Part shown: positions 1-7,424 of the stretch, one piece after another | How the letters are laid out: each line of letters begins with the position of its first letter | How positions within the stretch are numbered: position 1 is the first letter of the stretch | Virus record (IMG/VR): IMGVR_UViG_3300028985_000011 | DNA: 7,424 nucleotides | DNA from: a virus | Taxonomy: Duplodnaviria > Heunggongvirae > Uroviricota > Caudoviricetes | Strand: one strand, 5' to 3' | Notes under the pieces: model-generated | What the model was told of the DNA's origin: nothing | What the model saw: the letters and a program-made list of their open reading frames with translations, nothing else | Database searches by the model: none | Made by a program: the position numbers and the translations under genes

Positions 1-56
1 CCCTGCCATTGCTGGCATTTTTAATCCGTTGGTATGGCGTTAATATGGCTGGCGGG

Positions 57-245
57 TTATCCAGCCGGTATTTCGTTATTCAGGTTCAGCGATACTTTTT
101 TTAACGGGAGGCATTCACCGGGGATTTTTTGTTCGTCCCTTACCTGAATGCAGGATGACTTACTGTCATAAATTCCGGTAATCACATTTTGTGGCTCACC
201 CGTTATAAGAAAAACGGTCATCACCAGTGCAAATGCTGAAGTCAC
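57..245 (-). CDS. ydfD: YdfD-like small protein (62 aa) with N-terminal hydrophobic segment; GTG start overlapping the upstream stop (GTGA)
   Basis: Minus-strand ORF MTSAFALVMTVFLITGEPQNV...; GGAG Shine-Dalgarno 7 nt upstream of GTG at 243-245; hydrophobic N-terminus (FALVMTVFLITG); position immediately after dicB-like gene as in Qin prophage. Alternative ATG start at 219-221. Symbol assigned by synteny and size, not by search. Confidence 0.5.
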   Translation of the reverse strand: MTSAFALVMTVFLITGEPQNVITGIYDSKSSCIQVRDEQKIPGECLPLKKVSLNLNNEIPAG

Positions 246-430
246 TGCTGTTCTCCGATAATACCAAGTTCAAGAAGGGCAATTCTGGAAAGTATGGAAT
301 TATCATTGAGAAGATAAGGTTCATATTTTCTCATCTTAATGGCATCTTCCGTAAACTCCCGGTTACTGAGCAGAACACCAATATCAAAACAACCTTCAGA
401 CGTATTAACGTTTGGTAATAACGTTTCCAT
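242..430 (-). CDS. dicB: DicB-like cell-division inhibitor (62 aa)
   Basis: ATG at 428-430 (minus) with GAGGA Shine-Dalgarno 7 nt upstream; N-terminus METLLPNVNTSEGCF.IGV...FTEDAI matches my recollection of E. coli DicB; C-terminal half looks divergent; lies downstream of DicF-like sRNA. The six-frame track extends this ORF to a GTG at 535, which I consider unlikely. Confidence 0.6.
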   Translation of the reverse strand: METLLPNVNTSEGCFDIGVLLSNREFTEDAIKMRKYEPYLLNDNSILSRIALLELGIIGEQQ

Positions 431-485
431 TATCGCGTCCTCAACAATGAATTTTGTGATGCGGTGCCTGGTGCCTCCAGGTGAC

Positions 486-506
486 GTTAACCAGTTAACA
501 ATTAAC
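486..506. repeat. Three tandem (G/A)TTAAC hexamers at about 8-bp spacing in the dicB-like 5' leader
   Basis: GTTAAC at 486-491 and 494-499, ATTAAC at 501-506; GTTAAC is self-complementary so the cluster can form alternative RNA or DNA hairpins; function unknown. Confidence 0.4.
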
Positions 507-599
507 GCCGGATACAGAGAATCCACCCATAACACTGTTTTTGGTTTTAACTGTTCCGCGTGCGCTCAGCCGCATTCACCACATCACAAAATTCACTTT

Positions 600-642
600 A
601 AAAAGGGCGGCAGAGCAGTCACGGAGTAAAACTGATACCGCC
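600..642 (-). terminator. Rho-independent terminator at the 3' end of the DicF-like RNA
   Basis: On minus strand GGCGG (plus 638-642) ... CCGCC (plus 606-610) followed by C then TTTTT (plus 604-600); inner CAGT/ACTG pairing possible within the loop. Confidence 0.5.
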
Positions 643-657
643 AAACGTCACCAGAAA
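600..657 (-). ncRNA. dicF: DicF-like small regulatory RNA with 3' intrinsic terminator
   Basis: Minus-strand sequence TTTCTGGTGACGTTTGGCGGTATCAGTTTTACTCCGTGACTGCTCTGCCGCCCTTTTT matches my recollection of E. coli DicF; ends in GC stem (plus 638-642 / 606-610) plus U5 tract (plus 600-604); located between the upstream ORFs and dicB-like gene as in Qin. Not verified by covariance model. Confidence 0.55.
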
Positions 658-962
658 ATTGATAACAGAGGGCGTTGCAGCGGGGTTGTCACTTAAGCGT
701 ATGGTCAACCTGACAACCCGGTGTCCTCAGCGGGGTAAGGAATAACCCCGCCATACTTACCGCCGCGCCATTTCGCGGATTGCCACAACCGGAAGCGCAC
801 GATCGAATTAAATTTAACGACGACCTATACAGAGAGACTAACTTCTCCGGGCGCTTTCGTGTTATGCCCTGACTTTTCAGGGATATATCCTTTTCAGTAA
901 ACTGTCAGTGCCGGATTCTTATCCGTGTCCGGCGCACGCACTCTACCTCACCTGTGAATAAA
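658..962 (-). other. Hairpin-rich untranslated region between upstream ORF and DicF-like RNA (probable precursor/processing region)
   Basis: No ORF of convincing size or RBS on either strand; 9-bp stem GGGTTGTCA (683-691) / TGACAACCC (711-719); stem GCGGGGT (730-736) / ACCCCGC (745-751); direct repeat CAGCGGGGT at 678-686 and 728-736; stem CCCTGA (867-872) / TCAGGG (877-882); palindrome GGATATATCC (881-890); stem GCCGGA (910-915) / TCCGGC (928-933). Confidence 0.4.
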
Positions 963-1301
963 TTAATGATTAATTGATATTTTGTTGTTTGATTCAACTT
1001 TCCCATCGGATGTGTGATGCTTTAAATCACAGGAATTAATACTGCTTGCTGTAAAATGATTTTCAAGGGGAGCTATTCGAATCCCTTTCTTTTTCATTAA
1101 CAAGCCAAATCCTTTATTAATGATGTCCATTAATTCCAGAAAGTATTTTTCATGTAAATCCTGGTTATCAGAGAGCTGCTTCTCTTCGTACAGCCCGATA
1201 AAGGCTCGGCGTACGTTACCGGATATATTGTCGATGGTTTCTTTTTCTACGGTACTCAGGTCAAGAGTCGCCAGTTGAGAGCGAACCACATTCGATGCCA
1301 T
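963..1301 (-). CDS. Hypothetical protein, AT-rich 3' half; true start may lie upstream inside the N-run
   Basis: Minus ORF open from the N-run to stop at 963-965 (ATG at 1299-1301 has AGGAA directly abutting, poor spacing; frame stays open upstream to 1319); GC content drops markedly toward 963; no family recognised. Confidence 0.5.
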   Translation of the reverse strand: MASNVVRSQLATLDLSTVEKETIDNISGNVRRAFIGLYEEKQLSDNQDLHEKYFLELMDIINKGFGLLMKKKGIRIAPLENHFTASSINSCDLKHHTSDGKVESNNKISINH

Positions 1302-1319
1302 TTCCTGGAATGGTACTGG

Positions 1320-1373
1320 NNNNNNNNNNNNNNNNNNNNNNNNNNNNNNNNNNNNNNNNNNNNNNNNNNNNNN
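1320..1373. other. Run of 54 undetermined bases (assembly gap or masked sequence)
   Basis: n characters from 1320 to 1373; flanking minus-strand ORFs are in different frames, so gene structure across it is unresolved. Confidence 1.
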
Positions 1374-1503
1374 AGCGACGCGCGCCAGCTTCGGTTTTAA
1401 ACGTTTTGCTTTTGGTATACGTCATGGCGGTGAATGTGCCGTCCTGGTTGGGGAACACACCACATACCAGAGATTCGCTGTTGCCAAGATCGATAGTATC
1501 CAT
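1374..1503 (-). CDS. Hypothetical small protein, first gene of the leftward operon (3' end hidden in N-run)
   Basis: ATG at 1501-1503 (minus) with GAGG Shine-Dalgarno 5 nt upstream; encodes MDTIDLGNSESLVCGVFPNQDGTFTAMTYTKSKTFKTEAGARR...; the track's TTG start at 1608 has no RBS and overlaps the predicted promoter; occupies the position of ydfA-like genes downstream of dicA in Qin. Confidence 0.45.
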
Positions 1504-1579
1504 GCTGACCTCATTACCCCTTAACGCCGGGTAGCGGAACTGTTTGCTGAGAACACCGTGCGGTGTCTTGATGGGTGGT

Positions 1580-1608
1580 AATTTAGTTTTCTCATGAATG
1601 TTGGTCAA
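1580..1608 (-). promoter_or_regulatory. Candidate leftward sigma70 promoter (dicB-operon / PL-like) with embedded operator-like motif
   Basis: On minus strand -35 TTGACC (plus 1603-1608), 17-nt spacer, -10 TAAATT (plus 1580-1585); spacer contains TGAGAAAACT (plus 1585-1594), the same core motif found at 1619-1631 and 2152-2164. Confidence 0.45.
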
Positions 1609-1616
1609 GCATTTTT

Positions 1617-1632
1617 AATGAGAAAACTCAAT
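1617..1632. promoter_or_regulatory. Operator-like near-palindrome AATGAGAAAACTCAAT (left copy)
   Basis: 13-nt identity TGAGAAAACTCAA with the site at 2152-2164; inverted arms TGAG/CTCA around AAAA; 11 bp upstream of the candidate -35. Confidence 0.45.
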
Positions 1633-1640
1633 ATTTAATG

Positions 1641-1672
1641 CAAAATAAAGCCAATACATTGAAATGTAAGGC
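1641..1672 (-). terminator. Possible weak intrinsic terminator downstream of the repressor gene
   Basis: On minus strand AAAGCC-TTACATTTCAATGTATT-GGCTTT hairpin (inner palindrome TACATTGAAATGTA at 1655-1668) followed by TTTATTTT; stem is AT-rich so strength is doubtful. Confidence 0.3.
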
Positions 1673-1692
1673 TTTAAAATTTGTGAAGGGGG

Positions 1693-2100
1693 TTACTGAT
1701 GTTTGTTACGTTTGCGAGCTTCTAGTAGCTCGGTGAATAGGCGATTAAAATTCTCAACGCGGGCACGGAGTTCGCTGATTTGTGCTTGCTGCTCTGATTT
1801 TGGAAGTGCGCGATACAATCGCAACATCTCCAACTCATCTTCCGATAAGTCTAAGGCGCTGTTGAGTGCTACTGGTGGATCTGGTGTTTTATCCTCGTCA
1901 CCAAACAGTATCCAAGTTGGTGAACATTGCAATACCTCAGCCAGGCGATGCAAATTTTGCCCGCGCGGGGCTGTATGGTCGCTTTCCCATAGTGAAATTG
2001 ATGAGCCAGATACGCCAGCGGCTTTGCTTAAATCGTTTTGACTTAAACCAACCTGTTTGCGTCTTTCTCTAATTCGTTGACCTAAAGTTTTCTCGTTCAT
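1693..2100 (-). CDS. dicA: DicA-family HTH (XRE-type) prophage repressor, 135 aa
   Basis: N-terminal HTH (QRIRERRKQVGLSQNDLSKAAGVSGSSISLWE) and the motif LQCSPTWILFGDEDK that I recognise from E. coli DicA (also 135 aa); ATG at 2098-2100 with no obvious Shine-Dalgarno; divergent from a Cro-like gene. Confidence 0.9.
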   Translation of the reverse strand: MNEKTLGQRIRERRKQVGLSQNDLSKAAGVSGSSISLWESDHTAPRGQNLHRLAEVLQCSPTWILFGDEDKTPDPPVALNSALDLSEDELEMLRLYRALPKSEQQAQISELRARVENFNRLFTELLEARKRNKHQ

Positions 2101-2121
2101 ATTTAGATATCTTAATAACCC

Positions 2122-2151
2122 TTGACTTGAGATTCCTTGAATGGTTACTAT
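2122..2151 (+). promoter_or_regulatory. Candidate rightward sigma70 promoter (PR-like) for the dicC-like operon
   Basis: -35 TTGACT (2122-2127), 18-nt spacer, -10 TACTAT (2146-2151); about 27 nt upstream of the dicC-like ATG; CTTGA direct repeats at 2121, 2126, 2136. Confidence 0.5.
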
Positions 2152-2165
2152 TGAGAAAACTCAAC
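2150..2165. promoter_or_regulatory. Operator-like palindrome ATTGAGAAAACTCAAC (right copy)
   Basis: Perfect inverted repeat TTGAG-AAAA-CTCAA (2151-2164) overlapping the -10 and predicted start site of the rightward promoter; 13-nt identity with 1619-1631. Confidence 0.5.
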
Positions 2166-2177
2166 TTTGGAGGGGTG

Positions 2178-2405
2178 ATGTTTAAATCAGACGTAATTAA
2201 TTTTTATGGGACGAAAGCCAAAGTAGCGAAAGCTGCTGGTGTTGATCCATCTGCTGTTTCTCAATGGGGGGAACTGGTTCCTGAAGGTCGCGCGATGCGC
2301 CTGCAAGAGGCATCCGGCGGGGAACTTCAGTACGACCCCAAAGTTTATGACGAATATCGTAAGGCAAAGCGGGCGGGGCGGTTGAACAATGAAAATCACC
2401 CCTGA
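2178..2405 (+). CDS. dicC: DicC/Cro-like small DNA-binding regulator, 76 aa
   Basis: ATG at 2178 preceded by GGAGGGG (2169-2175); product MFKSDVINFYGTKAKVAKAAGVDPSAVSQW...; same length as E. coli DicC and divergent from the dicA-like gene; the upstream extension to 2127 in the track lacks an RBS and overlaps the promoter. Confidence 0.8.
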   Translation: MFKSDVINFYGTKAKVAKAAGVDPSAVSQWGELVPEGRAMRLQEASGGELQYDPKVYDEYRKAKRAGRLNNENHP

Positions 2406-2940
2406 ACAGGTTTGTGAGGCTCTGGATGCCTGGGTATGTCGACCAGGAATGACACAGGAGCAAGCGACGATATTAATCACGGAAGCATTCTGGGCTCTGA
2501 AAGAACGCCCGAACATCGATGTTCAACGCGTCACGTTTAATGATGGCGAGGTTGATCAACGGGCGCTGGGCGTTAACCGGGTGAAGATATTCGAACGCTG
2601 GAAAGCTATCGACACCAGGGATAAGCGGAAAAAATTCACGGCGCTGATTCCGGCAATTATGGAGGCTATCCGAATTAGTGATTTCAGGTTGTATCGTGAG
2701 ATCAGTGATGGAAAAAGCATTACGTACATGATCGCCGGATTAAACAAAGAATATGGCGATGTGGTGGAGTCCGGGCTGCTTTTTGCGGATCCAGCTGTTG
2801 TGGAACGTGAGACTGACGAGCTTATAGAAAAAGCTATTGCTTTCAAGCATGCGTATCGTCAGCAATATCAATATTACTTTGCAGATAAACAAATGTCTGC
2901 CAGGGGTTTGTATGAGTATCGATGCACTACGATGGGCTAA
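2389..2940 (+). CDS. YdaT-like protein (CII-position regulator/toxin family), 183 aa
   Basis: ORF MKITPEQVCEALDAW...; third gene of the rightward operon as in Rac-type racR-ydaS-ydaT arrangements; start overlaps dicC-like stop by 17 nt; family assignment from memory only. Confidence 0.7.
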   Translation: MKITPEQVCEALDAWVCRPGMTQEQATILITEAFWALKERPNIDVQRVTFNDGEVDQRALGVNRVKIFERWKAIDTRDKRKKFTALIPAIMEAIRISDFRLYREISDGKSITYMIAGLNKEYGDVVESGLLFADPAVVERETDELIEKAIAFKHAYRQQYQYYFADKQMSARGLYEYRCTTMG

Positions 2941-3952
2941 AAAGGTGAAAACCGGCAGTTCATCCAGTAAGTCTGTATTGACCTGGCTTGCTGATATGTG
3001 CGGTGCCGATTTGTGTGCATACCCGTCTGTATCTGCACTGGCAGAAGTAACGGAACTAAACAAAAAGACTGTGCAGGACAGCTTACGACACCTGATGGAG
3101 ATTGGGTTAATTGTTGATACCGGTGAGAGAAAAGGCAGAACAAAGCAAATTGTGGTGTACCGACTTATCGGTGTAGAAGAAAGTGTTGCCGAGCCTGAAT
3201 ACACCCAAAAACGGGAGTCTTTAAAGGTGGGTAAAATTGGTGCTGTTAATAAAAACAGTACCGAAAATGGTTATGTTTCAGCACAAAACAGACCCAAAAA
3301 CGGAACTCTTAGCTGCATGGAAAATAACCAAAGACACCCAAATTTTCCATCAAAGACACCCAAAAACGGATCACGGAACCCAAAGGAACCCAAAGATCTA
3401 AACCCCACACATAACGCACGCGAGAGTGCTCCGACCAGTGAGCAGGAAGTTTTGTCGTTACAGGCAGCACCCCTTGTATTCCTGGATGGCCTGAGCGAAC
3501 CCATCGGAAAATTTCCGATGACCGATAGCTGGTATCCGTCACGGGATTTTCGACGACGGGCTGCGTTGTGGGGGATGGCTTTGCCGGAGACAGAATTTAC
3601 ACCTGCTGAACTTGCCGCCTTCCGGGACTACTGGGCAGCGGAGGGGAAAGTGTTTACTCAGATTCAGTGGGAGCAGAAATTCGCCCGTCACGTAAATCAC
3701 GTCAGGGCGCAGGTTAAACCAGTCAGCAAGGGGGTAAACCATGCAGCAGCACCAGGTGGCACCGCATCACGGGCAGTTCAGGAAATTCGGGCAGCACGTG
3801 AGCAGTGGGAACGTGAAAACGGATTTATCAGCGACGGAAACGGTCTGGAAGCTGTGGGAACTCATGGGGGAGGTTTATTCGAACCGCTGGACCCAGAAGA
3901 ACGGGGCCGCACCTTCGAAGCTCTGGATTGCACAGATTGGCGCGATGACTGA
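2912..3952 (+). CDS. Replication initiation protein (lambda-O-position): N-terminal HTH DNA-binding domain, low-complexity linker, C-terminal DnaT-like domain
   Basis: ATG at 2912 with AGGGG 5 nt upstream (track start at 2837 is TTG without RBS); N-terminal LTWLADMCGADLCAYPSVSALAEVTELNKKTVQDSLRHLMEIGLI resembles replication-initiator HTH; C-terminal WYPSRDFRRRAALWGMALPE...FRDYWAAEG resembles DnaT-type domain; iteron-like repeats inside. Confidence 0.8.
   Translation: MSIDALRWAKKVKTGSSSSKSVLTWLADMCGADLCAYPSVSALAEVTELNKKTVQDSLRHLMEIGLIVDTGERKGRTKQIVVYRLIGVEESVAEPEYTQKRESLKVGKIGAVNKNSTENGYVSAQNRPKNGTLSCMENNQRHPNFPSKTPKNGSRNPKEPKDLNPTHNARESAPTSEQEVLSLQAAPLVFLDGLSEPIGKFPMTDSWYPSRDFRRRAALWGMALPETEFTPAELAAFRDYWAAEGKVFTQIQWEQKFARHVNHVRAQVKPVSKGVNHAAAPGGTASRAVQEIRAAREQWERENGFISDGNGLEAVGTHGGGLFEPLDPEERGRTFEALDCTDWRDD
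3290..3396. repeat. Iteron-like repeat array inside the initiator gene (candidate replication origin)
   Basis: Core CCCAAA five times (3293, 3337, 3359, 3379, 3389); 12-mer CCCAAAAACGGA at 3293-3304 and 3359-3370; 14-mer CAAAGACACCCAAA at 3329-3342 and 3351-3364 (22 bp apart); tandem GAACCCAAAG at 3376-3385 and 3386-3395; AT-rich tract 3240-3290 just upstream. Confidence 0.5.
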
Positions 3953-4406
3953 GCAGCAAATCCGACAGGTCTGCCGCCAGTGCATGGACCGCTGCCGGGC
4001 GGGTGAAACATGGCCTCCGGACCTGGCTGAGTTTGTGGCGCTGATTTCAGAAAGCGGGGCCAATCCATTTGGCCTGACGGTGGATGCTGTGATGGAGGAG
4101 TACCGCCGCTGGCGTGATGAGTCCTGGCGATATGACGGAAGCGACAAATATCCGTGGCCTCAGCCTGTGCTGTACCACATCTGCCTCGAAATGCGTACCA
4201 GAGGGATTGAGCGCCAGATGACGCAGGGTGAGTTAAAACGACTTGCGGAACGGCAACTGACGAAATGGGCAAAGCATGTTGGTAACGGGATGAGTGTTCC
4301 GCCAGTGCGACGACAACTGGAAGGGGCGAAACACCCGCAAGGGCCAACGCCAATTGAACGGCTGAAACAGGAATACGAACGCCGGAAGGCAGCTGGTTTT
4401 ATTTGA
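3741..4406 (+). CDS. Lambda-P-like replication protein (helicase loader), 221 aa
   Basis: Strong RBS AAGGGGG (3728-3734) 6 nt before ATG 3741; internal regions MTEQQIRQV, WPPDLAEFVALI, YPWPQPVLYHICLEM align by eye with lambda P; overlaps the 3' end of the initiator gene by 212 nt in another frame (alternative starts GTG 3813 or ATG 3864). Confidence 0.7.
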   Translation: MQQHQVAPHHGQFRKFGQHVSSGNVKTDLSATETVWKLWELMGEVYSNRWTQKNGAAPSKLWIAQIGAMTEQQIRQVCRQCMDRCRAGETWPPDLAEFVALISESGANPFGLTVDAVMEEYRRWRDESWRYDGSDKYPWPQPVLYHICLEMRTRGIERQMTQGELKRLAERQLTKWAKHVGNGMSVPPVRRQLEGAKHPQGPTPIERLKQEYERRKAAGFI

Positions 4407-4439
4407 ATCTGAGAAACGATTTTGTCGGAGGAAATTTTA

Positions 4440-5210
4440 ATGGAAACCGTATTTGACGCACTGAAAGCAATGGGAAAAGCCACATCGGTAGAACTGGCCG
4501 CGCGACTTGATATCAGTCGTGAAGAGGTTCTCAACGAGCTGTGGGAACTCAAAAGAAATGGCGTCGTTGATAAAACTGGTCACACCTGGTTTCTGGCTGG
4601 CGAAGGTGAATCCCGGGTAACCGAAGAGCGGCCAGTAAAATCTGAAGCACAGGATATGCTGACCGGGGAGGTCGAACAAAAAGTTACCGCAGACATGATG
4701 ATTGAGTTTATCGGTCAGGATGGTGCTAAAACGTGTGAGGAACTGGCGGGTAAGTTCGGCGTCAGTACTCGCAAGGTTGCCTCCACGCTGGCGGTGGTAA
4801 CCGCAATGGGGCGGCTGGCACGCGTTAATCAGAACGGTAAATTTCGTTACTGCATGCCGGGCGATAATTTACCAGCAGAGCCGAAAGCCGCGCTGGTAAC
4901 GGAAAGTGATGGTAAGGCCTTTCCTCAGCCAGCAGGTGCTGCGTTACCAGTCCGGGAAGCCGCAACACAGGAAGAAATTAAAACAGAAACTGTGGCGGAC
5001 ATTGTGCAGCCGTTGCCATCGTTTACCGAAACGCAAGCAGATGAGCTGATTTTTCCGTCCCTTCGCAGGGCAAACCTGGCGCTGCGCAGGGCGAAAAGTG
5101 ATGTTCAGAAGTGGGAGCGAGTCTGCGCCGCGCTGCGGGAGCTGAACAAGCACCGGGATATTGTTCGACAGATTACTGATTCTTCCCGCCGTGTTGTATC
5201 GGAAAAGTGA
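4440..5210 (+). CDS. Hypothetical protein with two tandem winged-helix-like segments (phage nin-region family, possibly DUF1627-like)
   Basis: ATG 4440 with GGAGG (4427-4431) 8 nt upstream; the track start at 4422 is TTG; segments [30 protein letters not shown] and [33 protein letters not shown] look like wH/HTH units. Confidence 0.8.
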
Positions 5211-5225
5211 TTGCCGGAGGCGCTT

Positions 5226-5618
5226 ATGGCAAAAGTATTTACACCAGAAGAGCGGGAAGAAGTGAAGGCGCGCATTGTGGAATTCGTGCGCCTGAGCGGA
5301 CGAGAAACTTTTCGACAACTGGCAGATAAAACGGGTGTCAGTAAGACCGCTATTCGTCGTTTATCTGGTGCGCTTGCGGCCAGTGGTGATGTCTGGCTCT
5401 CTGGTTGCGGGGTATTTCCATCAGAGCAGGCGTATCGCGTATGGCGTAAGACACCGGAGAAGGCTGCTGACCCGACACTGATTCGAAAGTTACCTGACGG
5501 AGAAATACGTCGTTACAACAGACGGCAGAACATAATTTGTCGTGAGTGCCGCCAGAGCGAAGTTATGCAGCGTGTGCTGGCGTTCTATCGGGGAAACTTT
5601 CAGGAGGTGATGGAGTGA
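5226..5618 (+). CDS. Hypothetical winged-helix-like protein, 130 aa (paralogous to N-terminal part of the preceding gene)
   Basis: ATG 5226 with GGAGG (5216-5220) 5 nt upstream; segment ETFRQLADKTGVSKTAIRRLSGALAASGDV resembles the wH units of the upstream protein. Confidence 0.8.
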   Translation: MAKVFTPEEREEVKARIVEFVRLSGRETFRQLADKTGVSKTAIRRLSGALAASGDVWLSGCGVFPSEQAYRVWRKTPEKAADPTLIRKLPDGEIRRYNRRQNIICRECRQSEVMQRVLAFYRGNFQEVME

Positions 5619-5911
5619 GGGTCAGAGTTTATATTGCCGGTCCAATGACGGGATATGAAAATTTCAACCGTGAGGCGTTTCACAAGGCGGAAGAGGAACT
5701 GAAACGGGAAGGGCATACCGTCTTAAACCCGGCAGTACTTCCGGACGGGCTGACACAGCCGCACTACATGGATATTTGCATGGCAATGATTCGTTGTGTG
5801 GATGCGATTTACATGCTGAATGGCTGGCAGCGGTCAGCGGGCGCTAAGGCAGAGCTGGCACTGGCGGAGAAACTGGGGCATGCAGTGATTTATCAGGAGG
5901 TGGCTCAATGA
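5615..5911 (+). CDS. Small nucleoside 2-deoxyribosyltransferase-like protein (DUF4406-like), 98 aa
   Basis: GTG start at 5615 overlapping the upstream stop (GTGA) with AGGAGG (5602-5607) 7 nt upstream; motif VYIAGPMTG...NF...F...LNPA...GW..S.GA.AELALA typical of the NDT-like Rossmann family; the track's longer ORF from 5546 overlaps the upstream gene and is not favoured. Confidence 0.75.
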   Translation: MRVRVYIAGPMTGYENFNREAFHKAEEELKREGHTVLNPAVLPDGLTQPHYMDICMAMIRCVDAIYMLNGWQRSAGAKAELALAEKLGHAVIYQEVAQ

Positions 5912-6345
5912 GAGAGGTTAACTATGAGGCGCTTCGTGAGGCAGCACAAAACTATCAGTCGACGCTGGCGTGGTATCAGGCTATCCCGGACAGCCCAAAT
6001 GCTGAACGGGATTGTGATGCGGCTCTTGCTGCGTTTAAGCGTCACATCCGTCATCGGGAAGCGGATATTATCGCTGATTTGCTGGATGGACTGGAAGAAG
6101 CAAAATCACAACTCAAAGAGCAGCGTGAGTATTACGAAGGCGTTATCTCTGATGGGAGCAAGCGTATTGCTGAACTGGAAGCGCGGGAAGTTCAATTACC
6201 GACTCGCTACGACCTTCGATATGGACACCCGATAAATGCAGATGAGCGACAAGTCATGATACCTAAAGAAAATGGCAGTTGGCTTTACCTGATTGACCTA
6301 GAACACGCATTACGCGTCGCTGACATTCGCATCAAAGGAGAGTGA
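5908..6345 (+). CDS. Hypothetical protein, 145 aa, predicted helical/coiled-coil
   Basis: ATG 5908 overlapping the upstream stop (ATGA), AGGAGG (5895-5900) 7 nt upstream; no family recognised. Confidence 0.8.
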   Translation: MREVNYEALREAAQNYQSTLAWYQAIPDSPNAERDCDAALAAFKRHIRHREADIIADLLDGLEEAKSQLKEQREYYEGVISDGSKRIAELEAREVQLPTRYDLRYGHPINADERQVMIPKENGSWLYLIDLEHALRVADIRIKGE

Positions 6346-6346
6346 T

Positions 6347-6610
6347 ATGGCAACTTTGACAAAAAAAGAACAAGCATGGTTGAGCGAATTACAGGACGTT
6401 CTTGATCGCTGCCCATCACCGAAAAAAATTGGTTTTTACACCATTGGCGATAAAAGCATTTACCTGTATGACCTGCGCCGCATGGATGAAATCATGGAGG
6501 CTCTTGATAATCGTTCGTCAATGGATTGGTGTGTTGCTGTTCATGATATGAATGCCGGATTTGATGAAAAGATTTTATTCCCCTCATCAGTTGAAAGTAC
6601 AGCAGGATAA
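6347..6610 (+). CDS. Hypothetical protein, 87 aa
   Basis: ATG 6347 one nt after the upstream stop; GGAG (6337-6340) upstream; no family recognised. Confidence 0.75.
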   Translation: MATLTKKEQAWLSELQDVLDRCPSPKKIGFYTIGDKSIYLYDLRRMDEIMEALDNRSSMDWCVAVHDMNAGFDEKILFPSSVESTAG

Positions 6611-6620
6611 GGACTAACAC

Positions 6621-7382
6621 ATGACCACTATTACCAAAGAGCGACTGCTGACAATCAGGCAGTGGCGCGAAACATACGGACCTGGTAGCAACGTTGTACT
6701 GCCAGCAGAAGAAGCGGAAGAACTGGCACGAATTGCTCTGGCATCGCTGGAAGCAGAGCCGATAGGTTTCCGTTGCAGGCGCAATGATAACCTTGGTGAT
6801 TGGAGTTACGTATATCATCGAGAGCCAGATGATTTTGAGCGCAAACATTTAGTGATAGAGGGCATTTACGCCGCCCCTCCAGCACCGGTAGTGCCTGAAG
6901 AAGCAACTCCGGAAAACGTAGAAATGCTCTCTGGCTATGTTTCAACGTACAAATTAACCGATAGCGAGCGCGATATTGCTGCCGAAATATGGAACGCCTG
7001 CCGCGCCGCCATGCTTCAGTCCGGAAACTTTCGGGAAAACAAGAATTCGTCAACCAATAATTTTCGGGAAATCGCGGAAACGTCAACCAACTATCCGGCA
7101 ATTCCTAGTGAGGTGTTGTCCGCAATCCTGAAGGTTGCCAGGATTCGTGCCGATTTCGATGATTTTGACGGTGACAGGCGAGGTATCGGTGATTGTCTGG
7201 ATGAGGCTGAGCAAGAGCTTATCGTTACCATTAACAAATATGCCAGTCAGTTGGCAGCAGAACCTATAGCGCCTAATGACGTTCGAGAGCAGACAGCCAT
7301 TCCACAAGTTCCGGTAACTCCGGATGGTTGGATAAGCTGTAGTGAGCGAATGCCGGACGACAGGCAGGAGGTGAATCAATGA
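6621..7382 (+). CDS. Hypothetical protein, 253 aa, with internal 11-residue tandem repeat
   Basis: ATG 6621 with AGGA 7 nt upstream; contains DNA-level tandem repeat at 7028-7090; C-terminal DGWISCSERMPDD; no family assigned with confidence. Confidence 0.8.
   Translation: MTTITKERLLTIRQWRETYGPGSNVVLPAEEAEELARIALASLEAEPIGFRCRRNDNLGDWSYVYHREPDDFERKHLVIEGIYAAPPAPVVPEEATPENVEMLSGYVSTYKLTDSERDIAAEIWNACRAAMLQSGNFRENKNSSTNNFREIAETSTNYPAIPSEVLSAILKVARIRADFDDFDGDRRGIGDCLDEAEQELIVTINKYASQLAAEPIAPNDVREQTAIPQVPVTPDGWISCSERMPDDRQEVNQ
7028..7090. repeat. Imperfect 30-bp tandem direct repeat (33-bp period) inside the 253-aa gene
   Basis: CTTTCGGGAAAACAAGAATTCGTCAACCAA (7028-7057) versus TTTTCGGGAAATCGCGGAAACGTCAACCAA (7061-7090), about 22 of 30 identical; (C)GGAAA-type motif occurs four times in 7022-7080. 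Confidence 0.6.
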
Positions 7383-7424
7383 GCTGGCCTGATGCAATCG
7401 TAACTCTGGGGGTGGTCTTCGCAG
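7379..7424 (+). CDS. 5' end of a further gene (partial, runs off the window); N-terminus hydrophobic
   Basis: ATG 7379 overlapping upstream stop (ATGA) with AGGAGG (7366-7371) 7 nt upstream; begins MSWPDAIVTLGVVFA. Confidence 0.5.
   Translation, partial: MSWPDAIVTLGVVFA

What the first reader, a model, noticed from the sequence alone, without database searches (positions are those of the whole stretch)
57..430. Translationally coupled dicB-like / ydfD-like pair with a divergent DicB C-terminus
Two 62-aa minus-strand ORFs overlap by GTGA (stop of the first, GTG start of the second) and each has its own Shine-Dalgarno sequence. The first matches the DicB N-terminus from memory but its C-terminal approx. 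27 residues look different from E. coli K-12 DicB. The second has a hydrophobic N-terminus like the small lysis protein YdfD. DicB is known to inhibit division through MinC and to interfere with phage DNA entry, so this is a candidate host-protective cargo module whose variant C-terminus might alter partner specificity.
Basis: partly seen in the sequence, partly recalled or inferred. Interest (0 to 1): 0.5.

Follow-up and report, generated by a model that had tools for sequence, protein, structure and literature searches.

The report
Common dicB–ydfD allele in prophage
The two small overlapping genes are the known prophage cell-division inhibitor gene dicB and its usual downstream partner from the YdfD (DUF1482) family, in a sequence variant already annotated in about one in five complete E. 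coli genomes, so the finding is correct but ordinary.

Summary
Window 242-430(-) and 57-245(-) are two 62-codon ORFs that overlap by GTGA. Each has a Shine-Dalgarno sequence 7 nt upstream.

- **ORF 1 is DicB.** It matches full length in Pfam PF05358 (129.5 bits) and in NCBIfam (111 bits, cutoff 100).
- **ORF 2 is a DUF1482/YdfD-family protein.** It scores 56.4 bits in PF07358.
- **The context is the dicBF operon.** DicF sRNA lies upstream at 605-656(-). The operon sits behind a DicA-like repressor in a lambdoid prophage immunity region.

The "divergent C-terminus" is real: 38/62 residues match K-12 DicB, but only 11/27 in residues 36-62, and the net charge there is reversed. It is not unusual, though. 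It is the second of two old allele classes, with dS above 1 between them and dN/dS of 0.1-0.5.

- The window's class is in 1013 of 5426 complete E. coli genomes. The K-12 class is in 3948.
- The identical protein is annotated as DicB in RefSeq and in PPompW/Stx2a prophage records.
- An O157:H7 allele of the same class has been studied as "dicB".
- The 4-nt overlap is kept in all 13 pairs compared (window, K-12, 11 other loci), and dicB and ydfD classes always match (one ydfD is truncated).

MinC-dependent division inhibition is inferred from the conserved N-terminal determinant. Altered partner specificity remains untested. Lysis by the YdfD-like protein is uncertain.

The parts
242..430 (-). 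dicB, window allele class ('type II', C-terminus ...YEPYLLNDNSILSRIALLELGIIGEQQ); 62 aa
   Evidence: Pfam PF05358 at 129.5 bits over 1-62/62. NCBIfam NF049927 at 111 bits against a cutoff of 100. RefSeq WP_000449172.1 'cell division inhibition protein DicB' in a 100% identical locus. 61% identical to K-12 DicB.
57..245 (-). ydfD-like gene (DUF1482 family), GTG start, 62 aa
   Evidence: Pfam PF07358 at 56.4 bits. phrog_1092 at 112.8 bits. RefSeq WP_000199480.1 'DUF1482 family protein'. 48% identical to K-12 YdfD. No NCBIfam model matched.
242..245 (-). 4-nt start/stop overlap GTGA (GTG start of the ydfD-like gene, TGA stop of dicB)
   Evidence: Read directly. The same 4-nt overlap (ATGA or GTGA) is present in all 13 pairs compared: window, K-12 and 11 other loci.
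438..442 (-). Shine-Dalgarno GAGGA, 7 nt upstream of the dicB ATG
   Evidence: Read directly.
253..256 (-). Shine-Dalgarno GGAG inside the dicB 3' end, 7 nt upstream of the GTG of the ydfD-like gene
   Evidence: Read directly.
605..656 (-). DicF small RNA gene
   Evidence: Rfam RF00039 at 76.7 bits (gathering 48), model positions 1-52/52. Identical to K-12 dicF in the alignment.
431..604 (-). Untranslated leader between dicF and dicB. Together with dicF and the first ~15 dicB codons it is near-identical to K-12 Qin, upstream of the mosaic junction.
   Evidence: Alignment to K-12. The identity profile is 96-100% over window 800-401 and falls to 42-80% from 400 to 1.
1580..1630 (-). Promoter-like site (TTGACC-17-TAAATT) flanked by two copies of the 12-mer TGAGTTTTCTCA. 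It lies between the repressor gene and the first operon gene, so it is the likely equivalent of dicBp with its operators (inferred).
   Evidence: A third copy of the 12-mer is at 2152-2163, between the repressor and cro-like genes.
1693..2100 (-). DicA-like HTH repressor gene (135 aa)
   Evidence: Pfam HTH_3 at 60.9 bits. 56% identical to K-12 DicA.
1374..1503 (-). ydfA-like first gene of the operon (DUF1391). Its 3' end runs into the masked N stretch.
   Evidence: Pfam PF07151 at 84.2 bits. Sequence.
963..1301 (-). Hypothetical ORF of the same operon, between the ydfA-like gene and dicF. Its 5' end may lie in the N stretch.
   Evidence: ORF list. Annotated as a hypothetical protein in the identical locus. 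No Pfam match.

Best explanation
Window 57-430(-) is the distal end of a dicBF-type early-left operon of a lambdoid (Qin-like) prophage of Escherichia coli.

**Gene order on the minus strand.** DicA-like repressor, promoter with operators, ydfA-like gene, one hypothetical gene, dicF sRNA, a leader of about 170 nt, dicB, a ydfD-like gene, then (outside the window) a RecE-type exonuclease, an excisionase-like gene and the integrase at a tRNA-Ser.

**Proposed mechanism.**
1. While the repressor holds the promoter shut, nothing is made (inferred from K-12).
2. On derepression a polycistronic RNA is produced (inferred from K-12).
3. DicB is translated from its own Shine-Dalgarno sequence. [quoted passage not shown] As shown for K-12 DicB, it also blocks DNA entry of phages that use ManYZ (all inferred by homology).
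4. The ydfD-like gene is translated by ribosomes that terminate at the dicB TGA and restart at the overlapping GTG, helped by the GGAG inside dicB. This couples its amount to that of DicB (inferred from the sequence features).
5. In K-12, YdfD causes lysis that depends on ongoing division and is prevented by DicB. The pairing may therefore keep the second protein harmless until DicB is exceeded or lost. Whether this variant lyses cells is not known.

**The different C-terminal half.** It marks the second of two long-diverged allele classes of the whole dicB-ydfD cassette. The cassette is joined to a conserved dicF-leader-dicB 5' segment at a mosaic junction near dicB codon 16.
For: **Family membership.**

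**Identical annotated locus and prophage context.**

**K-12 has the same layout and the same 4-nt overlap.**

**Immunity-region genes.**. Promoter and operator-like sites.

**Mosaic junction.**

**Old alleles under purifying selection.** Between classes dS is 1.07-1.61 and dN/dS 0.28-0.49. Within the class dN/dS is 0.07-0.35.

**Frequency.** 1013 versus 3948 of 5426 genomes. 1013 of the 1037 genomes with any match cover at least 80% of a query spanning both genes, so the two genes travel together.

**Class concordance.** The dicB and ydfD classes agree in all 13 pairs compared (5 of the window's class, 8 of the K-12 class, one with a truncated ydfD).

**Conserved DicB residues.** Residues 1-15 are 14/15 identical to K-12. 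The invariant family columns are L5, P6, N7, N9, T10, S11, G13, F15, G18, F26, D29, A30, I31, R34, K35, E37, S48 and A51. Yang et al. 2016 found the N-terminal 13-14 residues and L5 essential, residue 2 replaceable and the last 8 residues dispensable (PMC4967827).

**Structure model.** The AlphaFold2 model is helical from residue 11 to 55 with a free N-terminal peptide, at mean pLDDT 79.

**Known functions in K-12.** PMC6832061, PMC8835842, PMC10448788.

**Prior use of this class as 'dicB'.** A primer used for O157:H7 dicB in PMC6915034 matches exactly the 3' end of an allele of this class.
Against: - No function of this allele class was tested here, and I found no paper that tests its protein for MinC binding, filamentation or phage exclusion.
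- Residues 36-62 differ at 16 of 27 positions and switch from net basic (5 K/R, 2 D/E) to net acidic (1 K/R, 4 D/E). In K-12, deletions of 12-20 C-terminal residues weaken DicB, so activity could differ.
- The YdfD-like protein lacks the terminal Leu and has Thr instead of Asn at position 2. K-12 mutants at these positions lost full lethality.
- Residues 19-37 of the YdfD-like protein are 1/19 identical to YdfD.
- Translational coupling is inferred from sequence geometry only.
- The integrase in the identical locus is frameshifted, so the prophage may be defective and the natural induction route is unknown.
Confidence: 0.85

Rival explanations
1. Neofunctionalised DicB. The charge-reversed C-terminal helices of this allele class give it a different second partner or target range (for example ZipA or ManYZ replaced by another membrane protein). 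It would then exclude a different set of phages, or inhibit division by another route, while still being a DicB-family protein.
For: - The net charge of residues 36-62 is -3 here and +3 in K-12. The whole protein is -5 versus +3.
- The two classes are old and both are maintained at high frequency.
- They can coexist in one genome, as expected if they are not redundant.
- C-terminal deletions beyond 8 residues weaken K-12 DicB.
Against: - The hydrophobic pattern of the C-terminal half is kept across classes: L40 and L41 (90% or more), I46, S48 and A51 invariant, and L55 (90% or more) in the 12-sequence alignment.
- The essential N-terminal segment is conserved.
- dN/dS between classes is 0.33-0.37, which gives no sign of positive selection.
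- Coexistence of several copies is usual for lambdoid prophage cassettes and needs no functional difference.
- Natural recombinants that join either N-terminal type to either C-terminal type exist. This suggests the halves are interchangeable.
Confidence: 0.15
2. The pair works as a toxin/antidote-like two-gene module. The YdfD-like protein is a lytic effector, and DicB is kept upstream and coupled to it because division arrest neutralises the lysis. The two allele classes would reflect co-evolution of the two proteins.
For: - In K-12, YdfD lysis is prevented by co-expression of DicB or SulA (cited in PMC8835842).
- The 4-nt overlap is kept in all 13 pairs compared, and the dicB class always matches the ydfD class.
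- 1013 of 1037 matching genomes keep both genes.
Against: - Two adjacent 190-bp genes are expected to co-segregate by linkage alone.
- Protection in K-12 is indirect (any division block works), so no specific co-evolution is needed.
- Lysis by this variant is untested, and the variant differs at positions that matter for K-12 YdfD.
- One Shigella locus has intact dicB with a truncated ydfD (L008).
Confidence: 0.15
3. The two ORFs are decaying remnants of a defective prophage with no function under selection.
For: The integrase in the identical locus is frameshifted. The operon is toxic when expressed and silent in the laboratory in K-12.
Against: - Both ORFs are intact in over 1000 complete genomes.
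- dN/dS is well below 1 within and between classes.
- Start codons, Shine-Dalgarno sequences and the overlap are conserved.
- The identical DicB is carried by PPompW and Stx2a prophage records.
Confidence: 0.04

Closest known systems
DicB of the E. coli K-12 Qin (Kim) cryptic prophage (b1575; Pfam PF05358, NCBIfam NF049927)
   Same: - Same length (62 aa) and same family, matched over the full length.
- Same position downstream of dicF in a DicA-type repressed operon.
- The same 4-nt overlap with the next gene.
- The N-terminal 15 residues are 14/15 identical.
- The DNA from dicF to dicB codon ~15 is near-identical.
   Different: - 61% identity overall and 11/27 in residues 36-62.
- The C-terminal part is net acidic instead of basic, and the two C-terminal Cys of K-12 DicB are absent.
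- The repressor upstream is only 56% identical to DicA.
- ydfB and ydfC are replaced by one unrelated hypothetical gene.
YdfD lysis protein of Qin (b1576; Pfam PF07358 DUF1482)
   Same: - Same family, size and position.
- Hydrophobic residues 3-16, then 'GEP'.
- Two conserved Cys, a central 'EQKIPG.C.P' motif and a C-terminal 'EIPAG'.
   Different: - 48% identity, with residues 19-37 at 1/19 identical.
- GTG instead of ATG start.
- It ends at Gly62 without the terminal Leu63 and has Thr2 instead of Asn2. K-12 YdfD altered at either position lost full lethality (PMC8835842).
- The part after residue 17 has net charge 0 instead of -3.
- PGAP names it only 'DUF1482 family protein'.
dicB-DUF1482 pairs of E. 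coli O157:H7 prophages and of PPompW / Stx2a-converting prophages of STEC
   Same: - Same allele class. The PPompW and 'Escherichia phage 204576' records encode a 100% identical DicB.
- The O157:H7 H6437 pair is 90.6% identical in DNA, and its DicB differs at 3 of 62 residues.
- A published O157:H7 dicB primer matches this class.
   Different: - Different integration site. Here it is next to a tRNA-Ser near mtfA, whereas the PPompW name implies ompW.
- The O157 copy uses ATGA rather than GTGA at the overlap.
Kil of phage lambda (early-left operon division inhibitor)
   Same: A small protein of the PL-type early-left operon that blocks FtsZ-ring function in a ZipA-dependent way (PMC3961180, abstract seen). 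This is a resemblance in position and role only.
   Different: No sequence relationship was tested or claimed. By published work, Kil acts on FtsZ/ZipA without MinC.

Membership tests
DicB (Pfam PF05358 / NCBIfam NF049927) | Sequence match above the curated thresholds over the full ~62-aa length | tested here: met
   Pfam 129.5 bits (cutoff 27), 1-62/62. NCBIfam 111 bits (cutoff 100), 1-62/62.
DicB (Pfam PF05358 / NCBIfam NF049927) | Intact N-terminal determinant (first 13-14 residues, L5) shown to be essential in K-12 DicB | tested here: met
   METLLPNVNTSEGCF versus MKTLLPNVNTSEGCF. The only change is K2E, at a position reported as replaceable. L5 to F15 are invariant or nearly so in 38 homologues.
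DicB (Pfam PF05358 / NCBIfam NF049927) | Located downstream of dicF in an operon next to a DicA/DicC-type immunity region of a lambdoid prophage | tested here: met
   DicF at 605-656(-). HTH repressor 56% identical to DicA, plus P22_Cro-family and DUF1391 (ydfA-like) genes. Prophage context in the identical locus.
DicB (Pfam PF05358 / NCBIfam NF049927) | Binds MinC and causes MinC- and ZipA-dependent division arrest | not testable with these tools
   Needs expression and interaction assays. No solved structure of any DicB was found.
DicB (Pfam PF05358 / NCBIfam NF049927) | Blocks infection by phages that use ManYZ (K-12 DicB, PMC6832061) | not testable with these tools
   Needs plating assays. 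PADLOC has no model that matches.
YdfD / DUF1482 (Pfam PF07358) | Sequence match above the Pfam gathering score | tested here: met
   56.4 bits (cutoff 25), residues 4-61 on profile positions 1-57/57. phrog_1092 at 112.8 bits.
YdfD / DUF1482 (Pfam PF07358) | Immediately downstream of dicB with a 4-nt start/stop overlap | tested here: met
   GTGA here. ATGA or GTGA in all 13 pairs compared, including K-12.
YdfD / DUF1482 (Pfam PF07358) | Hydrophobic N-terminal segment acting as a membrane helix | tested here: inconclusive
   The hydrophobic run spans residues 3-16 only, and the 19-residue Kyte-Doolittle mean is 1.39. The one confident AlphaFold2 model (1 of 5) places it as a beta strand, E5-12.
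YdfD lysis protein in the strict sense (K-12 b1576) | Intact termini (N2, L63) needed for full lethality of K-12 YdfD (PMC8835842) | tested here: not met
   The window protein has T2 and ends at G62 without a terminal Leu. NCBIfam gives no equivalog match.
YdfD lysis protein in the strict sense (K-12 b1576) | Causes division-dependent lysis and binds IspG | not testable with these tools
   Needs expression, ispG rescue and pull-down experiments.
Translationally coupled gene pair | Start codon overlapping the upstream stop codon, with a Shine-Dalgarno sequence inside the upstream gene | tested here: met
   GTGA at 242-245 and GGAG at 253-256. These are geometric features only.
Translationally coupled gene pair | Downstream translation depends on upstream translation | not testable with these tools
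   Needs reporter fusions with dicB start or stop mutants.
Catalogued anti-phage defence systems (PADLOC-DB 2.0) | Match to a defence-protein model | tested here: not met
   No family matched either protein at E <= 1.

The most novel reading that the evidence does not exclude
The two allele classes of the dicB-ydfD cassette are functionally distinct. The acidic C-terminal helices of this DicB class would redirect the DicB-MinC complex to, or away from, a different inner-membrane partner than the basic K-12 class. That would give a different phage-exclusion spectrum. The matching YdfD-like class, which lacks L63 and is neutral rather than acidic, would have a target other than IspG. The cassette would then be a polymorphic superinfection-exclusion locus.
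Probability: 0.12. Interest if true: 0.4.

Novelty: already known. Interest (0 to 1): 0.12.

Why it matters
As it stands, this confirms a routine annotation. The window carries a dicBF-type operon of a Qin-like prophage, and both proteins already have RefSeq accessions and family names.

What remains of interest is modest.
- All mechanistic work found in the searched literature (MinC, ZipA, ManYZ, IspG) was done on the K-12 allele class.
- About a fifth of complete E. coli genomes, including O157:H7 and other STEC, carry a second class. It has a charge-reversed DicB C-terminal half and a strongly diverged YdfD partner.
- A side-by-side test of the two classes would show whether K-12 results can be transferred to pathogenic strains.

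Tried and rejected
1. **Solved structures.** The PDB sequence search for DicB gave no match at E <= 10. Foldseek of the DicB model against the PDB gave 0 matches. Foldseek of the YdfD-like model gave nothing better than E = 1.1. There is therefore no structural analogue to reason from.
2. **PADLOC defence models.** No match for either protein.
3. **NCBIfam for the YdfD-like protein.** No model matched.
4. **Genome-contig scan for pair conservation across species.** Only 7 loci were returned, because the collection holds one genome per species and the family is almost confined to Escherichia and Shigella. I used the E. coli complete-genome counts instead.
5. **Masuda et al. 2016 (PMC5975272), the first YdfD paper.** It is not held in the library. 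Its results are cited only as reported in PMC8835842.
6. **Terminator after the ydfD-like gene.** The hairpin at 46-67 has its T-run on the + strand only, so it is not a convincing minus-strand terminator.
7. **An internal start for ORF 2 (ATG at codon 9).** Rejected, because the GTG aligns with the K-12 ATG and with ATG in O157 and E. albertii alleles.
8. **Pseudogene reading.** Rejected on dN/dS and on intactness across genomes.

Full report
**1. Observation**

The minus strand of window 57-430 holds two 62-codon ORFs.
- The first runs 430 to 242 (ATG ... TGA). It translates to METLLPNVNTSEGCFDIGVLLSNREFTEDAIKMRKYEPYLLNDNSILSRIALLELGIIGEQQ.
- The second runs 245 to 57 (GTG ... TAA). It translates to MTSAFALVMTVFLITGEPQNVITGIYDSKSSCIQVRDEQKIPGECLPLKKVSLNLNNEIPAG.
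- They share the four bases GTGA at 242-245.
- GAGGA (442-438) lies 7 nt before the first start. GGAG (256-253) lies 7 nt before the second start.

**2. Identity**

- **ORF 1** matches the DicB family end to end. Pfam PF05358 gives 129.5 bits, E = 3.7e-38. NCBIfam NF049927 gives 111 bits against a cutoff of 100. phrog_1251 gives 137 bits.
- **ORF 2** matches DUF1482, the family of YdfD. PF07358 gives 56.4 bits and phrog_1092 gives 112.8 bits. No NCBIfam model names it.
- **DicF sRNA** is found upstream at 605-656(-) with a full-length Rfam match of 76.7 bits.
- **Further upstream on the same strand** lie a hypothetical ORF, a DUF1391 (ydfA-like) ORF and a promoter-like site. The promoter-like site is flanked by two copies of the 12-mer TGAGTTTTCTCA.
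- **The immunity genes** follow: a 135-aa HTH repressor 56% identical to K-12 DicA, then, divergently, a P22_Cro-family gene and a YdaT-family gene.

The first 900 bases of the window are 100% identical to the chromosome of E. coli AR_0013. There the same two CDS are annotated as 'cell division inhibition protein DicB' (WP_000449172.1) and 'DUF1482 family protein' (WP_000199480.1). They sit in a prophage whose left arm continues with a RecE-type exonuclease, a DUF4224 gene and a frameshifted integrase next to a tRNA-Ser.

**3. The 'divergent C-terminus'**

BLASTP against K-12 DicB gives 38/62 identities with no gaps.

| DicB residues | Identical to K-12 |
|---|---|
| 1-15 | 14/15 |
| 16-26 | 6/11 |
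| 27-35 | 7/9 |
| 36-62 | 11/27 |

The C-terminal part also changes charge. It has 1 K/R and 4 D/E here, against 5 K/R and 2 D/E in K-12. The whole protein is net -5 against +3.

At the DNA level the window is practically identical to K-12 from dicF through the leader to about dicB codon 15. It then drops to 42-80% identity for the rest of dicB and all of the ydfD-like gene. This is a typical lambdoid mosaic junction.

**4. How unusual is it?**

It is not unusual.
- A query limited to the divergent segment (window 57-385) is covered at 80% or more in 1013 of 5426 complete E. coli genomes. It is at least 99% identical in 330 records.
- The equivalent K-12 segment is found in 3948 of 5426 genomes.
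- The protein database lists many DicB clusters, which fall into two C-terminal types...RKYEPYLLNDNSILSR[IL]ALL.LGI[IF]... and ...RK[QH]ERELLNKICIVSMLARLRLM.... Rare recombinants join either N-terminal variable patch to either C-terminus.
- Relatives of the window's type are also recorded from Salmonella and Citrobacter.
- A 100% identical DicB is encoded in 12 phage or prophage records: PPompW, Stx2a-converting prophages and Escherichia phage 204576.
- The reverse primer used for 'dicB' of O157:H7 in PMC6915034 matches exactly the 3' end of an O157:H7 allele of this class. It does not match the window or the K-12 class. This class has therefore already been handled as dicB in the literature.

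**5. Are both genes real and kept as a pair?**

Nei-Gojobori estimates:

| Comparison | dS | dN/dS |
|---|---|---|
| Between the two classes | 1.07-1.61 (saturated) | 0.28-0.49 |
| Within the window's class (three E. coli loci) | 0.15-0.39 | dicB 0.07-0.29; ydfD-like 0.34-0.35 |

Both genes are under purifying selection and the two classes are old.

- In all 13 pairs compared (window, K-12 and 11 other loci) the second gene starts with ATGA or GTGA on the dicB stop.
- The class of dicB agrees with the class of the downstream gene in every pair: five of the window's class and eight of the K-12 class. One Shigella locus has a truncated ydfD.
- 1013 of the 1037 genomes with any match to the two-gene query cover at least 80% of it.
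- The pair is linked more tightly than dicB is to dicF. Rfam finds DicF at gathering score in the window and in the O157 locus, but not in L003, L004, L011 or L012.

**6. How it most likely works**

*Shown here:* family membership, operon position, the conserved overlap and Shine-Dalgarno sequences, and purifying selection.

*Inferred from K-12 work:*
- The DicA-type repressor keeps the operon silent (PMC10448788).
- On derepression DicB binds MinC and, via ZipA, blocks division (PMC4967827 and its references).
- DicB also blocks entry of phages that use ManYZ (PMC6832061).

The inference for MinC is reasonable. Yang et al. found the first 13-14 residues and L5 essential, residue 2 replaceable and the last 8 residues dispensable. 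The window protein differs from K-12 in that segment only by K2E.

The AlphaFold2 model is moderately confident (mean pLDDT 79). It gives a free N-terminal peptide (residues 1-10) followed by helices at 11-22, 24-36, 38-42 and 46-55. The conserved C-terminal positions are L40, L41, I46, S48, A51 and L55. They look like the hydrophobic face of these helices, so both classes probably share one fold.

Both classes occur together in E. albertii NBRC 107761 and thus act on the same MinC. This argues against MinC-driven divergence.

**7. The second protein is less certain**

K-12 YdfD causes division-dependent lysis that DicB or SulA prevents, and it is reported to bind IspG (PMC8835842). The window protein:
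- is 48% identical to YdfD;
- keeps the hydrophobic residues 3-16, two invariant Cys, the 'EQKIPG.C.P' core and the 'EIPAG' end;
- is 1/19 identical in residues 19-37, and is neutral rather than acidic after residue 17;
- has T2 and lacks L63, while K-12 mutants N1A, L63A and delta-C1 all lost full lethality.

The hydrophobic stretch is short for a membrane helix. In the single confident model (1 of 5) it is a beta strand. I therefore file the protein as a DUF1482 member, not as a proven lysis protein.

**8. Verdict**

The locus is already known and annotated, and the 'variant' is the second common allele class of a well-known prophage cassette.

The open question is whether the charge-reversed C-terminal half and the diverged partner change function. 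I found no paper testing the protein of this class. I give that reading about 12-15%. Interest is low.

Noticed in passing
window 1320-1373: A run of about 54 N (masked sequence) lies inside the minus-strand operon. It cuts the 3' end of the ydfA-like (DUF1391) ORF and possibly the 5' end of the next ORF. Coordinates downstream are shifted by 2 nt relative to the identical RefSeq locus.
   Followed up: partly
window 1583-1594(+), 1619-1630(-), 2152-2163(-): Three copies of the 12-mer TGAGTTTTCTCA (one with 1 mismatch). Two flank a -35/-10 match at 1608-1580(-), upstream of the ydfA-like gene. One lies between the repressor and cro-like genes. They look like the operators of the DicA-like repressor. 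Only 4 of 200 shuffles gave 3 matches.
   Followed up: partly
window 385-400 (dicB codons ~11-16): A sharp mosaic junction. Window 401-800 (dicF, leader, dicB 5' end) is 96-100% identical to K-12 Qin. Window 1-400 is 42-80% identical. The dicF-leader segment is conserved across both allele classes far more than the flanking coding DNA.
   Followed up: partly
window 242-535(-): The dicB reading frame is open for 35 further codons upstream (a 97-aa ORF from GTG at 535). [quoted passage not shown] 1988, cited in PMC8835842).
   Followed up: no
window 242-322(-) (DicB residues 36-62): Charge reversal relative to K-12 DicB: 1 K/R and 4 D/E here against 5 K/R and 2 D/E. The two C-terminal cysteines of K-12 DicB are also absent.
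   Followed up: partly
window 57-245(-): The YdfD-like protein has two Cys that are invariant in 23 homologues (C32, C45). It ends at G62 without the terminal Leu of K-12 YdfD. Its hydrophobic N-terminus is modelled as a beta strand rather than a membrane helix (only 1 of 5 models confident). Two conserved Cys would fit a periplasmic disulfide, which sits oddly with the reported cytoplasmic target IspG.
   Followed up: partly
L003, L004, L011, L012: These loci have an intact dicB-ydfD pair, but no DicF match at the Rfam gathering score. The dicF segment is deleted or diverged there, so the protein pair is linked more tightly than dicB is to dicF.
   Followed up: partly
L005 (JAGZPX010000007.1): A contig labelled 'MAG: Veillonella parvula' carries a K-12-class dicB-ydfD pair. 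It is most likely an Escherichia contig mis-binned into that metagenome-assembled genome.
   Followed up: no
proteins P0019, P0021, P0024, P0066, P0071: Natural recombinant DicB proteins join the K-12-type patch at residues 16-26 to the window-type C-terminus, and the reverse. This indicates recombination inside the 189-bp gene.
   Followed up: no
window 46-67(+): A hairpin spans the stop codon of the ydfD-like gene, and its T-rich tail is on the + strand only. It is terminator-like for + strand transcription coming from the exonuclease side, not for the dicB operon.
   Followed up: no
L008 (Shigella flexneri SFBU0723): dicB is intact, but the downstream ydfD is truncated to 18 codons. This is an example of the pair being broken while dicB is retained.
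   Followed up: no

What the first reader, a model, noticed from the sequence alone, without database searches (positions are those of the whole stretch)
600..962. DicF-like sRNA preceded by a 300-nt hairpin-rich untranslated precursor region
The minus strand at 600-657 carries a sequence I recognise as DicF-like, ending in a GC stem plus U5 terminator. Upstream of it, about 300 nt contain no credible ORF but several strong stems and a CAGCGGGGT direct repeat, consistent with a processed polycistronic precursor (RNase III/RNase E sites). DicF is known to repress ftsZ and metabolic mRNAs, so an intact copy in an apparently complete prophage is functionally relevant.
Basis: partly seen in the sequence, partly recalled or inferred. 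Interest (0 to 1): 0.55.

Follow-up and report, generated by a model that had tools for sequence, protein, structure and literature searches.

The report
DicF sRNA with conserved structured leader
This is a textbook copy of the prophage small RNA DicF and its known processed precursor; the one new point is that 118 nt of the precursor form a conserved, pseudoknotted RNA domain that other phages, including P1, also carry in front of different small-RNA cassettes.

Summary
Rfam DicF (RF00039) matches window 656..605 (minus strand) end to end at 76.7 bits (cut-off 48), followed by U5 at 604..600. The sequence is identical to E. coli K-12 DicF. It lies in a dicA/dicC-type lambdoid prophage early-left operon, upstream of dicB (430..242).

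The roughly 300-nt upstream stretch is about 91% identical to the K-12 ydfC-dicF spacer and occurs in 4556 of 5426 complete E. coli genomes. In K-12, RNase III yields a 190-nt species and RNase E the 53-nt DicF.

The stretch has two modules:
- An RNase III-type long stem (873..842 pairing with 808..782) with a variable apex.
- A 118-nt domain (790..673), starting at the inferred 5' end of the 190-nt species, that folds as a four-way junction plus pseudoknot.

The domain is supported by covariation across 98 distinct sequences. It also occurs without DicF in cdtI/Stx2c-type, Rac-like, Salmonella F1055 and P1/P7 phages. Each copy checked is followed by a different seed-plus-terminator cassette.

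The domain is not in Rfam and shows no detectable relation to HK022 put RNA. Its function is inferred only. I found no prior description in the searchable literature.

The parts
600..656 (-). DicF sRNA: single-stranded 5' seed, interrupted terminator hairpin, U5 tail at 604..600. In K-12 numbering the 53-nt RNA starts one U further 5', at 657.
   Evidence: RF00039 at 76.7 bits against GA 48, full length. Identical to the K-12 row in alignment A1. Hairpin seen in the MFE fold.
657..672 (-). Linker between the domain and DicF. GUUAUCA can pair with the DicF seed (UGGUGAC). The AAUUUU loop between them is the expected RNase E cleavage site that creates the DicF 5' end.
   Evidence: MFE of the 191-nt RNA. 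RNase E dependence is known for K-12. The seed-masking role is inference.
673..790 (-). 118-nt conserved structured domain. P1: 789..782 with 681..674. Hairpin B: 779..775 with 768..763. P2: 762..759 with 722..719. Variable hairpin C: 749..746 with 735..732. Helix D: 717..708 with 698..685. Pseudoknot: GUAUGG 756..751 with CCAUAC 704..699.
   Evidence: Covariance model R1 scores 142 bits here and 92-141 bits in K-12 Qin, cdtI, 2H10, F1055, pPE4, P7 and P1. Pair counts: 37 pairs, 97.4% of cells paired, 10 pairs changed on both sides against 5.2 +/- 1.4 in shuffles. Coordinates.
782..873 (-). RNase III-type long imperfect stem-loop: 5' arm 873..842, 3' arm 808..782, variable apical cassette 841..809. 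The 3' arm overlaps the 5' strand of P1. The inferred 5' end of the 190-nt species (about 790) lies inside it.
   Evidence: Consensus fold and pair counts: helices 7 and 8, 22 pairs, 95-99.5% paired, only one-sided changes. Per-variant folds of -28.8 (this copy) to -39 kcal/mol. The 190-nt RNase III product is published for K-12.
874..962 (-). 3' untranslated tail of the upstream ORF with two local hairpins (about 930..909 and 884..867). Shared only with Qin-type relatives. Mosaic junctions lie at about 956, 938, 927 and 877-882.
   Evidence: BLAST breakpoints, alignment A1, fold. No independent support for a function.
398..607 (-). dicF-dicB spacer (dicB leader). A long-range duplex of about 27 bp joins 604..577 with about 470..443 and includes the dicB Shine-Dalgarno (GAGG). 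The expected 3' end of the 72-nt DicF form (about 585) falls inside it. The region resembles STnc100.
   Evidence: MFE -65.8 kcal/mol, z = -5.0. RF02076 STnc100 at 38.7 bits, below GA 47, E about 1e-6. The 72-nt RNase III product is published.
242..430 (-). dicB, cell-division inhibitor, 62 aa.
   Evidence: Pfam DicB PF05358 at 129.5 bits. Annotated as dicB in AR_0013.
963..1301 (-). Upstream ORF (112 aa, unknown function) in the position held by ydfB/ydfC in K-12.
   Evidence: ORF list. phrog_6937, E 5e-68, no Pfam match. Homology to K-12 begins only at 956, just after its stop codon.
1580..1608 (-). Sigma-70-like promoter match (TTGACC, 17 nt, TAAATT) where dicBp is expected, between the dicA-like gene and the DUF1391 gene.
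   Evidence: Consensus scan only; context. Not evidence of function.

Best explanation
Window 962..600 (minus strand) is the dicF segment of a dicBF-type early-left operon in a lambdoid prophage.

Proposed pathway:
1. Transcription starts at a DicA-repressed, PL-like promoter near 1580-1608. It runs through a DUF1391 (ydfA-like) gene and a 112-aa ORF into the untranslated leader.
2. The leader first folds into a long imperfect duplex (873..842 with 808..782). RNase III cuts at about 790. This frees GGUUGUGGC to close helix P1 with GCUGCAAC (681..674).
3. The product is a compact 118-nt four-way-junction and pseudoknot domain carrying DicF at its 3' end. This is the 190-nt species.
4. Transcription ends mostly at the DicF hairpin and U5.
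5. RNase E cuts the A/U-rich loop at 657/656 and releases the 53-nt, Hfq-dependent DicF. DicF represses ftsZ, xylR, pykA and manX by base pairing.
6. Read-through transcripts continue into dicB. RNase III processes them in a second duplex (604..577 with about 470..443).

Shown directly here: the identity of DicF, the homology to K-12, the structures and the covariation. Taken from published K-12 work: the dependence on RNase III and RNase E, the 190-, 72- and 53-nt species, and the targets.

Inferred, at roughly 45% confidence: the conserved domain is a folding, 5'-end-protection and processing chassis for the sRNA, and the DicF seed is masked until RNase E cuts.
For: Identity and context:
- RF00039 hit at 76.7 bits. 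The sequence is identical to K-12 DicF.
- Operon context: a dicA-like HTH gene, a cro-like gene, DUF1391, dicB and DUF1482.
- The leader is about 91% identical to the K-12 ydfC-dicF spacer. It is found in 4556 of 5426 E. coli genomes.

Published K-12 biogenesis:
- RNase III gives the 190-nt species, RNase E gives the 53-nt DicF, and there is no internal promoter.
- A 72-nt form arises by RNase III cleavage of read-through RNA; targets are established.

Structure:
- The long stem is kept in 95-99.5% of cells across 89 sequences.
- 190 nt measured back from the terminator lands at about 790, which is exactly the first position of the conserved domain.
- Domain covariation: 10 pairs changed on both sides, 66 such cells against 10.3 +/- 2.7 in shuffles, and far lower values in the slid controls. 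P1 and the pseudoknot were not part of the model that made the alignment.
- Every domain copy checked is followed within about 45-110 nt by a hairpin and U-run.
Against: - No transcript data exist for this copy.
- The upper part of the RNase III stem is weaker here than in K-12 (-28.8 against about -35.6 kcal/mol, with one mismatch and one wobble), so cleavage efficiency may differ.
- The long stem shows only one-sided changes and no compensatory ones.
- Invariant loop sequences plus a pseudoknot conserved from lambdoid phages to P1 are more than simple 5'-end protection would seem to need. This hints at a specific partner that the explanation does not name.
- Sampling was partly anchored on exact patterns within DicF and within the helix D loop, which inflates apparent conservation near those anchors.
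Confidence: 0.9

Rival explanations
1. The 118-nt domain is a cis-acting transcription-control RNA. It would bind RNA polymerase, a protein or a small ligand, in the manner of a put-like antiterminator or a riboswitch-like attenuator. It would set how often RNA polymerase stops at the sRNA terminator and how often it reads through into dicB, kil, exo or the P1 ban operon. The short RNA would then be partly a by-product of that decision.
For: - The architecture resembles an aptamer plus expression platform: a conserved multi-helix pseudoknotted domain, directly followed in all copies checked by a variable segment ending in an intrinsic terminator, with genes downstream.
- It is always in an early, repressor-controlled operon. 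In P1 it begins about 40 nt after the -10 of the C1-controlled Pban.
- No N-like protein or boxA was found in the window.
- Short motifs (GCGCGGCGG, GUCAGGUUGAC) recall HK022 putL/putR.
Against: - Model R1 finds nothing in the HK022 put regions at E <= 10 with filters off.
- There is only one copy in the window and none on the PR side.
- I found no consistent antiterminator pairing with the terminator's 5' arm across cassette types (checked by eye and 74 sequences).
- In Qin-type operons the domain lies about 800-900 nt from the inferred promoter, after two genes.
- K-12 Northern blots detected no full-length read-through species.
Confidence: 0.2
2. DicF here is an independent sRNA gene with its own promoter inside the 300-nt region, and the upstream hairpins are irrelevant.
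For: An older report of a second promoter upstream of dicB is mentioned in the literature.
Against: - No sigma-70-like match on the minus strand between 657 and 962.
- Primer extension and RT-PCR in K-12 indicate no internal promoter and a continuous ydfA-dicF transcript.
- The upstream sequence is conserved as RNA structure, with covariation.
Confidence: 0.04
3. The conservation of 673-790 reflects a protein-coding ORF or a DNA-level site rather than an RNA structure. Several phage records annotate opposite-strand hypothetical genes across it.
For: Hypothetical CDSs on the opposite strand overlap the element in the cdtI, 2H10, F1055 and pPE4 records.
Against: - No ORF of 30 aa or more spans the domain on either strand of the window.
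- Hairpin C varies by indels that are not multiples of three, and by compensatory stem changes.
- Changes on both sides keep base pairs in five helices, including a pseudoknot.
Confidence: 0.03

Closest known systems
[quoted passage not shown]
   Same: - The sRNA sequence is identical.
- The leader is about 91% identical, with the same long RNase III-type stem, the same domain, and the same dicF-dicB spacer and dicB.
- The regulatory context is the same (dicA/dicC type).
   Different: - ydfB/ydfC are replaced by a 112-aa ORF of unknown function (phrog_6937).
- The apex of the RNase III stem is a different cassette.
- Two substitutions weaken the upper stem.
- Hairpin C gains one base pair.
- The host element is a nearly complete lambda-like prophage rather than the Qin remnant, as judged from relative AR_0013.
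Phage P1 'dicF-like region' downstream of Pban (GenBank AF234172 feature 68791-68892); also P7
   Same: - It carries the same 118-nt domain: 92.6 bits in P1 and 102.5 in P7.
- Compensatory changes are seen in helix D, hairpin C, P2 (P7) and the pseudoknot (P1), followed by an intrinsic terminator.
- It sits in a repressor-controlled early operon.
   Different: - The 3' cassette (..GCUUCCAGUUUGCCCAUCUUCGGGUGGGCGUUUUUU) is unrelated to DicF and is not hit by RF00039.
- The domain starts about 40 nt after the promoter's -10, and no RNase III stem precedes it.
- Helix P1 is only partly kept in the alignment.
HK022 putL/putR antitermination RNAs
   Same: Both are phage-encoded structured RNAs in early operons upstream of terminators, and a few short motifs are shared.
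   Different: - No covariance-model match.
- put is about 70 nt with two stems; this domain is 118 nt with a four-way junction and a pseudoknot.
- put occurs as a left and right pair; here there is a single copy.
3'-UTR- or operon-derived Hfq sRNAs released by RNase E (CpxQ, SroC, SdhX class)
   Same: Biogenesis by termination plus RNase E cleavage from an mRNA. DicF is the founding example.
   Different: Those sRNAs have no reported conserved, pseudoknotted 5' domain shared between loci with different seeds.
STnc100 (RF02076) / PasD prophage sRNAs
   Same: The dicF-dicB spacer (607..398) aligns along the whole STnc100 model with E about 1e-6. STnc100 is reported to be common in Stx-phage-like prophages.
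   Different: The score of 38.7 is below the gathering score of 47. The match lies outside the finding and overlaps the first 33 nt of the dicB coding sequence.

Membership tests
DicF sRNA (Rfam RF00039) | Covariance-model score at or above the curated gathering score, over the full length | tested here: met
   76.7 bits against GA 48, model positions 1-52 of 52, E 4e-16.
DicF sRNA (Rfam RF00039) | Single-stranded 5' seed identical or near-identical to the K-12 sequence that pairs with ftsZ, xylR, pykA and manX | tested here: met
   Window 656..600 is identical to the K-12-lineage row L002 in A1. Of 127 collected DicF copies, 71 share this exact 60-mer. Target pairing itself is taken from the literature.
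DicF sRNA (Rfam RF00039) | Rho-independent terminator (hairpin plus U-run) forming the 3' end | tested here: met
   GGCGGUA..CUGCCGCC stem followed by U5 at 604..600. The simple scanner missed it.
DicF sRNA (Rfam RF00039) | Location in a dicA/dicC-controlled operon upstream of dicB in a lambdoid prophage | tested here: met
   dicB Pfam match at 129.5 bits at 430..245; DUF1391, DUF1482, HTH and cro-like genes around it.
DicF sRNA (Rfam RF00039) | Matured by RNase III (190-nt species) and RNase E (53-nt species); binds Hfq; represses ftsZ | not testable with these tools
   Only the structural prerequisites are seen here. The experiments are on K-12.
HK022 put antitermination RNA | Sequence and structure similarity to putL/putR | tested here: not met
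   Model R1 gives no match in HK022 24000-31000 at E <= 10 with filters off. Only short motifs are shared.
HK022 put antitermination RNA | Copies downstream of both early promoters (PL and PR) | tested here: not met
   There is a single copy in the window, on the PL-like side only.
HK022 put antitermination RNA | Makes RNA polymerase termination-resistant in cis without protein factors | not testable with these tools
   This needs in vitro transcription or reporter assays.
Lambda-type nut site (boxA plus boxB with an N protein) | boxA consensus and an N-like gene in the PL-type operon | tested here: not met
   No boxA-like match within 600-962. No N-like Pfam or PHROG match for the two ORFs tested between the inferred promoter and the leader (window 1608..1264 Pfam only; 1301..966 both) or for dicB and DUF1482 (Pfam). 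The hairpin CCCUGAAAAGUCAGGG at 884..867 only superficially recalls boxB.
Terminator-type riboswitch or attenuator | Conserved structured domain immediately upstream of an intrinsic terminator | tested here: met
   Domain covariation. A terminator follows within about 45-110 nt in all copies inspected.
Terminator-type riboswitch or attenuator | Conserved alternative (antiterminator) pairing that excludes the terminator | tested here: inconclusive
   Only 4-6 bp of possible pairing, inconsistent between cassette types, found by inspecting and 74 sequences. No formal test was run.
STnc100 (RF02076) | Score at or above the gathering score | tested here: not met
   38.7 bits against GA 47, although full length with E about 1e-6. 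It lies at 607..398, beside the finding.
tRNA or tRNA-like gene | Detected as a cloverleaf by ARAGORN or the Rfam tRNA model | tested here: not met
   ARAGORN finds 0 genes in the window. There is no tRNA hit.

The most novel reading that the evidence does not exclude
The 118-nt four-way-junction and pseudoknot RNA at 790..673 is an autonomous phage RNA module for which I found no prior description. It is shared by Qin-type, cdtI/Stx2c-type and Rac-like lambdoid phages, Salmonella phage F1055 and P1/P7, and serves as a common chassis for interchangeable seed-plus-terminator sRNA cassettes. DicF would then be only the best-known member of a larger family. In the most novel reading, the domain binds a specific partner (RNA polymerase, a protein or a ligand) and decides between ending transcription as an sRNA and reading through into division inhibitors (dicB, kil) and other early genes.
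Probability: 0.2. Interest if true: 0.75.

Novelty: already known. Interest (0 to 1): 0.33.

Why it matters
As flagged, the finding is a correct rediscovery. DicF is the oldest known operon-derived sRNA, and this copy should repress ftsZ and metabolic mRNAs exactly as in K-12 whenever the prophage's DicA-type repressor is relieved. That alone is routine annotation, although RefSeq/PGAP records do not annotate dicF.

The added value is the anatomy of the leader:
- The stable 190-nt intermediate of K-12 corresponds exactly to a conserved pseudoknotted domain plus DicF.
- The same domain precedes unrelated sRNA cassettes in other temperate phages, including P1's ban operon leader.

If confirmed, this recasts DicF as one member of a modular family. 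The cdtI-type cassette alone is present in 1600 of 5426 E. coli genomes. It also gives concrete mutations (P1, pseudoknot) for testing why DicF is made through a long intermediate and how dicB is expressed past the DicF terminator.

Tried and rejected
- **put-like RNA.** I fetched the HK022 putL/putR regions and searched them with model R1, filters off. There was no match, so homology is rejected, though not analogy.
- **nut site or N protein.** No boxA, and no N-like Pfam or PHROG hit.
- **tRNA-like cloverleaf.** ARAGORN and Rfam were negative.
- **Internal promoter.** None found on the minus strand in 657-962.
- **Coding potential of the leader.** Rejected on frame-breaking indels and the absence of any spanning ORF.
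- **Second Rfam family in the leader.** At E <= 10 only DicF appears; the STnc100-like match lies downstream.
- **Whole-region consensus fold.** The first attempt broke the DicF hairpin through spurious long-range pairs. I replaced it with segment-wise folds.
- **Genome contigs pattern scan.** Most hits were chance matches in unrelated MAGs, about as many as expected for 18 specified bases. Only Escherichia/Shigella hits and a few likely mis-binned contigs were real.
- **AR_0013 as the source of the window.** This assumption was wrong. Segments 1320-1373 and 6343-7424 differ, and no complete E. coli genome covers more than 85%.
- **Domain copy in K-12 Rac.** None found.
- **Lobocka et al. 2004 (P1 genome paper).** Not held in the library, so the 'dicF-like region' is known to me only from the GenBank feature.
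- **Prior descriptions of the domain.** Literature searches found nothing.

Full report
**What is there**

Reading the minus strand of 400-1300 and scanning the whole window against Rfam gives one match at gathering threshold. It is DicF (RF00039) at 656..605: 76.7 bits against a cut-off of 48, covering all 52 model positions, followed by TTTTT at 604..600. The sequence is identical to the K-12-lineage copy (L002 row). Of 127 DicF copies collected from other genomes and viral contigs, 71 share the same 60-mer.

**Context**

- The best match among complete E. coli genomes is a prophage of strain AR_0013 next to tRNA-Ser/mtfA.
- It is 100% identical over window 1-1319 and 99.9% over 1374-6342. 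Segments 1320-1373 and 6343-7424 differ, and no complete genome covers more than 85%. The source is therefore a mosaic relative of that prophage.
- Gene order on the minus strand: dicA-like HTH gene (2100..1693), a promoter-like site at 1608..1580, a DUF1391/ydfA-like ORF, a 112-aa ORF (1301..963, phrog_6937), the untranslated leader, DicF, a 170-nt spacer, dicB (430..242, Pfam 129.5 bits) and a DUF1482/ydfD-like gene.
- A cro-like gene, ydaT and replication genes run the other way.
- The AR_0013 relative has a full lambda-like head, tail and lysis set, a Q-type antiterminator, rem and hokD, but a frameshifted integrase.

**The leader is the known K-12 precursor**

A 451-nt query around the finding matches 4556 of 5426 complete E. 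coli genomes, with a median of 2 places per genome. The K-12 Qin ydfC-dicF spacer matches window 956..560 at 91.5%. Homology therefore starts just after the stop codon of the upstream ORF. The leader travels with dicF, not with the upstream gene. Nested left junctions lie at about 956, 938, 927, 877-882, 866 and 777.

Published K-12 results:
- DicF comes from the dicBp polycistronic RNA.
- RNase III makes a 190-nt species and RNase E makes the 53-nt RNA.
- No internal promoter exists.
- Termination gives the 53-nt 3' end, and RNase III cleavage of read-through RNA gives a 72-nt form.
- Targets are ftsZ, xylR, pykA, manX and, in EHEC, pchA.

**Module 1: an RNase III-type stem**

Segment-wise consensus folding of 89 distinct homologues (alignment A1) gives a long imperfect duplex, 873..842 pairing with 808..782. 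Its 22 core pairs are kept in 95-99.5% of cells, but only through invariance or one-sided changes. Covariation therefore neither supports nor contradicts it. The apex (841..809) is a swappable cassette with several unrelated versions. This copy is weaker at the top, at -28.8 kcal/mol against about -35.6 for K-12. Measuring 190 nt back from the terminator places the RNase III-generated 5' end at about 790, inside the 3' arm.

**Module 2: a conserved structured domain**

A sensitive BLAST of the leader against phage genomes showed that many phages match only window 789..666, without DicF:
- cdtI and the Stx2c phages
- 2H10
- Salmonella phage F1055
- a Rac-like phage deposited as Actinobacillus pPE4
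- P1, P7 and their relatives, at 77-81% identity

In each the element lies in the early, repressor-controlled operon. It comes after cI or dicA in the lambdoid phages, and about 40 nt after the -10 of the C1-controlled Pban in P1. GenBank labels an overlapping P1 segment, which starts partway through the element and runs on to the downstream terminator, a 'dicF-like region'.

A covariance model built from 29 diverse copies (R1) scores 142 bits at window 790..673 and 92-141 bits in those phages.

On the model-derived alignment of 98 distinct sequences the structure is:
- closing helix P1 (789..782 with 681..674)
- hairpin B
- stem P2 topped by a variable hairpin C
- helix D
- a pseudoknot, GUAUGG (756..751) pairing with CCAUAC (704..699)

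Pair statistics:

| Measure | Observed | Shuffled control |
|---|---|---|
| Pairs in the structure | 37 | n/a |
| Cells paired | 97.4% | 95.1% |
| Pairs changed on both sides | 10 | 5.2 +/- 1.4 (1 of 500 as high) |
| Cells changed on both sides | 66 | 10.3 +/- 2.7 (0 of 500 as high) |
| Pairs changed on both sides, slid registers | n/a | 0-4 |

P1 and the pseudoknot were not in the model that made the alignment, so their support is not circular.

Caveats: many sequences were collected through exact patterns anchored in DicF or in the helix D loop. This inflates conservation near those anchors. Almost all sequences come from Escherichia-associated elements.

**How the two modules connect**

The 5' strand of P1 (GUUGUGGC, 789..782) is also the end of the 3' arm of the RNase III stem, so the two structures exclude each other. 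The long stem is transcribed first. Cutting it at about 790 would free the strand to close the four-way junction. The domain starts exactly where the 190-nt species should start.

In the MFE of the 191-nt RNA (-73.6 kcal/mol, z = -2.84) the domain forms. The DicF seed UGGUGAC pairs with GUUAUCA in the linker, across an AAUUUU loop. This loop is the expected RNase E site. The DicF hairpin is intact. I infer that the 190-nt form is a 5'-protected, seed-masked precursor that RNase E activates. This step is not shown.

**A modular family**

Downstream of helix D and P1 the sequence differs by type. I counted at least ten seed-plus-terminator cassettes: DicF, DicF with alternative hairpins, cdtI type, Rac/pPE4 type, P1 type, F1055 type and others. 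Every copy inspected has a hairpin and U-run within about 45-110 nt. Rfam DicF does not hit the P1, cdtI or pPE4 cassettes. The cdtI-type cassette occurs in 1600 of 5426 E. coli genomes. Several types share the same downstream spacer, so the variable part is bracketed by conserved flanks.

**Comparison with known systems**

- HK022 put RNA was the obvious analogue: a phage RNA in early operons ahead of terminators. R1 finds nothing in the put regions at E <= 10, there is no second copy on the PR side, and the architecture differs.
- No boxA and no N-like protein were found.
- No tRNA-like call.
- No other Rfam family matches the leader at E <= 10.
- The layout, a conserved domain followed by a variable terminator and then genes, resembles a riboswitch or attenuator. 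I found no consistent antiterminator pairing.
- The domain's function remains open. I rate a processing, stability and folding chassis as most likely (about 45%). A cis-acting transcription-control role comes next (about 20%).

**Downstream of DicF**

The dicF-dicB spacer folds into a long-range duplex of about 27 bp, 604..577 pairing with about 470..443, with z = -5.0. It contains the position expected for the 72-nt 3' end (about 585) and pairs the U-tract region with the dicB Shine-Dalgarno. The same stretch aligns along the whole STnc100 model at 38.7 bits, below the cut-off of 47.

**Verdict**

The finding is real and correctly interpreted, but DicF and its RNase III/RNase E precursor are already known, and this copy is one of thousands. 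The conserved pseudoknotted 5' domain and its use by other phage sRNA cassettes are the only elements that may be new. I found no description in the searchable literature, but I could not read the two most relevant older papers.

Noticed in passing
window 398-607 (minus strand): The dicF-dicB spacer aligns along the full STnc100 model (RF02076) at 38.7 bits, below GA 47, with E about 1e-6. It folds with z = -5.0 into a long-range duplex of about 27 bp (604..577 with about 470..443). The duplex pairs the DicF U-tract region with the dicB Shine-Dalgarno and contains the expected RNase III site of the 72-nt DicF form.
   Followed up: partly
window 1320-1373 and ORF 1264-1608 (minus strand): A 54-nt segment differs from the otherwise identical AR_0013 prophage. 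Here the DUF1391 (ydfA-like) reading frame runs on as a 115-aa ORF that overlaps the start of the next ORF, instead of ending as a 50-aa gene.
   Followed up: partly
window 6343-7424: This end of the window has no match in the AR_0013 prophage, and no complete E. coli genome covers more than 85% of the window. There is a mosaic junction at about 6342.
   Followed up: no
L020:2573-2944 and L045:1558-1929: Natural variants lack the whole interior and 3' arm of the RNase III stem. The deletion joins ..CAUAA directly to CGCGAAAUGG, apparently between two CGCGAAA direct repeats (one in the 5' arm of the stem, one in hairpin B). DicF and most of the domain are retained. These are natural test cases for RNase III-independent maturation.
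   Followed up: no
L164 (PP818812.1 'Actinobacillus phage vB_Apl-pPE4') 1991-2330: A phage deposited with an Actinobacillus host carries E. coli Rac-like early genes (dicA, ydaT, kil, recE) and the domain. Its seed-plus-terminator cassette appears to begin a second, tandem copy about 25 nt after the first terminator. The host assignment looks doubtful.
   Followed up: no
L015 (E. albertii), L045, L145; L200, L203: These are DicF variants that keep the 5' seed but carry entirely different terminator hairpins (GGCGGCAUCUGUUUGCCCAUGAACUGAUGUCCGCC or CGGCGGAAAUGGAUAUCCGCC). This shows exchange or turnover of the hairpin independently of the seed.
   Followed up: partly
L024 (Veillonella parvula MAG JAGZPX010000007.1), L028 (soil 'Proteobacteria' MAG): Contigs binned to unrelated organisms carry E. 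coli-type dicF loci with the full leader. These are most likely binning or contamination artefacts.
   Followed up: no
L160 (phage cdtI) 40-228, minus strand: Rfam gathering-level hits to C4 antisense RNA (68.4 bits) and isrK (60 bits) sit next to the antirepressor gene. This is a P22/P1-type immI module in the same phage that carries the domain.
   Followed up: no
window 486-510 (minus strand): A near-perfect palindrome, GTTAATTGTTAACTGGTTAAC, lies inside the dicB leader. It forms a 10-bp hairpin in the predicted fold.
   Followed up: no
RefSeq records NZ_CP032204.1 and NZ_CP026350.1: PGAP annotation lists no feature for dicF in either the AR_0013 prophage or a K-12-lineage genome. The sRNA and its leader appear as unannotated intergenic DNA.
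   Followed up: no

What the first reader, a model, noticed from the sequence alone, without database searches (positions are those of the whole stretch)
963..1503. Gap-interrupted, partly AT-rich cargo ORFs immediately downstream of the leftward promoter
The first leftward gene (ATG 1503, good RBS) runs into a 54-nt N-run, and the ORF emerging on the other side (to 963) is in a different frame and becomes strongly AT-rich toward its end. Either two or more genes lie here or one gene is frameshifted. In Qin this position holds the tiny ydfA/B/C genes, so the larger ORF(s) here may be different, horizontally acquired cargo in a promoter-proximal slot that prophages often use for host-benefit or exclusion functions. 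Function cannot be assigned from sequence.
Basis: partly seen in the sequence, partly recalled or inferred. Interest (0 to 1): 0.55.

Follow-up and report, generated by a model that had tools for sequence, protein, structure and literature searches.

The report
ydfA plus uncharacterised dicBF-operon small gene
The run of N bases hides the junction between two ordinary small prophage genes: a ydfA copy and a common but uncharacterised 124-residue helical protein, both at the start of the well-known dicBF cell-division-inhibitor operon of a Qin-like E. coli prophage.

Summary
ATG 1503 with a GAGG ribosome-binding site, 54 N at 1320-1373, a second ORF in another frame ending at 963, and GC falling from 46% to about 31% are all there.

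A complete E. coli genome, identical over 1319 bases on one flank and 99.92% over 4969 bases on the other, resolves the gap. So do 43 further loci. All carry the same 52-nt stretch: the last codons and TGA of ydfA, an 11-nt spacer with GAGG, then ATG GAA TTT AAA GAT TTA.

There are two translationally coupled genes, not one frameshifted gene.
- **Gene 1** is ydfA (DUF1391, 92% identical to K-12 YdfA).
- **Gene 2** is a 124-aa "hypothetical protein" (WP_016237926.1, phrog_6937). It is unrelated to YdfB or YdfC.

Gene 2 has a conserved 52-aa N-terminal helical module (MEFKDLP...NVRxAFxxLY) and a C-terminal part that differs between relatives, with a recombination breakpoint near codon 55. It is the last ORF before the dicF leader in many dicBF operons. 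About 16% of complete E. coli genomes carry it, and in O157:H7 it sits alongside ydfA, ydfB and ydfC.

No Pfam, NCBIfam, PADLOC, PDB or fold match was found, so its function remains unknown. The likeliest reading is a protein-binding early-lytic accessory factor. Low interest.

The parts
1580..1608 (-). Leftward sigma-70-like promoter (dicBp/PL-like): -35 TTGACC at 1608-1603, 17-nt spacer, -10 TAAATT at 1585-1580
   Evidence: L001 7727-7699, converted as L001 minus 6119. It is a consensus match only: the scan found 4 sites against 4.4 expected by chance. Support comes from its position and the flanking operators.
1581..1632 (.). Operator-like inverted repeat: 18-nt arms at 1581-1598 and 1615-1632, half-site TGAGAAAACTCAA. 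The arms bracket the -35, and one overlaps the -10. Further copies lie at 2086-2103 and 2149-2164 in the repressor/cro divergent region.
   Evidence: I1, I2, I4, D2, D3
1351..1503 (-). ydfA orthologue (DUF1391), 50 aa. ATG at 1503. Its last 7 codons and the TGA stop lie inside the N-run (position inferred from L001 7470-7622).
   Evidence: PF07151, E 1.2e-28, 99 bits against a cut-off of 27.3; 92% identical to K-12 YdfA
1320..1373 (.). 54-N run. In relatives it corresponds to 52 nt; on the minus strand this is GGTTAGCAAGAAACTCCGAC TGA TGAGGTTGACG ATG GAA TTT AAA GAT TTA. That is the ydfA 3' end and stop, an 11-nt spacer with GAGG, and the first 6 codons of the next gene.
   Evidence: 43 of 43 loci have exactly 52 nt
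963..1337 (-). 124-aa uncharacterised protein (WP_016237926.1; phrog_6937). The ATG is inside the N-run (about 1337, by mapping from the left flank). The TAA stop is at 963-965.
   Evidence: (phrog_6937, E 1.6e-76, full length)
1173..1337 (-). Codons 1-55: conserved N-terminal helical module (MEFKDLPxx[IF]Qx[IM]AA...NVRxAFxxLY). GC 0.46, pLDDT about 90.
966..1172 (-). Codons 56-124: AT-rich C-terminal part (GC 0.31-0.32) that differs between relatives. It comprises the continuation of the long helix to residue 83 and a low-confidence tail.
657..962 (-). Untranslated dicF leader. Homology to K-12 Qin resumes directly after the stop codon of the 124-aa gene.
605..656 (-). DicF sRNA
   Evidence: RF00039, 76.7 bits against a gathering score of 48, E 4e-16
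242..430 (-). dicB (cell-division inhibitor), downstream in the same operon
   Evidence: (RefSeq annotation of a flank that is 100% identical)
1693..2100 (-). DicA-type repressor, on the same strand and upstream of the operon. 56% identical to K-12 DicA.

Best explanation
The interval holds the first two cistrons of a Qin-type dicBF operon. The operon is transcribed leftward from a repressor-controlled promoter downstream of a DicA-like repressor gene.

Cistron 1 is ydfA (DUF1391, 50 aa). Eleven nucleotides after its TGA, preceded by a GAGG ribosome-binding site, cistron 2 starts. It encodes a 124-aa soluble, mildly acidic, alpha-helical protein of an uncharacterised phage family (phrog_6937). 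The N-run hides exactly this junction, so there is no frameshift.

The 124-aa protein is built from two parts:
- A conserved ~52-residue N-terminal helical hairpin. This also exists as a stand-alone 50-65-aa protein in other prophages.
- A C-terminal extension that differs between relatives. It was joined by intragenic recombination near codon 55, which explains the abrupt fall in GC.

Inferred, not shown: the protein is made with DicF and DicB when the repressor is lifted. It acts by protein-protein binding, with the conserved hairpin as the constant binding or oligomerisation unit and the variable C-terminus adding or tuning specificity. On this reading it is an early-lytic host-interaction accessory factor, not a lysogenic-conversion gene.
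For: Gene structure (shown):
- L001 is 100% identical to window 1-1319 and 99.92% identical to 1374-6342. It carries two annotated CDS across the gap.
- 43 of 43 related loci have the same 52-nt junction with stop, GAGG and ATG.
- Gene 1 is Pfam DUF1391 and 92% identical to K-12 YdfA.

Operon (shown):
- DicF Rfam hit at 76.7 bits; dicB and a DicA-like repressor are present.
- Operator repeats are shared between the leftward promoter and the repressor/cro region.
- Among 80 IMG/VR loci the orders ydfA-X-dicF-dicB and ydfA-ydfB-ydfC-X-dicF-dicB (X = the 124-aa gene) dominate. Searches show the same synteny.

Real coding gene:
- dN/dS is about 0.23 (codons 1-55), 0.20 (56-95) and 0.44 (96-124).

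Modularity:
- Matches to phrog_1363, phrog_2151 and phrog_9419 cover only residues 1-55/63.
- An exhaustive HMM search finds 61 cluster representatives. In 57 of them the match begins at profile position 1-2; 54 of those start at residue 1 of the protein, two at residue 5 and one follows a fused YdfC-like part. C-terminal parts are unrelated to one another, so protein lengths run from 31 to 208 aa.
- L001's N-terminal part has dS = 0 against L013, while its middle and tail match L007 and L015.

Structure:
- AlphaFold2 with 72 sequences gives helix 8-23 packed on a long helix 32-83 (pLDDT 85-92 for residues 1-50). The tail has low confidence.
- The protein has no hydrophobic segment; pI is 5.9, and 4.65 for the N-terminal module.
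Against: - No functional evidence of any kind exists for the 124-aa protein. There is no significant Pfam, NCBIfam, PADLOC or PDB sequence match, and no literature mention. The fold searches gave no significant match apart from one homologous 52-aa phage protein.
- The 'constant module plus variable specificity' reading is inference from architecture alone.
- The first 7 codons are conserved even at synonymous sites across distant members. Part of the N-terminal conservation could therefore act at the nucleotide level.
- The window's own gap sequence is unknown, and 54 N does not equal 52 nt. A strain-specific 2-nt indel cannot be excluded.
- The dN/dS estimate rests on 7 sequences with non-independent pairs.
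Confidence: 0.6

Rival explanations
1. A single gene starts at ATG 1503 and has suffered a frameshift or assembly error at the gap, so the two ORFs are halves of one protein.
For: The two ORFs are in different frames and an unresolved N-run separates them. The N-run length (54) differs by 2 from the 52 nt seen in relatives.
Against: All 43 anchored relatives, and the identical-flank genome, have a TGA stop, a GAGG and a new ATG within the stretch. The two products belong to unrelated families: DUF1391 and phrog_6937. ydfA is about 51 aa in K-12 as well. The second gene also occurs behind ydfC, without ydfA adjacent.
Confidence: 0.02
2. The 124-aa ORF is horizontally acquired defence or superinfection-exclusion cargo (a moron) that benefits the lysogen.
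For: The C-terminal two-thirds is strongly AT-rich (GC 0.31 against roughly 0.5 for an E. coli chromosome, from general knowledge) and differs between relatives. Diversifying C-termini fit an arms-race function. From my own knowledge, the operon partner DicB is reported to protect against some phages (Ragunathan and Vanderpool 2019, not read here).
Against: PADLOC gives no hit for this protein. There is no enzymatic or membrane domain. The gene has no promoter of its own; it is translationally coupled behind ydfA, downstream of a promoter bracketed by repressor operators, so it should be silent in the lysogen. No inducing signal for the K-12 operon has been identified, and it is repressed by DicA (PMC5069750).
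Confidence: 0.12
3. Only the ~52-aa N-terminal module is functional. The AT-rich C-terminal part is a tolerated, largely non-functional tail left by mosaic recombination at the module boundary.
For: Stand-alone 50-65-aa versions exist (P0150, P0158, P0167, P0152). C-termini are unrelated between subfamilies and have no Pfam match. Residues past about 85 are predicted with low confidence. The tail has the highest dN/dS, 0.44. Truncated 106-109-aa alleles are common.
Against: Codons 56-95 show dN/dS of about 0.20, as constrained as the N-terminal module. They are predicted as a confident continuation of helix 2 (pLDDT 70-86). The 124-aa allele is kept intact on at least 1000 contigs.
Confidence: 0.2
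4. ydfA and the 124-aa gene form a two-gene module, for example a toxin-antitoxin-like or otherwise obligate pair, because they are adjacent and translationally coupled.
For: An 11-nt spacer with a shared arrangement occurs in 43 loci. The ydfA-X adjacency is the commonest architecture in the sample.
Against: Each gene occurs without the other. K-12 Qin has ydfA without X. PPompW, Evi and strain Cn5 have X behind ydfC with no annotated ydfA. In 26 of 80 loci, ydfB and ydfC lie between them. Phage ArgO145 has the module in a different neighbourhood.
Confidence: 0.04

Closest known systems
dicBF operon of cryptic prophage Qin, E. coli K-12 (dicA; ydfA-ydfB-ydfC-dicF-dicB-ydfD)
   Same: Same organisation and strand logic: a DicA-type repressor (56% identical), then ydfA (92% identical), a long leader, DicF (Rfam 76.7 bits), dicB, a DUF1482/ydfD-like gene and the YdfE-type exonuclease. 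Nucleotide homology to Qin resumes right after the 124-aa gene's stop.
   Different: ydfB and ydfC are absent, and a 124-aa gene that K-12 lacks takes their place. The repressor is of a different immunity type.
[not shown]
   Same: They carry the same 124-aa gene (WP_000394532.1; tail identical, middle nearly so) as the last ORF before the dicF leader.
   Different: Those operons keep ydfB and ydfC; the window has ydfA directly coupled to X. The N-terminal module of the window allele comes from another lineage (dS 0.26 against 0-0.05 in the rest of the gene).
PHROG families 6937, 1363, 2151, 9419 (all 'unknown function')
   Same: The protein matches phrog_6937 over its full length (E 1.6e-76). 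It shares residues 1-55/63 with the other three.
   Different: Only the N-terminal module is shared with 1363, 2151 and 9419; the C-termini are unrelated. No member has an assigned function.
Small host-directed proteins of lambdoid early-left (PL) operons (lambda Kil, CIII, Ral; Rac KilR; DicB). Analogy only, from general knowledge.
   Same: A small soluble protein with no enzymatic domain, encoded between the immunity region and the recombination genes. It is co-transcribed with cell-division inhibitors from a repressor-controlled promoter.
   Different: No significant sequence or fold match to any family or structure searched here (Pfam, NCBIfam, PADLOC, PDB, BFVD). The named proteins were not compared individually. 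The resemblance is positional, and no target is known.

Membership tests
DUF1391 / YdfA (Pfam PF07151) | Pfam HMM score above the gathering threshold over the whole ~50-aa protein | tested here: met
   99 bits against 27.3, E 1.2e-28, residues 2-49 of 50, using the gap-resolved sequence from L001. Residues 1-43 are directly readable in the window. 92% identical to K-12 YdfA.
DUF1391 / YdfA (Pfam PF07151) | First cistron downstream of a DicA/RacR-type repressor gene, on the same strand | tested here: met
Qin-type dicBF operon | DicF sRNA downstream of the small ORFs, on the same strand | tested here: met
   RF00039 at 605-656 (-), 76.7 bits against a gathering score of 48
Qin-type dicBF operon | dicB downstream, and a DicA-like repressor upstream with operators at the operon promoter | tested here: met
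   dicB at 242-430. Repressor 56% identical to DicA. Shared operator-like repeats at 1581-1632 and 2086-2164. Binding of the repressor to them was not tested.
Qin-type dicBF operon | ydfB and ydfC between ydfA and dicF, as in K-12 | tested here: not met
   Only 11 nt separate ydfA from the 124-aa gene. That gene shows no similarity to YdfB or YdfC. This composition is variable in the family (PMC5069750), so it does not exclude membership.
phrog_6937 (uncharacterised phage protein family) | Full-length HMM match | tested here: met
   E 1.6e-76, residues 1-124 against profile positions 1-124 of 124
YdfB / YdfC | Sequence similarity of the 124-aa protein to K-12 YdfB or YdfC | tested here: not met
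   YdfC: E 2.0 over 14 residues; YdfB: no alignment
Known anti-phage defence systems (PADLOC-DB v2) | HMM match to any catalogued defence protein | tested here: not met
   no family for the 124-aa protein. YdfA gives only a chance-level AbiEi hit (E 0.046).
Type II toxin-antitoxin-like obligate gene pair (ydfA + X) | The two genes always co-occur as a pair | tested here: not met
   ydfA without X in K-12. X without an adjacent ydfA. ydfB and ydfC intervene in 26 of 80 loci.

The most novel reading that the evidence does not exclude
The ~52-aa MEFKDLP...NVRxAFxxLY module is an undescribed domain with no Pfam entry. It would serve as a constant adaptor, binding one conserved host or phage partner or oligomerising. 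It is fused by recombination to interchangeable C-terminal effector or specificity segments. This would make it a small polymorphic host-manipulation or counter-defence system embedded in the early-left operons of enterobacterial lambdoid phages, possibly modulating the DicF/DicB cell-division block.
Probability: 0.12. Interest if true: 0.5.

Novelty: already known. Interest (0 to 1): 0.15.

Why it matters
It matters little for discovery. The locus is a catalogued variant of the dicBF operon, and the exact protein is already in RefSeq and UniProt as 'hypothetical' on at least 1000 contigs.

Its modest value is practical:
1. The N-run can be filled with high confidence, and no frameshift needs to be invoked.
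2. It documents that the promoter-proximal part of dicBF operons is a cassette array (ydfA, ydfB, ydfC, X, each optional). K-12 is therefore an incomplete model of the operon found in pathogenic E. coli.
3. It flags an unnamed domain family of about 52 aa with variable C-termini. That family could be given a Pfam entry and tested alongside DicB and DicF.

Tried and rejected
- **PDB sequence or profile search.** Nothing significant.
- **Pfam on ten relatives with longer or different C-termini**, looking for a telling C-terminal domain. Nothing above threshold.
- **NCBIfam and PADLOC.** Nothing.
- **Literature.** Searches for DUF1391, for accession numbers and for the MEFKDLP motif gave no functional report.
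- **Species-representative genomes.** Only 3 loci: E. albertii twice and Xenorhabdus stockiae once. The family is narrow, apparently confined to Enterobacterales.
- **The search for related loci with the diverse alignment A4** failed because no stretch was conserved enough.
- **Source genome.** I looked for it among complete E. coli genomes. The best matches cover only 1-6342, so the window's own gap sequence could not be recovered.
- **Rejected ideas:** the frameshift reading, the YdfB/YdfC identity and the obligate ydfA-X pair.

Full report
**Observation.** The window has a single N-run of 54 bases at 1320-1373. On the minus strand an ATG at 1503 is preceded by GAGG with a 5-nt spacer (read), and this ORF runs into the N-run. 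On the other side an ORF in a different frame ends at 963. GC content is 0.46 for codons 1-55 of that distal ORF and 0.31-0.32 for codons 56-124.

**Resolving the gap.** Complete genome NZ_CP032204.1 (locus L001) is 100% identical to window 1-1319 and 99.92% identical to window 1374-6342. Between these blocks it has 52 nt, not 54. On the coding strand they read GGTTAGCAAGAAACTCCGAC TGA TGAGGTTGACG ATG GAA TTT AAA GAT TTA. That is:
- the last codons and stop of the first gene;
- an 11-nt spacer containing GAGG;
- the first six codons of a second gene.

I anchored the 14 nt on each side of the gap in all fetched loci. All 43 loci that carry both anchors have exactly 52 nt with the same stop/SD/ATG layout; the only differences are a few substitutions in the ydfA 3' codons.

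The source strain itself is not among the complete E. coli genomes. The best hits cover only 1-6342. The 2-nt length discrepancy therefore cannot be settled, and a strain-specific indel remains formally possible.

**Gene 1.** This is a 50-aa protein (MDTIDLGNSESLVC...RRWLARNSD). It matches Pfam DUF1391 at 99 bits against a cut-off of 27.3 and is 92% identical to K-12 YdfA. It is an ordinary ydfA.

**Gene 2.** This is a 124-aa protein, annotated as hypothetical protein WP_016237926.1. The exact sequence is recorded on at least 1000 contigs, always as hypothetical or uncharacterised.
- It matches phrog_6937 over its full length (E 1.6e-76). Only residues 1-55/63 match phrog_1363, 2151 and 9419. 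All four families are 'unknown function'.
- Pfam, NCBIfam, PADLOC and PDB sequence searches give nothing significant.
- It shows no similarity to K-12 YdfB or YdfC.

**Context.** The window is the early region of a Qin-like lambdoid prophage.
- Downstream on the same strand lie the dicF leader, DicF (Rfam RF00039, 76.7 bits; 605-656), dicB (242-430) and a DUF1482/ydfD-like gene.
- Upstream on the same strand is a repressor 56% identical to DicA.
- A -35/-10 match (TTGACC, 17 nt, TAAATT; 1608-1580) sits between the repressor gene and ydfA.
- That promoter match is bracketed by an 18-nt inverted repeat, with one arm overlapping the -10. Its half-site TGAGAAAACTCAA recurs twice in the divergent repressor/cro region.

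This is the arrangement expected for a repressor-controlled early-left promoter. In K-12 the operon is repressed by DicA, and no inducing signal for it has been identified (PMC5069750). Repressor binding here is inferred, not tested.

**Where gene 2 belongs.** Nucleotide homology between the window and K-12 Qin resumes immediately after the stop codon of gene 2. K-12 simply lacks this cassette.
- In PPompW phages, phage Evi and strain Cn5 it is ydfC-X.
- In other prophages it is ydfA-X, as in the window.
- Among 80 IMG/VR loci, 50 have ydfA directly before X. Another 26 have ydfB and ydfC in between, and 4 have ydfC-X with no ydfA detected.
- Where the contig reaches far enough, dicF and/or dicB follow in all but one case.
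- Of 5426 complete E. coli genomes, 887 carry the N-terminal module, at 80-100% nucleotide identity. The C-terminal part of this allele matches in 674 genomes, 475 of them over at least 80% of that part.

Gene 2 is therefore a common, optional fourth small ORF of dicBF operons, not unusual cargo. Each of ydfA, ydfB, ydfC and X can be present or absent independently, which also argues against an obligate ydfA-X pair.

**Architecture of the protein.** An exhaustive profile search of 1.84 billion cluster representatives finds only 61 with E below 1e-3.
- In 57 of them the match begins at profile position 1-2. For 54 of those it starts at residue 1 of the protein, for two at residue 5, and one is a fusion in which a YdfC-like sequence precedes the module.
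- The module signature is M-E-F-K-D-L-P-x-x-[IVF]-Q-x-[IM]-A-A ... N-V-[RK]-x-A-F-x-x-L-Y.
- Some members are the module alone (50-65 aa). Others carry C-terminal parts unrelated to one another, so protein lengths run from 31 to 208 aa. None of ten relatives with longer or different C-termini scanned has a Pfam match above threshold.
- Species-representative genomes yield only E. albertii and Xenorhabdus, so the family appears confined to Enterobacterales and their phages.

**Recombination and selection.** In seven alleles, L001's codons 1-55 are identical to L013 (dS = 0) but differ from L007 and L015 (dS 0.26). Its codons 56-124 are nearly identical to L007 and L015 (dS 0-0.05) and differ from L013 (dS 0.30). 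An intragenic recombination breakpoint therefore lies near codon 55, coinciding with the GC step.

Pooled pN/pS is 0.23 for codons 1-55, 0.20 for 56-95 and 0.44 for 96-124. The sample is small and the pairs are not independent. The ORF is a real coding sequence, constrained through residue ~95, with a faster-evolving tail.

**Structure.** With 72 sequences, AlphaFold2 gives a mean pLDDT of 73.7. Helix 8-23 packs on a long helix 32-83, with pLDDT 85-92 over residues 1-50 and 70-86 over 51-90. The remainder has low confidence. An earlier 18-sequence model broke the long helix at residues 56-59.

The protein has no hydrophobic segment. Its pI is 5.9, and 4.65 for the N-terminal module. Fold searches return only a homologous 52-aa protein of phage phi191 and non-specific helical hairpins. 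No fold-based function can be assigned.

**Mechanism.**
- *Shown:* there are two translationally coupled cistrons at the head of a dicBF operon, and the second encodes a modular, soluble helical protein under purifying selection.
- *Inferred:* it is expressed on derepression together with DicF and DicB, and it works by protein binding. The conserved hairpin would be the constant unit and the swapped C-terminus an accessory or specificity part. I put about 0.95 on the gene structure and about 0.3 on this functional reading. The overall figure of 0.6 reflects that mix.
- *Rivals:* a non-functional tail (0.2), lysogen-benefit defence cargo (0.12), an obligate ydfA-X pair (0.04) and a frameshifted single gene (0.02).

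**Verdict.** The locus is already known at the level of sequence and operon, and interest is low. The only mildly novel angle is the unnamed N-terminal domain with variable C-termini.

Noticed in passing
window 3198-3394: Iteron-like direct repeats lie inside the O-like (DnaT-like) replication gene at 2913-3952: ACCCAAAAACGG three times, CAAAGACACCCAAA three times, GGAACCCAAA twice. This is probably the prophage replication origin, placed within the initiator gene as in lambda.
   Followed up: partly
window 1581-1632, 2086-2103, 2149-2164: Four copies of an operator-like half-site, TGAGAAAACTCAA. Two form an inverted pair bracketing the leftward promoter and two lie in the repressor/cro divergent region. 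This fits a DicA-type immunity system whose specificity differs from K-12, since the repressor is only 56% identical.
   Followed up: partly
L001 7438-7458 (the first 18 nt fall in window 1320-1337, inside the N-run) and loci L003-L005, L008-L011: The first seven codons, ATG GAA TTT AAA GAT TTA CCA, are almost invariant at the nucleotide level, synonymous sites included. This holds even in Xenorhabdus and in members only ~25-40% identical elsewhere, although the upstream sequences differ. It suggests a constraint on the mRNA (translation initiation) or a recombination junction, on top of protein-level selection.
   Followed up: partly
window 1374-1503 (ydfA): YdfA residues 18-39 weakly resemble the head-decoration protein of phage 21/lambda (SHP/gpD, PDB 1td0). 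The match is not significant (E 0.14). Several phage records label the feature under the ydfA match 'head-DNA stabilization protein D', which is probably annotation carry-over and not real homology.
   Followed up: no
window 6342 onward (inside the ead/Ea22-like gene at 5908-6345): Identity to the closest complete genomes stops abruptly at 6342, inside the Ea22-like gene. This is another mosaic junction within a coding sequence.
   Followed up: no
P0162 (149 aa): A YdfC-like sequence is fused in frame upstream of the MEFKDLP module. This is a fusion of two genes that are neighbours in PPompW, Evi and O157 operons.
   Followed up: no
L003 4386-4619, L005 3886-4119, L009 4628-4837, L010 4584-4775, L012 1237-1458, L013 and L014 1244-1519: In relatives, a small ORF on the opposite strand (63-91 aa, hypothetical) is called at or overlapping the 3' end of the MEFKDLP-module gene. 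No equivalent is annotated in the window's closest relative, L001. I did not test whether it is a real gene.
   Followed up: no
window 2389-2940 and 2178-2405: A YdaT-family 'toxin' gene overlaps the end of the Cro-like gene, in the position that cII occupies in lambda. This is the YdaS/YdaT arrangement typical of Rac- and Qin-like prophages.
   Followed up: no

What the first reader, a model, noticed from the sequence alone, without database searches (positions are those of the whole stretch)
1580..2165. Same 13-nt operator-like motif at three sites flanking the repressor gene
TGAGAAAACTCAA occurs at 1619-1631 and 2152-2164 (the latter a perfect TTGAG-AAAA-CTCAA palindrome), and a 10-nt version occurs on the minus strand at 1585-1594. 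The right copy overlaps the -10 of the rightward promoter; the left copies sit in the spacer of, and just upstream of, the leftward promoter. This resembles an OL/OR arrangement that lets one repressor shut both early operons.
Basis: seen in the sequence. Interest (0 to 1): 0.5.

Follow-up and report, generated by a model that had tools for sequence, protein, structure and literature searches.

The report
Prophage repressor operators, P22/Qin type
The repeated 13-base motif is almost certainly the binding site (operator) of the prophage's own repressor, laid out as in phage P22 and the E. coli Qin dicA/dicC locus; it is an ordinary lambdoid immunity switch with a recognition sequence I could not find described.

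Summary
TGAGAAAACTCAA is exact at 1619-1631 and 2152-2164, with a 12/13 copy on the minus strand at 1582-1594. An exact 13-mer shared by the two non-coding stretches has P about 0.001, and the whole 46-kb prophage has no other near copy.

The window is an E. coli lambdoid prophage. Its immunity region has the DicA/DicC (Qin) type and is collinear with P22 immC:
- a 135-aa HTH repressor, 56% identical to K-12 DicA, with an N-terminal domain homologous to P22 C2;
- a divergent P22-Cro-like DicC homologue;
- a leftward ydfA-dicF-dicB operon.

The motif copies sit at the positions of P22 OR1, OL1 and OL2. Weaker sites sit at the OR2 and OR3 positions. The PL and PRM hexamers are identical to those of P22.

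Across 15 related loci, each repressor type has its own half-site, repeated at the same positions (TTAAG in P22, TTAGN in Qin-like loci, TTGAG here). The half-site changes together with the recognition helix.

The site is a 5+4+5 inverted repeat, not a perfect palindrome. The right side probably holds three sites.

Binding is inferred, not shown. Verdict: new member (heteroimmune variant) of a well-known kind; low interest.

The parts
2151..2164 (.). OR1-equivalent operator TTGAGAAAACTCAA (5+4+5 inverted repeat). It abuts and overlaps the PR -10 and covers the expected start site.
   Evidence: Exact motif. Same position as annotated P22 OR1 and K-12 Oc.
2127..2140 (.). OR2-equivalent weak site TTGAGATTCCTTGA. 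It has one perfect half-site abutting the PR -35. Its centre ATTC is the same as in P22 OR2 and contains the PRM -35.
   Evidence: (2 arm mismatches) and alignment with P22. The PR-proximal half-site changes with repressor type in related loci. Weak on statistics alone.
2102..2115 (.). OR3-equivalent weak site TTTAGATATCTTAA, next to the repressor ATG and overlapping the PRM -10.
   Evidence: palindrome I12. Invariant in 48 close variants. In K-12 the equivalent Oa did not bind DicA in vivo (PMC3441716), so function is uncertain.
1582..1595 (.). OL1-equivalent operator (minus strand ATGAGAAAACTAAA), covering the spacer and part of the -10 of the leftward promoter.
   Evidence: Same position as P22 OL1.
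1618..1631 (.). OL2-equivalent operator ATGAGAAAACTCAA, 10-23 nt upstream of the PL -35.
   Evidence: P22 OL2 at the same position is TGAAGAAAACTTAA, with the same AAAA centre.
2122..2151 (+). PR-like promoter (dicCp equivalent): TTGACT, 18 nt, TACTAT.
   Evidence: The -35 is invariant across the family, including P22. Start site not mapped.
2109..2137 (-). PRM-like promoter for the repressor: -35 AGGAAT (2137..2132), 17 nt, -10 TAAGAT (2114..2109). The ATG at 2100 is 8 nt after the -10, so the mRNA would be nearly leaderless.
   Evidence: Hexamers and spacing are identical to the annotated P22 PRM, whose transcript starts 4 nt before the c2 ATG. Inferred by homology.
1580..1608 (-). PL-like promoter (dicBp equivalent): TTGACC, 17 nt, TAAATT.
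   Evidence: Identical hexamers and spacing in P22 PL. K-12 dicBp is TTGACC-17-TAATCT.
1693..2100 (-). Repressor gene, 135 aa, DicA type: HTH N-terminal domain, no peptidase/cleavage domain.
   Evidence: 56% to K-12 DicA; HTH_3 only; P22 C2 N-terminal domain, E 2e-15.
2178..2405 (+). Cro-like gene (DicC homologue, P22_Cro family).
   Evidence: 71% to K-12 DicC; P22 Cro 1RZS, E 2e-12.
1351..1503 (-). ydfA-like DUF1391 gene, first gene of the leftward (dicBF-type) operon controlled by PL.
   Evidence: DicF at 605-656(-) and dicB further left.
2082..2095 (-). Possible fourth, weak copy inside repressor codons 3-7 (ACGAGAAAACTTTA; 9-nt core exact). Status unresolved.
   Evidence: Not conserved in the Buttiauxella relative that keeps the other three sites.

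Best explanation
The motif is the operator of the prophage's immunity switch.

Binding model. A dimer of the 135-aa HTH repressor (DicA type, with an N-terminal domain homologous to P22 C2) binds 14-bp sites. Each site has two 5-bp half-sites (consensus TTGAG) in inverted orientation around a 4-bp A/T centre. By analogy with P22, the footprint is about 18 bp.

What each site does:
- At OR1 (2151-2164) the repressor blocks the rightward promoter that drives the Cro-like gene and the replication genes.
- At OL1 (1582-1595) it blocks the leftward promoter of the ydfA-dicF-dicB operon, helped by OL2 (1618-1631).
- Weaker sites at the OR2 and OR3 positions overlap a P22-like PRM promoter and probably tune repressor synthesis.
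- The Cro-like DicC protein is expected to use the same sites to shut off repressor synthesis.

Induction. The repressor has no cleavable C-terminal domain. Derepression is therefore expected through an antirepressor (rem is present in the same prophage), as in Qin and the Gifsy prophages.

Shown here: the sequence repeats, their positions relative to consensus promoters, homology and collinearity with P22 immC and Qin, and concerted change of half-site with recognition helix across relatives.

Inferred: actual binding, start sites, the roles of OR2 and OR3, and cooperativity.
For: 1) Three near-exact copies flank the repressor gene and occur nowhere else in the 46-kb prophage.

2) They overlap or adjoin the only sigma-70-like promoters found on the proper strands.

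3) The gene set is DicA/DicC/ydfA/DicF/dicB. In K-12, DicA represses dicCp through Oc at the same position and also represses dicBp (PMC3441716, PMC10448788, PMC7567609).

4) An unbiased half-site scan recovers the annotated P22 operators. In the window it gives TTGAG sites at the same offsets: OR spacing 25/24 bp against 25/23 in P22, and OL1-OL2 36 bp against 35.

5) The PL and PRM hexamers are identical to those of P22.

6) In 15 related loci each repressor type has its own half-site repeated at the homologous PR and PL positions. Loci with the SxSSISLW helix have TTGAG, AHVTISQW/SHVSVSQW have TTAGN, SSVSVFKW has TAAC, and P22 SNVAISQW has TTAAG.

7) P22 residues known to read the half-site (V33, Q37) and the centre (E44, N46, E48) are S, L, A, R, Q here (PMC5175364, PMC4267663). 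This fits an A-to-G change in the half-site.

8) Among 48 close variants the sites are less variable than the rest of the non-coding DNA: mean heterozygosity 0.017 against 0.065.
Against: - There are no binding or transcription data for this immunity type, and no paper in the library contains the motif.
- Conservation among close variants is only marginal by permutation (P = 0.07).
- An arms-only inverted-repeat score is not significant (P = 0.07), so OR2 and OR3 rest mainly on positional homology.
- In K-12 the sites equivalent to OR2/OR3 (Om, Oa) did not bind DicA in vivo (PMC3441716).
- Promoters are consensus predictions only.
- The OL1-OL2 spacing of 36 bp puts the two sites on roughly opposite helix faces, so cooperativity is not obvious.
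Confidence: 0.88

Rival explanations
1. The left pair (1581-1598 and 1615-1632) acts at the RNA level. Read-through transcripts from the repressor gene would fold into a hairpin that terminates or processes the RNA, and the copy at 2152 is incidental.
For: The minus-strand RNA of 1572-1640 folds at -11.3 kcal/mol, z = -3.8. The two arms are 89% complementary over 18 nt.
Against: - No U-run follows the stem.
- A separate terminator-like hairpin already lies upstream at 1642-1676.
- The loop would contain the PL -35.
- The OR1 copy on its own folds no better than shuffles (z = +0.4).
- Any two copies of a near-palindromic operator are complementary by construction.
- The positions match P22 protein-binding sites.
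Confidence: 0.03
2. The repeats are not regulatory. They are A/T-rich promoter-region sequence shared by chance, or short homology blocks left by recombination at the borders of the exchangeable immunity cassette.
For: - Lambdoid immunity regions are mosaic. Identity to other prophages drops at the edges of the repressor/operator block.
- The relaxed motif search and the arms-only score are not significant.
Against: - The exact 13-mer has P about 0.001.
- The 9-mer core is enriched 15-fold and clustered.
- The motif has dyad symmetry.
- The same positions carry different, type-specific dyads in every relative, including experimentally defined P22 and K-12 operators.
Confidence: 0.04
3. The sites are bound by a different protein than the adjacent repressor: only by the Cro-like DicC, or by a host nucleoid protein.
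For: - DicC has its own HTH, and its recognition region also differs from K-12 DicC.
- Fis, Hfq and H-NS have been implicated at the K-12 locus (PMC10448788, PMC3441716).
Against: - In P22 and lambda, repressor and Cro share operators.
- K-12 DicA binds Oc sequence-specifically (PMC3441716).
- The half-site covaries with the repressor recognition helix.
- A dyad with 5-bp arms and a 4-bp centre is the geometry of the P22 C2 N-terminal domain complex (PMC5175364).
Confidence: 0.05

Closest known systems
Phage P22 immC: C2 repressor, Cro, operators OR1-3 and OL1-3, promoters PR, PRM, PL
   Same: - Divergent repressor and cro genes.
- The repressor N-terminal domain and Cro are homologous (E 2e-15 and 2e-12).
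- Operators lie at the same offsets from the repressor ATG and from the -35 boxes.
- Operator geometry is 5+4+5 with an A/T centre.
- OL2 has the same AAAA centre and OR2 the same ATTC centre.
- PL and PRM hexamers are identical.
   Different: - The half-site is TTGAG, not TTAAG.
- Recognition residues differ: N32G, V33S, Q37L, E44A, N46R, E48Q.
- The repressor is 135 aa and lacks the C-terminal half of the 216-aa C2, described in PMC10448788 as carrying the RecA-dependent cleavage site.
- No OL3 was detected.
- The leftward operon carries ydfA-dicF-dicB.
E. coli K-12 Qin prophage dicA-dicC-dicBp locus (DicA repressor, Oc operator, dicBF operon, Rem antirepressor)
   Same: - Same gene order and sizes: DicA 135 aa at 56% identity, DicC at 71% identity.
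- ydfA/DicF/dicB lie downstream, and rem is present in the prophage.
- The strong operator abuts the -10 of the dicC-side promoter, and two sites bracket the -35 of the dicB-side promoter.
   Different: - Operator sequence: K-12 Oc is TTGTTAGTCATAACTAACAA (PMC3441716). The window motif is absent there, and the recognition helices differ, so the two are heteroimmune.
- Here the prophage is nearly full length, whereas Qin is a remnant.
Gifsy/Fels prophage repressors of Salmonella (short, non-cleavable, inactivated by antirepressors)
   Same: Short HTH repressor without a cleavage domain, and an antirepressor gene elsewhere in the prophage. The analogy is drawn in PMC10448788.
   Different: No sequence comparison was made here. 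The signal that induces rem is unknown, and LexA control was not examined.
Phage 434 repressor/Cro operators (14 bp, ACAA-N6-TTGT)
   Same: 14-bp dyad read by an HTH_3 dimer, with non-contacted central bases. This is weak homology (E 1e-4).
   Different: Different half-site and much lower protein similarity than to P22 C2.

Membership tests
Lambdoid immunity region of the P22 immC type | Divergently transcribed HTH repressor and Cro genes separated by a short intergenic region | tested here: met
   Repressor 1693-2100(-), Cro-like 2178-2405(+), 77-bp spacer. Pfam HTH_3 and P22_Cro. PDB hits to P22 C2 and P22 Cro.
Lambdoid immunity region of the P22 immC type | Repeated dyad-symmetric operators on both sides of the repressor gene, overlapping PR, PRM and PL | tested here: met
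   Three strong and two weak sites at the offsets of the annotated P22 operators. OR2 and OR3 are weak.
Lambdoid immunity region of the P22 immC type | Repressor and Cro physically bind these operators | not testable with these tools
   Needs EMSA, footprinting or ChIP.
Lambdoid immunity region of the P22 immC type | Repressor carries a cleavable C-terminal domain (the P22 C2 and lambda CI class; LexA/S24-like from general knowledge) for RecA-mediated induction | tested here: not met
   135 aa; only HTH families hit; the alignment with P22 C2 ends at residue 72. It therefore works like immC but belongs to the short DicA class.
DicA/DicC-dicBF module (Qin type) | 135-aa DicA homologue with a divergent DicC homologue | tested here: met
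   56% and 71% identity to the K-12 proteins.
DicA/DicC-dicBF module (Qin type) | Leftward operon ydfA ... DicF sRNA ... dicB downstream of the repressor | tested here: met
   DUF1391 gene at 1351-1503; DicF at 605-656, 76.7 bits; dicB annotated in the identical locus.
DicA/DicC-dicBF module (Qin type) | Same operator specificity as K-12 DicA (Oc TTGTTAGTCATAACTAACAA) | tested here: not met
   K-12 sites have different sequences. The best half-site is TGTTA/TTAGC there and TTGAG here. The window is a heteroimmune variant.
DicA/DicC-dicBF module (Qin type) | Antirepressor Rem encoded in the same prophage | tested here: met
   rem is annotated in the 100%-identical prophage of NZ_CP032204.1, outside the window. 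Its action on this repressor is untested.

The most novel reading that the evidence does not exclude
The TTGAG-AAAA-CTCAA operator and its repressor may be a natural re-wiring of P22-type recognition. Loss of the Val33 'methyl cleft' contact (V33S, Q37L) would go with the A-to-G change in the half-site. Replacing the acidic/Asn residues that P22 C2 uses for indirect readout (E44A, N46R, E48Q) would let Arg46 read the narrow A-tract minor groove directly. That would explain why all three strong sites keep an identical AAAA centre. A further possibility is that the fourth core copy, inside codons 3-7 of the repressor gene, is a real autoregulatory site.
Probability: 0.25. Interest if true: 0.35.

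Novelty: new member of a known kind. Interest (0 to 1): 0.2.

Why it matters
This immunity type is common. 797 of 5426 complete E. coli genomes carry at least 80% of the 1-kb region. It also occurs in functional phages: mEp460_ev081 and HannyBb (PMC10448788).

Knowing its operator defines an immunity (superinfection and cross-repression) group. It also predicts which co-resident prophages share control of the toxic dicBF cell-division inhibitors.

Together with P22, Qin and the other variants, it gives a natural series in which half-site and recognition helix change together. That series is useful for studying how HTH specificity evolves. It does not change any concept.

Tried and rejected
- Relaxed motif search (<=3 mismatches) in the window: 5 hits against 2.7 expected, uninformative.
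- Conservation among 48 close variants from viral contigs: the sites are less variable than their flanks, but the permutation test gives only P = 0.07, because the whole region is young.
- Arms-only dyad score against shuffles: P = 0.07. The null is inflated by A/T-rich half-sites.
- Search for further copies in the whole prophage: none beyond the immunity region, except one 2-mismatch hit and one 9-mer in coding DNA, taken as chance.
- OL3 equivalent: none found at <=2 arm mismatches.
- RNA-hairpin reading of the left pair: rejected as the primary function.
- Literature search for the motif itself: no paper.
- Structure prediction of the repressor: not run. The alignment I had contains sequences the tool does not accept, and the fold of the C-terminal half does not bear on the operator question.

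Full report
**Observation.** The sequence is as described. TGAGAAAACTCAA is exact at 1619-1631 and 2152-2164 on the plus strand. The minus-strand copy extends to 12 of 13 matches over 1582-1594. With one more base, the right copy reads TTGAG-AAAA-CTCAA. Its 5-nt arms are perfect inverted repeats, but the AAAA centre is not self-complementary, so 'perfect palindrome' is imprecise.

The repeat is unlikely to be chance:
- The longest exact word shared by the two non-coding stretches (1504-1692 and 2101-2177) is 13 nt, and only 3 of 3000 dinucleotide-preserving shuffles reached that length.
- In a 49.8-kb locus holding the 100%-identical prophage, the only copies with <=1 mismatch are these three.
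- The 9-nt core GAGAAAACT occurs five times against 0.32 expected, four of them within 580 bp around the repressor gene.

**What the region is.** The 1-kb stretch around the finding is 100% identical to a prophage integrated next to tRNA-Ser/mtfA in E. coli AR_0013. At least 80% of it is present in 797 of 5426 complete E. coli genomes. It is 91% identical to the phages mEp460_ev081 and HannyBb.

The genes are:
- a 135-aa HTH repressor at 1693-2100(-), 56% identical to K-12 DicA;
- a divergent 75-aa Cro-like protein at 2178-2405(+), 71% identical to DicC and in Pfam family P22_Cro;
- to the left, a DUF1391 (ydfA-like) gene, the DicF sRNA (605-656, 76.7 bits) and dicB.

The repressor hits only HTH families. 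Its first 72 residues align with the P22 C2 N-terminal domain (1ADR/2R1J, E 2e-15). The Cro-like protein aligns with P22 Cro (1RZS). This is therefore the 'immunity-like' dicA/dicC/dicB arrangement known from the Qin prophage, sitting here in an almost full-length lambdoid prophage that also carries rem and hokD.

**Anatomy.** The consensus scan finds exactly two promoter-like sites on the expected strands:
- rightward: TTGACT(2122-2127)-18-TACTAT(2146-2151);
- leftward: TTGACC(1608-1603)-17-TAAATT(1585-1580).

The right copy (14-bp core 2151-2164) starts at the last base of the -10 and covers the expected start site. The inverted left copy (1582-1595) covers the spacer and four bases of the leftward -10. 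The other left copy (1618-1631) lies 10-23 nt upstream of the -35.

I fetched the annotated P22 immC region and aligned it with the window. The two are collinear.
- P22 PL is TTGACC-17-TAAATT, the same hexamers and spacing as in the window.
- P22 PRM is AGGAAT-17-TAAGAT, with its transcript starting 4 nt before the c2 ATG. The window has AGGAAT(2137-2132)-17-TAAGAT(2114-2109) on the minus strand, 8 nt before the repressor ATG, and no Shine-Dalgarno sequence. The repressor is therefore probably made from a nearly leaderless PRM-type transcript. This is an inference by homology.

**An unbiased test.** For each locus I scored every possible 5-mer as a half-site in a 5+4+5 dyad, over the non-coding DNA on both sides of the repressor gene.
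- For P22, this recovers TTAAG and the annotated OR3, OR2, OR1, OL1 and OL2, with a weak hit in the OL3 region.
- For the window, it returns TTGAG with five sites at the same offsets:
  - OR3 2102-2115, TTTAGATATCTTAA
  - OR2 2127-2140, TTGAGATTCCTTGA
  - OR1 2151-2164
  - OL1 1582-1595
  - OL2 1618-1631

Centre-to-centre spacings are 25 and 24 bp on the right (P22: 25 and 23). On the left the spacing is 36 bp (P22: 35).

P22 OL2 (TGAAGAAAACTTAA) and window OL2 (ATGAGAAAACTCAA) share the AAAA centre. P22 OR2 and window OR2 share the ATTC centre, which is also the PRM -35.

OR2 and OR3 each have two arm mismatches. The arms-only score is not significant on shuffles (P = 0.07). Those two sites therefore rest on positional homology rather than on statistics.

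**Concerted change across relatives.** I collected DicA-family loci from phages and from one-genome-per-species contigs. Each repressor type has its own dyad, repeated at the homologous PR and PL positions:

| Loci | Recognition helix | Half-site |
|---|---|---|
| window, HannyBb, Buttiauxella | S(G/D)SSISLW | TTGAG |
| E. ruysiae, E. albertii, Citrobacter, PPompW | AHVTISQW | TTAGA / TTAGG |
| K-12 | SHVSVSQW | TTAGC / TTAGT (Oc TTGTTAGTCATAACTAACAA, PMC3441716) |
| phiES15, E. whittamii, LSJC7 | SSVSVFKW | (A/C)TAAC |
| P22 | SNVAISQW | TTAAG |

The Buttiauxella repressor is only 75% identical, yet it keeps TTGAGAAAACTCAG at OR1 and OL2 and the inverted copy at OL1. Two intermediate loci (C. 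braakii, Superficieibacter) have mixed half-sites.

This co-variation between the reading head and sites on both sides of the gene is the strongest computational evidence that the motif is what the repressor reads. Among 48 distinct close variants from viral contigs, the three sites are less variable than the remaining non-coding DNA (mean heterozygosity 0.017 against 0.065). The common polymorphisms fall just between and beside the sites, but the permutation test is only marginal (P = 0.07).

**Mechanism.** In P22, a C2 dimer places one recognition helix in each TTAAG half-site.
- The central 4 bp are not contacted but are read indirectly. A/T steps, especially ApA and ApT, are favoured.
- E44, N46 and E48 sit at the central minor groove (PMC5175364, PMC4267663).

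The window repressor aligns without gaps over this domain and has G32, S33, L37, A44, R46 and Q48. Changing TTAAG to TTGAG removes one of the four methyl groups, which fits the loss of Val33. That R46 reads the A-tract is a speculation.

In K-12:
- DicA binds Oc sequence-specifically, represses dicC, activates its own gene and represses dicBp.
- DicC counteracts DicA.
- The antirepressor Rem relieves repression, and DicA is not RecA-cleavable (PMC3441716, PMC10448788, PMC7567609).

By homology, I commit to the same circuit here:
- Repressor at OR1 shuts PR, which drives the Cro-like gene, the ydaT-like gene and the replication genes.
- Repressor at OL1 and OL2 shuts PL, which drives ydfA-DicF-dicB and, further on, the recombination and integration genes.
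- The Cro-like protein uses the same sites to turn the repressor off.
- Induction goes through an antirepressor.

In K-12 the OR2/OR3 equivalents (Om, Oa) did not bind DicA in vivo (PMC3441716). Their role here is therefore open.

**Rivals.**
- *RNA hairpin.* The left inverted pair could fold as RNA (-11.3 kcal/mol, z -3.8). However, no U-run follows it, the loop would hold the PL -35, and a separate terminator-like hairpin already lies at 1642-1676. Any two copies of a near-palindromic operator are complementary anyway.
- *Chance or recombination scars.* This does not explain the dyad symmetry or the type-specific sites at conserved offsets.
- *Binding by another protein only.* This is unlikely given the co-variation with the repressor helix.

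**Novelty and verdict.** The arrangement is the textbook lambdoid one and has been described for Qin. I did not find the TTGAG-AAAA-CTCAA specificity in the searchable literature. It differs from both K-12 DicA and P22, so this is a heteroimmune new member of a known kind. Interest is low (0.2). The main residual uncertainty is the absence of binding and start-site data.

Noticed in passing
window 605-656 (-): DicF sRNA gene (Rfam RF00039, 76.7 bits, full length). The leftward operon controlled by the left operators is therefore a dicBF-type operon.
   Followed up: partly
window 244-432 (-) and 59-247 (-): dicB (cell-division inhibitor) and a DUF1482 gene, by coordinate transfer from the identical annotated locus L001.
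   Followed up: no
window 1642-1676 (-): Terminator-like hairpin just after the repressor stop codon: stem UAAAGCC/GGCUUUA followed by UUUUG, -12.3 kcal/mol, z -3.9. It probably insulates the repressor transcript from the PL operon. The simple terminator scan missed it because of its long loop.
   Followed up: partly
window 2086-2094 (within 2082-2095, minus strand): A fourth exact copy of the 9-nt core GAGAAAACT lies inside repressor codons 3-7, 20 bp from the OR3 centre. It is improbable by chance but not conserved in the Buttiauxella relative. It could be a weak extra site or a coincidence of coding sequence.
   Followed up: partly
window 2109-2137 (-): The PRM-like promoter has hexamers and spacing identical to P22 PRM (AGGAAT-17-TAAGAT). 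There is no Shine-Dalgarno sequence before the repressor ATG, which suggests a nearly leaderless repressor mRNA.
   Followed up: partly
window 1320-1373: A run of 54 N (masked or unknown bases) lies at the junction of the ydfA-like gene and the next leftward gene. Two ORFs in the list therefore contain X residues. The identical locus L001 has real sequence there.
   Followed up: no
window 3198-3394 (+): Iteron-like direct repeats inside the replication (O-like / DnaT-like domain) gene. ACCCAAAAACGG-containing 24-mers lie at 3198, 3287 and 3353, and CAAAGACACCCAAA at 3329, 3351 and 3381. This is probably the phage replication origin.
   Followed up: partly
L003-L082 aligned to window 1480-2260: Among 48 distinct close variants, common polymorphisms cluster in short patches immediately beside the operators (1573-1578, 1596-1602, 1609-1612, 2165-2167). 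The operators and promoter hexamers stay nearly fixed.
   Followed up: partly
L105 36031-36282 (outside the window): The same prophage encodes Rem, the antirepressor that relieves DicA repression in K-12 Qin (PMC10448788), next to hokD. What induces it is unknown.
   Followed up: no

What the first reader, a model, noticed from the sequence alone, without database searches (positions are those of the whole stretch)
3290..3396. Iteron-like repeat array embedded in the replication initiator gene
Five CCCAAA cores with longer repeated units (12-mer twice, 14-mer twice at 22-bp spacing, 10-mer tandem) lie in the linker-coding part of the initiator gene, next to an AT-rich tract. This mirrors the lambda arrangement in which the origin lies inside the O gene, and is a candidate origin of replication that also encodes a low-complexity linker (NRPKNGT...KTPKNGSRNPKEPKD).
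Basis: partly seen in the sequence, partly recalled or inferred. Interest (0 to 1): 0.5.

Follow-up and report, generated by a model that had tools for sequence, protein, structure and literature searches.

The report
Lambda-style replication origin inside initiator gene
The repeats are real DNA-level binding-site repeats (iterons) sitting inside a prophage replication-initiator gene, the same layout as the phage lambda origin. The same array recurs in a large family of related phage initiators in which I found no published or annotated origin, so this is a solid but conceptually familiar find.

Summary
Six ACCCAAA cores, all on the + strand, cluster at 3203-3394 (0 of 200 shuffles reach six). 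They lie in the linker-coding part of a 346-aa initiator (2912-3952) that has a winged-helix N-domain and a DnaT-like C-domain. A lambda-P-like gene follows it.

- Canonical iterons sit at 3203, 3292 and 3358, with a near-copy at 3260 and a decayed copy at 3229.
- A variant site sits at 3336.
- The two last cores (tandem GGAACCCAAA, 3375-3394) belong to a different conserved post-iteron element.

Comparative evidence strongly favours DNA-level function:
- 54 of 61 homologous loci, from Enterobacterales to Acinetobacter and Desulfovibrionaceae, carry at least 4 clustered repeats at the same gene position.
- The repeats occupy two or three reading frames in 44 of those 54 loci.
- Synonymous sites are frozen (Pro codon CCC in 79 of 79 cases).
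- The repeat sequence differs between lineages.
- A 39-kb relative carries six of its seven motif copies inside this gene.

Most relatives have their least stable DNA just right of the array. This window does not.

No experiment exists. A deposited 8.5-kb circular plasmid carrying only this module is circumstantial support. Verdict: a new member of the lambda-type "origin within the initiator gene" kind, in a defective prophage.

The parts
2122..2151 (+). pR-like sigma-70 promoter candidate upstream of the cro-like gene. Rightward transcription from here would run through the initiator gene and the repeat array.
   Evidence: Consensus scan gives TTGACT-18-TACTAT, 9 of 12 matches. This is a consensus match only. 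The gene order repressor(-)/cro/ydaT/initiator/P comes.
2912..3952 (+). Replication initiator gene (346 aa): N-terminal winged-helix DNA-binding domain, iteron-encoded linker, C-terminal DnaT-like domain.
   Evidence: Pfam DnaT PF17948 scores 61.5 bits on residues 201-267. HTH_36 scores 20.8 bits, below its 25-bit cut-off. PHROG 1032 'replication initiation protein' scores 1.7e-90. PDB DnaT chains score 1.6e-19. Similar phage records annotate it as 'phage replication protein'.
2912..3181 (+). Coding region of the winged-helix domain (residues 1-90), the presumed iteron reader.
3199..3220 (+). Iteron 1, canonical (core ACCCAAAAACGG at 3203-3214).
   Evidence: It is the best hit of a matrix trained on relatives only: 31.1 bits, against a shuffle maximum of 20. 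It is orthologous to iteron 1 of Kluyvera and phage EPP-1.
3229..3240 (+). Decayed iteron 2 (GGGTAAAATTGG).
   Evidence: It aligns with ACCCAAAAACGG of phage EPP-1 and ACCAAAATCGG of Kluyvera. It does not score with the matrix.
3255..3276 (+). Iteron 3, near-canonical (ACCGAAAATGG at 3260-3270).
   Evidence: The matrix gives 14.9 bits, the fourth best hit in the window. It aligns with CCGAAAACGG of relatives.
3288..3309 (+). Iteron 4, canonical (ACCCAAAAACGG at 3292-3303), read as PKNG.
   Evidence: The matrix gives 29.1 bits. The 12-mer is exact.
3333..3349 (+). Variant penultimate site (ACACCCAAATTTTCCAT), read as HPNF in the third frame.
   Evidence: It aligns with the penultimate site of relatives: CCCAATTTTGG in Edwardsiella, Serratia and Plesiomonas, and ACCCAAATTTGGGT in Acinetobacter phage AP22. 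It is not scored as canonical.
3354..3375 (+). Iteron 6, canonical and last (ACCCAAAAACGG at 3358-3369), read as PKNG.
   Evidence: The matrix gives 22.7 bits. The 12-mer is exact.
3375..3399 (+). Post-iteron element: tandem GGAACCCAAA x2 followed by GATCT. It is flanked by two GATC sites (3369-3372 and 3395-3398). It is a candidate unwinding or second binding element and ends at the module junction.
   Evidence: Tandem Repeats Finder reports period 10, 2.1 copies, 100% match. It is homologous to CGGAATCTACCAAGGAACCATAAAGATCT and to CAGAACCAGTCAnnnGAACCAGTCA, which follow the last iteron in relatives. Similarity to Rac YdaU starts at residue 161, about nt 3392. Loss of one 10-mer splits the gene in E. 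coli 2009C_3612.
3221..3260 (.). Least stable 40-bp duplex stretch of the initiator gene. It lies between iterons 1 and 3.
   Evidence: The nearest-neighbour profile gives -47.0 kcal/mol, against a regional mean of -55.8. That puts it among the 3.8% least stable stretches of the window.
3491..3721 (+). Coding region of the DnaT-like domain (residues 194-270). It belongs to a C-terminal module shared with Rac YdaU.
   Evidence: PDB DnaT chains 6aep, 9zbt and 4ou6 score 1e-18 to 1e-19. The region is 87% identical to Rac-SA53 YdaU from residue 161 onward.
3945..4406 (+). Lambda-P-like gene (153 aa), a putative helicase loader. Its start overlaps the initiator stop (ATGA).
   Evidence: Pfam Phage_lambda_P scores 5.2e-16. 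PHROG 109 'P-like helicase loader' scores 4.3e-54. It is 90% identical to Rac YdaV and 25% identical to lambda P residues 94-202.

Best explanation
The stretch 3199-3399 is the replication origin, or a recently functional origin, of a lambdoid prophage. It is embedded in the linker-coding part of the prophage's own initiator gene.

Proposed mechanism:
1. Rightward early transcription produces the initiator.
2. Its N-terminal winged-helix domain binds the direct repeats. The consensus is ~ACACCCAAAAACGGGA, a partly dyad-symmetric CCC-A-tract-GGG site much like a shortened lambda iteron. Binding builds a multi-protein complex on the array.
3. This destabilises a nearby easily melted or strand-asymmetric tract. 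Candidates are the post-iteron GGAACCCAAA repeats and the A/C-only strand at 3351-3410, or the AT-rich island at 3221-3260.
4. The C-terminal DnaT-like domain, with the lambda-P-like protein encoded next door, brings in the host DnaB helicase.

Because the sites lie in coding DNA, the protein linker is a by-product of them. It reads PKNG, TQKR or PNF depending on the frame.

What is shown: the repeats, their position, their DNA-level conservation, their association with the N-domain module, and the domain content of both proteins. What is inferred: binding, unwinding, helicase recruitment and actual origin activity.
For: 1. Clustering beyond chance. There are 6 ACCCAAA cores, all on the + strand, within 192 bp; 0 of 200 shuffles reach this number. 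A matrix built only from relatives puts its four best window hits at 3199, 3288, 3354 and 3255, scoring 31, 29, 23 and 15 bits. The shuffle maximum is 20 and the mean maximum is 5.
2. DNA-level rather than peptide-level constraint. In the window the cores occupy all three frames. Of the 54 homologous loci with arrays, 25 use three frames and 19 use two, and 119 of 239 spacings are not multiples of 3. In 79 P[KE]NG peptides from 35 loci the Pro codon is CCC in 79 of 79 cases, against 23% elsewhere. Lys is AAA in 62 of 62, Glu is GAA in 17 of 17, and Asn is AAC in 76 of 79 against 46% elsewhere.
3. Conserved position. 54 of 61 loci have at least 4 copies at nt 240-560 of the gene, directly after the winged-helix domain.
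4. Lineage-specific repeat sequences. Enterobacterales and Vibrio have CCCAAAAACGG, Acinetobacter has GTCCCAACAATGG, two loci have GTACCAAAAGTGGTAC, and Desulfovibrionaceae have CACCCCCGAACG.
5. Module linkage. Rac YdaU has the same C-domain but a different N-domain and has no such array. Homology begins right after the array.
6. Specificity within a whole genome. In the 39-kb phage phiV10, 6 of 7 CCVAAAACGG matches lie inside the initiator gene; 0.18 are expected.
7. Lambda parallels. Lambda's annotated iterons ATCCCTCAAAACGAGGGA sit at the equivalent place in the O gene. Lambda O and this N-domain both match PHROG 678 and 345. A P-like gene follows. In 39 of 54 relatives the least stable 40-mer of the whole gene starts within -20 to +80 nt of the array's right end. 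The lambda layout itself is described in PMC7466680.
8. A deposited circular 8,461-bp E. coli plasmid consists of repressor, cro, ydaT, this initiator with the same array, the P-like gene and cargo. It is 96.4% identical to window 1540-4504 and has no other listed replication gene.
Against: - There is no experimental evidence for binding or for replication. I found no paper describing this origin.
- In this window only 3 of 6 orthologous sites are intact, and one is badly decayed.
- The right arms of the window's iterons (GGGAGT, GGAACT, GGATCA) are poorly symmetric, by inspection of the three site sequences.
- The lambda-like AT-rich tract to the right of the array is not evident here. The stretch at 3372-3411 is at the 46th stability percentile, so the unwinding site is unresolved.
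- PPompW-type prophages are reported to be defective (PMC8112680), so the origin may be a relic.
- The variation in repeat sequence between lineages could partly reflect shared ancestry rather than matched specificity.
- The plasmid record could be an assembly artefact.
- The initiator does not reach Pfam's lambda O family, and the profile comparison with lambda O gave 4% probability.
Confidence: 0.72

Rival explanations
1. The repeats are initiator-binding sites, but their role is regulatory: autoregulation, a roadblock to early transcription, copy-number control by pairing, or exclusion of related phages. The true origin would lie elsewhere.
For: All the evidence that the repeats are DNA-level sites tied to the N-domain fits this equally well. 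The window lacks a clear AT-rich tract to the right of the array. Iterons in plasmids are known to serve control as well as initiation (general knowledge).
Against: No second cluster of sites exists elsewhere in the window or in the whole phiV10 genome. Most relatives do have the least stable DNA of the gene abutting the array. The layout copies the experimentally defined lambda origin (PMC7466680). The 8.5-kb circular record carries no other listed replication gene.
Confidence: 0.12
2. The array is a dead relic: a former origin decaying in a defective prophage and no longer able to fire.
For: Only three sites remain canonical, and one orthologous site has four mismatches. PPompW prophages are reported to be defective and not packaged (PMC8112680). 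One E. coli strain has lost a 10-mer and split the gene.
Against: The initiator and P-like reading frames are intact. The array is at least 99% identical in 792 of the 907 complete E. coli genomes that carry it. Per the discussion in PMC7466680, two iterons plus the AT-rich region are the minimal fragment for unwinding in lambda, and three iterons suffice for normal phage growth. A circular 8.5-kb record carries the same array.
Confidence: 0.1
3. The repeats are selected at the protein level as a low-complexity PKNG-type flexible linker. The DNA repetition is a by-product of duplications.
For: Many relatives repeat the unit in frame at 18- or 24-bp spacing and encode P[KE]NG several times.
Against: The same DNA word is read in all three frames in the window (TQKR, PKNG, HPNF) and in 44 of 54 related loci. 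Synonymous sites are invariant while the amino acid changes between K and E. Half of the spacings are not multiples of 3.
Confidence: 0.03
4. The repeats are sites for some other factor (host DnaA, IHF, SeqA or another phage protein), or merely a recombination junction between gene modules.
For: The array ends exactly at the mosaic boundary with the Rac-type C-module. Two GATC sites flank the post-iteron element.
Against: There is no DnaA-box match in or near the array. The repeat sequence differs between lineages of the adjacent N-domain across bacterial orders, whereas a conserved host factor would predict a constant site. The array is absent when the N-domain is of another type.
Confidence: 0.03

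Closest known systems
Phage lambda origin (ori-lambda) inside gene O, with O and P proteins
   Same: - Binding-site repeats lie in the middle of the initiator gene, between its DNA-binding N-domain and its C-domain. In lambda they sit at nt 348-432 of O; here and in relatives they sit at about nt 270-480.
- The repeats all face one way and fall in different reading frames.
- Each repeat has a CCC...A-tract...GGG build: lambda ATCCCTCAAAACGAGGGA against ACCCAAAAACGGGA here.
- A P-like gene follows directly.
- The module sits downstream of repressor, cro and a cII-like gene.
- Most relatives have an easily melted tract to the right of the repeats.
   Different: - The initiator does not reach Pfam's lambda O family, and the profile comparison gave 4% probability. 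The only link is shared weak matches to PHROG 678 and 345.
- The C-domain is DnaT-like rather than the lambda O C-domain.
- The P-like protein is 153 aa and aligns only with the C-terminal half of lambda P.
- The sites are about 3 bp shorter and less symmetric.
- Spacing is wider and irregular in this copy (26, 31, 32, 44 and 22 bp between core starts).
- No AT-rich tract lies to the right in this copy.
Rac prophage YdaU/YdaV replication module (origin oriJ, recalled from memory and not checked here)
   Same: The C-terminal DnaT-like half of the initiator is 87% identical and the P-like protein is 90% identical. The flanking gene order dicA/dicC/ydaT is the same.
   Different: Rac YdaU has an unrelated N-terminal domain and no CCCAAAAACGG array in its linker. 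The origin-specifying module therefore differs.
Initiators of phiV10 (epsilon15-like), Edwardsiella phage EPP-1, Vibrio phage H20 and Acinetobacter phage AP22
   Same: They have a homologous N-domain (29-44% identity over the whole protein). They carry arrays of 3-7 (5-7 in three of the four) CC[CG]AAAACGG-type repeats at the same gene position, followed by GAAyC repeats.
   Different: Their arrays are more regular, with 18-, 24- or 33-bp spacing and up to five perfect 24-bp units in H20. Their C-domains and helicase partners differ; AP22, for example, has a DnaB-like helicase gene next door. None of these records annotates an origin.
Iteron plasmids (RepA/RepE/pi type)
   Different: Plasmid iterons lie outside the rep gene and the Rep proteins have two winged-helix domains (general knowledge). 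Here there is a single winged-helix domain and the sites are inside the gene.

Membership tests
Lambda-type origin embedded in the initiator gene | Several same-orientation repeats inside the initiator coding sequence, between the DNA-binding and C-terminal domains | tested here: met
   Four matrix-scoring sites plus two orthologous degenerate sites lie at 3199-3375, coding for residues 97-155. All are on the + strand.
Lambda-type origin embedded in the initiator gene | The repeats are constrained as DNA, independently of the reading frame | tested here: met
   Three frames are used in the window. Two or three frames are used in 44 of 54 relatives. Synonymous sites are frozen.
Lambda-type origin embedded in the initiator gene | Each repeat is a dyad-symmetric site of about 18 bp with a central A-tract | tested here: inconclusive
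   Some relatives have clear arms: GTACCAAAAGTGGTAC, GTTCCAATAATGGAAC and AGTCCCAAAAACGGGACT. The window's right arms are weak, and my automatic arm count was confounded by registration problems.
Lambda-type origin embedded in the initiator gene | An AT-rich, easily unwound tract directly adjoining the repeats on the right | tested here: not met
   The feature is met in 39 of 54 relatives. In this window the stretch to the right (3372-3411) is at the 46th stability percentile, and the least stable DNA lies inside the array at 3221-3260.
Lambda-type origin embedded in the initiator gene | A P-type helicase-loader gene immediately downstream | tested here: met
   PF06992 scores 59.3 bits against a 26-bit cut-off. 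PHROG 109 scores 4.3e-54. The start overlaps the initiator stop.
Lambda-type origin embedded in the initiator gene | The initiator binds the repeats and the fragment supports initiator-dependent replication | not testable with these tools
   Support is circumstantial only: the circular 8,461-bp record NZ_CP148379.1 carries this module and no other listed replication gene.
Lambda O protein family (Pfam Phage_rep_O) | A significant match of the N-domain to the family profile | tested here: not met
   Pfam gives no such hit at E <= 0.01. hhalign against lambda O gives 4% probability. The only link is indirect: both proteins match PHROG 678 and 345.
HTH_36 (PF13730) winged-helix family | A score above Pfam's gathering cut-off | tested here: inconclusive
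   The window protein scores 20.8 bits against a 25-bit cut-off. Most homologues carry a precomputed PF13730 hit. The fold is a winged helix.
DnaT C-terminal domain (PF17948) | A score above Pfam's gathering cut-off and similarity to solved DnaT structures | tested here: met
   The score is 61.5 bits against a 25-bit cut-off. Chains 6aep, 9zbt and 4ou6 score 1e-18 to 1e-19. The protein is not full-length DnaT: the NCBIfam equivalog scores 94 bits against a 201-bit cut-off.
Iteron-plasmid replicons (Rep with two winged-helix domains, iterons outside rep) | Iterons lie in non-coding DNA next to rep, and the Rep protein has tandem winged-helix domains | tested here: not met
   The sites lie inside the gene. 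The N-terminal 98 residues fold as one winged helix, and the only other domain detected is DnaT-like.

The most novel reading that the evidence does not exclude
This window may exemplify a very large family of phage and prophage origins that, as far as my searches show, has not been described. The N-domain profile finds 430 representatives at E <= 1e-30 and 12,272 at E <= 1e-10. In this family a winged-helix initiator reads CCC-A-tract-GGG repeats written into its own linker-coding sequence. The site is nearly unchanged from Acinetobacter to Vibrio to E. coli, and it resembles the lambda iteron closely enough to suggest common ancestry of the lambda O/iteron pair with this family. A second conserved element, 2-3 GAAyC repeats of 10-12 bp after the last iteron, may be the true unwinding or single-strand-binding element, possibly read by the DnaT-like domain.
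Probability: 0.4. Interest if true: 0.5.

Novelty: new member of a known kind. Interest (0 to 1): 0.4.

Why it matters
- **Annotation.** This module is present in 907 of 5,426 complete E. coli genomes, including many Shiga-toxin-producing strains. It is annotated only as a "DnaT-like ssDNA-binding domain-containing protein", with no origin marked.
- **Prediction tool.** Recognising the array gives a sequence signature (consensus, position, frame-independence) that can locate origins in many phage and prophage genomes across Gammaproteobacteria and beyond.
- **Biology of related elements.** It helps predict which prophages could cross-activate or exclude each other through shared iterons.
- **Dual-coding example.** DNA-binding-site constraints here dictate a protein linker sequence.
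- **Limit.** Conceptually it extends the lambda paradigm rather than changing it.

Tried and rejected
- **Peptide-repeat explanation.** Rejected on reading frames and synonymous codons.
- **Direct homology to lambda O.** hhalign of a 5-sequence N-domain alignment against lambda O gave only 4% probability, and Pfam gave no Phage_rep_O hit. Only an indirect PHROG link remains.
- **Automatic dyad-symmetry count on per-locus consensus repeats.** The registration was ambiguous, so the result is uninformative.
- **DnaA boxes.** None in or near the array.
- **Rfam.** The only hit is DicF, far upstream. Nothing matches in the array.
- **Viral-contig scan.** The 80 loci kept (L007-L086) were all 99-100% identical to the window's protein over the matched N-domain, so they added no diversity.
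- **First protein search with the N-domain.** It returned mostly short or truncated entries.
- **Literature searches.** Searches for the motif, for iterons with phiV10, epsilon15, DnaT, primosomal protein or HTH_36, and for ydaU/ydaV origins found nothing describing this origin. The library lacks most subscription journals, so absence is not proof.
- **Lambda-style AT-rich tract right of the array.** Looked for and not found in this window.
Full report
**Context**

The window is the early region of a lambdoid prophage. It is 98.8% identical over the initiator gene to PPompW prophages of Shiga-toxin-producing E. coli. Those prophages are lambda-like and reported to be defective (PMC8112680).

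The gene order is as follows:
- a dicA/cI-like repressor at 1693-2100 on the minus strand;
- a P22-Cro-like gene at 2175-2405;
- a YdaT/cII-like gene at 2389-2940;
- a 346-aa initiator at 2912-3952;
- a 153-aa lambda-P-like gene at 3945-4406, whose start overlaps the initiator's stop.

A promoter-like site at 2122-2151 faces rightward.

**Checking the observation**

ACCCAAA occurs six times in the window. All six are on the + strand and lie between 3203 and 3394. The expectation is 1.3, and none of 200 shuffles reaches six.

The six cores fall in reading frames 1, 0, 2, 0, 2 and 0 of the initiator gene. The same DNA word is therefore read as TQKR, PKNG or HPNF.

**Relatives**

Translated searches found distant homologues of the N-domain in Edwardsiella phage EPP-1, E. 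coli phage phiV10, Vibrio phage H20 and Acinetobacter phage AP22. A scan of one genome per species found 60 further loci in Enterobacterales, Vibrio, Pseudoalteromonas, Marinomonas, Acinetobacter and Desulfovibrionaceae.

An unbiased search for the most repeated 12-mer in each gene gave these results:
- 54 of 61 genes have at least four copies clustered at nt 240-560, directly after the winged-helix domain.
- Spacings peak at 17, 18, 22, 24 and 33 bp.
- 119 of 239 spacings are not multiples of three.
- The copies use three frames in 25 loci and two frames in 19 loci.

Where the repeat is read as P[KE]NG (79 cases in 35 loci), the codon choice is nearly invariant:

| Residue | Codon in repeat | Same codon elsewhere in these genes |
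|---|---|---|
| Pro | CCC in 79 of 79 | 23% |
| Lys | AAA in 62 of 62 | 69% |
| Glu | GAA in 17 of 17 | 68% |
| Asn | AAC in 76 of 79 | 46% |

The amino acid changes between K and E while the silent positions never change. This rules out a peptide-level repeat and shows selection on the DNA.

The repeat sequence differs between lineages:
- CCCAAAAACGG in Enterobacterales and Vibrio;
- GTCCCAACAATGG in most Acinetobacter;
- GTACCAAAAGTGGTAC in two loci;
- ATACCCCCAAAA in Marinomonas and Pseudoalteromonas;
- CACCCCCGAACG in Desulfovibrionaceae.

In the complete 39-kb phiV10 genome, six of seven CCVAAAACGG matches lie inside the initiator gene, against 0.18 expected. That carefully annotated record marks no origin.

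**Module structure**

Rac-SA53 YdaU shares only the C-terminal half of the initiator. Identity is 87% from residue 161 (about nt 3392), immediately after the array. Its N-domain is different and it has no such repeats. Its P-like partner YdaV is 90% identical to the window's P-like protein.

The array therefore travels with the N-terminal DNA-binding module. The C-domain travels with the P-like protein. This is the division expected if the N-domain reads the repeats and the C-domain contacts the helicase loader.

**Anatomy in this window**

Two analyses resolve six orthologous sites. One is a DNA alignment with Kluyvera, EPP-1 and an E. coli variant. The other is a matrix trained on 102 repeats from 23 relatives, with the window excluded.

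| Site (core coordinates) | State | Matrix score (bits) |
|---|---|---|
| 3203-3214 | intact | 31.1 |
| 3229-3240 | decayed (GGGTAAAATTGG) | none |
| 3260-3270 | near-intact | 14.9 |
| 3292-3303 | intact | 29.1 |
| 3336-3348 | variant | none |
| 3358-3369 | intact | 22.7 |

The shuffle maximum for the matrix is 20 bits.

The variant site at 3336 occupies the position of the relatives' conserved penultimate site. That site is CCCAATTTTGG in several relatives and ACCCAAATTTGGGT in AP22.

The two remaining CCCAAA cores form the tandem GGAACCCAAA at 3375-3394. They are not iterons. They correspond to a separate element that follows the last iteron throughout the family: two or three GAAyC-containing repeats of 10-12 bp. 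Examples are CAGAACCAGTCAttaGAACCAGTCA and CGGAATCTACCAAGGAACCATAAAGATCT. In this clade the element is flanked by two GATC sites.

The top strand of 3351-3410 has the lowest T+G content of the whole window, at 18%.

**Comparison with lambda**

Lambda's four annotated iterons (ATCCCTCAAAACGAGGGA and variants) lie at nt 348-432 of gene O and are followed by the AT-rich tract (PMC7466680).

The position, the single orientation, the frame-independence and the CCC/A-tract/GGG build are all shared with the window's array.

Lambda O's N-domain and this N-domain both match PHROG 678 and 345. Pfam's lambda O family is not reached, and a shallow profile comparison gave 4% probability. I therefore treat this as "works like lambda" and do not file the protein in the lambda O family.

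In 39 of 54 relatives the least stable 40-mer of the entire gene starts within -20 to +80 nt of the array's right end. About 12% would be expected by chance. This is the lambda layout.

This window is an exception. Its least stable stretches are 3221-3260 and 3317-3356, both inside the array. The DNA to the right of the array is unremarkable. The unwinding site in this copy is therefore unresolved.

**Distribution and circumstantial support for function**

The array is present in 907 of 5,426 complete E. coli genomes, at 99% identity or more in 792 of them. It is annotated only as part of a DnaT-like protein gene.

One strain has lost one copy of the 10-mer, which frameshifts and splits the gene.

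A deposited circular 8,461-bp plasmid (NZ_CP148379.1) consists of repressor, cro, ydaT, this initiator with the same array (two base differences), the P-like gene and a few cargo genes. It has no other listed replication gene. It resembles a natural lambda-dv-like plasmid. I could not verify the assembly.

The N-domain family is large. A profile search found 430 representatives at E <= 1e-30 and 12,272 at E <= 1e-10. Their linkers show the three frame translations of the repeat: PKNG, QKR and PKT[ED].

**Verdict**

The best explanation is a lambda-type origin of replication written into the linker-coding part of the initiator gene (confidence about 0.7). In this defective prophage the copy is partly decayed.

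The main rivals are a purely regulatory role for the same binding sites, and a dead relic. A peptide-level repeat is excluded.

I found no paper or annotation describing this origin family. The library searched is incomplete, and the idea of an origin inside the initiator gene is textbook. I therefore rate it a new member of a known kind, of moderate interest.

Noticed in passing
window 605-656 (-): A full-length DicF antisense RNA gene (Rfam RF00039, 76.7 bits against a gathering score of 48). It lies upstream of the immunity region, as in Qin/dic-type prophages.
   Followed up: no
window 1320-1373: A run of 54 N (masked or unknown bases) interrupts the two overlapping ORF calls in this stretch, 1261-1608(-) and 1295-1534(+).
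   Followed up: no
window 3375-3394; L148 (E. coli 2009C_3612) 933-942: The tandem 10-mer GGAACCCAAA varies in copy number. One E. coli strain has a single copy. This frameshifts the initiator into a separate helix-turn-helix protein and a DnaT-like pseudogene. Many database entries for this N-domain are short, at 103-170 aa.
   Followed up: partly
L150 = NZ_CP148379.1 (whole record, 8,461 bp circular): A small circular E. coli plasmid record is made of this prophage's immunity and replication module (96.4% identical to window 1540-4504) plus hokD, rem, an ATP-binding/HNH pair and a DUF5677 gene. It resembles a natural lambda-dv-like replicon. The assembly was not verified.
   Followed up: partly
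window 3369-3399 and the 75 nt after the last iteron in L003-L005, L087-L143: A second family-wide element follows the last iteron: two or three GAAyC-containing repeats of 10-12 bp, read as QNQS.../RN.P.... In Enterobacterales a conserved AAAGATCT follows, and often a second GATC precedes the element. 15 of 30 CCCAAAAACGG-type loci have a GATC within 75 nt of the start of the last iteron. Its role is unknown; unwinding element, Dam/SeqA control or protein-level constraint are all possible.
   Followed up: partly
window 3392 / L002 (Rac-SA53) 2497-3567: There is a mosaic joint inside the initiator gene. Rac YdaU carries a different N-domain on the same DnaT-like C-domain, and homology starts at ...GATCTAAA...AACCCCACACAT. 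This is domain shuffling at the origin boundary.
   Followed up: partly
window 3237-3401 (+), alternative frame: A 54-aa ORF overlaps the array in another frame and reads the repeats as ...DPKTE...HPKTD.... Some family members use that same frame within their real proteins. Here it is most likely a by-product of the repeats and not a gene.
   Followed up: no
window 2912-2940: The YdaT/cII-like gene (2389-2940) overlaps the initiator's start by 29 nt. The initiator's stop overlaps the P-like start (ATGA at 3945-3948, by direct reading of the sequence). This suggests translational coupling along the early operon.
   Followed up: no
L092-L095, L003: 40-75 nt after the last iteron: In the Edwardsiella/Serratia clade the post-iteron GATCT is followed by a G+C-rich inverted repeat, CCCCCTAGCCCCCAAGGGGGAGGG. 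It is absent from the window, and its function is unknown.
   Followed up: no

What the first reader, a model, noticed from the sequence alone, without database searches (positions are those of the whole stretch)
3741..3952. 212-nt two-frame overlap between the initiator and P-like genes
The P-like ORF has a strong RBS and ATG at 3741, and its N-terminus is needed for full-length alignment to lambda P, yet the initiator ORF stays open to 3952 in another frame. Either about 70 codons are truly dual-coding, or one of the two is shorter than it appears (P-like starting at 3813 or 3864, or a sequence error extending the initiator).
Basis: seen in the sequence. Interest (0 to 1): 0.45.

Follow-up and report, generated by a model that had tools for sequence, protein, structure and literature searches.

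The report
Conserved dual-coding initiator/helicase-loader gene overlap
In this E. coli prophage, about 70 codons of DNA are read in two frames, as the tail of the replication initiator and as the start of the lambda-P-like helicase loader; relatives in about 15 bacterial genera keep the same arrangement, and standard annotation hides it by truncating the loader.

Summary
The initiator ORF (2912-3952) and the P-like ORF (3741-4406) overlap by 212 nt, with P in the +1 frame.

Comparative evidence supports true dual coding and rejects every "one gene is shorter" alternative.
- In 34 homologous loci (14 clusters at 75% nt identity, about 15 genera), the initiator frame always runs 149-221 nt into the P frame. 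About 3 stops per locus would be expected by chance.
- The ATG aligned with 3741 is present in 33 of those 34 loci, preceded by a GGAG-type Shine-Dalgarno sequence.
- P residues W36-E40, upstream of the alternative starts at 3864 and 3945, are under clear P-frame selection.

Constraint is split between the frames. In 3741-3845 variation follows the initiator frame, which encodes a conserved helix, while P encodes a disordered N-terminal segment. In 3846-3952 variation follows the P frame (domain II helices), while the initiator encodes an acidic, disordered tail. That tail is selected for composition, not sequence.

The tail-plus-P unit sits behind initiators with unrelated origin-binding domains. 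I infer that the overlap keeps a loader-recruiting tail linked to its own loader.

RefSeq annotation in E. coli starts P at 3945 (153 aa), removing about 68 residues. I found no published description. This is a new, well-supported example of a known kind of gene arrangement.

The parts
2912..3952 (+). Replication initiator gene (346 aa): N-terminal HTH_36 domain, iteron-bearing linker, DnaT-like domain, C-terminal tail. Stop codon TGA at 3950-3952.
   Evidence: ORF. Pfam HTH_36 and DnaT domain (61.5 bits). PHROG replication-initiation families. Same coordinates in the RefSeq annotation.
3198..3394 (.). Iteron-like direct repeats (three copies of ACCCAAAAACGG plus shorter ACCCAAA copies) inside the initiator gene. 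Probable phage origin of replication.
   Evidence: the repeat finder families D1-D3. That these are origin iterons is an inference by analogy with the lambda ori iterons inside gene O (annotation).
3512..3712 (+). DnaT-like domain of the initiator (aa 201-267). This is the last confidently folded part of the initiator before the overlap.
   Evidence: Pfam PF17948 hit at aa 201-267. AF2 pLDDT 81-93 over the first 70 residues of the modelled fragment, initiator aa 195-264.
3728..3735 (+). Shine-Dalgarno sequence of the P gene (AAGGGGGT), embedded in the initiator's disordered linker.
   Evidence: Sequence. Duplex energy -11.8 kcal/mol here; mean -9.6 across homologues against a background of -2.9. 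GGAG/GAGG/GGGG lies 6-10 nt upstream of the ATG in the homologues, while the initiator amino acids at that spot vary.
3741..4406 (+). Lambda-P-family helicase loader gene, full form (221 aa). Domain I is a disordered N-terminal segment (aa 1-27); domains II, III and IV follow.
   Evidence: ORF. Pfam Phage_lambda_P. Homologues of 212-223 aa at 48-70% identity cover the whole ORF. AF2 model. Foldseek top hits are lambda P in the DnaB complex 9oa1. Lambda P domain boundaries from PMC12661323.
3741..3845 (+). Overlap, 5' half. The initiator frame dominates and encodes a linker plus a conserved helix (aa 286-302, RAVQEIRAAREQWEREN). The P frame encodes the variable, disordered residues 1-35.
   Evidence: Variable sites by initiator codon position are 6/1/11 of 35 each. 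Amino-acid identity in mid-divergence pairs is 0.48 (initiator frame), 0.39 (P frame) and 0.34 (control frame). P wobble positions are more conserved than downstream: 0.87 vs 0.68, p=4e-8. AF2 results.
3846..3952 (+). Overlap, 3' half. The P frame dominates and encodes domain II helices (WxLWExMGEIYSNRWxxKNGxxPSxLWIAQIG). The initiator frame encodes an acidic, Gly/Pro-rich, disordered tail (...EPLDPEERGRTFEALDCTDWRDD).
   Evidence: Variable sites by P codon position are 1/3/11 of about 35 each. Amino-acid identity is 0.71 (P frame), 0.47 (initiator frame) and 0.49 (control frame). The initiator frame is nevertheless open in 34/34 loci; the joint chance over 14 lineages is about 1e-9 for this half. 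Its composition is selected: acidic z=+2.1 with 34/34 loci positive, and basic residues depleted in 34/34. AF2 pLDDT is below 50.
3864..3866 (+). ATG for M42. Rejected as the sole start.
   Evidence: ATG in 34/34 loci but weak Shine-Dalgarno pairing (-5.3 kcal/mol). P-frame selection on residues 36-40 upstream of it.
3945..3947 (+). ATG for M69, the P start used by RefSeq/PGAP in E. coli (153 aa, ATGACTGA overlapping the initiator stop). Rejected.
   Evidence: Annotation. The codon is ATG in only 24/34 homologues and its Shine-Dalgarno pairing is at background level. Starting here would remove conserved residues 36-68 and three predicted helices.

Best explanation
This is a genuine, old, selectively maintained same-strand overlap in the +1 frame between a lambdoid prophage's replication initiator gene and its lambda-P-family helicase-loader gene.

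**What happens (shown or strongly supported).**
- P is translated from its own strong Shine-Dalgarno sequence and ATG at 3741, both embedded in the initiator ORF.
- The initiator keeps being translated for another 70 codons and stops at 3950-3952, inside the part of P that encodes domain II.
- The two proteins split the constraint. In 3741-3845 the initiator's helix is the constrained product, and P places its disordered N-terminal segment there. In 3846-3952 P's domain II helices are the constrained product, and the initiator places an acidic disordered tail there. That tail is kept open and kept acidic through the choice of P's wobble bases.

**Why it exists (inferred, not shown).**
- The tail is the part of the initiator that recruits this particular loader, or the loader-DnaB complex. 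This parallels lambda, where the C-terminal part of O works with P.
- Encoding the tail inside the 5' end of the loader gene makes tail and loader one unit that recombination cannot split. That unit can then be placed behind initiators with different origin-binding domains.
- P's N-terminal region is probably the older reading frame, because lambda P has the same four-domain layout with no overlap. The initiator tail is probably the younger, overprinted frame.
For: **Both frames are kept open.**
- In 34 homologous loci the initiator frame ends 149-221 nt inside the P ORF, always in the same frame relation. These loci form 14 clusters at 75% nt identity in the overlap and 9 at 70%. They come from Escherichia, Salmonella, Citrobacter, Enterobacter, Klebsiella, Pluralibacter, Phytobacter, Kluyvera, Pectobacterium, Serratia, Erwinia, Rouxiella, Samsonia, Limnobaculum and Buttiauxella.
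- Given each P protein, the expected number of initiator-frame stops is about 3 per locus and P(open) is about 0.04. None is observed in 34/34 loci, while the third frame carries 0-6 stops, close to expectation.
- The joint log10 probability over 14 lineage representatives is -10.2 for the 5' half and -9.4 for the 3' half.

**The P start at 3741 is conserved.**
- An ATG aligned with 3741 is present in 33/34 loci, with GGAG/GAGG/GGGG 6-10 nt upstream.
- Shine-Dalgarno pairing energy averages -9.6 against a background of -2.9. At residues 25, 42, 69 and 82 it is -2.8, -5.3, -3.8 and -2.5.
- The initiator amino acids across these signals vary (GG, RG, GE, EV, RD; N/H/Y then A/V/E) while the nucleotides of the signals stay fixed.

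**P is translated upstream of 3864.**
- W39 is TGG in 34/34 loci, while the overlapping initiator codon is NTG with all four first bases.
- L38 uses six different Leu codons.

**Variation among 52 distinct close relatives.**
- Variable sites at codon positions 1/2/3 are 17/13/40 in initiator-only sequence and 19/14/79 in P-only sequence.
- In 3741-3845 they are 6/1/11 counted in the initiator frame. In 3846-3949 they are 1/3/11 counted in the P frame.
- Overall variability drops to 0.17 and 0.14, against 0.28 and 0.25 outside the overlap.
- Fisher tests give p=0.002 for all sites and p=0.006 for the wobble positions of the dominant frame.
- The only indels inside the overlap are two 3-nt deletions.

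**Extra synonymous constraint in P.** At identical-amino-acid codons, wobble identity is 0.87 (aa 1-35) and 0.77 (aa 36-68) against 0.68 downstream, with p=4e-8 and p=0.005.

**Tail composition.** Compared with synonymous-shuffled P, the tail has more D/E in 34/34 loci (mean z +2.1), fewer K/R in 34/34 loci, and more G/P.

**Structure.**
- The P model has residues 1-27 disordered, with helices at 25-46, 48-54 and 60-67 at pLDDT 77-87. Its best PDB matches are lambda P chains in the DnaB complex.
- Lambda P has a disordered domain I (1-29) and a compact domain II (about 30-119) (PMC12661323). Deleting lambda P residues 9-86 abolishes function (PMC3640518).
- The initiator tail is predicted as one helix followed by disorder.

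**Cassette behaviour.** The same tail and P follow initiators with Phage_rep_O, DUF1376, HTH_36 or unassigned N-terminal domains, with or without a DnaT domain. E. coli relatives share only the part from about window 3392 onward.
Against: - No protein-level or ribosome-profiling evidence was available. All support is comparative or predicted.
- P residues 1-35 show no purifying selection on their amino-acid sequence. The P frame being open across 3741-3845 is close to what chance gives (joint p about 0.03). Use of the 3741 start therefore rests on conserved start signals, on selection at residues 36-40, and on analogy with lambda P domain I.
- In 3846-3949 the initiator tail is no more conserved in sequence than the untranslated third frame (0.47 vs 0.49). 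Its function, if any, is compositional or a short motif.
- The codon-shuffling null uses pooled codon usage and ignores context biases. The loci are related by descent and by mosaic exchange, so joint probabilities are approximate.
- A few P homologues lack an overlapping initiator (the Erwinia loci L029 and L036). One locus (Leclercia, L035) carries a 1-nt frame swap at the G-run.
- The proposed tail-loader interaction and the linkage rationale are untested.
Confidence: 0.8

Rival explanations
1. P starts at ATG 3864 (M42), matching the 180-181 aa P products that databases list for Salmonella, Citrobacter and Klebsiella. The overlap is then only 89 nt, and the upstream ATG and Shine-Dalgarno sequence at 3728-3743 are not used for P.
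For: M42 is ATG in 34/34 loci, with pairing somewhat above background (-5.3 kcal/mol). P residues 1-35 are variable, predicted disordered, and show no amino-acid-level selection. The P frame being open in 3741-3845 is not statistically informative. Database entries of 180-181 aa exist.
Against: P-frame selection is evident at residues 36-40, upstream of M42: W39 is TGG in 34/34 while the initiator codon is NTG, and L38 uses six synonymous codons. The ATG aligned with 3741 is kept in 33/34 loci with a much stronger Shine-Dalgarno sequence, while the initiator amino acids over it vary. Lambda P also begins with a disordered domain I. Even under this rival, 89 nt would still be dual-coding.
Confidence: 0.06
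2. P starts at ATG 3945 (M69), as RefSeq/PGAP annotates it in E. coli. The genes overlap by only 8 nt (ATGACTGA) in a classic translational-coupling arrangement, and the upstream P-frame ORF is accidental.
For: This is the consistent RefSeq annotation in E. coli. ATGA-type junctions are the norm in this operon and in lambda O/P.
Against: Residues 36-68 are among the best conserved in the family: M42, R49, W50, K53, N54, G55, P58 and W62 are invariant or at least 90% conserved. They form confident helices. M69 is ATG in only 24/34 homologues and has no Shine-Dalgarno sequence. Variation in 3846-3949 follows the P frame. Lambda P lacking residues 9-86 is non-functional.
Confidence: 0.02
3. The initiator really ends near 3740, and its apparent extension to 3952 comes from a sequencing or assembly indel, or from a recent mutation in this strain.
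For: Nothing beyond the general rule (my background knowledge; no paper retrieved, one search failed) that long overlaps in bacterial annotation are often errors. One relative (L035) does carry a homopolymer indel in this region.
Against: The region is 100% identical in a complete E. coli genome, and 907 genomes carry a match covering at least 80% of it. The initiator frame is open to a stop at about the same P residue (50-74) in all 34 diverged loci. PHROG profiles of full-length initiators match through residue 345-346.
Confidence: 0.01
4. Both frames are translated, but the initiator's last 35-70 residues have no function as a peptide. What is selected is ribosome traffic through the 5' end of P, for example to tune P initiation or keep the mRNA unfolded, or a fixed termination site.
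For: In 3846-3949 the tail's sequence is no better conserved than the third frame. It is predicted disordered. The stop falls within a fairly narrow window of P residues (one search lists the overlap ends).
Against: Tail composition is shifted the same way in all 34 loci: acidic up, basic down, Gly/Pro up. Ribosome traffic alone would not require that. The 5' half of the tail carries a conserved helix motif and follows initiator-frame variation. No stable RNA structure needs unfolding at the P ribosome-binding site (z=+0.84). Unrelated initiators all join the tail in the correct frame.
Confidence: 0.11

Closest known systems
Bacteriophage lambda O and P genes
   Same: The gene order and roles match: an origin-binding initiator with iterons inside its own gene, followed by the P-family DnaB loader. 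The P model here matches lambda P chains in the DnaB complex and has the same four-domain layout. By established knowledge, and from the use of the O C-terminal domain (156-299) with the DnaB-P complex in PMC12661323, the C-terminal part of O works with P.
   Different: Lambda O and P overlap by only 4 nt (ATGA). Lambda O has a different C-terminal domain, with no DnaT-like domain and no 70-residue tail. Sequence identity of P to lambda P is 25% over residues 86-193 only.
Lambda O' read-through product (Yates et al. 1977, as cited in PMC3640518)
   Same: It is a longer form of the initiator whose extra C-terminal residues are read from the 5' part of the P gene in the initiator's frame.
   Different: In lambda it needs suppression of the UGA stop, is a minor product, and adds about 35 residues with no similarity to the tail here. 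Here the extension is the normal, only product and is conserved.
Classic out-of-frame overlapping genes of phages (phiX174 A/B/K and D/E, MS2 lysis gene, lambda Rz/Rz1); from my background knowledge, not tested here
   Same: One DNA stretch is read in two frames on the same strand. One frame is typically constrained while the other encodes a disordered or compositionally biased product.
   Different: Those cases involve lysis or scaffolding functions and are usually nested genes. Here two replication proteins that act together share the junction, and the dominant frame switches midway.
DopC/DopE of Cellvibrionales and Oceanospirillales (PMC5509034)
   Same: The same protein pair: an HTH_36 protein with a DnaT C-terminal motif, next to a lambda-P-family protein.
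   Different: They are domesticated chromosomal genes. The paper does not mention any overlap (zero occurrences of the word), and I did not examine those loci.
Rac-type prophage ydaU/ydaV module, as annotated in phage Rac-SA53
   Same: The C-terminal 188 residues of the initiator are 87% identical, tail included, and the P gene is 91% identical at the protein level. The overlap is the same 212 nt.
   Different: The initiator's N-terminal half differs (mosaic). The record annotates P as the truncated 153-aa form.

Membership tests
Lambda P family of DnaB helicase loaders (Pfam PF06992) | Significant match to the family profile | tested here: met
   PF06992 at 59.3 bits against a cut-off of 26, residues 55-188. 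PHROG 109, 'P-like helicase loader', at E=2e-63, residues 19-221.
Lambda P family of DnaB helicase loaders (Pfam PF06992) | Four-domain architecture: disordered N-terminal segment, two helical domains, C-terminal helix | tested here: met
   In the AF2 model, residues 1-27 are disordered, helices span 25-181, and a C-terminal helix lies at 204-217. The top Foldseek hits are lambda P chains of 9oa1, probability 1.0, with 207-223 aligned columns. Domain definitions are from PMC12661323.
Lambda P family of DnaB helicase loaders (Pfam PF06992) | Binds and loads host DnaB | not testable with these tools
   Needs biochemistry.
Same-strand out-of-frame dual-coding gene pair | Both reading frames stay open across diverged homologues beyond chance | tested here: met
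   The initiator frame has 0 stops in 34/34 loci against about 3 expected. Joint log10 p is about -10 (5' half) and -9 (3' half) over 14 lineages. The P frame is open in 34/34, but this is informative only for the 3' half.
Same-strand out-of-frame dual-coding gene pair | Conserved translation start signals for the downstream gene inside the upstream ORF | tested here: met
   ATG in 33/34 loci with a Shine-Dalgarno sequence averaging -9.6 kcal/mol, against a background of -2.9.
Same-strand out-of-frame dual-coding gene pair | Purifying selection detectable in each frame, and reduced synonymous variation | tested here: met
   The codon-position pattern of variation follows the initiator frame in 3741-3845 and the P frame in 3846-3949. 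Overall variability is about halved. P wobble positions are more conserved than downstream. Tail composition is selected. Selection is partitioned rather than equal along the whole overlap.
Same-strand out-of-frame dual-coding gene pair | Both products detected as proteins | not testable with these tools
   No proteomic or ribosome-profiling data were accessible.
Short-overlap translational coupling (ATGA/ATGnnTGA junction) | The downstream start codon sits at the upstream stop and is conserved | tested here: not met
   The ATGACTGA at 3945-3952 exists, but M69 is ATG in only 24/34 homologues, has background-level Shine-Dalgarno pairing, and lies downstream of conserved P residues.
Programmed ribosomal frameshift producing a fusion protein (e.g. 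lambda G/GT, IS911 OrfAB) | Slippery heptamer in the overlap in the correct frame | tested here: not met
   No X_XXY_YYZ heptamer occurs in either frame within 3741-3952. Going from the initiator frame to the P frame would need a +1 shift, and I did not look for +1 signals. Fusion-like database proteins (PHROG 15931; P0119, P0103) look like indel artefacts.

The most novel reading that the evidence does not exclude
The 212-nt overlap may be an 'interface cassette'. One stretch of DNA would encode, in two frames, the two surfaces that contact each other: the initiator's helix plus acidic tail, and the loader's N-terminal segment plus first domain II helices. Partner specificity would then be inherited as one indivisible unit that can be plugged behind any origin-binding domain. 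That would be a mechanism for keeping co-adapted protein interfaces together in highly mosaic phage genomes.
Probability: 0.3. Interest if true: 0.7.

Novelty: new member of a known kind. Interest (0 to 1): 0.5.

Why it matters
**Annotation.** Conserved out-of-frame overlaps of about 70 codons are, to my knowledge, rare in bacterial and temperate-phage genomes and are usually dismissed as annotation errors. This one is real. It occurs in prophages of over a thousand complete E. coli genomes, including Stx-phage-related elements. It is systematically hidden by automatic annotation, which removes 41-68 N-terminal residues from the helicase loader, including its first domain.

**Experiments.** Anyone expressing, modelling or classifying these loaders from database entries would be working with a truncated protein.

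**Biology.** The locus is a clean natural example of two cooperating replication proteins sharing DNA, with the dominant reading frame switching midway. It suggests a testable idea: the overlap locks the initiator's loader-recruiting tail to its loader during modular phage recombination.

Tried and rejected
- **Direct BLASTP to lambda P.** The 221-aa ORF aligned only over residues 86-193. A profile search of PDB sequences likewise aligned only profile positions 70-188 to lambda P 83-202. Sequence alone therefore does not show homology of the N-terminal 68 residues to lambda P.
- **8v9s.** I hoped this 74-residue structure was a lambda P N-terminal domain. It is domain III.
- **RNA structure at the P ribosome-binding site.** None beyond shuffles (z=+0.84).
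- **Viral-contig scan.** It returned only relatives at 93-100% identity and added no diversity. I reused it for the polymorphism analysis.
- **Second protein search, initiator C-terminus.** It returned mostly partial or frameshifted entries. I cleaned them before modelling.
- **P-frame openness in 3741-3845.** As a test it proved uninformative.
- **-1 slippery heptamers.** None found.
- **NCBIfam.** No model hits the P protein, and the initiator hits primosomal DnaT well below cut-off.
- **Lambda's O-frame extension into P.** It has no similarity to the tail here.
- **Literature.** Three searches found no description of this overlap. One search failed on term length.
- **C-terminal 'TDW' motif.** The tail ends ...LDCTDWRDD and lambda O ends ...LTNTDWIYGVDL. 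I considered this as evidence of homology and set it aside. The W in the tail is largely forced by P's Ile66-Gly67 (ATT GGN) and is replaced by R or F in many relatives.
Full report
**1. What the window is**

The window is the immunity and replication region of a lambdoid E. coli prophage. It is 100% identical to E. coli AR_0013 over 2900-4410. About 1,250 of 5,426 complete E. coli genomes carry a match at 80-100% identity. It is about 96% identical to PPompW and Stx2a-converting phage records.

The gene order is:
- a DicA-like repressor on the minus strand;
- Cro/DicC;
- a YdaT-like protein;
- an initiator at 2912-3952, with HTH_36 and DnaT-like domains;
- a lambda-P-family protein;
- genes for DUF1627, DUF977 and DUF4406 proteins.

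**2.

The initiator ORF ends at 3952 and the P-family ORF begins at ATG 3741. They share 212 nt, with P in the +1 frame relative to the initiator. A strong Shine-Dalgarno sequence (AAGGGGGT, 3728-3735) precedes the ATG.

In this single sequence the coincidence is only mildly unlikely. With the P protein fixed and codons shuffled synonymously, the initiator frame stays open 5% of the time. In the reverse test the P frame stays open 38% of the time.

Public annotation avoids the overlap:
- RefSeq in E. coli starts P at ATG 3945, giving 153 aa and an 8-nt overlap.
- A DDBJ phage record starts it later still.
- Database entries for other genera begin at the Met equivalent to 3864, giving 180-181 aa.
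- Other records give the full 221-223 aa.

**3. The overlap is conserved far beyond E. coli**

A protein search found P homologues of 212-223 aa, at 48-70% identity, that cover the whole 221-aa ORF. A scan of one genome per species returned 38 loci.

I analysed 34 loci in all, including additional E. coli and phage variants. They form 14 clusters at 75% nt identity in the overlap and 9 at 70%. In every one, an upstream initiator ORF in the same relative frame ends 149-221 nt inside the P ORF.

- Given each P protein, about three initiator-frame stops are expected per locus. None occurs in any locus. The unused third frame carries 0-6 stops, close to expectation.
- Over 14 lineage representatives the joint probability is about 1e-10 for 3741-3845 and about 1e-9 for 3846-3952.

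This excludes a sequencing error or a strain-specific extension.

**4. Where P starts**

The ATG aligned with 3741 is present in 33 of 34 loci, with GGAG, GAGG or GGGG 6-10 nt upstream.

| P residue (window position) | Mean pairing energy with the 16S 3' end (kcal/mol) | Codon conservation |
|---|---|---|
| 1 (3741) | -9.6 | ATG in 33/34 |
| 25 (3813) | -2.8 | GTG in 8/34 |
| 42 (3864) | -5.3 | ATG in 34/34 |
| 69 (3945) | -3.8 | ATG in 24/34 |
| 82 (3984) | -2.5 | ATG in 23/34 |
| Background | -2.9 | n/a |

In the initiator frame, the residues lying over these signals change between lineages (GG, RG, GE, EV, RD, then N/H/Y followed by A/V/E). The nucleotides of the Shine-Dalgarno sequence and the ATG stay fixed. 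The constraint is therefore on the start signals, not on the initiator protein.

Independently, P residues 36-40 are under P-frame selection:
- W39 is TGG in 34/34 loci, while the overlapping initiator codon is NTG with all four first bases (V17, M8, L9).
- L38 is kept while using six different Leu codons.

P must therefore be translated from upstream of 3846. That removes 3864, 3945 and 3984 as sole starts and leaves 3741 as the only conserved candidate.

One honest limit: P residues 1-35 themselves show no amino-acid-level selection. The P frame being open there is not statistically informative.

**5. Constraint is split between the frames**

Variable sites among 52 distinct close relatives (at least 85% identical):

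| Region | Frame used for counting | Variable sites at codon positions 1/2/3 | Sites per position | Fraction of sites variable |
|---|---|---|---|---|
| Initiator only (3494-3740) | initiator | 17/13/40 | about 82 | 0.28 |
| Overlap 5' half (3741-3845) | initiator | 6/1/11 | 35 | 0.17 |
| Overlap 3' half (3846-3949) | P | 1/3/11 | about 35 | 0.14 |
| P only (3953-4403) | P | 19/14/79 | about 150 | 0.25 |

Fisher tests give p=0.002 for all sites and p=0.006 for the wobble positions of the dominant frame. The only indels inside the overlap are two 3-nt deletions.

Amino-acid identity in mid-divergence pairs agrees:
- 5' half: initiator frame 0.48, P frame 0.39, third frame 0.34.
- 3' half: P frame 0.71, initiator frame 0.47, third frame 0.49.

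P's synonymous sites are more conserved inside the overlap than downstream. Wobble identity is 0.87 for aa 1-35 and 0.77 for aa 36-68, against 0.68 downstream (p=4e-8 and p=0.005).

The initiator tail in the 3' half is not conserved in sequence, but it is not free either. Compared with synonymous shuffles of P that keep the frame open, it has:
- more Asp/Glu in 34/34 loci (mean z +2.1);
- fewer Lys/Arg in 34/34 loci;
- more Gly/Pro.

**6. Structure**

*P.* An AlphaFold model of the 221-aa P, built from a 46-sequence alignment, has residues 1-27 disordered. Helices at 25-46, 48-54 and 60-67 have pLDDT 77-87. Its best PDB matches are lambda P chains in the DnaB complex. Lambda P is described as a disordered N-terminal 'lasso' (domain I, 1-29), compact domains II (about 30-119) and III (about 120-192), and a C-terminal lasso (PMC12661323). 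Deleting lambda P residues 9-86 abolishes its function (PMC3640518). The 153-aa RefSeq form would lack domain I and about 40% of domain II.

*Initiator.* The model of the initiator's C-terminus shows:
- a confident DnaT-like domain;
- a disordered linker that contains P's start signals;
- one helix at aa 286-302, with pLDDT about 55;
- a disordered tail.

Each protein thus places a disordered or tolerant segment opposite the other's constrained segment.

**7. The tail and P travel together**

The same tail and P follow initiators whose upstream parts carry Phage_rep_O, DUF1376, HTH_36 or no recognisable domain, with or without a DnaT-like domain. E. coli relatives with a different N-terminal half share only the part from about window 3392 onward. 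That point lies just after the iteron-like repeats at 3198-3394.

P relatives of the lambda type differ. Their initiators end ...NTDWI(D/N)GVFDE and overlap P only briefly (17 nt in L039), and lambda O/P overlap by 4 nt.

A few P homologues have no overlapping initiator (the Erwinia loci L029 and L036). One locus (Leclercia, L035) has a 1-nt frame swap at the G-run ATGGGGG.

**8. Interpretation**

- **Shown:** both frames are maintained, the start signals are conserved, selection is frame-specific, and the tail-plus-P unit is combined with different initiators.
- **Inferred:** the tail is the loader-recruiting end of the initiator, in parallel with the C-terminal part of lambda O working with P. 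Encoding it inside the loader gene keeps the two partners genetically inseparable while origin-binding domains are swapped.
- **Also inferred:** because lambda P has the same N-terminal architecture without an overlap, the P frame is probably the older one and the tail the overprinted one.

An alternative I cannot exclude is that the tail peptide itself is unimportant and that selection acts on ribosome passage or on the stop position. I put this at about 0.1. The uniform compositional bias, the conserved helix and the absence of RNA structure at the ribosome-binding site argue against it.

**9. Comparison with what is known**

The proteins belong to known families. Out-of-frame overlaps are a known phage phenomenon. 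Lambda even has a minor read-through form of O that ends inside P, though it is unrelated in sequence. I found no description of this conserved initiator/loader overlap in three literature searches. The DopC/DopE paper describes the same domain pair and does not mention any overlap.

I class this as a new member of a known kind. The practical consequence is a widespread mis-annotated start.

Noticed in passing
window 3198-3394: Iteron-like direct repeats lie inside the initiator gene, between the HTH domain and the DnaT-like domain: three copies of ACCCAAAAACGG in 24-nt units, plus about six shorter ACCCAAA copies. This is probably the prophage's replication origin. The point where E. coli relatives with different N-terminal domains start to match (about 3392-3420) lies just after them.
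   Followed up: partly
window 1320-1373: A run of 54 N (masked or unknown bases) interrupts an ORF on the minus strand (1261-1608). It appears as a run of X in the translations.
   Followed up: no
window 3864-3873; L035 about 3140-3190: The G-run in ATGGGGGAGG sits in the middle of the overlap. In Leclercia adecarboxylata NCTC13032 a 1-nt indel at this spot swaps the two frames. Database 'fusion' proteins (PHROG 15931; P0119, P0103 and P0084) also join initiator and P sequence. These look like homopolymer errors or mutations, not programmed frameshifting, but this was not tested.
   Followed up: partly
window 3741 / 3864 / 3945 / 3984: Public records use at least four different starts for the same P gene, giving 221-223, 180-181, 153 and 140 aa. 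RefSeq is consistent within E. coli at the truncated 153-aa form. No NCBIfam model hits this protein.
   Followed up: yes
window 3917-3949: The initiator's last residues (...LDCTDWRDD) resemble the C-terminal ends of lambda O (...LTNTDWIYGVDL) and of lambda-type initiators in L039 and L040 (...NNTDWIDGVFDENSF). This could be a shared short acidic/aromatic motif or a coincidence. The Trp is partly forced by P's Ile66-Gly67 codons.
   Followed up: partly
window 2389-2405 and 2912-2940: Other genes of the operon also overlap, but only briefly: Cro/YdaT-like by 17 nt and YdaT-like/initiator by 29 nt. Further downstream there is a 4-nt ATGA-type junction. The 212-nt overlap is the outlier.
   Followed up: no
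window 3747-3754: Close relatives carry two separate 3-nt deletions in the Gln/His-rich start of P (MQQHQV...). Both preserve both reading frames.
   Followed up: partly
L029, L036 (Erwinia spp.): These P-family genes have a shortened N-terminus and no overlapping initiator upstream. In L036 the upstream gene looks like a host PTS component. They may be prophage remnants or domesticated loaders.
   Followed up: no

What the first reader, a model, noticed from the sequence alone, without database searches (positions are those of the whole stretch)
5615..5911. Small NDT-like (nucleoside 2-deoxyribosyltransferase-fold) protein in the early operon
The 98-aa product carries the YIAGPM...LNP...GW..S.G...E motif of the NDT-like Rossmann family, which is related to nucleotide-binding and nucleotide-processing domains. 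A phage-encoded member expressed early could act on nucleotides, modified bases or nucleotide second messengers; this is a hypothesis for a possible anti-defence or nucleotide-salvage role, not an established function.
Basis: inference. Interest (0 to 1): 0.55.

Follow-up and report, generated by a model that had tools for sequence, protein, structure and literature searches.

The report
Small prophage DUF4406 nucleotide-glycosidase-like protein
This is a real 98-residue early gene of an E. coli lambdoid prophage that belongs to the already catalogued but biochemically untested DUF4406 family, a stripped-down relative of enzymes that cut the base off deoxynucleotides, so it is an ordinary, widespread accessory gene rather than a new kind of system.

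Summary
The ORF at 5615-5911 (+) is real. It has a GTG start and an AGGAGG ribosome-binding site, it overlaps both neighbouring genes, and its variation is mostly at third codon positions. The protein matches Pfam DUF4406 (E=5.7e-38). The gene is 100% identical in DNA to one annotated in RefSeq as 'DUF4406 domain-containing protein', and it occurs in 1210 of 5426 complete E. coli genomes and in 526 phage records.

A confident AF2 model (pLDDT 90.8) has the nucleoside 2-deoxyribosyltransferase (NDT)/DNPH1/MilB/TIR fold. The catalytic Glu (E80) is kept in 99% of 128 diverse relatives and S74 in 100%.
- Ser74 replaces the Asp that binds the 5'-OH in true NDTs, as in DNPH1, which acts on nucleotides.
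- Tyr6 is the residue linked to 2'-deoxy specificity.
- The third triad residue (Asp/Asn) is Cys55 here, and the C-terminal lid segment is missing.

My best reading (about 0.45) is a minimal N-glycosidase, or deoxyribose-5-phosphate transferase, acting on dNMP-type substrates and expressed with the replication genes. I found no evidence for an anti-defence role and no functional study of the family. The family is already known and its function is open. Interest is low to moderate.

The parts
5615..5911 (+). Coding sequence of the 98-aa DUF4406 protein (GTG start, TGA stop).
   Evidence: The DNA is 100% identical to a CDS annotated 'DUF4406 domain-containing protein' in E. coli 042 and many other genomes (protein WP_001266130.1). 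Variation is biased to third codon positions.
5602..5607 (+). Shine-Dalgarno sequence AGGAGG, 7 nt upstream of the GTG start. It lies inside the end of the upstream DUF977 gene.
   Evidence: Read directly from the sequence. The start codon overlaps the upstream stop (GTGA at 5615-5618), which suggests translational coupling (inference).
5630..5632 (+). Codon for Tyr6, the beta1 tyrosine of the NDT-type triad. In NDT and DNPH1 this residue hydrogen-bonds the catalytic Glu and is linked to 2'-deoxy specificity.
   Evidence: Tyr in 84% and Phe in 13% of 128 diverse relatives. It aligns with DNPH1 Tyr24 and with the YIAGP motif of TbNDT. Its role is taken from PMC11204291 and PMC12884076.
5639..5653 (+). 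Codons for the G9-P-M-T-G13 loop between beta1 and alpha1. This is the predicted 5'-phosphate/ribose-binding loop, the counterpart of GSIRGG in DNPH1.
   Evidence: G9 and G13 are invariant or nearly so, and P10, M11 and T/S12 are strongly conserved. Aligned with DNPH1. The phosphate-binding role is inferred.
5777..5779 (+). Codon for Cys55, at the position of the triad Asp/Asn (DNPH1 Asp80, TbNDT Asn).
   Evidence: Two independent alignments place it there. Actinophage DUF4406 members have Asp in this column in the motif Y-x-R-R-D-L. Across 128 relatives the column is Cys 64% and Asp 16%.
5834..5836 (+). Codon for Ser74. It occupies the position of the 5'-OH-binding Asp of true NDTs and matches Ser98 of DNPH1.
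   Evidence: 128 of 128 conserved. It aligns with the Asp of TbNDT 'EPDCGTAFE' and with DNPH1 Ser98. The retron Ec86 NDT-like effector has the same S-x5-E spacing, S100/E106.
5852..5854 (+). Codon for Glu80, the predicted catalytic nucleophile.
   Evidence: 127 of 128 conserved. It aligns with the catalytic Glu of TbNDT and with DNPH1 Glu104. PDB 8qhq carries Gln at that DNPH1 position.
5226..5618 (+). Upstream overlapping gene, DUF977 / 'Ren-like' helix-turn-helix protein. This is context only and not an obligatory partner.
   Evidence: Pfam DUF977 E=2.4e-41. RefSeq annotates the equivalent 393-nt CDS. It is the upstream neighbour in only 39 of 89 related loci.
5908..6345 (+). Downstream overlapping gene, Ead/Ea22-like (ATGA overlap with the DUF4406 stop). 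Context only.
   Evidence: Pfam Ead_Ea22 E=6.6e-12. It is the downstream neighbour in 44 of 86 related loci.

Best explanation
The gene encodes a minimal enzyme of the nucleoside deoxyribosyltransferase (NDT) superfamily, Pfam DUF4406. It consists only of the four-stranded Rossmann-like core.

**Proposed mechanism (inferred).** The protein binds a 2'-deoxyribonucleotide-type substrate. The Gly9-Gly13 loop and Ser74 hold a 5'-phosphate. Glu80, oriented by Tyr6, attacks C1' and breaks the N-glycosidic bond. The base is released, and the deoxyribose-5-phosphate goes to water (DNPH1-like hydrolysis) or to another base (DmtZ-like transfer).

**Proposed role (inferred).** The gene is transcribed with the replication genes from the rightward early promoter. 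It would trim or reshape the deoxynucleotide pool during lytic growth, for example by removing non-canonical dNMPs.

**Shown:** the ORF, family membership, the fold, and residue conservation and equivalences.

**Inferred:** substrate class, chemistry, oligomeric state, timing of expression and biological role.
For: **Family.**
- DUF4406 E=5.7e-38.
- PHROG 355 E=3e-48.

**Fold.**
- AF2 pLDDT 90.8.
- Foldseek against PDB: TbNDT E=4.4e-5, followed by other NDTs, MilB, PA1492 and DNPH1.

**Sequence homology.** The family profile matches TbNDT at E=2.6e-5 over residues 1-98.

**Catalytic residues.**
- E80 99%, S74 100%, Y6 84% (Phe 13%) of 128 relatives that share no more than 50% identity with each other.
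- Y6, S74 and E80 align with DNPH1 Y24, S98 and E104 (DNPH1 sequence verified against PDB).

**Substrate class.**
- NDTs use Asp/Asn for the 5'-OH, while the hydrolases that act on nucleotides have uncharged small residues there (PMC12884076).
- A Tyr hydrogen-bonded to the Glu goes with 2'-deoxy specificity in NDT and DNPH1, whereas TIR NADases have Phe or Ala (PMC11204291).

**Context.**
- In unrelated phages the gene sits in early, replication or nucleotide-metabolism modules. Examples are GTE7 (DnaN, then DUF4406, RusA and a pyrophosphatase), Lizalica (dNMP kinase, exonuclease, DUF4406) and ZoeJ, MD8 and Vibrio phage Her.
- Two BFVD proteins named for a dATP/dGTP diphosphohydrolase domain carry a DUF4406-like domain.
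- In the window the gene overlaps both neighbours. A single weak terminator-like site (4381-4397) lies between the promoter-like site at 2122-2151 and the gene.
Against: - No member of DUF4406 has been assayed, and I found no functional paper.
- No DUF4406 structure is solved.
- The triad Asp/Asn is Cys55 in this clade, so catalysis may be weak, different or absent.
- The protein ends just after beta4. It lacks the roughly 45-residue C-terminal segment that in NDT and DNPH1 closes the site and supplies residues from the partner subunit (target lengths 125-165 against 98; PMC12884076).
- The alignment to DNPH1 is weak on its own (hhalign E=0.023, probability 2%).
- The putative pyrophosphatase fusions rest on database names only. 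None appeared among 32 long relatives scanned with Pfam or 10 scanned with PHROGs.
- Neighbouring genes are not conserved, so context gives no specific pathway.
Confidence: 0.45

Rival explanations
1. It is a counter-defence enzyme. An early phage N-glycosidase would destroy a nucleotide-derived immune signal (Thoeris ADPR isomers, CBASS or Pycsar cyclic nucleotides). Alternatively it would remove nucleotides poisoned by host defence, such as dUMP or dIMP from deaminase systems.
For: - The gene lies in variable early accessory regions (nin-like and ea-like) of temperate phages, where accessory genes cluster.
- The sub-version in which it removes defence-generated abnormal dNMPs is chemically compatible with the best explanation.
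Against: - No hit to any PADLOC model, and no literature link.
- Tyr6 is the residue associated with 2'-deoxy specificity. NAD-cleaving TIR domains have Phe or Ala there (PMC11204291). The known immune signals are ribonucleotide derivatives.
- The gene is also found in lytic actinophage replication modules next to polymerase accessory genes. That fits housekeeping nucleotide metabolism better.
Confidence: 0.15
2. It is a true nucleoside 2-deoxyribosyltransferase, as PHROG 355 and many GenBank records name it. It would swap bases between deoxynucleosides for salvage.
For: - PHROG 355 is annotated this way, as are many phage records.
- The best sequence and Foldseek hits are NDTs from T. brucei and Leishmania.
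- One actinophage member (Lizalica gp27) just reaches the PF05014 cut-off, 29.3 against 28.8 bits.
Against: - The window protein scores 14.4 bits against the PF05014 cut-off of 28.8.
- The Asp that holds the 5'-OH in NDTs is an invariant Ser in the family.
- The C-terminal third of NDTs is absent. It carries base-binding and partner-subunit residues.
- The database names are inherited, not tested. Other records name equally pure DUF4406 proteins 'deoxycytidylate deaminase' or 'MazG-like pyrophosphatase'.
Confidence: 0.15
3. It is a non-catalytic small nucleotide-binding or DNA-binding protein: a sponge, a regulator or an accessory factor of replication or recombination. It would keep the NDT core only as a ligand-binding scaffold.
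For: - The canonical Asp/Asn of the triad is lost (Cys55) in this clade.
- The lid segment is missing, which leaves an open site.
- The protein is very small (98 aa).
- The fold is shared with non-enzymatic binders such as SLOG, DprA and SIS domains.
- The NDT-like domain of the retron Ec86 effector contacts DNA.
Against: Near-absolute conservation of Glu80, Ser74 and Tyr/Phe6 across relatives sharing no more than 50% identity with each other is what is expected of a catalytic site. Actinophage members keep the full Tyr-Asp-Glu triad.
Confidence: 0.12
4. It is a host-takeover or toxic effector that depletes a host nucleotide pool, like the NDT-like effector of retron Ec86 that depletes adenine derivatives. 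This would favour phage development or exclude competitors.
For: - NDT-like effectors with the same S-x5-E signature deplete adenine derivatives in retron Ec86.
- The gene is co-transcribed with early genes (inference).
Against: - It lacks the C-lobe and the filament-forming partners of retron effectors.
- No toxin-antitoxin-like partner gene is conserved next to it.
- It occurs in 22% of complete E. coli genomes with up to 4 copies per genome, with no sign of a linked immunity gene.
Confidence: 0.08

Closest known systems
Pfam DUF4406 (PF14359); RefSeq WP_001266130.1 'DUF4406 domain-containing protein' of E. coli lambdoid prophages
   Same: The gene here is 100% identical in DNA to the annotated CDS and lies in the same gene order, DUF1627, DUF977, DUF4406, Ead/Ea22. 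It matches the full length of the profile.
   Different: Nothing differs. This is the same protein. The family has no assigned function.
DNPH1/Rcl, 2'-deoxynucleoside 5'-phosphate N-hydrolase (PDB 4fyh, 8qhq, 2khz)
   Same: - The beta1 Tyr, the S-x5-E signature and the Gly-rich beta1-alpha1 loop align.
- From these I predict the same substrate class, 2'-deoxy with a 5'-phosphate.
   Different: - The protein has 98 residues against a DNPH1 core of about 145.
- It lacks the C-terminal segment that completes the dimeric active site.
- Asp80 of DNPH1 corresponds to Cys55.
- Sequence similarity is marginal (hhalign E=0.023).
Nucleoside 2'-deoxyribosyltransferases (PF05014; T. brucei 2a0k, Leishmania 6qai, L. 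leichmannii 1f8x)
   Same: - These are the best sequence and Foldseek matches.
- The YIAGP start is shared, and the catalytic Glu falls in the same column.
   Different: - The match is below the Pfam cut-off.
- The 5'-OH-binding Asp is Ser.
- The triad Asp/Asn is Cys.
- The C-terminal base-binding region is missing.
DmtZ, the NDT-like dAMP hydrolase / deoxyribose-5-phosphate transferase of Z-genome actinophages (PMC12884076)
   Same: - It is a phage-encoded NDT-superfamily enzyme that acts on a dNMP.
- It has a non-Asp triad residue (Asn77).
- Uncharged residues sit at the 5'-phosphate pocket.
   Different: - DmtZ is about 145 aa with a lid Trp from the partner subunit.
- It has no Pfam model.
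- It is linked to DutZ and PurZ0 genes, which are absent from this window.
PA1492 / DUF1937 (PDB 1t1j)
   Different: It belongs to a different Pfam family, with 18% identity. Its PDB entry names it only 'hypothetical protein', so the match adds no mechanism.
TIR domains / ThsB and the retron Ec86 NDT-like effector
   Different: - No sequence-profile hit to TIR.
- Tyr6 replaces the Phe or Ala of NADase TIRs.
- No assembly-forming or sensor partners are present.

Membership tests
DUF4406 (PF14359) | Score above Pfam's gathering threshold over the whole domain. | tested here: met
   129.7 bits against a cut-off of 22, E=5.7e-38, profile positions 2-91 of 91.
DUF4406 (PF14359) | Family-wide conserved positions are present: Y/F6, G9, G13, N18, F22, P39, P43, G45, Y51, W71, S74, G76, E80. 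| tested here: met
   All are present in the window protein. Conservation was measured over 128 relatives sharing no more than 50% identity with each other.
NDT superfamily (NDT/DNPH1/MilB fold) | Flavodoxin-like alpha/beta core superposable on solved members. | tested here: met
   [not shown]
NDT superfamily (NDT/DNPH1/MilB fold) | Catalytic Glu nucleophile at the N-terminus of the helix after the third strand. | tested here: met
   E80 aligns with the Glu of TbNDT and with DNPH1 E104. It is 99% conserved.
NDT superfamily (NDT/DNPH1/MilB fold) | Complete Tyr / Asp(Asn) / Glu catalytic triad (PMC12884076). | tested here: not met
   Tyr6 and Glu80 are present, but the Asp/Asn column holds Cys55. 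Actinophage DUF4406 members do have Asp there.
NDT superfamily (NDT/DNPH1/MilB fold) | Dimer, or trimer of dimers, with the active site completed by the partner subunit's C-terminal segment. | not testable with these tools
   Only monomer prediction was available. The sequence ends 5 residues after beta4, so the segment itself is absent.
Nucleoside 2'-deoxyribosyltransferase proper (PF05014, EC 2.4.2.6) | Score above the PF05014 gathering threshold. | tested here: not met
   14.4 bits against 28.8, E=0.042.
Nucleoside 2'-deoxyribosyltransferase proper (PF05014, EC 2.4.2.6) | Asp/Asn six residues before the catalytic Glu, which binds the 5'-OH of a nucleoside. | tested here: not met
   The Asp of TbNDT 'EPDCGTAFE' aligns with Ser74. 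Ser is invariant in the family. The role of the residue is taken from PMC12884076.
Nucleoside 2'-deoxyribosyltransferase proper (PF05014, EC 2.4.2.6) | Base-exchange activity between deoxynucleosides. | not testable with these tools
   This needs a biochemical assay.
DNPH1/MilB-type nucleotide N-glycosidases | Small uncharged residue (Ser) at the 5'-phosphate pocket, six residues before the Glu. | tested here: met
   S74/E80 correspond to DNPH1 S98/E104.
DNPH1/MilB-type nucleotide N-glycosidases | Significant sequence relationship to DNPH1, MilB or BcmB. | tested here: inconclusive
   hhalign against human DNPH1 gives E=0.023 and probability 2%. The profile against PDB gives BlsM E=0.69 and BcmB E=0.95. 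The structural match is clear.
DNPH1/MilB-type nucleotide N-glycosidases | Hydrolysis of dNMP or NMP to a free base plus (deoxy)ribose 5-phosphate. | not testable with these tools
   This needs a biochemical assay.
TIR-domain NADases / Thoeris ThsB | Sequence-profile match to TIR families, and Phe/Ala rather than Tyr next to the catalytic Glu. | tested here: not met
   [not shown]
Known anti-phage defence or anti-defence proteins | Match to a curated defence model, or a published anti-defence family. | tested here: not met
   PADLOC gave 0 hits. Literature searches found nothing. No dedicated anti-defence library was available.

The most novel reading that the evidence does not exclude
The enterobacterial and Vibrio clade of DUF4406, which includes this protein, may be a specialised early phage enzyme. 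It has Cys55 in place of the triad Asp and an open, lid-less site. It might clear abnormal deoxynucleotides made by host nucleotide-modifying defences, for example dUMP or dIMP from dCTP, dCMP or dATP deaminase systems. Alternatively it might act on a bulkier glycosidic substrate that a closed NDT site cannot admit. Either way it would be a new type of counter-defence or pool-sanitising enzyme that is widespread in temperate phages.
Probability: 0.1. Interest if true: 0.7.

Novelty: already known. Interest (0 to 1): 0.3.

Why it matters
DUF4406 is very common. It occurs in about 22% of complete E. coli genomes, about 1% of sequenced phage records and more than 18,000 sequence clusters. It is always found in early, replication or accessory regions of phages, yet no member has been assayed.

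The residue pattern found here gives a concrete, cheap biochemical hypothesis: a 2'-deoxy, 5'-phosphate substrate, a Glu80 nucleophile and an unusual Cys55. Testing it would assign a function to a large phage protein family. It would also correct inconsistent database names ('nucleoside 2-deoxyribosyltransferase', 'deoxycytidylate deaminase', 'MazG-like pyrophosphatase', 'hydrolase').

For this window itself the finding is ordinary. It is a catalogued accessory gene of a Qin/Rac-type lambdoid prophage.

Tried and rejected
- **Longer ORF from GTG 5546 (121 aa).** Rejected. It has no ribosome-binding site, it overlaps the DUF977 gene, and homologues and RefSeq start at 5615.
- **Single-sequence PDB search.** Nothing relevant.
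- **NCBIfam and PADLOC.** No model matched; no hit.
- **Domain fusions as a functional clue.**
  - 32 long relatives scanned with Pfam and 10 with PHROGs showed only DUF4406.
  - The long PHROG profile lengths do not reflect an identifiable second domain.
  - A recurrent N-terminal extension in 9 metagenomic proteins has no known family.
  - Two BFVD entries named for a dATP/dGTP diphosphohydrolase domain could not be retrieved for checking.
- **GenBank names suggesting fusions.** 'Deoxycytidylate deaminase' (Kepler gp54), 'MazG-like pyrophosphatase' (Lizalica gp27) and 'hydrolase' (Nadeem gp65) are all proteins of 121-128 aa with only a DUF4406 domain. I rejected them as evidence.
- **Conserved gene neighbours.** None is obligatory. 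Ead/Ea22 lies downstream in 44 of 86 loci. Upstream, DUF977 occurs in 39 and another HTH protein in 23 of 89 loci.
- **Asp53 as the triad Asp.** This was my first manual guess. I rejected it because Asp53 is only 44% conserved and two alignments put the triad column at residue 55.
- **Local similarity of VLNPAxLPDGLS to the glucokinase regulatory protein.** E is about 0.2, which is not significant.
- **Literature.** Searches for DUF4406, DUF1937, PF14359, NDT-like, DNPH1 with bacteriophage, and nucleoside deoxyribosyltransferase with phage found only incidental mentions.
Full report
**1.

The window carries a 297-nt ORF at 5615-5911 on the + strand. It begins with GTG, 7 nt after an AGGAGG at 5602-5607. 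Its start overlaps the stop of the upstream gene (GTGA) and its stop overlaps the start of the next gene (ATGA).

The ORF list also offers an upstream GTG at 5546. Three things argue against it. The N-termini of 36 homologues line up with the 98-aa form. RefSeq annotates exactly this 297-nt CDS. The longer form would run through the DUF977 gene.

LNP ... GW..S.G...E) is present at residues 6-11, 37-39 and 70-80. The frame is under purifying selection. Among 19 distinct full-length alleles in related loci, 168 of 225 nucleotide differences are at third codon positions, and synonymous codon changes outnumber non-synonymous ones 138 to 68.

**2. What it is**

The protein is a textbook member of Pfam DUF4406:
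- Pfam E=5.7e-38, full profile coverage.
- PHROG 355 E=3e-48.
- Sub-threshold hits on the same stretch to DUF1937, DUF7768 and the NDT model PF05014 (14.4 bits against a cut-off of 28.8).

From my own knowledge these families share one Pfam clan. Here the link is supported by an actinophage DUF4406 protein that passes both the PF14359 and PF05014 cut-offs.

The gene is 100% identical in DNA to a CDS annotated 'DUF4406 domain-containing protein' (WP_001266130.1) in E. coli 042 and many other strains. It is found in 1210 of 5426 complete E. coli genomes, with up to four copies per genome.

The window is the immunity and early region of a Qin/Rac-type lambdoid prophage. In order it carries:
- a DicA-like repressor;
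- YdaS/Cro-like and YdaT/CII-like genes;
- a DnaT-domain initiator;
- a P-like helicase loader;
- DUF1627, DUF977, DUF4406 and Ead/Ea22-like genes.

A promoter-like site sits at 2122-2151, next to the divergent repressor. On the + strand between that site and the gene the scan found a single weak terminator-like site, at 4381-4397. 'Early operon' is therefore a sound inference, but expression was not shown.

**3. How large and how phage-bound the family is**

- A profile of 37 homologues finds 18,172 clusters (representatives at 50% identity) at E<=1e-3, and 6,472 at E<=1e-10.
- tblastn finds the family in 526 of 50,697 phage records. The hosts include Arthrobacter, Vibrio, Gordonia, Mycobacterium, Pseudomonas, Aeromonas and Rhizobium.
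- At least 567 IMG/VR stretches encode a relative.

Wherever I looked, the gene lies in early, replication or accessory regions:
- the nin-like PR region here and in E. coli 042;
- the ea-like region of an Edwardsiella prophage, next to RdgC, Ead/Ea22, Eai and an exoribonuclease-like gene;
- just before the integrase in a Vibrio prophage;
- between DnaN and RusA, near a pyrophosphatase, in lytic Gordonia phage GTE7;
- near a dNMP kinase and an exonuclease in Arthrobacter phage Lizalica;
- in Mycobacterium phages ZoeJ, Cosmo and Courthouse, Pseudomonas phage MD8 and Vibrio phage Her.

The immediate neighbours are not conserved. Ead/Ea22 lies downstream in 44 of 86 loci. Upstream, DUF977 occurs in 39 and a different HTH protein in 23 of 89 loci. 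The protein therefore most likely works on its own.

**4. Structure**

AlphaFold2 with the 37-sequence alignment gives a confident model (mean pLDDT 90.8, pTM 0.85). It has four strands and four helices and ends five residues after beta4.

- Foldseek against the PDB puts NDTs from T. brucei (E=4.4e-5), Leishmania and Chroococcidiopsis first, then MilB, PA1492 and DNPH1.
- No DUF4406 member has a solved structure. The best PDB sequence match of the family profile is T. brucei NDT at E=2.6e-5, collinear over residues 1-98.

**5. The active site read from conservation and alignments**

Over 128 relatives that share no more than 50% identity with each other, the conserved positions are:

| Residue | Conservation |
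|---|---|
| Ser74 | 100% |
| Glu80 | 99% |
| Phe22 | 100% |
| Tyr51 | 98% |
| Gly9, Pro39, Pro43, Gly76 | about 97-98% |
| Tyr6 | 84% (Phe 13%) |

The alignment to T. brucei NDT puts Glu80 on the catalytic Glu. It puts Ser74 on the Asp six residues earlier (EPDCGTAFE).

A profile alignment to human DNPH1, whose sequence I checked against PDB entries, is weak (E=0.023) but collinear. It gives Tyr6 = Tyr24, Ser74 = Ser98 and Glu80 = Glu104. The DNPH1 structure 8qhq carries Gln at residue 104.

Two published rules then apply:
- NDTs that take nucleosides use Asp/Asn to hold the 5'-OH. Members that take nucleotides have small uncharged residues there (PMC12884076). The retron Ec86 NDT-like effector likewise has S100/E106.
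- A Tyr hydrogen-bonded to the catalytic Glu is typical of NDTs and DNPH1 and goes with strict 2'-deoxy specificity. NAD-cleaving TIR domains have Phe or Ala there (PMC11204291).

Together these point to a 2'-deoxy, 5'-phosphorylated substrate, that is a dNMP or something like it.

**6. Two departures from the canonical enzymes**

First, both alignments place the third triad residue (Asp in most members, Asn in TbNDT and DmtZ) at Cys55. Actinophage DUF4406 proteins have Asp in that column, in the motif Y-x-R-R-D-L. Among the 128 relatives the column is Cys 64% and Asp 16%. I first assigned this role to the neighbouring Asp53, but it is only 44% conserved.

Second, the protein lacks the roughly 45-residue C-terminal segment of NDT, DNPH1 and DmtZ. 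That segment closes the pocket and contributes residues from the partner subunit (lengths; PMC12884076).

Either the oligomer closes the site differently, or the site is open. I could not model oligomers.

**7. Mechanism and rivals**

My best explanation (confidence about 0.45) is a minimal N-glycosidase, or deoxyribose-5-phosphate transferase, acting on dNMP-type substrates. Glu80 is the nucleophile, Tyr6 orients it, and Ser74 plus the 9-13 loop hold the phosphate. The gene would be expressed with the replication genes to adjust or sanitise the deoxynucleotide pool.

The rivals are:
- a counter-defence enzyme (0.15);
- a true nucleoside deoxyribosyltransferase, as many records name it (0.15);
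- a non-catalytic binder (0.12);
- a pool-depleting takeover effector like the retron NDT effector (0.08).

Nothing specific supports the counter-defence idea. PADLOC gave no hits, the literature gave nothing, and Tyr6 argues against ribonucleotide signals. A version in which the enzyme removes abnormal dNMPs made by host deaminase defences remains compatible with the best explanation.

**8. Leads that went nowhere**

- I found no fused domains among the long relatives.
- GenBank names that hinted at deaminase or MazG fusions are mis-annotations of pure DUF4406 proteins.
- Two BFVD entries named for a dATP/dGTP diphosphohydrolase domain carry a DUF4406-like domain. This would be a useful Rosetta-stone link to dNTP pyrophosphatases, parallel to the DmtZ-DutZ fusion. 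I could not retrieve their sequences to confirm it.
- Six literature searches found only incidental mentions of DUF4406 and no assay of any member.

**9. Verdict**

The fold and family assignment and the conserved Glu are supported. The functional speculation is untested, and its anti-defence branch has no support.

The protein and its family are already in the databases, so this is not new. The modest added value is the residue-level reading: Tyr6, Ser74 and Glu80 point to a dNMP-type substrate, Cys55 replaces the triad Asp, and the lid is missing. That turns 'DUF' into a directly testable hypothesis. Interest: 0.3.

Noticed in passing
window 605-656, minus strand: Full-length match to DicF sRNA (Rfam RF00039, 76.7 bits against a gathering score of 48, E=4.2e-16). 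This fits a Qin/Rac-type dicB-operon region left of the DicA-like repressor.
   Followed up: partly
window 1320-1373: A run of 54 N bases (masked or unsequenced) interrupts the minus-strand ORF 1261-1608.
   Followed up: no
window 1693-2940: Immunity switch of the DicA / YdaS / YdaT type rather than lambda CI/Cro. It comprises an HTH_3 repressor on the minus strand (1693-2100), a promoter-like site at 2122-2151, a Cro/YdaS-like ORF ending at 2405, and a YdaT-toxin-like / CII-like protein at 2389-2940.
   Followed up: partly
window about 5165: Mosaic breakpoint. The PPompW and Stx2a-converting phages match the window at 94% only up to position 5165, the end of the DUF1627 gene. The DUF977, DUF4406 and Ead block that follows is a different module in those phages.
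   Followed up: no
window 4422-5210: The DUF1627 protein gives weak PADLOC hits to CARF/Csa3-type regulators (E=1e-5 to 3e-5), confined to winged-helix regions. This is probably generic wHTH similarity.
   Followed up: no
L082 3977-4345; L083 4004-4369; L093 3001-3387: GenBank product names 'deoxycytidylate deaminase' (Arthrobacter phage Kepler gp54), 'MazG-like pyrophosphatase' (Lizalica gp27) and 'hydrolase' (Gordonia phage Nadeem gp65) are attached to proteins of 121-128 aa. Their only Pfam domain above the cut-off is DUF4406 (Lizalica gp27 also just reaches PF05014), so the names are likely mis-annotations.
   Followed up: yes
L093 3384-4094; L078 upstream ORF; Brachyspira prophage (PMC8845278): DNA methyltransferase genes lie directly next to DUF4406 in several unrelated phages. 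Examples are Nadeem gp66 downstream, an NPPY-motif protein upstream in L078, and an N-6 methylase listed beside it in a Brachyspira prophage. I did not test whether this exceeds chance.
   Followed up: no
BFVD entries A0A6J5LQ71 (216 aa) and A0A6J5S4N9 (462 aa): Viral proteins named 'dATP/dGTP diphosphohydrolase N-terminal domain-containing' contain a DUF4406-like domain (41% and 33% identity, TM 0.86 and 0.82). They may be fusions of a dNTP pyrophosphatase with DUF4406. The sequences could not be retrieved here.
   Followed up: partly
proteins P0149, P0154, P0164, P0166, P0172, P0189, P0196, P0200, P0202: Nine metagenomic DUF4406 proteins share a homologous N-terminal extension of about 100-200 residues. 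P0164 and P0200, scanned with both Pfam and PHROGs, and six others scanned with Pfam only, gave no match for it. It may be a real fusion partner of unknown function or a gene-calling read-through.
   Followed up: partly
window residues 36-47 of the DUF4406 protein (5720-5755): The family-specific loop VLNPAxLPDGLS resembles the segment FVLNPAIGPEGLS of the glucokinase regulatory protein. The E-value is about 0.2, so this is not significant, and I note it only as a curiosity.
   Followed up: no

What the first reader, a model, noticed from the sequence alone, without database searches (positions are those of the whole stretch)
5226..7424. Translationally coupled block of six uncharacterised genes
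Consecutive genes are joined by GTGA, ATGA, 1-nt and ATGA junctions, each with its own Shine-Dalgarno sequence, indicating stoichiometric co-expression. None has an assignable function from sequence alone; such early nin-like blocks are where lambdoid phages keep accessory recombination, host-takeover and counter-defence genes, so this is the most likely place in the window for an undescribed function.
Basis: partly seen in the sequence, partly recalled or inferred. Interest (0 to 1): 0.45.

Follow-up and report, generated by a model that had tools for sequence, protein, structure and literature searches.

The report
Mosaic accessory genes in E. coli prophage
This is an ordinary run of small accessory genes in the early operon of an E. 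coli lambda-like prophage, stitched together from two different prophages; all five annotated genes belong to common, already catalogued families, and the only unlisted item is a conserved 27-codon membrane-peptide gene at its end.

Summary
Six co-directional ORFs lie at 5226-7424. They are joined by GTGA, ATGA, a 1-nt spacer, a 10-nt spacer and ATGA, and each has a Shine-Dalgarno site.

Four of the six fall in named families:
- g1: DUF977, the lambda Ren family.
- g2: DUF4406, with a nucleoside deoxyribosyltransferase/MilB/Rcl fold.
- g3: Ea22-like.
- g5: an EaA/DUF551-family protein whose DUF551 domain has been deleted in frame.
- g4: an 87-aa Enterobacterales phage orphan with no recognisable fold.
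- g6: a 27-codon ORF that annotation pipelines miss.

The six genes are not a conserved unit. Window 1-6342 matches one prophage and 6091-7424 matches the int-proximal "ea" region of another. The crossover lies inside g3, between 6158 and 6251. None of 5,426 complete E. coli genomes has the block contiguous, but several independent draft and metagenome contigs do, followed by xis-int-mlrA.

Tight start/stop overlaps are the norm in lambdoid early operons. They indicate promoter-less cassettes read in series, not stoichiometric subunits.

g6 is the most interesting item. It is always 27 codons, is found in temperate and virulent Escherichia phages, and shows a coding-type substitution pattern.

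Overall this is ordinary and already catalogued, with biochemical functions mostly unknown.

The parts
4440..5210 (+). DUF1627 gene. It lies outside the finding but belongs to the same conserved module, DUF1627-DUF977-DUF4406-Ead. It has two winged-helix-like regions.
   Evidence: PF07789 E=3e-98, with a weak phrog_142 hit. It is annotated at the equivalent position in L001, L002 and L006.
5226..5618 (+). g1: 130-aa DUF977 protein, a homologue of lambda Ren. It has an N-terminal winged HTH and a conserved C-terminal CRQS..M.RVLA.Y motif.
   Evidence: PF06163 E=2.1e-41. phrog_142 'Ren-like exclusion protein' E=1.2e-43. BLASTP against lambda Ren E=4e-9.
5601..5618 (+). Junction cassette CAGGAGGTG-N5-GTGA: the SD for g2 sits inside the last codons of g1 (..QEVME*).
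5615..5911 (+). g2: 98-aa DUF4406 protein, a minimal domain with the nucleoside 2-deoxyribosyltransferase/MilB/Rcl (TIR-related) fold. E80, in an S-x-G-x-x-x-E motif, is invariant.
5894..5911 (+). Junction cassette CAGGAGGTG-N5-ATGA (g2 tail ..QEVAQ*).
5908..6345 (+). g3: 145-aa Ead/Ea22-like protein. It shares the N-terminal motif and coiled coil with lambda Ea22 but has a different C-terminal domain. The gene is a recombinant.
   Evidence: PF13935 46.6 bits against a cutoff of 27. BLASTP against lambda Ea22: 39% identity, E=6e-17, ending near residue 108.
6158..6251 (.). Interval that contains the crossover between the two parental prophage types. The sequence here is identical in both.
   Evidence: The window carries the L001 alleles through 6157 and the L003 alleles from 6252. 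BLAST extents are 1-6342 against L001 and 6091-7424 against L003.
6347..6610 (+). g4: 87-aa orphan (phrog_1714) with a small alpha/beta fold and the invariant motif RCPSPxK.G...Y.D.R. It is found in Enterobacterales prophages.
6621..7382 (+). g5: 253-aa EaA/DUF551-family protein in which the DUF551 domain has been removed in frame.
   Evidence: Only DUF551 profile positions 1-16 of 68 are present. Full-length relatives are 297-315 aa. Relative to L007, 189 nt are replaced by 6 nt. The exact 253-aa allele is on 861 contigs.
7358..7363 (+). Six bases that stand in place of the 189 nt encoding the DUF551 core in L007 (4738-4926).
7365..7382 (+). Junction cassette CAGGAGGTG-N5-ATGA (g5 tail ..QEVNQ*).
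7379..7424 (+). g6: the first 15 codons of a conserved 27-codon ORF (MSWPDAIVTLGVVFAAAFVVFSICRWG), a predicted single-pass membrane peptide. RefSeq does not annotate it.
   Evidence: Full ORF in L003 8080-8163. tblastn finds 70 phage records, all near full length. The ORF has the same length and the same ATGA overlap in 933W, Av-05, 18-1-2, ArgO145 and PhiR49_2. At least 120 IMG/VR loci carry it. Codon-position diversity is 0.19/0.12/0.34.

Best explanation
The interval is the promoter-distal part of the early rightward (pR-type) operon of a Rac/Qin-like lambdoid prophage of E. coli. It starts just after the O-like, P-like and DUF1627 genes. It is a chain of independent, promoter-less accessory cassettes, not one machine.

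**How the block arose.** Two modules were joined by homologous recombination inside the Ea22-like gene, with the crossover between 6158 and 6251.
- Module A is DUF1627, DUF977 (Ren-like), DUF4406 and the 5' part of Ead. It is the ren/nin-proximal set of one prophage.
- Module B is the 3' part of Ead, the 87-aa orphan, the EaA/DUF551-deleted gene and the 27-codon ORF. It is the int-proximal 'ea' (exo-xis-like) set of a second prophage integrated at mlrA. In contigs with the same join it continues into DUF4222, xis, int and mlrA.

**How it is expressed (inferred).** One read-through transcript carries all six genes. Each cistron has its own SD buried in the last codons of the preceding gene, three times as CAGGAGGTG-N5-RTGA. 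Terminating ribosomes can therefore re-initiate. This keeps small cassettes expressed wherever recombination drops them. It does not imply fixed stoichiometry.

**Likely roles, gene by gene (all inferred from homology or fold).**
- g1 acts like lambda Ren: a small winged-helix protein tied to the replication module and the Rex phenotype.
- g2 is a minimal N-glycosidase/transferase of the deoxyribosyltransferase/MilB/Rcl fold. It would act on a nucleoside or nucleotide, with invariant E80 as the candidate nucleophile.
- g3 acts like Ea22: an oligomeric coiled-coil protein that biases development towards lysogeny.
- g4 is a small alpha/beta protein of unknown partner.
- g5 is an EaA-like protein that has lost its DUF551 domain.
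- g6 is a 27-residue single-pass inner-membrane peptide.
For: **Identity and context**
- Window 1-6342 is 99.9% identical to a prophage of strain AR_0013. Its gene order is cI, cro, YdaT, DnaT-like, P, DUF1627, DUF977, DUF4406, Ead ... hokD, RusA, Q.
- Window 6091-7424 is 99.4% identical to the Ead, 87-aa, DUF551, DUF4222, xis, int, mlrA end of another prophage in the same strain.
- The SNP pattern places a single crossover at 6158-6251. GC content falls from about 0.53 to about 0.42 across the join.

**Reality of the join**
- Contigs from independent NCBI, Logan and ENA assemblies carry DUF977, DUF4406, Ead(145 aa) and the 87-aa gene contiguously. In several they are followed by DUF4222, xis, int and mlrA.
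- L150 matches window 4454-7034 at 99.1%.

**Independence of the cassettes**
- The block 5400-7100 is contiguous in 0 of 5,426 complete genomes, although pieces of it occur in 2,387.
- The g1+g2 pair is found at 80% coverage or better in 480 genomes. DUF4406 also occurs behind other HTH genes.
- g4-g6 occur in 22 genomes at 80% coverage or better, while pieces occur in 2,947.

**Expression signals:**

**Family and fold assignments:**

**Literature**
- Ea22 is pro-lysogenic, tetrameric and has a mosaic C-terminal domain (PMC10834534, PMC7093339).
- Ren is transcribed with O and P, is described as likely involved in replication, and gave two-hybrid contacts with Rex proteins (bioRxiv 10.1101/2021.04.19.439022).

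**g6 as a coding gene:**
Against: - No expression or activity data exist for any of these six products. Every role is by homology or fold.
- g1 is separated from the P-like gene by DUF1627, unlike lambda ren, and is only 29% identical to Ren over 90 residues.
- g2 fails the Pfam NDT threshold (14.4 bits against 28.8). It is about 40 residues shorter than characterised NDTs. E80 was placed by motif only, not by residue-level superposition.
- The C-terminal domain of g3 differs from that of lambda Ea22, which is the part thought to contact a host partner.
- Translational coupling itself was not tested.
- No complete genome shows the join, so a lineage-specific rearrangement cannot be fully separated from a recurrent assembly path.
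Confidence: 0.78

Rival explanations
1. The six genes form one dedicated, stoichiometrically co-expressed system, for example a multi-subunit host-takeover or counter-defence complex. This is what the first reader implied.
For: The start/stop overlaps are tight and every junction has a strong SD. No internal promoter or terminator rises above chance. The arrangement is reproduced in several independent contigs.
Against: The block is contiguous in 0 of 5,426 complete genomes. In complete genomes its two halves sit in different prophages and different operons. A crossover lies inside g3. Each gene is found with many other neighbours. g5 is a deletion allele. No PADLOC hit was found. The same overlap style is generic in the lambda nin region.
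Confidence: 0.05
2. The contiguity of the two halves is an assembly artefact: a chimeric join across the roughly 250-bp Ead repeat shared by two prophages of one strain. On this view the 'block' does not exist in any cell.
For: Both halves are present separately, at 99.4-100% identity, in strain AR_0013. The parental sequences share a 94-bp identical core. No complete (mostly long-read) genome has the join. The window also carries an N run at 1320-1373.
Against: The same join occurs in contigs from independent projects and assemblers. These include 22-41 kb NCBI contigs that run on into mlrA and host genes, Logan contigs, and an ENA contig named k111_4856. If k111 denotes a k-mer of 111, it exceeds the 94-bp identical core; this reading of the name is my inference. 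Reads of 150 nt would span the core. The two Ead copies are inverted relative to each other in AR_0013. A simple inversion between the prophages would therefore give exactly this junction.
Confidence: 0.08
3. g2 (DUF4406) is a counter-defence enzyme, not a nucleotide-pool enzyme. On this view it is a minimal TIR/NDT-fold hydrolase that destroys NAD-derived or nucleotide immune signals, or depletes a defence cofactor.
Against: The best matches are to N-glycosidases of nucleosides and nucleotides, not to TIR NADases. PHROG and Pfam place it with deoxyribosyltransferases. No literature or PADLOC link was found. No genetic association with a defence system was examined.
Confidence: 0.1
4. The 27-codon g6 ORF is not a gene. 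Its conservation would reflect a DNA- or RNA-level element, such as a recombination linker or a regulatory RNA at the end of DUF551-type genes.
For: Neither RefSeq nor most GenBank phage records annotate it. dN/dS on the unconstrained codons is only moderately low, at 0.44. Opposite-strand frames are also open in most copies.
Against: It is exactly 27 codons in all 130 copies and 53 DNA variants, although the search pattern itself fixed the length and the filter removed copies with internal stops, so this point carries ascertainment bias. The unbiased tblastn search also gave near-full-length matches in all 70 records. An SD lies 5-8 nt upstream in every context, although the upstream genes differ (tails QEVNQ*, VEDILR*, KKGMNQ*). 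At least 8 different downstream contexts begin right after the stop. Diversity by codon position is 0.19/0.12/0.34 on unconstrained codons. The hydrophobic core is kept in 33 peptide variants. There is no stable RNA structure, z=+1.9. At 84 nt it lies below the 90-nt minimum gene length of common gene callers (the 90-nt Prodigal figure is from my own knowledge), which would explain the missing annotation.
Confidence: 0.2

Closest known systems
Lambda ren (Ren protein; Pfam DUF977, PHROG 142)
   Same: g1 shares significant sequence similarity with it (E=4e-9 directly; 1e-43 to the PHROG that carries the Ren name). The shared parts are the winged-helix region and the C-terminal CRQS..M.RVLA.Y motif. 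It lies in the same operon, downstream of the replication genes.
   Different: g1 is 130 aa against 96 aa, with an insertion in the middle. A DUF1627 gene lies between the P-like gene and g1. The Rex-related phenotype was not tested, and this prophage shows no rexAB in the window.
Nucleoside 2-deoxyribosyltransferases, MilB CMP hydrolase and Rcl/DNPH1 (the N-deoxyribosyltransferase-like fold, related to TIR)
   Different: g2 has only 98 residues, against 125-165 for the matched chains. It falls below the Pfam NDT threshold (14.4 bits against 28.8) and has no sequence-level PDB hit. Its substrate is unknown. It belongs to its own family, DUF4406, for which the paper library holds no functional study.
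Lambda Ea22 and the Stx-phage Ea22 variants (Ead_Ea22 family; exo-xis region)
   Same: g3 shares the N-terminal INY.ALREAA motif and the coiled-coil segment EQREYYEGVISDGSKRIA.LE (39% identity, E=6e-17). The C-terminal domains of the family are mosaic, as described in PMC10834534.
   Different: g3 is shorter, at 145 aa against 182 aa. Its C-terminal domain has no similarity to the solved lambda Ea22 CTD. In this window it sits on the pR side, after the replication genes, and is itself a recombinant.
P22 EaA / DUF551-domain proteins of lambdoid 'ea' regions (for example the Ea22_V2 C-terminus and K-12 YfdS, as cited in PMC10834534)
   Same: The first 236 residues of g5 are 97-100% identical to 297-315-aa DUF551 proteins. 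GenBank records call the homologues EaA.
   Different: The defining DUF551 domain is missing. Only 16 of 68 profile positions remain, because 189 nt are replaced by 6 nt in frame.
Lambda nin region (ninB-ninI)
   Same: The position is the same, between the replication genes and (in the parental prophage) RusA and Q. The style is the same too, with 4-nt start/stop overlaps.
   Different: None of the six products hits a Nin family in Pfam, PHROGs or NCBIfam. The second half of the block comes from an int-proximal module.

Membership tests
Lambda Ren family (DUF977 / PHROG 142) | Sequence match to the family profile above the curated threshold, and to lambda Ren itself | tested here: met
   PF06163 scores 141.6 bits against a cutoff of 22.1. 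phrog_142 E=1.2e-43. BLASTP against lambda Ren E=4e-9.
Lambda Ren family (DUF977 / PHROG 142) | Located in the pR operon directly after the replication genes | tested here: met
   g1 follows DnaT-like O, P and DUF1627 on the same strand. One extra gene (DUF1627) intervenes compared with lambda.
Lambda Ren family (DUF977 / PHROG 142) | Confers resistance to Rex exclusion, or interacts with the Rex and replication proteins | not testable with these tools
   Only literature on lambda itself is available.
Nucleoside 2-deoxyribosyltransferase family (Pfam PF05014) | Profile match above the gathering score | tested here: not met
   14.4 bits against a cutoff of 28.8, E=0.042. g2 is a member of DUF4406 instead (129.7 bits).
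N-deoxyribosyltransferase-like fold superfamily (NDT / MilB / Rcl / TIR) | Three-layer alpha/beta fold with a parallel sheet that superposes on NDT, MilB and Rcl | tested here: met
N-deoxyribosyltransferase-like fold superfamily (NDT / MilB / Rcl / TIR) | Catalytic glutamate nucleophile at the conserved position | tested here: inconclusive
   E80 is invariant in 36 sequences, within S74-x-G76-A77-x-A79-E80. Its equivalence to the NDT nucleophile is inferred from the motif. No residue-level superposition was available.
Ead/Ea22 family | Pfam PF13935 above threshold, and similarity to the N-terminus and coiled coil of lambda Ea22 | tested here: met
   46.6 bits against a cutoff of 27. 39% identity, E=6e-17.
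Ead/Ea22 family | Lambda-type C-terminal domain (the solved NMR domain) | tested here: not met
   The alignment with lambda Ea22 ends near residue 108. A PDB sequence search gives no hit to an Ea22 CTD.
DUF551 domain proteins | A complete DUF551 domain (68 profile positions) | tested here: not met
   Only profile positions 1-16 are matched. The 189 nt that encode the rest are absent relative to L007.
Lambda Nin proteins (NinB-NinI) | A profile match of any product to a Nin family | tested here: not met
   No Nin family appears among the Pfam, PHROG or NCBIfam hits.
Known anti-phage defence system components (PADLOC) | A profile match to a defence-system protein | tested here: not met
   g1-g6 give no hit, apart from one sub-threshold HTH match for g1 (E=0.008).
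Small single-pass membrane proteins of phages (g6) | Conserved ORF with an SD, a coding substitution pattern and a hydrophobic core of about 19 residues | tested here: met
   Translation and membrane location are not testable here.

The most novel reading that the evidence does not exclude
The truncated sixth ORF is a genuine gene that annotation systematically misses. It encodes a 27-residue single-pass membrane peptide with the consensus M[ST]WP[DE]A....G.........[FY]S[IV]CRW[GR]. It travels as its own cassette behind different upstream genes, in temperate lambdoid and Stx phages and also in virulent Vequintavirinae phages of Escherichia. By analogy with other small membrane proteins, it would act by binding and modulating a host inner-membrane protein, for example in exclusion, transport or signalling.
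Probability: 0.4. Interest if true: 0.4.

Novelty: already known. Interest (0 to 1): 0.2.

Why it matters
As a block it matters little. Its five annotated genes are present, at or near identity, in RefSeq E. coli genomes, and all but g4 carry family names there. The tight gene packing is the normal grammar of lambdoid early operons.

Three things are useful.

1. The window is a clean example of inter-prophage recombination through a shared Ea22-like gene. The join connects a pR replication/ren-type module to an ea-xis-int module. This warns against reading gene adjacency in such regions as functional linkage.

2. DUF4406 is a very common, uncharacterised minimal enzyme fold with an invariant candidate nucleophile. 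The g1+g2 query gave a match in 1,493 of 5,426 complete genomes. It is a cheap biochemical target.

3. A conserved 27-codon ORF escapes annotation. At 84 nt it falls below the usual gene-caller length limit. It deserves a ribosome-profiling or tagging test.

Tried and rejected
- **NCBIfam.** No informative hit for any of the six products.
- **PADLOC.** No defence-system hit.
- **PDB sequence searches.** Nothing meaningful for g1, g2 (single sequence and profile), g3 or g5.
- **g4 family search.** An exhaustive HMMER search gave only 138 clusters. The few longer members carry no Pfam domain, and the one with TPR hits is a spurious repeat match. No function could be read from fusions.
- **MucB_RseB hit in g3.** The Pfam hit (24.0 bits against a cutoff of 22.3, residues 65-117) falls in the coiled-coil/linker segment. 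I treat it as a compositional match. It probably explains why PGAP names some homologues 'RseB domain-containing'.
- **Cluster of the g6 variant.** The 90% cluster that holds one g6 variant also holds 121-aa DUF551 proteins. I checked for a Rosetta-stone fusion, and those proteins do not contain the peptide, so the clustering is an artefact.
- **Literature.** Searches for DUF4406 and DUF977 returned only incidental mentions, and the g6 peptide strings returned nothing.
- **Rfam.** Nothing was found inside the finding.
- **RNA structure at g6.** The region is less structured than shuffled controls.


Full report
**1. What the window is**

The window is part of a lambdoid (Rac/Qin-like) prophage of E. 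coli. It matches 4,990 of 5,426 complete E. coli genomes in pieces.

Window 1-6342 is 99.9% identical to a prophage of strain AR_0013. RefSeq annotates that prophage as follows, in window coordinates:
- DUF1482 and dicB on the minus strand
- a cI-like repressor (1693-2100, minus strand)
- cro (2178-2405)
- a YdaT-family protein (2389-2940)
- a DnaT-like O protein (2912-3952)
- replication protein P (3945-4406)
- DUF1627 (4440-5210)
- DUF977, DUF4406 and an Ead/Ea22-like gene

Further on, that prophage carries hokD, rem, DUF968, RusA and an antiterminator. The finding therefore starts where lambda has ren and nin.

**2. Checking the observation**

Six co-directional ORFs are present:
- g1 5226-5618
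- g2 5615-5911 (GTG start)
- g3 5908-6345
- g4 6347-6610
- g5 6621-7382
- g6 from 7379 to the window end

Every start is preceded by an SD-like sequence. Anti-SD duplex energies run from -5.9 kcal/mol (g5, the weakest) to -11.6 kcal/mol.

Three junctions are the same cassette, CAGGAGGTG-N5-RTGA. The SD is read as Gln-Glu-Val in the tail of the upstream protein (..QEVME*..QEVAQ*..QEVNQ*). The 9-mer occurs three times in the window against 0.04 expected, always at a junction.

Promoter-like and terminator-like sites inside the block do not exceed the shuffle expectation. Rfam finds nothing there.

The g1-g5 boundaries equal the PGAP calls in the matching genomes.

It is also the ordinary style of lambdoid early operons. 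In lambda, P/ren, ninB/C, ninC/D, ninE/F, ninG/H and ninI/Q all overlap by 4 nt.

**3. The block is a mosaic, not a unit**

Window 6091-7424 is 99.4% identical to a different prophage of the same strain AR_0013, integrated at mlrA. There the order is Ead (178 aa), the 87-aa gene, the 253-aa gene, DUF4222, a 44-aa gene, xis, int and mlrA. That is the int-proximal 'ea' (exo-xis-like) end of a leftward operon. Strain NR301 has the same arrangement.

The two matches overlap at 6091-6342, inside g3. The window carries the first prophage's alleles up to 6157 and the second's from 6252. A single crossover therefore lies in the 94-bp identical stretch 6158-6251. GC content drops from about 0.53 to about 0.42 across the join.

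Distribution across complete genomes:
- A query spanning the join (5400-7100) is contiguous in 0 of 5,426 genomes, although pieces occur in 2,387.
- The g1+g2 pair occurs at 80% coverage or better in 480 genomes. DUF4406 also follows other HTH genes.
- g4-g6 occur at 80% coverage or better in 22 genomes.

**4. Is the join real?**

I looked up the exact 145-aa g3 protein. It is on contigs from independent NCBI, Logan and ENA assemblies. Those contigs carry DUF1627, DUF977, DUF4406, Ead(145) and the 87-aa gene contiguously. In the longer ones (22-41 kb) this is followed by DUF4222, xis, int, mlrA and host genes.

BLAST shows these contigs are collinear with the window from 1374 to 6761. One Logan contig (L150) is collinear over 4454-7034 at 99.1%.

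The two Ead copies are in inverted orientation in AR_0013. An inversion between the two prophages would give exactly this junction; that step is inference.

I consider the join real (about 0.9). An assembly chimera remains a minor rival, because no complete genome shows the join.

The consequence is that in this arrangement the 'nin-like' block runs into xis-int and the chromosome, not into Q and the late genes.

**5. The genes one by one**

*g1 (130 aa).*
- It is DUF977 (PF06163, E=2e-41) and phrog_142 'Ren-like exclusion protein' (E=1e-43).
- It aligns with lambda Ren directly (E=4e-9), including the C-terminal ECRQS..M.RVLA.Y motif.
- Weak HTH-family hits cover its N-terminus.
- In lambda, ren is transcribed with O and P. 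A preprint describes it as likely involved in replication and reports two-hybrid contacts with Rex proteins (10.1101/2021.04.19.439022).

*g2 (98 aa).*
- It is DUF4406 (E=6e-38) and phrog_355 'nucleoside 2-deoxyribosyltransferase' (E=3e-48).
- It has no sequence-level PDB relative.
- An AlphaFold model built from 36 homologues has pLDDT 91.
- Invariant residues include Y6, G9, N18, R19, D53, W71, S74, G76 and E80. I infer, from the S-x-G-x-x-x-E motif only, that E80 is the nucleophile equivalent.
- It fails the Pfam NDT threshold. It is therefore a fold relative, not a family member.
- The paper library holds no functional study of DUF4406.
- A 2025 preprint shows that phage NDTs can serve to manipulate nucleotide pools.

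*g3 (145 aa).*
- It is Ead/Ea22-like (PF13935, 46.6 bits).
- It is 39% identical to lambda Ea22 over the N-terminal motif and the coiled coil (E=6e-17). Its C-terminal domain is different.
- Ea22 is reported as tetrameric and pro-lysogenic, with mosaic C-terminal domains (PMC10834534, PMC7093339).

*g4 (87 aa).*
- It has no Pfam, NCBIfam or PADLOC hit. It matches only phrog_1714, of unknown function.
- Homologues are nearly all 82-93 aa and come from Enterobacterales. The invariant motif is RCPSPxK.G...Y.D.R.
- The family is small: 138 clusters among 1.84 billion representatives.

*g5 (253 aa).*
- It is the N-terminal 236 residues of EaA/DUF551-family proteins of 297-315 aa.
- Relative to a full-length gene (L007), 189 nt encoding the DUF551 core are replaced by 6 nt in frame. 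The original ..QEVNQ* tail and the downstream junction are kept.
- This deletion allele is common: the exact protein is on 861 contigs.

**6. g6, the sixth 'gene'**

In full it is a 27-codon ORF, MSWPDAIVTLGVVFAAAFVVFSICRWG. RefSeq does not annotate it.

*Occurrence.*
- tblastn against 50,697 phage records finds 70 records. All align over at least 96% of the peptide, at 52-100% identity.
- In 933W, ArgO145 and PhiR49_2, and in the virulent Vequintavirinae phages Av-05 and 18-1-2, the ORF is again exactly 27 codons.
- In each it starts with an ATGA overlap on the stop of an annotated upstream gene, and it is itself unannotated.
- The upstream genes differ (tails QEVNQ*, EQKVNQ*, KKGMNQ*, VEDILR*), and so do the downstream sequences.
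The 130 copies across all loci held then (IMG/VR hits plus earlier phage loci) give 53 DNA and 33 peptide variants, several classes of upstream tail and at least 8 downstream contexts.

*Evidence that it codes for a protein.*
- On the codons the pattern left free, nucleotide diversity is 0.19, 0.12 and 0.34 at codon positions 1, 2 and 3, and dN/dS is 0.44.
- The hydrophobic core is kept in all variants.
- The RNA is not structured, z=+1.9.

*Taxonomic range and annotation status.*
- Across one genome per species, the pattern occurs only in Escherichia and Shigella. Two further hits are on contigs under 450 bp and are probably contaminants.
- One variant is annotated as 'hypothetical protein' in a few GenBank records.
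- At 84 nt it lies below the 90-nt minimum of Prodigal. That figure comes from my own knowledge.

I rate it a real small membrane-protein gene at roughly 0.6-0.8, with function unknown. The pattern scan is ascertainment-biased for length and for the conserved positions. The tblastn result and the free-codon statistics are not.

**7. How the block most likely works**

*Shown:* gene order, junction anatomy, mosaic origin, and family and fold assignments.

*Inferred:* a single early transcript is read through all the cistrons. Re-initiation at SD-containing overlaps keeps promoter-less cassettes expressed wherever recombination places them. Each product then acts on its own:
- g1: Ren-like, replication- or Rex-associated
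- g2: a nucleoside/nucleotide N-glycosidase or transferase
- g3: an Ea22-like modulator that favours lysogeny
- g4 and g5: unknown
- g6: a membrane peptide

The stereotyped CAGGAGGTG-N5-RTGA joints may also serve as microhomology for cassette exchange. That is speculation.

**8. Verdict**

The five annotated genes are already in RefSeq at or near identity, and four of them sit in named families, two of which have literature on their lambda prototypes. The block is not a conserved functional unit, and its tight packing is generic.

Novelty: already known. Interest: low (0.2).

The residual value lies in three places: the unannotated 27-codon ORF, the uncharacterised but very common DUF4406 enzyme fold, and the clean example of inter-prophage recombination through an Ea22-like gene.

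Noticed in passing
window 605-656 (-), with 242-430 (-) and 57-245 (-): A DicF sRNA gene (Rfam RF00039, 76.7 bits, full length) lies upstream of a dicB-like ORF and a DUF1482 ORF. This is the Qin-type division-inhibition cassette on the leftward operon.
   Followed up: partly
window 1320-1373: A run of 54 N. The matching stretch of strain AR_0013 is 52 nt (L001 7320-7371). It spans the junction of a 124-aa hypothetical gene and a DUF1391 gene. It may be a masked stretch or a scaffold gap.
   Followed up: no
L011 1501-1584 and L014 1501-1584 (phages Av-05 and 18-1-2): The 27-codon g6-type ORF also occurs, unannotated, in virulent Vequintavirinae phages. There it follows an EaA-like gene with the same ATGA overlap. 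The cassette therefore moves between temperate and virulent Escherichia phages.
   Followed up: partly
L143 5001-9006 and L144 5001-9006: In contigs with the same join as the window, the pR-side genes run straight into DUF4222, xis, int and then the host gene mlrA. The hybrid element therefore has an integrase on its right flank and no Q or late genes after the block. This is consistent with an inversion between two resident prophages.
   Followed up: partly
window 5908-6345 (g3 residues 65-117): Pfam MucB_RseB scores just above its gathering cutoff (24.0 against 22.3 bits) on the coiled-coil/linker part. RefSeq names some homologues 'sigma-E factor regulatory protein RseB domain-containing protein'. 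This is probably a misleading annotation.
   Followed up: partly
window 2389-2940 and 2912-3952: A YdaT 'toxin' family gene occupies the position of lambda cII. It overlaps the start of a DnaT-like replication initiator by 29 nt. The P-like gene (3945-4406) has almost no SD (-3.1 kcal/mol) and overlaps the O-like gene by 8 nt.
   Followed up: no
window 4440-5210: The DUF1627 protein has two winged-helix-like regions, and the second gives a weak match to the Ren-like PHROG 142. DUF1627 and DUF977 may therefore be distant paralogues sitting side by side.
   Followed up: no
L144 5714-6226, L146 831-1343, L148 2106-2618: In sister contigs the gene in the g5 position is 170 aa, not 253 aa, and it diverges from the window after about 6761. 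This position carries several different internal-deletion or replacement alleles.
   Followed up: no
protein cluster of P0361: The 90%-identity cluster holding a 27-aa g6 variant also lists 121-aa DUF551 proteins that do not contain the peptide. This is a clustering artefact for very short sequences, not a fusion.
   Followed up: yes
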